From: Macrostomum lignano
Taxonomy: Eukaryota
DNA length: 64,000 nt
Reading direction: 5' to 3'
Assembly: GCA_002269645.1 (NCBI GenBank)
Contig: NIVC01001665.1
Span: forward strand, 124,001-188,000
Positions 1 through 64,000 of this stretch are shown in pieces. The position numbers and the translations under genes were made by a program. Position 1 is the stretch's first letter; each line of letters starts with the position of its first letter. Below the pieces are notes generated by a model. It was not told the DNA's origin, searched no databases, and worked only from the letters and a program-made list of their open reading frames with translations.

Positions 1-214
1 GTGCCGTGCAGATAAGCAGAAAATTATTTGCATGGCATATGTAGAAGATAGGGCAGCTATCTCGTCAGTGTGCCGTGCGGATAAGCAGAAAATTATTCGC
101 ACGGCATATGTAGAAGATAGGGCAGCTATCTCGTCAGTGTGCCGTGCGGATAAGCAGAAAATTATTCGCACGGTACCGTTGGAATAAGACAGAAATTATT
201 CCTACGGTACCGTG
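1..214. repeat. 69-bp tandem repeat (about 2.5 copies, cut by the window edge) with strong internal hairpins, followed by a related 19-bp-stem hairpin
   Basis: GTGCCGTGC recurs at 1, 70 and 139. Each unit has a 15-bp stem GTGCCGTGCGGATAA/TTATTCGCACGGCAT and a 6-bp stem AGATAG/CTATCT. At 169-214, CACGGTACCGTTGGAATAA pairs with TTATTCCTACGGTACCGTG (1 mismatch). Confidence 0.85.
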
Positions 215-1186
215 GGGATAAGCACTGCCTAATATTTTTTCAGCCTTTGATGATTCTTCTTTAAAGATAGAAATAAAATAAATGAACTCAGGAAATTCAG
301 ATGCATTAATTGAAACATTAAATAAAGAAAATAGGCACATGAACAATTTAAATATCAACGAATATACAGTTTCTGTCTTTCTTTGTCTAGACTGAGTGTC
401 TAAAATGAAATTATATGAAATCCTTGAGCTTAAGATTCACGTTTTATGGAAAGTATGAAACTAAATAAGCGCGAAATATTTATCACGCATGAGTGAATTT
501 ATTAATTAATATATTTTAGTATGTTAAAATATAAATTTTTATTTTTATTTTTAAAATTACAAAAATAACTAATTTCTAAACGTCTAAACAGTTTAGTTTA
601 GTTTTAACTGTCAAAAATTCAAAAATGATATTTTCTGCGAATGAAAAACCATGAACAATGTCAAAACGCTACCCAAAACAAGGAAAAAGCACAAGCACAA
701 AGCACATGGCATGGCATGGCATGACAATCTTCGATTTTGACCAGGGGCAGACCAAGAAATTGTTTGAGAGAATCGCCAAATTATATCGAGCAAGTTACAA
801 CCCAATTTTAGAAAATAGACCTTGCATAGTTAATTACAGACAGTTACAGGCTAAATGTACAGCCCAATTTTTTGCCACGGCCACACCGCCACGGGCCACG
901 GCTGAAGGGCCTTTCCTCCCTCCCTAAGGCCTTCAGGGACATATGATTTTCATATCAGTCTAGCCATTATCTGAGTTTGACTATAGCTAGGCTAGGCCTA
1001 GCCAGGCCAGGCCCTACCACTACCACGTTTATGGCCTAGGGCCTATTATTGATGTTTGATTGAATTGGATGAAGAAATTAGGCCTAAGCAAACAAATTAA
1101 TATATAGTGTTAATGTCATAAGACTTGCAAGTTGCAGTCTTAGGGCATGCTTAGGTAGGCCTATATACCCTTATCAATGATAATAG

Positions 1187-1779
1187 GGCTATAGCCCAGG
1201 TTGCGGATGGTATGCATGTACGCCGGAAAAGTTCCGGCGTACAAAACGGCCACCCTAAGTCCTTGGCGTACACAATCGGCGTACACAAACCCTGGCGCAC
1301 TTAGTTGGCGTACACTATTGGTGTACACAAGTAATACAGCCACGTATACTTTTTTGGCATACAAATTTTGGTGAATAAATTCATGCCGTGCATGAGAATT
1401 GTAATGTAAATTAATGTTTTTACGTAAAGTAAAGGAAAATTTCTATCGTCAGTGATAAACATTTTGCTTCTTTTAAGTTAAAATAAATAAAATTAGTGTA
1501 AAATTTTGCTGGAAGTATTAATTTTGCATGATATTTTTTGTAGTTATAATTTAAGTTTGTTTAAATTGAAAATATTCGTAATATTTTAAAAACACTTTTC
1601 ATGCGAAAGCCTTTCTTAGAAAACTCTACTCGTGAAAACCGAATGACCTTTTTTTAGGAATTTTTGGTGTACATTTTAGTGCAACTTTTTGTTTTTGGCG
1701 TACACTGGCGTACAAAGTCCTTGATGCCCAAATTTTTTCCGGCGTACACGGGTACATGATCCGCACACTGGGCTATAGC
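1187..1779. mobile_element. Non-autonomous DNA transposon (MITE) with ~45-bp imperfect TIRs and subterminal GGCGTACAC repeats
   Basis: Left end GGCTATAGCCCAGGTTGCGGAT...TGTACGCCGGAAAA; right end TTTTCCGGCGTACAC...ATCCGCACACTGGGCTATAGCC. About 10 GG(C/T)GTACA motifs cluster near both ends around an AT-rich core. The palindrome GGCTATAGCC on both sides could be TSD or TIR; superfamily unresolved. Confidence 0.75.
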
Positions 1780-3129
1780 CTAGCCTATGCTATGCCCTAT
1801 ATATGTTTGGTTATTGGCTACAAAGCTAAGTATATACATAACTGAAGTATTCAACAAGAAAACTTTGTTTTTTATAATAATTTATTTATAAAAATGTTAT
1901 GACCCTACATATTGTATATATATAATATAATTTATTTTTATCTAATTTTGTAAATACAAAATTCCTTGTTATACATTTAACTGGTTTAACTAGGCCTAGG
2001 GTGAGGGCCCTAGGCTAGATATTATAAATGCCTTTAACTTTTATAATTATTGAATGTAGTAAAAATTAAAAAGAATAGTTATTAAATATTAAACATTAGA
2101 AAACTGTTTAAACTATATTCAACTTTTTTCTAGGCATATGCTTAGTTAGAGACAAGCAAAATAGATAGATTATAGCCAACTTGCATATTAAATTATTTGT
2201 ATATATAGCCAGCACAATGCATAGGACAATTAGCGGTGGCCATGCCAACCACAGCATGTGTGCCATGCTACTTGCTAGACCATATATATTTTATTTTTAA
2301 TAGCAATACTTATAACATCTCTTTAGAACTAATTACTAATTCCTTTTGAATAGGTCTTGTATTTAAGCCTAATCACAATGACGCCTAATCAGAAAGATGA
2401 AAAAAGAGAGAAGTGAGCCTCTATCCTAAGGTGCTAATTTTATAATGATAGTAAACAATATGATTGAGTTATATTGGCAATATTTTGAATTTGGTCATTT
2501 TTTGTCAAGGCAAATAGAATAAAGTTTTTTTTACAAGTTCATATCAATATCTAAAGGAAATAATACCAGGGTGGAAAAATCAATAAGGAGAAAAAGAAAT
2601 AAGAGCACAAGTGTATAAAACAATATATATGAAAAGTCAATATGTACAATATGATAAGTCATAAACTCTAAGAAATATAGATTGATAGCTAAAAGTAGAG
2701 TACAATAGTATATATGTCTAGAGAAAGAAAAAAGAAATAAAAGTTGGCAAAGCAAAGTAAATATATTTAAGAATGATAGGTAATAGATCAACATAGAAAA
2801 ATAAACAAATAAAAACTATATTGTGAATTTATGGCTAGAACAATACAAATAGGCCTAAAAACCTTTAAATGTCAAATAAAAATTTTGAACAAGAATATCA
2901 CTAGAAATAAAAAAGTTTAATAATAAAAAATGAATATTGTGTAGAAAGGGTTCTATTGCATGGCATCATAGTCAACAATCTGTACAAACAAATATATACT
3001 ATAGCAGAAGAGCAGAAAAAATCATGGACTAAAAAGAGCAAAAATTATTATTTGCATCAAAAACTGCATTAGTTGATTGGCAGGTTCAAGCTGACTATAG
3101 GTAGGCAGCATTGGGGCCTTGTAGTATCA

Positions 3130-5200
3130 TGCTAGCCAGTCTCTCACCATGGCAACTAGGGCATTGGATGCTGCACAATGGGGCAAAATCAGCAGGATGG
3201 CCAGATTGTTGGTGCCATGCAGGGCATTGATCAGCTTGACTTCATGGTTCTAATGCTGTTCATTAGCTTCTGGTCCTAAGCTATCCCAAGCCTACATGCT
3301 GGTGACAGTGAAACCTGTCAGCCTGAGGCTATCACTAGTAAAGTGGCGGGCTACTGCAGTGTTTTGGGCATGTCAGATGTCGCCAATGTGCACCAGCATG
3401 CGTCCAAAGATGCTGTTGGTCAGTCCTGCCAACATAGACCATGTGATTTCACCAGTGGCAGAACATGGCGTAGATGGAATTCATTTCGTTGCAGTCGATC
3501 CTCTAACTGATGATGAGTTGGACCAATATGGCAGCTGATCTGGGGCAGATGGAGCTGAACCTGGCATGTGCTGGGCCAGGTTGCACAGCAGGAAGCCAAA
3601 CTCCCACCCTCTGGTCGGGTAGAAGCCTAGTTCAGTCAACATGTATTTGATGGACGTGCAGAATAAATGCCAGCTGTAGTCTTGGTGCTGCACCAGATTC
3701 AACATCAGCCTGGATAGACGCTGCGTCGAATTCGGCCATCCGGGAGCACCGCCAGGCGTACCTGAGGAGCCTGGGACTTCACCACGCCCCGGAAAGTTTG
3801 CTTAGGATGGAAAAAGTTGTGGTGGATGAGGGGCTCACCTGTGTGTACTCGTATGTGTGTAACCATTGCTCAGTTCAGGTCAGAAAATTGAGTCGCTAAG
3901 GCAGAGAAAGTTAGTGTCCTCCACCAAATGCCGCCAGAGGTCTACTTCCAGGATGGTTGGATTGGCTAGGCATTGGAACAGATGTCTAGAATCATGCGGG
4001 GAGGACCCGCAGTCCGGACAACTGTCCTGGATCACGGCCTCCAGACGATGCCGGTAGCTATTCAGGAGTAGTGAGTAGCCGCTGCTCAGCATAAGACGAC
4101 GAGGGGGGGGAGGGCAGCTCAACACAGATGTTGAGGGCTCGGCTGTCTCGTTGGGCTTGAAGAACACCATGGTTCCCAGGCTCTTGTTGTCGCCCTCGCG
4201 GTCCCAGAAGACGGTGGTGTCCAGGAAGTAGACTTCGGTGCTGCTGTAGCTTAATTGTACTCGTAGCCGAATGTTTGGGTCGAGGGTGTCCAGATGTTGG
4301 TGAAACCGAACCAGCTCCGCCTCTGTTCCCCGTTACTCTTCAAAGACGTCGTCAATGTAGCGGAGCCACAGACGGCTTCTGTGGTCTGGTCCCCAGGCCT
4401 CTCTGCTCTGCTCCCAGTAGCCCATGTAACCTTCCGTCGAACTCTAAGTCGTTGTGCTCCAGGGTCAGCTTGAGCAGGCTGGCATCGGCTGTCCGGGCGC
4501 TCCCTAAAAGCCCTTCGCACGCACTCGAGACCGGCCATCGTCGGGATGTTGGTGTACAGGCTGACGCGTCCATGGTGAACAAGAAGGCCTCCTCGGGCGC
4601 CGGACAGGTGATCCCGTGGATGGCGGCCTGGAAGTGGTCCGTATCCCTGATGAAGCTGGGCAGCTTGATGACGATCGGCTGCAGGAAGCTGTCAATGAAT
4701 CGGCCGCTGGCGTAGGACTCGCTGTCCACGTCAGACACAATGGGCCGACCCGGAGGAATGTCGCCGAGCGGCCAAGACTCGACAGGCTTGTGGGGATCTT
4801 CGGCAAAAAGTAGAAGTACCGCATGCGGAACTCGCTCTTCGGGCTAAATGCATTATACTGGCGACGATCAATAATTCCAGCTGCGACTTAAAAACGCAGC
4901 GGATCATCTGAGCTGTGAAGCAGTTGATCGGCGCGTTCATGGGCCGATAGAACAGCGGGTCCTCCAGCTGACGCAGGCACTCAAGAACATAGTCTTGCCC
5001 GGTTCAGAATGACCAGCTGGCTGCCCTTGTCGGCCGGCTTGATGAGGATGGGCTTGTCCGCCCGTAGGTCCCGCAGGGCCTTCGCCTCCGCCTCGCTGAT
5101 GTTTGGAGCTTTCCTGCAGTCTTTGATGCCGTCTCGAATGACGTCAAGCTCTTGCAGCATCGCTTAAGGCTCGGGCCTGAGATGACTCTGTTCGATGTTG
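3130..5200 (-). mobile_element. Degraded Penelope-like retroelement (RT + C-terminal GIY-YIG endonuclease), frameshifted and 5'-truncated
   Basis: PLE motifs occur in order on the minus strand: KPADKG (~5015-5040), RYFYFLPKI, PGRPIVSD, LPSFIRDTDHF...FTMD, YIDDVF, FLDTTV...FFKP, HPKQTFRGVVKSQ-LLRY, then IYAMFC (3464-3475) ... YVGRT (3428-3436) and AVARHF. Multiple stops and frameshifts. Left boundary approximate. Confidence 0.9.
3837..4131 (-). mobile_element. 3' fragment of a non-LTR retrotransposon (LINE C-terminal CCHC knuckle) nested in the PLE
   Basis: LSSGYSLLLNSYRHRL...CPDCGSSPHDSRHLFQC...LW matches LINE ORF2 C-termini. It is flanked by near-identical direct repeats TGAGGGGCTC (3827-3836) and TGAGGGCTC (4132-4140). 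Removing it rejoins the PLE motif KPNETA-EPLIHHNFFHPKQTF. Confidence 0.75.
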
Positions 5201-5609
5201 GTTGATATGCCAATCAATGTTGAAAAGCATTCAAGCTTTCTTTCCTATTATTCTTGCTTGCTACTCAATAGTATAAGTACCCAACTTTGTGTGACTTATG
5301 GACTAAGCTTTGTCATCAAGTAGTTATTATGTGTAAGTTTCACTAGTCTTGACTGCAAGAGAATTTCAAATAAAAAGACAACTGCACAATTAAAAAATAA
5401 GTCAAGCTAAAATTCTAATTATTATATCTATCACTTTCATTAAGCTATACTTACCGTAAAAACAAAACCATTTTGAAGGTAGAAATTTAATTATGAATAA
5501 CTTTTACAACTACTCTACTTGTAGTAAAAATGTTGGCAAAAATAGTTTAAATCTTTACAAGCAGTAAAAATGTTAGGCTTTTAACTTAGTCAACAACACA
5601 ACATTCCAG

Positions 5610-5894
5610 CCTCAAGGCAAGATCAAAGTGAAGGCCAAGCTGCCCGCTCAGGAGGCGAGGCGCCGCCAAACTCCGACAGGTAAAAAGACCAGCGAACGCG
5701 AGAAAACTCGCAAAGGTCGAGTCGACAAGGCGCCAAAACGAGCTGGCGCCGTTGCTTCCCAGTCGAGTGCGCGCGATGTGCAGCGCGCTTTCGATCGAAT
5801 GATTGCCAAGAAGGTTGAAGAGGAATGCCGGGCCAAGGCCAAGAGCCAGACTGGCTACGAGTCCAAGCTGGATCAGGGGCAGAGCAACTCTTAA
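5610..5894 (+). CDS. C19orf53: Small basic protein, C19orf53 / Leydig-cell-tumour 10 kDa / UPF0390 (DUF2462)-like; initiator Met not encoded locally
   Basis: PQGKIKVKAKLP...KTRKGRVDKAPKR...RAFDRMIAKKVEEECRAKA resembles the family pattern M(A/P)QG..K......RKG...IAPKK...I.KKIE (recalled, not searched). It starts right after acceptor TTCCAG (5604-5609); in-frame TAG at 5574-5576. Confidence 0.65.
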   Translation, partial: PQGKIKVKAKLPAQEARRRQTPTGKKTSEREKTRKGRVDKAPKRAGAVASQSSARDVQRAFDRMIAKKVEEECRAKAKSQTGYESKLDQGQSNS

Positions 5895-6064
5895 AGCTGG
5901 TGGAGCTTTGGAGCTACTGTGTTTGGTTGCTATGGTAGCAGCCAAACAGCCCACTGAACCCCTTGTAAATTTATGAAAAATATAAAATGTCCTGGAGTTC
6001 TGCGTTCTGGCGCTTTGGTGTACCATTAATTTCTTCTTTGATATTATTTTACAATTTAATTTTC

Positions 6065-6815
6065 CTCAGTTGCTGGCCAGCCTCCCAGATCCTCTGTTGC
6101 TGGGCCAGCCTCCCAGATCCTCAGTTGTTAAGTCAGCCTCCCAGATCCTCAGTTGCTGGGCCAGCCTCCCAGATCCTCAGTTGCTGGGCCAGCCTCCCAG
6201 AGTGTCAGTTTCTGGGCCAGCTTCCCAGAGTGTCAGTTTCTGGGCCAGCCTCCCAGAGTGTTAGTTGCTGGGGCAGCCTCCCAGAGTGTCAGTAGCTGGG
6301 ACAGCCTCCCAGAGTGTCAGTTTGCCGGGCCAGCCTCCCAGAGGGTTAGTTTCTGAATTCTGGGACAGTCTCCCAGATCCTCCGTTGCTGGGCCCGCCTC
6401 CTAGATCCTCAGTTGCTGGGTATCACAGATCCTCAAATGCTGGGTATCACAGATCCTCAATTGCTAGGCCTCTCAGATCCTCAATTGCCAGGCCTCCCAG
6501 ATCCTCAATTGCTAGGCCTCCCAGATCCTCAATCGCTGGGCCACCCAGATCCTCAATTGCGAGGCCTCCCAGATCCTCAATTGCGAGGCCTCCCAGATCC
6601 TCAATTGCTAGGCCTCCCAGATCCTCAATTGCGAGGCCTCCCAGATCCTCAATTGCGAGGCCTCCCAGATCCTCAATTGCTAGGCCTCCCAGATTCTCAA
6701 TTGCGAGGCCTCCCAGATCCTCAATTGCTAGGCCTCCCAGATTCTCAATTGCGAGGCCTCCCAGATCCTCAATTGCTAGGTCTCTTAGATCCTCAATCGC
6801 TGGGTCACCCAGCAC
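6065..6815. repeat. Minisatellite whose unit shifts from 28 bp (CAGTTGCTGGGCCAGCCTCCCAGATCCT) to 24 bp (CAATTGCGAGGCCTCCCAGATCCT)
   Basis: Period 28 measured at 6184/6212; period 24 at 6551/6575. The 24-bp part produces the spurious repetitive ORFs in the track. Confidence 0.95.
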
Positions 6816-6928
6816 CAGCCTAAAACTGTCCTAGTTCCTATAAAGCACATTCAAACGCCAAGTTTTAGCTATAACAAAGCATTGCTCCCAACAGAAATTA
6901 CAGACTTGCTCTTAATTAAAAATTTCAG

Positions 6929-9900
6929 TCATCAAGTTCGTCAGCACCAGAGCGGCAGCGACCGCTGTGTCCCCACGAAGCCGATTGCCCGGAAACCGGG
7001 CTGCTGCACTTTGCAGATTTCATTCATCCCGATGAAGACAAAGATTTAAACAATAGTCAGGTGCAAATGGAAGCTATTAGTAGCGATGCCTATCACCATG
7101 GCAACAGTGATGAGGAAGCTACTAGCCAAGATGACGAAGCGGGAGATGCTGGAAAGAAACCATCATTGCAGAGACAAGACACCCTGCCAGTTAATGAGAA
7201 TGGGATTTCTGAATCTAAACGGCAAAAGTTGGATAACTCAGTAGGTTTGCCTTCTTCTGAACCGGACAATGATAAGGTATTTAGTTTGAACCTTGCTACC
7301 ATTAGTAGTTTTTTTGCTCATTAAAGTTACTAATCGCACATGAAAATAGATGATTAGCCATGAGGTCTTTAATACTTCGTGTGCAAATTTCTTATTGCAA
7401 AATACCGGGACACCACACCATAATCTAGTTCTCTACTAACAGTAAAAATATAAGGAAATACGTTTAACAGTATGTAAAGCTAATAAAATCATGTTCGGGG
7501 CGCTTACACCACAAGACCTAAACATCACATGACCGAAATATCACCTGACTGAAACATCACATGACCGAAACATTACATGACCGAAACATCACATGACCGA
7601 AATATCACCTGACTGAAACATCACATGACCGAAACATTACATGACCGAAACATCACATGACCGAAATATCACCTGACTGAAACATCACATGACCGAAACA
7701 TTACATGACCGAAACATCACATGACCGAAATATCACCTGACTGAAACATCACATGACCGAAACATTACATGACCGAAACATCACATGACCGAAATATCAC
7801 ATGACCGAAACATTACATGACCGAAAAATCACATGACCGAAACATTACATGACCGAAACATCACATGACCGAAATATCACATGATCAAAACATCACATGG
7901 CTGAAACATCATAAGACGAAAGCATCACATGACCGAAGCATCACATCACCGAAACATCACATGACCGAAACATCACATGACCGAAGCATCACTTCACCGA
8001 AACATCACATGACCGAAACATCACATCACCGAAACATCACATGACCGAAACATCACATGACCGAAACATCACATGACCGAAACATCACATGACCGAAACA
8101 TCACATAATCAAAACATCACATGACCGAAATATCACCTGACCAAAACATCACATGGCTGAAACATCATAAGACGAAAGCATCACATGACCGAAGCATCAC
8201 ATGACCGAAACATCACATGACCGAAACATCACATGACCGAAACATCACATGACCGAAACATCACATGATCAAAACATCACATGACCGAAACATCACATGA
8301 CCGAAACATCACATGACCGAAACATCACATGATCAAAACATCACATGACCGAAATATCACCTGACCAAAACATCACATGGCTGAAACATCATAAGACGAA
8401 AACATCACATGACCCAAACATCACATGACCCAAACATCACATGACCCAAACATCACATGACCCAAACATCACATGACCCAAACATCACATGACCCAAACA
8501 TCACATGACCCAAACATCACATGACCCAAACATCACATGACCGAAACATCACATGACCGAACCATCGCATGAATACATGTAAGGCATCACATGACCGAAA
8601 CATCACATGACCGAAACATCACATGACCGAAACATCACATGACCGAAACATCACATGACCGAAACATCACATGACCGAAACATCACATGACCGAAACATC
8701 ACATGACCGAACCATCGCATGAATACATGTAAAGCATCACATGACTGAAACATCTCAACAAAAACTCAAAATGTCACCCCAGCAACCGCACGCTCTCTCC
8801 CGCGGCCTGTCGCTCATGCGCCAGTACAGCGCCATGTCTCACGCCGAGCGCAAAGCCCTGGTAGCCGAGGCCCTGGCCGCTCGTCGAAGCCTCGAGCTTC
8901 GCTTGGCCCGAGCCGAATCTCGAGAGCGTCGCTTATCAAGCGTTGGCTGCGTCGGGCTGCCCGTCCTGCCTGGAGAGCTGGAAGCCATTCGAGACCATCG
9001 ATACCTGACCGTGTCGCTTGATTCATCCGACTCGACTCGATGGAATTGCGGCTCACCGGAGGAGTCTCATTATCGACTGGCTGAGTCGCAGTTTCATCGG
9101 CTGTTAGCCAGGGACTGCGTTGGATGGTTAGCGGCCTTGATTGATGCCGGAATTCTGTCTCACTGCTCACTGATTTTTCTGCTTAGGCTTGTTGATGAGA
9201 TTATTGTCTGTCTTTGTCCGCTTGTACCGATTCTTCTGGTTTTGATGGCGTTCTCAAACTTCTTTAACTTCTATTCCCCTTTCTGGCTGCCTCTCTCTGA
9301 CTCCACCTCTGATTCTCCCTTGCTGACTCTCCCTTTGACTCTCTCCATCTCTGACTCTCCCTCTGAATCTCTCCCTCTCTGACTCTCCCTCTCTGGCTCT
9401 CTCTCTGATGTCGCTCTAGCTCTCTCCCTCTCTGACTCTCTCCCTCTTACTCCCTAGCTCTCTCTCTGACTCCCACCTGACTGTCGCTCTTTCTCTCCCA
9501 CTCTCTGACTCTCTCCCTCTCTGACTTTCCCTCTGACTCTCCCTCTGATTCTCTCCCTCTTACTCCCTGGCGCTCTCTCTGACGTCGCTCTTGCTCTCTC
9601 CCTCTCTGACTCTCTCCCTCTCTGACTCTCTCTGACTCTCTCCCTCTCTGACTCTCTCTGACTCTCTCCCTCTCTGACTCTCTCTGACTCTCTCCCTCTC
9701 TGACTCTCTCCCTCTCTGACTCTCTCCCTCTTACTCCCTGGCTCTCTCTTTGACTCCCACCTGACTGTCGCTCTTGTTCTCTCCCTCTCTAGCCCTCTTT
9801 CTGTTACTCTCTTGCCTTCTCTGGCTTTTTACTAACTCCCTTACTCCCTCTCCCCTTCATTCCACATATGTAAAGCGATCGTAGCTTAAAACTTGAAACC

Positions 9901-11717
9901 TCCCCTCACCTCAGCTTCCAGGTAGCCAGAGTTGAGTACATCATCAATCCCGAACTTCTAACCGGATTTCGTCAATTTCAACAAGACCTGTTGAACAAAG
10001 ACGACTCTGGCAATGACAAAGACAGCCAGAAAACTGTGCTGGCATTCCACGGCACAGACGAATCCAATATCGAGTCCATCTGTCGTCAGGGATTTCATAA
10101 TCCTAATAATTACAGCGCCGAATACCGACAGGCCAACGATTCCGGCTGGTACGGCCGGGGCGTGTACTTTAGCGAGTACCCGGCTTGCGCTATGGACTAT
10201 GTGAAAGGCCGGAGCAGACTACTGCTGTGTCTGGTTAGTAGTGCCTTATTCTTGCTTGCTTGCTATCTTTATTGAGTGACAACACTAAAATTAAGAAGCA
10301 GTTAAATATACAAGCTCGTATCTGAAATAAGTGATTAGTTGGCGCTATTAGATGATTAGTTGACGCCATTAGGTGGTTAGGTGTCGCCATTAGGTGATTA
10401 GTTGACGCCATTAGGTGGTTAGGTGTCGCCATTAGGTGATTAGTTGACGCCATTAGGTGGTTAGGTGTCGCCATTAGGTGATTAGTTGACGCAATTAGGT
10501 GGTTAGGTGTCGCCATTAGGTGATTAGTTGACGCAATTAGGTGGTTAGGTGTCGCCATTAGGTGATTAGTTGACGCCATTAGGTGGTTAGGTGTCGCCAT
10601 TAGGTGATTAGTTGACGCCATTAGGTGGTTAGGTGTCGCCATTAGGTGATTAGTTGACGCCATTAGGTGGTTAGGTGTCGCCATTAGGTGATTAGTTGAC
10701 GCCATTAGGTGGTTAGGTGTCGCCATTAGGTGATTAGTTGACGCCATTAGATGATTAGTTGATGCCATTAGGTGGTTAGCTGTCGCCATTATGTGATTAG
10801 TTGACGCCATTAGGTGGTTAGTTGACGCCATTAGGTGGTTAGGTGTCGCCATTAGGTGATTAGTTGACGCCATTAGGTGGTTAGGTGTCGCCATTAGGTG
10901 ATTAGTTGACGCCATTAGGTGGTTAAGTGTCGCCATTAGGTGATTAGTTGACACCATTAGGTGGTTAGGTGTCGCCATTAGGTGATTAGTTGACACCATT
11001 AGGTGGTTAGGTGTCGCTAGCGTGATTAGTTGACGCCATTAGATGATTAGTTGATGCAATTGGGTGATTAGCTTCGGCATTAGTTGAGTATAATTACCTG
11101 GAATAATAGCCTTACTAACAATACATGTAATTATCTGGTAGTTTAGCCATAAACTAAGCTCCCTTCTCTCCGCACAGGTCAGCCCGGGTCGCACCTACCA
11201 GTGCCGGCACTACTCCCATGGCCAGCCCTGCCAACCAGGCTATCATTCGCATCGTAGCCCCGACGGACGCGAACTCGTGACCTTCGACGCGCGTCAATCT
11301 CTGCCAGTTTATGTTGTTCATTACGAACGTTCCGCTCCTGATAAATCTACTGCTGCTGCTACTGCGGACAAGCCTAGCGGTCCGTTCGATAGTTTGCACG
11401 AATTGTATTTTAATGTCAATACAGAATCGAATACAAGCTGCCGAATTCTGGCCAATAGGAGAGTTCGAATATTAATTGACGGATTTAACAGTCCCGGATT
11501 GTTGCTGACTACTGATCAGCTGATTCGATTCTGCCTGGCTGAGGGCGCAGTTTCTGCCGAATCTTTTGGTCAGGGCGATATTAAGACTGTTACTAACGAC
11601 TGTTTGGTTATTGTTCTTGACGAGTCTAGAATTTCCGGTGTTATTAACGAAGTCGACGGTGTTGAAGTAGCGACTGTCGAGCAAGTCTTTAAGGATGCTT
11701 TAGATTCCGTTGCTTAA
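6929..11717 (+). CDS. PBZ zinc finger + PARP catalytic domain (H-Y-E) + possible BRCT-like C-terminus; 4 exons
   Basis: Join 6929-7276, 8783-9126, 9915-10233, 11178-11717 (GT-AG, phases 0/2/0; exon 2/3 junction could alternatively be 9118/9922). PBZ spacing C-x5-C-x6-H-x5-H (RPLCPHEADCPETGLLHFADFIH, 6959-7027). PARP motifs: VEYIINP, FHGT (His 10048), GWYGRGVYFSE (Tyr 10165), LLLCLVSPG, GYHSH...RELVTF (Glu 11271), LPVYVVHY. Stop at 11715-11717. Confidence 0.88.
7521..8755. repeat. 16-bp minisatellite (CATCACATGACCGAAA) in PARP-gene intron 1, with a local 64-bp higher-order repeat
   Basis: Period 16 (8041/8057). Variant TATCACCTGACT recurs at 7539, 7603, 7667 and 7731. Confidence 0.97.
9285..9860. 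repeat. CT-rich low-complexity repeat (CTCTCTGACTCTCTCC-like) in PARP-gene intron 2
   Basis: Direct inspection; pyrimidine-rich with recurrent CTGACTCT. Confidence 0.9.
10330..11065. repeat. 21-bp/42-bp dimeric minisatellite in PARP-gene intron 3
   Basis: TTAGGTGATTAGTTGACGCCA alternates with TTAGGTGGTTAGGTGTCGCCA. Confidence 0.97.
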
Positions 11718-12693
11718 GAACTCAATAAGTAACAAGCTAGATGACACAGGTAACTCTGCCTTGACTGTAGTTTTTAACAAGTTATATTTGATCATTTTTT
11801 GTTTTACTCAGCTTGCAGTAGTACATCGACACCATGTGTATATATTTTCTACACTTCCTTAACTTTCACACGACTTACTTACTAAAAAAATATTACACGT
11901 AGCTTCAGAAAACGTGTCTTTATGATCCCGTAAAAATAGAATATAGGATTTTCAGCCGTACATGTACATGTAATAGACACGCTTGTTATTTTTAATGCCG
12001 CCTTTGGTCCACTCCGAGCCAAAACGAGAATGCGCATTTTCTCTTCTTTGTGCCTACGGCATTAGCTATTAAATGTGATATTTTACGTTGCTTTTATTCA
12101 CTAATTGTTTTTAAAATCAGTTATGCTTCGTTTTAATACGAGTGTATCGATCGCAAGCGCTTCAGTAGGCCACCGTCTAGAGCCGTAAATGCATTATTTT
12201 TATATTGATTTTTTGTCTCGATAAATAAATTTTAGAACGCTGTTCCTTGACGCGATTTGGGCAGTTTTATCGGAAAATAAAAAATCGACTAACCACTTGT
12301 AATTGTTGTGTATAAACTTGTGTCCGGTTATTTTAAGAAATTTTAGAATTTACACTTTGAAATGTGGATTTGTCGTGTGACCATTTTATAGATTCAACAG
12401 TAGAAGCCTCAGTTTTAAAAAGCGTAATTTTTAAATCAAACCTGCATGCGAGATATCCGAGTAGATTTGATTTAGCTACAGTCAAAGTTCAAATTGTACG
12501 AGTACATGTATTGTACAGTGTATAAATGATGTAGATAAATTTTCACAACAGCTTGTATACAAAATAAGTTGAACTTATGTAGATGTATATAACATATGAA
12601 ATATGGTAAATACTTTGCTAAACATTGATTAGGAGTTTGGACCATCAGTCTGATAGCCATCATAACTAGCTTTTTTAAACTAAATTTTTCTCT

Positions 12694-12953
12694 GGGCCTT
12701 TTCATATTACCAATTCCAGAACCAGAATCGGTTCGGAATTCCAAGAAAAACAGCAGTATAACTATTAAACTCTGTTAATATTTGACTGCCTTAACAACCT
12801 AACTTAGCACAATTTTTCACTTTCTTCTTGGCGATTGCCATTCAATAATAAAAACTTTATAGCACGTATTTCCCTCTAGTTATGGAGACAAAAAGTTATA
12901 CTTCACAAATTGGTTCTGGTTCTGGAACCAGAGCAAGCAATATGAAAAGGCCC
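12694..12953. mobile_element. 260-bp MITE, PIF/Harbinger-like
   Basis: Perfect 15-bp TIR GGGCCTTTTCATATT / AATATGAAAAGGCCC, plus inner inverted TTCCAGAACCAGAA. A 3-bp TCT flanks both ends (putative TSD; Harbinger TSDs are usually TWA). Confidence 0.7.
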
Positions 12954-14414
12954 TCTTAGAGTGGGTCAAATTAAAATAAGTCACGTATTTTCTATATGCC
13001 TAAGAAAACGTAGCGATGAAATACGTGTAAGTTACTAGCTTTGGTTCATTTGTTTAACGCACATAACGCGTTTTGTTGAGATAAGTTATTTTTCTTTGCT
13101 TTAATGGAATCAAAAACTTTTCTTGGATTTACGTCGTTTAATACGTGATTATAGCACGGTAGATACGACGCACACATCTGGCAGCGATTCAACATGGACT
13201 TTAAAAGATCTTTTAAATTCAGCATTTTGTATTTTCGATTCTATAGTTTCATCTGCATCCAGATTCCAGAATCAATGGAATACGTATACGTTCCATCCCA
13301 CGATATGAAATAAAAACTCAAGAGCTATTTTTCGTGTCAATTTTAGTTATATAATAAAACCGCTTTTTCAAATCGAAATAGTAATATTTCTTAAGAATTT
13401 TTGACTGCAAGCTACACGTACGAGCGTATATTTGGTGTAATTTAAATTTCTTAAACATGCAACAAACAAATAGTTTGTGATTTGTGGGTCAGACCTATCT
13501 TTTAAAATATATAGAAACAAGTTCTTTCATAAGATACAACACTATGACGTTTTGTACTTGTAGAAAATATTTTTAATCGCGTGAGTTGGCCAGTTAAGAA
13601 ATATGTAAATTCTACTCTATGTAAATTAAGAAGTGATTTTTATTCCAGTTATATTTCATTCTGCCTTAAGATTTTCTTCAATGTGTTTAACATGGAAGTT
13701 TTAGAATTTATGAGAATTTAAGGTTTTAATTTTAGGATAGGAAGCATCAGAGATTTTAAAAACAATAAAATAAAATTTAAATCATCAGAGATTTAAAATT
13801 TTGTCATCTTTTCAGCATAAATTATGATTAAACAATATTTTTTATATTCTTTTTTAGGCATGGTAGCATAATAACTTAATAAAAACGAATCATTCCTCAG
13901 TAAATGTTTTTTAAAGTGGCTTAAATTTTAAATTGAAATGCTTTCCTTGGCTTTGTATTTAATTTTAACATTGATCATTTTTTTCAAATATAACGGCCGT
14001 GCTCTAACACAAAAATTTAACCAAACAAGCTTTATTAATAATAAATTTATAAAGGCATTTGCGGATTTGTCTTGATTTCGATTTCGTTAATTTTTTACTG
14101 CTGAATGTATAACCGTCGCTATTACATTCGTACTTCTAAACTAAACAACATAACAGTGTTAACTTGAATAATTCTTCTTCTGGCAAATTGTACTGTTGGA
14201 ATTGCATAGATAAACATCCGAACATTAAATTTTTTAACATAAATCCTAACAAAAAGCGTTGATCGCTATTATACGTGCACGCACTTGCTGTGTGTCTTGC
14301 ATAACATGTACATGTATCTATAAAACACACAATATACAACATTGTGCACAGATGTGGCAGATACTTCCTAATGGATGCAACTGACATCATACGAGCGTGA
14401 ATCACGTATTGGCC

Positions 14415-15430
14415 ACCCTCTTCCCCTCTAACTCTCATCCCCTCACACCCTCATCCCCTCACACCCTCATCCCCTCACACACTCACACCCTCTTCCCCTC
14501 TCACCCGCTTCCCCTCTGCACCTTCTTCCCCCTCACCCTCTCCACCCTCACCCTCTCCATCCTTACCCCTCTTTCACGTCACCCTCTTCCCGTCACCCTA
14601 TTCCCCCTCACCCGCTTCCCCTCGCCCTCTTCCCCCGTCACCCTCTTCTCCCTCACCCTCTTCCCCGTCACCTCTTTCCCGTCCTTGTCCTTGTCCTTGT
14701 CCTTGTATGGCCAGTCGACCTCCTAAGAGGCGTGCCACTCATTGGTTTTGAGCGGGTTCCGCGGTGCAGACTTTTCGGTGTCTTGCGATATCTGTTTTTG
14801 AGATGCTCTTGTTGCATCCTGGGCAAACAATCTTGGCTCTTCTCGGTACGTCGGCTGGTTCAGGTCTGTCCGTTGTGGCGGCGTCTTGGCTATTTTCCTC
14901 TTGTTCGTACCCTGTTTGTAGGTCATTGTACAGCGCGCAGGTGCGCTATGTGCCTCGCATGTTACTGGCGCTCCTGGGCTGGAGACAGTACGGGCAAGTC
15001 CCTTTCTGTGCCTTTGCAGATCTCCAGGTGGTTCGTCTCGCTGCCTCTTTCCCGTCACCCTCTTTCCCATCACCCTCTTCCCCGTCACCCTCTTCCCCGT
15101 CACCCTCTTCCCCGTCACCCTCTTCCTCGTCACCCTCTTCCCCGTCACCCTCTTCCCCGTCACCCTCTTCCCCGTCACCCTCTTCCTCGTCACCCTCTTC
15201 CCCGGCACCCTCTTCCCCGTCACCCTCTTCCTCGTCACCCTCTTCCCCGTCACCCTCTTCCCCGTCACCCTCTTCCCCGTCACCCTCTTCCCCGTCACCC
15301 TCTTCCCCGTCACCCTCTTCCTCGTCACCCTCTTCCTCGTCACCCTCTTCCCCGTCACCCTCTTCCTCGTCACCCTCTTCCCCGTCACCCTCTTCCCCAT
15401 CACCCTCTTTCCCGTCACCCTCTTCCTCCT
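14415..15430. repeat. 15-bp C-rich minisatellite (CACCCTCTTCCCCGT) split by a LINE insertion
   Basis: Degenerate copies at 14415-14682 and regular copies at 15044-15430. Source of the PRHPL/SPS/EEGDG ORFs. Confidence 0.93.
14683..15043 (-). mobile_element. 5'-truncated LINE 3' end (RTE-like) with C2HC zinc knuckles and an (ACAAGG)4 tail
   Basis: Minus-strand CPYCLQPRSASNM...C and CPGCNKSISKTDIARHRKVC, stop, short 3' UTR, then (ACAAGG)4. A 12-bp TSD CCTCTTTCCCGT lies at 14671-14682 and 15044-15055. Confidence 0.8.
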
Positions 15431-16078
15431 CAAAAATCACCTCTTGCCCCTAACCCTATTCCTCTCTCGCCTTTCTTTCACCCTCTTCCCCCCCACCCTC
15501 TTACCAGATCACTCTCTCAATATGGGTCATTGAGCCCTCCATCTTGAAAATTTCGGCCCAATAAAGAGCCAGCACGCATCATTTTCATGCGCATACAAAC
15601 GTACTTGTGAGACTGCCACTGTCATTTCCTGTTATGGCACCTAAACTGTTCTTTAAGCTTCTAACTGTCCGTCCAGAAGCATCCAGGAGATCAAGATATG
15701 AGATTCTGCATTTTAAATCGAGGTGGGAGGGGTTACATAGCTCACGGGATAAGAGAGTGTCTTCCGCTAGTCACCAATTCTCCGAGCTCAAAACTTAAAC
15801 AATGTGAAATTCTGAGTTTGCTCATCTTCGAGGTTGGGAAGCTTTCGAGTTTGTGAATCCTTGAGGTTGTAAATCCTCGAGTTTCTGAAAGCTGTGCTAC
15901 TTAGTAACTGTCATTTTTCTGCACATTGCATGTACTTTCCTTACTACTCATAAGTAGGCGATCACTTACTAAAATATACGACAGTCGAATTGTTTCAGAA
16001 CCTATGAAAACAGCTAACAAAAACCGCCCCGAAAGTACATGAACAAAGTCAAAGCCAGACTGTAGAGACGTCTCTTAG

Positions 16079-62443
<46,365 letters not shown>

Positions 62444-62516
62444 GATATCTGACCAATGAGACACGGAACAATCTCCTTCTTTTTCAACTTTGCATTCCTT
62501 TGTCATTCCTCTCAAC

Positions 62517-62522
62517 AATAAA
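62517..62522 (+). terminator. Probable polyadenylation signal of the ninein gene
   Basis: AATAAA about 74 nt after the stop codon. Confidence 0.55.
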
Positions 62523-63097
62523 GTATAAAATGCTTTAATTAGGGAAAATTACTTCGCTTGTACTTTTATGGCGTTCCAGAAACTACAAGACTCGTGGAAA
62601 ACAGTTACTGCGCGTGTTTCGTTGTTGATTTTAATTTAAATTTTCGCATTGTTTTTAGAGCAGAAAAACAAACGTCGTTGAAACTTGCCGCTCTAGAAAA
62701 ATATTTTCGTTTAAATTGACTCCTTGGCGAGTTCAGTAACTTCTGTTTTCATTTACTGAGGTACTTTGTGTTTATTTTTCTTCCATTTATAACATTTCAT
62801 ATTCAAGAAGCTGTGCCTTCAGTCTGAGTAAGTGCGACTCTCCAAGGAAACGATGGTGTTAGGGTTCTAACCGAAAGGAATTAATCTCGTCTGCTGCGAC
62901 TTTGATCAGCCGCCATTTTTGCAAATAAAATTTTTAATGAAAATTAGTAACAGCTGCAGTAATTTTTGTTCTATAAACTACTAAAGTATTGCCTTGTATT
63001 AAAATCAAAATCAATAAGTAAACTTTAAAACTAATTGATTGCTTGTATCAAATTTAGATAATGATTTTTTTGTTCCTAAATTTCGCATGGAGTGGCT

Positions 63098-64000
63098 ATG
63101 GGGTGGTGGGTTCAATGGGGTCGTGGGTTCAATGGGGTGGTGGATTCTATGGGTCGGTGGATTCAATGGGGTGGTGGGTTTATTGGGGTGGTGGGTTCAA
63201 TGGGGTGGTGGGTACAATGGGGTGGTGGGTTCTATGGGGTGGTGGGTTCAATGGGGTCGTGGGTTCAATGGGGTGGTGGATTCTATGGGTCGGTGGATTC
63301 AATGGGGTGGTGGGTTTATTGGGGTGGTGGATTCTATGGGTCGGTGGATTCAATGGGGTGGTGGGTTTATTGGGGTGGTGGGTTCAATGGGGTGGTGGGT
63401 ACAATGGGGTGGTGGATTCTATGGGGTGGTGGATTCAATGGGGTGGTGGGTTTATTGGGGTGGTGGGTTTATTGGGTGGTGGGTTTATTAGGGTGGTGGG
63501 TTCAATGGGGTGGTGGGTTTATTGGGGTGGTGGATTTATTGGGGTGGTGGGTTCAATGGGGTAGTGGGTTTATTGGCTATGTGGTGGTGGGTTTATTAGG
63601 GTGGTGGGTTTATTGGGGTGGTGGGTTCAATGGGTCGGTGGGTTTATTGGGGTGGTGGATTCTATGGGGTGGTGGGTTTATTGGCTATGTGGTGGTGGGT
63701 TTATTGGGGTGGTGGGTTCAATGGGGTGGTGGGTTTATTAGGTTGGTGGATTCTATGGGGTGGTGGGTTTATTAGGTTGGTGAATTCAATGGGGTGGTGG
63801 GTTTATTAGGGTGGTGGAATCAATGGGGTGGTGGGTTTATTGGGGTGGTGGGTTCAATGTGGTGGTGGGTTCAATGTGGTGGTGGGTTTATTGGGGTGGT
63901 GAGTTCAATGGGGTGGTGGGTTTATTAGCTTGGTGGATTCTATGGGGTGGTGGGTTTATTAGGGTGGTGGAATCAATGGGGTGTGGGTTTATTGGGGTGG
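63098..64000. repeat. G/T-rich ~18-bp minisatellite (GGGTGGTGGGTTCAATGG variants), running off the window
   Basis: Direct inspection; dense GG/GGG runs with G-quadruplex potential. Confidence 0.95.

What the first reader, a model, noticed from the sequence alone, without database searches (positions are those of the whole stretch)
5610..7276. Second ATG-less gene 1 kb downstream: possible SL-resolved operon (C19orf53-like + PBZ-PARP)
The PARP gene's first exon also begins at an acceptor (AATTTCAG, 6921-6928) in phase 0, with an in-frame TAA at 6917-6919. Its first in-frame ATG (7067) lies after the PBZ finger, so the finger can only be translated if a Met is spliced on, and an SL AUG would give MSSSSSAPERQR. 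Two same-strand genes 1,034 nt apart sharing this signature suggests a dicistronic unit resolved by trans-splicing, with a minisatellite in the intercistronic spacer.
Basis: inference. Interest (0 to 1): 0.7.

Follow-up and report, generated by a model that had tools for sequence, protein, structure and literature searches.

The report
Trans-spliced flatworm gene pair
Two neighbouring genes of the flatworm Macrostomum lignano have no start codon of their own, most likely because the ATG comes from the spliced leader RNA, which is a known habit of this species; whether they are transcribed together as an operon is plausible but untested.

Summary
The window is Macrostomum lignano Mlig_3_7, contig NIVC01001665.1, bases 124001-188000.

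M. lignano has a single 35-nt spliced leader (SL) that ends in ATG, and about 30% of its genes are trans-spliced.

- **Upstream gene (5610-5897, DUF2462/C19orf53 family):** SL trans-splicing is effectively shown. Pfam aligns it from profile position 2, or from position 1 once a Met is added. In two paralogous contigs the acceptor CAG reads ATG. The neighbouring DHH-family gene shows a graded CAG / CATG / GCATG series. I read these as polishing scars from SL-junction RNA-seq reads, because the assembly was Pilon-polished with RNA-seq.
- **PARP gene (exon 1 at 6929-7276):** an SL-donated Met is inferred, not shown. The acceptor is conserved, family homology starts at the acceptor, the spacer holds no consensus donor or ATG exon, and database models are 5'-partial.
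- **Operon:** the pair meets the published operational definition, with 285 nt of unique spacer. Co-transcription is untested. The "shared signature" argument is weak because the divergently oriented DHH gene carries the same signature.
- **Minisatellite:** unremarkable, since 36% of the window is tandem repeat.

This is a known kind of feature and of low interest.

The parts
5604..5609 (+). Trans-splice acceptor TTCCAG of the upstream gene
   Evidence: It fits the published motif [T/C]TNCAG. In the paralogous contigs L001 and L002 the same six bases read TTCATG, which I interpret as an SL-suffix polishing scar.
5610..5897 (+). Single-exon CDS of a DUF2462/UPF0390 (C19orf53-like) protein: 94 codons plus TAA, with no Met of its own
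   Evidence: Pfam PF09495 scores 24.3 bits over profile positions 2-67 without Met, and 29.1 bits over positions 1-67 with Met. The same Met-less 94-aa product, starting at this exact base, is on record on three contigs. The protein is identical in all three copies, with 2 synonymous differences in L002.
5898..6062 (+). Unique spacer part 1: presumed 3'UTR of the upstream gene, with the PAS-like sequence AATATAAA at 5979-5986
   Evidence: No AATAAA occurs in the spacer. AATATA lies at 5979 and TATAAA at 5981. The poly(A) site itself is unknown, so this is an inference.
6063..6812 (.). Minisatellite with 24-28-nt units, about 27 copies
   Evidence: TRF. It is present in all three copies with lengths of 746, 800 and 406 nt.
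6813..6928 (+). Unique spacer part 2 (outron end): TATAAA at 6839-6844, ATTAAA at 6915-6920, in-frame TAA at 6917-6919, acceptor TTTCAG at 6923-6928
   Evidence: The acceptor and the TAA are conserved in L001 and L002.
6929..7276 (+). PARP gene exon 1, with a PBZ-type finger at 6959-7030 and no ATG before the finger
   Evidence: Translation. tblastn of homologue N-termini aligns from 6929-6962. UniRef model A0A1I8JK75 starts with SSSSS, exactly at 6929. PF10283 scores 18.8 bits on the paralogue version of the finger.
8783..9126 (+). PARP exon 2
   Evidence: Exact spliced reconstruction of PAA65313.1 (P0002) on the window.
9915..10233 (+). PARP exon 3, the first part of the catalytic domain
   Evidence: Pfam PF00644 hit.
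11178..11717 (+). PARP exon 4, including the stop codon

Best explanation
Both genes are ordinary SL trans-spliced genes of Macrostomum lignano.

**Mechanism.** The 35-nt spliced leader (CGGTCTCTTACTGCGAAGACTCAATTTATTGCATG) is joined to the acceptor at 5609/5610 and, by inference, at 6928/6929. Its 3'-terminal AUG then lies in frame and serves as the initiator codon. This gives M-PQGKIKV... for the DUF2462/C19orf53-like protein and M-SSSSSAPERQRPLC... for the single-finger PBZ-PARP.

**Likely arrangement.** The two genes sit in tandem, separated by about 285 nt of unique sequence plus a length-variable minisatellite. They are probably transcribed as one dicistronic precursor from a promoter upstream of 5610, then resolved by 3'-end formation of the first gene and SL trans-splicing of the second.

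**What is shown and what is inferred.**
- Shown: the organism, the SL sequence, the anatomy, and a trace of SL-junction reads at the first gene.
- Inferred: SL use at 6929.
- Untested: co-transcription.
For: **Organism and SL.**
- The window is 100% identical to NIVC01001665.1 of GCA_002269645.1.
- The SL sequence ending in ATG, the 30% trans-spliced genes and the acceptor motif [T/C]TNCAG come from PMC8629364.
- All reported flatworm SLs end in ATG, which can serve as a start codon (Cheng et al. 2006, as cited in PMC12582326).

**Upstream gene.**
- The DUF2462 profile aligns from position 2 without Met and from position 1 with Met, and the score rises from 24.3 to 29.1 bits.
- The models on record on three contigs start at exactly the base after the acceptor.
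- The acceptor CAG reads ATG in L001 and L002.
- The neighbouring DHH gene shows CAG, CATG and GCATG in its three copies. These are progressive copies of the SL 3' end.
- The assembly was Pilon-polished with RNA-seq reads. The scars therefore report SL-junction reads.

**PARP gene.**
- TTTCAG and the in-frame TAA are conserved in all three copies.
- Family homology begins at 6929-6962, and the window holds no second finger or N-terminal exon.
- There is no GT[AG]AG donor in 5898-6928, and no phase-0 ATG exon ends at one; five such exons end only at weak GT[AG] donors.
- GenBank models g1 and g4 are flagged 'partial', and the UniRef model starts exactly at 6929.
- The finger matches a Logan-assembled homologue (P0006, unnamed, source organism not identified) at 17 of 24 residues. 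Between L001 and L002 it has 3 synonymous and 0 non-synonymous changes.

**Operon.**
- The genes are adjacent on the same strand.
- The unique spacer is 285-288 nt in all three copies, against the published threshold of 1 kb and mode of about 100 bp for repeat-adjusted distance.
- Adjacency is kept in all three copies.
Against: - No SL-junction read, poly(A) read, TSS signal or precursor transcript could be examined for this locus.
- The PARP acceptor carries no polishing scar in any of the three copies.
- The GenBank PARP models begin 33 nt (window) and 6 nt (L001) inside exon 1, not exactly at the acceptor. By contrast, the two neighbouring genes' models start exactly at the junction. This suggests few or no SL reads at this site in the 2017 data, or low expression.
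- A TATAAA at 6839-6844, about 85 nt upstream of the acceptor and conserved in all three copies, could be an independent core promoter.
- The ATG-less signature is also present in the divergent DHH gene, so it says nothing about operon membership.
- In the window copy the conserved Gly of the finger is Glu.
Confidence: 0.5

Rival explanations
1. Both genes receive their Met from the SL, but they are separate transcription units. The PARP gene would have its own promoter in or just after the minisatellite, for example the TATAAA at 6839-6844. That would produce a short outron which is then trans-spliced.
For: - By the published distance criterion only about 40% of trans-spliced genes fall in operons, so most are not.
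- TATAAA lies about 85 nt upstream of the acceptor and is conserved in all three copies.
- The divergent DHH gene shows that the ATG-less signature occurs outside operons.
Against: - The 285 nt of unique spacer falls in the short mode of trans-spliced-to-trans-spliced distances, which the authors assign to operons.
- TATAAA is equally readable as a poly(A)-signal variant.
- The 116 nt between the repeat and the acceptor is little room for a promoter.
Confidence: 0.3
2. The PARP gene is not SL trans-spliced at 6929. Either an unannotated cis exon supplies the Met, or transcription starts near the acceptor and translation begins at the internal ATG at 7067, giving a finger-less protein as in UniRef model A0A1I8I9Y9.
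For: - The GenBank models start 6-33 nt inside the exon rather than at the acceptor.
- None of the three copies has a polishing scar.
- In parasitic flatworms, acceptors are often shared between cis- and trans-splicing.
- Homologues carry 45-105 more N-terminal residues, including a first PBZ finger.
Against: - There is no consensus donor in the spacer, and no phase-0 ATG exon ending at one.
- No other PBZ-like motif or N-terminal homology occurs anywhere in the window.
- The finger is conserved to the family's second finger and shows synonymous-only change between L001 and L002, so it is almost certainly translated.
- No database model includes an upstream exon.
Confidence: 0.12
3. The window copy is a decaying redundant copy. 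The CAG at 5607-5609 would be a real start-codon loss (ATG in the two paralogues), and the Gly-to-Glu change would damage the finger. On this reading, the acceptor-like look is coincidental.
For: - L001 and L002 read ATG where the window reads CAG.
- The window copy has a derived Glu at the conserved finger Gly.
- M. lignano DV1 is a hidden polyploid with redundant copies.
Against: - The DHH control shows the same kind of difference as a graded CAG / CATG / GCATG series that matches the SL 3' end. In its 120 nt of flanking sequence there is only one other difference.
- The assembly was polished with RNA-seq.
- The models on record start exactly after the 'ATG' on the contigs that carry it, as expected from cuts at SL peaks.
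- The CDS of the window copy is identical to that of L001.
Confidence: 0.05

Closest known systems
Flatworm SL 3'-terminal AUG used as the initiator methionine (Cheng, Cohen, Ndegwa and Davis 2006, J Biol Chem; cited in PMC12582326)
   Same: The SL ends in AUG. The acceptor lies in phase 0 directly before codon 2 of a conserved protein. The gene has no ATG of its own.
   Different: That work was done in Schistosoma mansoni. Here the species is the free-living M. lignano, and use of the SL AUG is inferred from sequence, not from translation assays.
M. lignano operons with repeat-expanded intergenic regions (Ustyantsev and Berezikov 2021, PMC8629364)
   Same: Adjacent genes on the same strand, a downstream gene that starts at an SL-type acceptor, repeats filling most of the spacer, and a repeat-adjusted distance well under 1 kb.
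   Different: Membership is operational only. I could not see whether the authors' annotation flags the PARP gene as trans-spliced, or whether the pair lies in one transcriptional unit.
C. elegans operons (SL2-type, about 100-nt intercistronic regions)
   Same: In both, a polycistronic precursor is resolved by 3'-end formation plus SL trans-splicing. The typical spacing is about 100 nt once repeats are removed.
   Different: M. lignano has a single SL with no SL2-like specialisation. Its SL carries an AUG; from my own knowledge, the nematode SLs do not end in AUG.
Invertebrate PBZ-PARP(-BRCT) proteins, e.g. Pecten maximus LOC117343249 and Actinia tenebrosa LOC116302161
   Same: About 30-37% identity in the best local alignment, which covers 60-100% of the query. 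They share the ...LHFAxFxHP finger, a coiled middle region and a PARP catalytic domain with the HFRLAESQF and VLAFHGT motifs.
   Different: Most homologues have two PBZ fingers and 45-105 residues before the second one. The M. lignano protein keeps only the second finger, 13 residues from its N-terminus, and has no BRCT hit.

Membership tests
SL trans-spliced mRNA with SL-donated initiator AUG (flatworm type) | The organism has an SL whose 3' end is AUG | tested here: met
   The window is M. lignano Mlig_3_7. The SL is CGGTCTCTTACTGCGAAGACTCAATTTATTGCATG (PMC8629364).
SL trans-spliced mRNA with SL-donated initiator AUG (flatworm type) | A 3' splice acceptor at the start of the first exon, with no matching cis donor upstream | tested here: met
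   TTCCAG (5604-5609) and TTTCAG (6923-6928) both fit [T/C]TNCAG. There is no GT[AG]AG in 5898-6928. The only one in 4800-5609 (at 5333) would put the ATG just before it out of frame with the exon (by hand; one search lists the site).
SL trans-spliced mRNA with SL-donated initiator AUG (flatworm type) | ORF in phase with the SL AUG, with no in-frame ATG before conserved protein sequence | tested here: met
   Upstream gene: the first residue aligns to DUF2462 profile position 2. PARP: an in-frame TAA lies 4 codons upstream, and the first in-frame ATG (7067) lies after the finger.
SL trans-spliced mRNA with SL-donated initiator AUG (flatworm type) | SL-exon junction seen in RNA at the upstream gene (5610) | tested here: met
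   The evidence is indirect. SL-suffix polishing scars (CAG to ATG) sit at the homologous site in L001 and L002, with a graded control at the DHH gene. The models on record start exactly at the junction on three contigs.
SL trans-spliced mRNA with SL-donated initiator AUG (flatworm type) | SL-exon junction seen in RNA at the PARP gene (6929) | tested here: inconclusive
   There is no scar in any copy. One UniRef model starts exactly at 6929, but the GenBank models start 6 and 33 nt further in.
M. lignano operon (operational definition of PMC8629364) | Immediately adjacent genes on the same strand, with no opposite-strand gene between them | tested here: met
   Called genes on L001-L006.
M. lignano operon (operational definition of PMC8629364) | Repeat-adjusted intergenic distance below 1 kb | tested here: met
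   From stop codon to acceptor is 1,031 nt. Subtracting the 746-nt minisatellite leaves 285 nt, and the other copies give 287 and 288 nt.
M. lignano operon (operational definition of PMC8629364) | The downstream gene is SL trans-spliced | tested here: inconclusive
   See the PARP junction row above.
Operon in the strict sense | A single polycistronic precursor transcript, with no TSS between the genes | not testable with these tools
   No RNA-seq, RAMPAGE or T-fill data could be queried.
DUF2462 / UPF0390 (C19orf53, L10K) | Pfam PF09495 score above the gathering threshold of 23 bits | tested here: met
   24.3 bits, or 29.1 bits with Met. However, phmmer against 1.8 billion representatives found only the query itself, and there was no PDB match.
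PBZ-containing PARP | PARP catalytic domain (PF00644) | tested here: met
   44.9 bits against a cut-off of 26.7.
PBZ-containing PARP | PBZ finger (PF10283; C-x5-C-x6-H-x5-H) | tested here: inconclusive
   The spacing pattern is present. PF10283 scores 18.8 bits, below the 22.7 cut-off, on the paralogue (Gly) version, and gives no hit on the window (Glu) version. The finger aligns to the second finger of homologues that do carry PF10283.

The most novel reading that the evidence does not exclude
The CAG/ATG (upstream gene) and CAG/CATG/GCATG (DHH gene) differences between homeologous copies could be real rather than polishing scars. Copies of one gene would then switch between a genome-encoded initiator ATG and an SL-donated one, for example via ATG to AAG to CAG, or by conversion from SL-bearing cDNA. 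That would be a living example of how SL-AUG dependence arises and reverts.
Probability: 0.04. Interest if true: 0.65.

Novelty: new member of a known kind. Interest (0 to 1): 0.2.

Why it matters
Biologically this is routine for M. lignano, but it has three practical consequences.

1. **Annotation.** GenBank CDSs flagged "partial" here are probably complete proteins once the SL Met is added. Examples are BOX15_Mlig020716g1 and the 94-aa Met-less product.
2. **Transgene design.** If the pair is an operon, the PARP gene has no promoter of its own. A reporter for it would need the region upstream of 5610.
3. **Assembly quality.** The SL-suffix scars mean that some "genomic ATGs" and missing AG acceptors at trans-splice sites in Mlig_3_7 are artefacts of polishing with RNA-seq. 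This could bias acceptor-motif statistics and start-codon calls in this widely used assembly. The published motif was found at only 9,551 of 21,754 sites; a link between that figure and the scars is my speculation.

Tried and rejected
- **Rfam scan of the window and search for the SL 3' 16-mer.** There is no SL RNA gene or other known RNA here.
- **Protein searches with the upstream gene and a PDB search.** They returned only the query itself or nothing, so family assignment rests on Pfam alone.
- **Transcript-derived (Logan) proteins carrying the SL Met.** None are in the database for either gene.
- **Supplement and full-text searches for C19orf53, L10K, PARP and Mlig020716.** There was no per-gene record of trans-splicing or operon status.
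- **Start coordinates of the PARP models on record as evidence for the SL site.** Rejected, because those starts lie 6 and 33 nt inside the exon.
- **Cis-spliced fusion of the two genes.** The only GTAAA-type donor inside the upstream CDS (5680) is in phase 1. Joining it to 6929 would run into a stop codon. I worked this out by hand.
- **An upstream exon encoding the family's first PBZ finger.** None exists in the window.
- **The bacterial promoter/terminator scan.** It is irrelevant for a eukaryote.
- **Pfam on the reverse-transcriptase-like ORF fragments at 4250-5170.** No hit.
- **The ninein-like gene as a further scar test.** It starts with a genomic ATG in all copies, so it is uninformative.
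Full report
**Identity of the window.** A look-up of the 94-aa product of 5610-5894 returned three contigs of GCA_002269645.1, the Macrostomum lignano Mlig_3_7 assembly. BLAST shows that window 1-15894 is 100% identical to L003 4392-20285. The window is therefore NIVC01001665.1, bases 124001-188000. L001 (NIVC01003629.1) and L002 (NIVC01000189.1) are paralogous or homeologous copies, roughly 90-99% identical depending on the segment, with the same gene order: a DHH/DHHA2 gene on the minus strand, then the 94-aa gene, then the PARP gene on the plus strand.

**The observation.** All stated coordinates are correct.
- The acceptor AATTTCAG lies at 6921-6928, and the exon starts at 6929 in phase 0.
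- An in-frame TAA lies at 6917-6919.
- The first in-frame ATG is at 7067, downstream of the C-x5-C-x6-H-x5-H finger (6959-7030).
- The upstream gene begins at 5610, directly after TTCCAG, and stops at 5895-5897.
- The minisatellite spans 6063-6812.

An exact spliced reconstruction of GenBank protein PAA65313.1 gives PARP exons at 6929-7276, 8783-9126, 9915-10233 and 11178-11717.

**Background from the literature.**
- M. lignano has one 35-nt SL, CGGTCTCTTACTGCGAAGACTCAATTTATTGCATG.
- About 30% of genes are trans-spliced, and the acceptor motif is [T/C]TNCAG.
- About 15% of genes are assigned to operons. The definition is adjacent same-strand genes whose repeat-adjusted distance is under 1 kb, with a mode near 100 bp. 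The authors note explicitly that repeats inflate intergenic distances within operons (PMC8629364).
- About 7% of assembled transcriptional units are precursors with several trans-splice sites (PMC5730564).
- All reported flatworm SLs end in ATG, which can serve as a start codon (Cheng et al. 2006, cited in PMC12582326).

Both acceptors in the finding fit the published motif.

**Upstream gene.** Pfam DUF2462 (PF09495; from my own knowledge this is the UPF0390/C19orf53 family) matches at 24.3 bits from profile position 2. With a Met prefixed, the match starts at position 1 and the score rises to 29.1 bits. Exactly one residue, the Met, is therefore missing from the genome.

In L001 and L002 the six bases before the exon read TTCATG instead of TTCCAG, within a 600-nt flank that is otherwise 97-99% identical. 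That could mean the paralogues have a real ATG. The DHH gene supplies a control. Immediately before the first base of its Met-less 405-aa model, the three copies read:
- ttttttCAG in L001,
- tttttCATG in L003,
- ttttGCATG in L002.

In the 120 nt shown around that junction, only one other position differs. This is a graded replacement of the acceptor by the 3' end of the SL.

The Methods of the genome paper state that the Canu assembly was polished with Pilon using Illumina shotgun data and RNA-seq data. I therefore read these differences as polishing scars left by SL-junction RNA reads. This is an inference, but chance is implausible: three to four clustered changes, each to the SL base, against a 1-3% background divergence. 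The scars are fossil evidence that SL-exon junction reads exist at the upstream gene and at the DHH gene. They also explain why the models on record start at exactly the base after the "ATG" on the contigs that carry it.

**PARP gene.** The evidence here is indirect. In favour:
- The acceptor and the upstream in-frame TAA are conserved in all three copies.
- tblastn of ten homologue N-termini aligns only to 6929-7160, and the window contains no second PBZ-like motif.
- The spacer contains no GT[AG]AG donor at all, and no ATG exon ends in phase 0 at a consensus donor.
- GenBank models g1 and g4 are flagged "partial". UniRef A0A1I8JK75, from an older assembly's annotation, begins SSSSSAPERQ, exactly at 6929.
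- The finger aligns with the second PBZ finger of a PBZ-PARP(-BRCT) family found in molluscs, cnidarians, an annelid, rotifers and amphioxus.
- It matches RPVCEHGVDCSETDLIHFADFWHP of homologue P0006 (a Logan assembly, organism not named) at 17 of 24 residues.
- Between L001 and L002 the finger shows 3 synonymous and 0 non-synonymous changes.
- The finger is thus very probably translated, which requires an upstream Met. The SL is the only candidate source found.

Against:
- None of the three copies carries a scar.
- The GenBank models start 33 nt (window) and 6 nt (L001) inside the exon. This suggests that no sharp SL peak was available for this gene.
- PF10283 reaches only 18.8 bits, below the 22.7 cut-off, and only on the paralogue version. 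The window copy has Glu in place of the conserved Gly.

**Operon question.** The distance from stop codon to acceptor is 1,031 nt in the window, 1,087 nt in L001 and 694 nt in L002. The unique part is 285-288 nt in all three, so only the minisatellite varies. Subtracting a plausible 3'UTR of about 100-160 nt puts the pair in the short-distance mode that the published analysis assigns to operons.

Co-transcription itself could not be tested. A conserved TATAAA at 6839-6844 could be a core promoter or a poly(A)-signal variant, and an ATTAAA lies 8 nt before the acceptor. The minisatellite is unremarkable: 36% of the window is tandem repeat, and 53% of random 1,031-nt intervals touch an array of at least 300 nt.

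**Verdict.**
- An SL-donated Met is effectively shown for the upstream gene.
- My subjective estimate for an SL-donated Met at the PARP gene is about 0.8.
- My subjective estimate for a dicistronic operon is about 0.5. It fits the published operational definition but remains untested.

The phenomenon is already described for this species and phylum, so novelty and interest are low. The most useful by-product is the evidence that RNA-seq polishing left SL-suffix scars at trans-splice acceptors in Mlig_3_7.

Noticed in passing
L001 9995-10000 and L002 9995-10000 (the site homologous to window 5604-5609); L002 5041-5045; L003 2896-2899: At trans-splice sites the acceptor is replaced by the 3' end of the spliced leader in some paralogous contigs. 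The upstream gene shows CAG to ATG; the DHH gene shows CAG, CATG and GCATG. Mlig_3_7 was Pilon-polished with RNA-seq, so these look like assembly artefacts that create false genomic ATGs and erase AG acceptors.
   Followed up: partly
L001 411-4636 (-), L002 2659-5040 (-), L003 6-2895 (-); just upstream of the window start: The DHH/DHHA2-domain gene is also ATG-less. Its model starts with ALQAYLSQ... directly after TTTCAG in L001, and I read an in-frame TAA five codons upstream by hand. It is a third SL-Met gene in this neighbourhood, and it is transcribed divergently from the pair.
   Followed up: partly
window 6977-6979: The window copy has Glu (GAA) at the conserved Gly of the PBZ finger (CPHEADC, against CPHGADC in both paralogues and C.xG..C in the family). 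It could be a damaging substitution in a redundant copy, or a sequence error.
   Followed up: partly
window 39946-51224: An 11.3-kb array of a 47-nt unit: 240 copies at 98% match, with strong GC skew. Overall, 36% of the window is tandem repeat, spread over 28 arrays.
   Followed up: no
window 7506-8722, 9276-9747, 10331-11071: Each of the three PARP introns holds its own tandem-repeat array: a 16-nt unit, a CT-rich array of roughly 14-42-nt units, and a 42-nt unit.
   Followed up: no
window 4250-5170 (-): Frameshifted ORF fragments carry motifs that, from memory, resemble a retroelement reverse transcriptase (KPADKG, YFLPKI, GRPIVS, SLYTNIP, YIDD). They are present in all three copies and lie between the DHH gene and the upstream gene. 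Pfam found nothing.
   Followed up: partly
window 6915-6920: ATTAAA lies 8 nt upstream of the PARP acceptor AG. If it were the upstream gene's poly(A) signal, 3'-end formation and trans-splicing would be almost contiguous, and the minisatellite would sit in a roughly 1-kb 3'UTR.
   Followed up: no
window 8771-8785: An ATG at 8771 within intron 1 reads in frame through the exon-2 acceptor (MSPQ|QPHALS...). An internal start could therefore produce a finger-less PARP isoform. Database models P0038 and P0040 also start further downstream.
   Followed up: no
window 20445 onward, and about 28000-36000: A ninein-like gene (EF-hand and Ninein_mid domains; 2,695-3,117 aa in the paralogues) starts with a genomic ATG at 20445, just after an (ACAG)n microsatellite at 20000-20398. 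No gene is called for it in the part of the window copy that L004 covers (to about window 21700). Further downstream, a unit encoding ...[32 protein letters not shown]... recurs about every 700-1,400 nt; whether it belongs to this gene was not checked.
   Followed up: no
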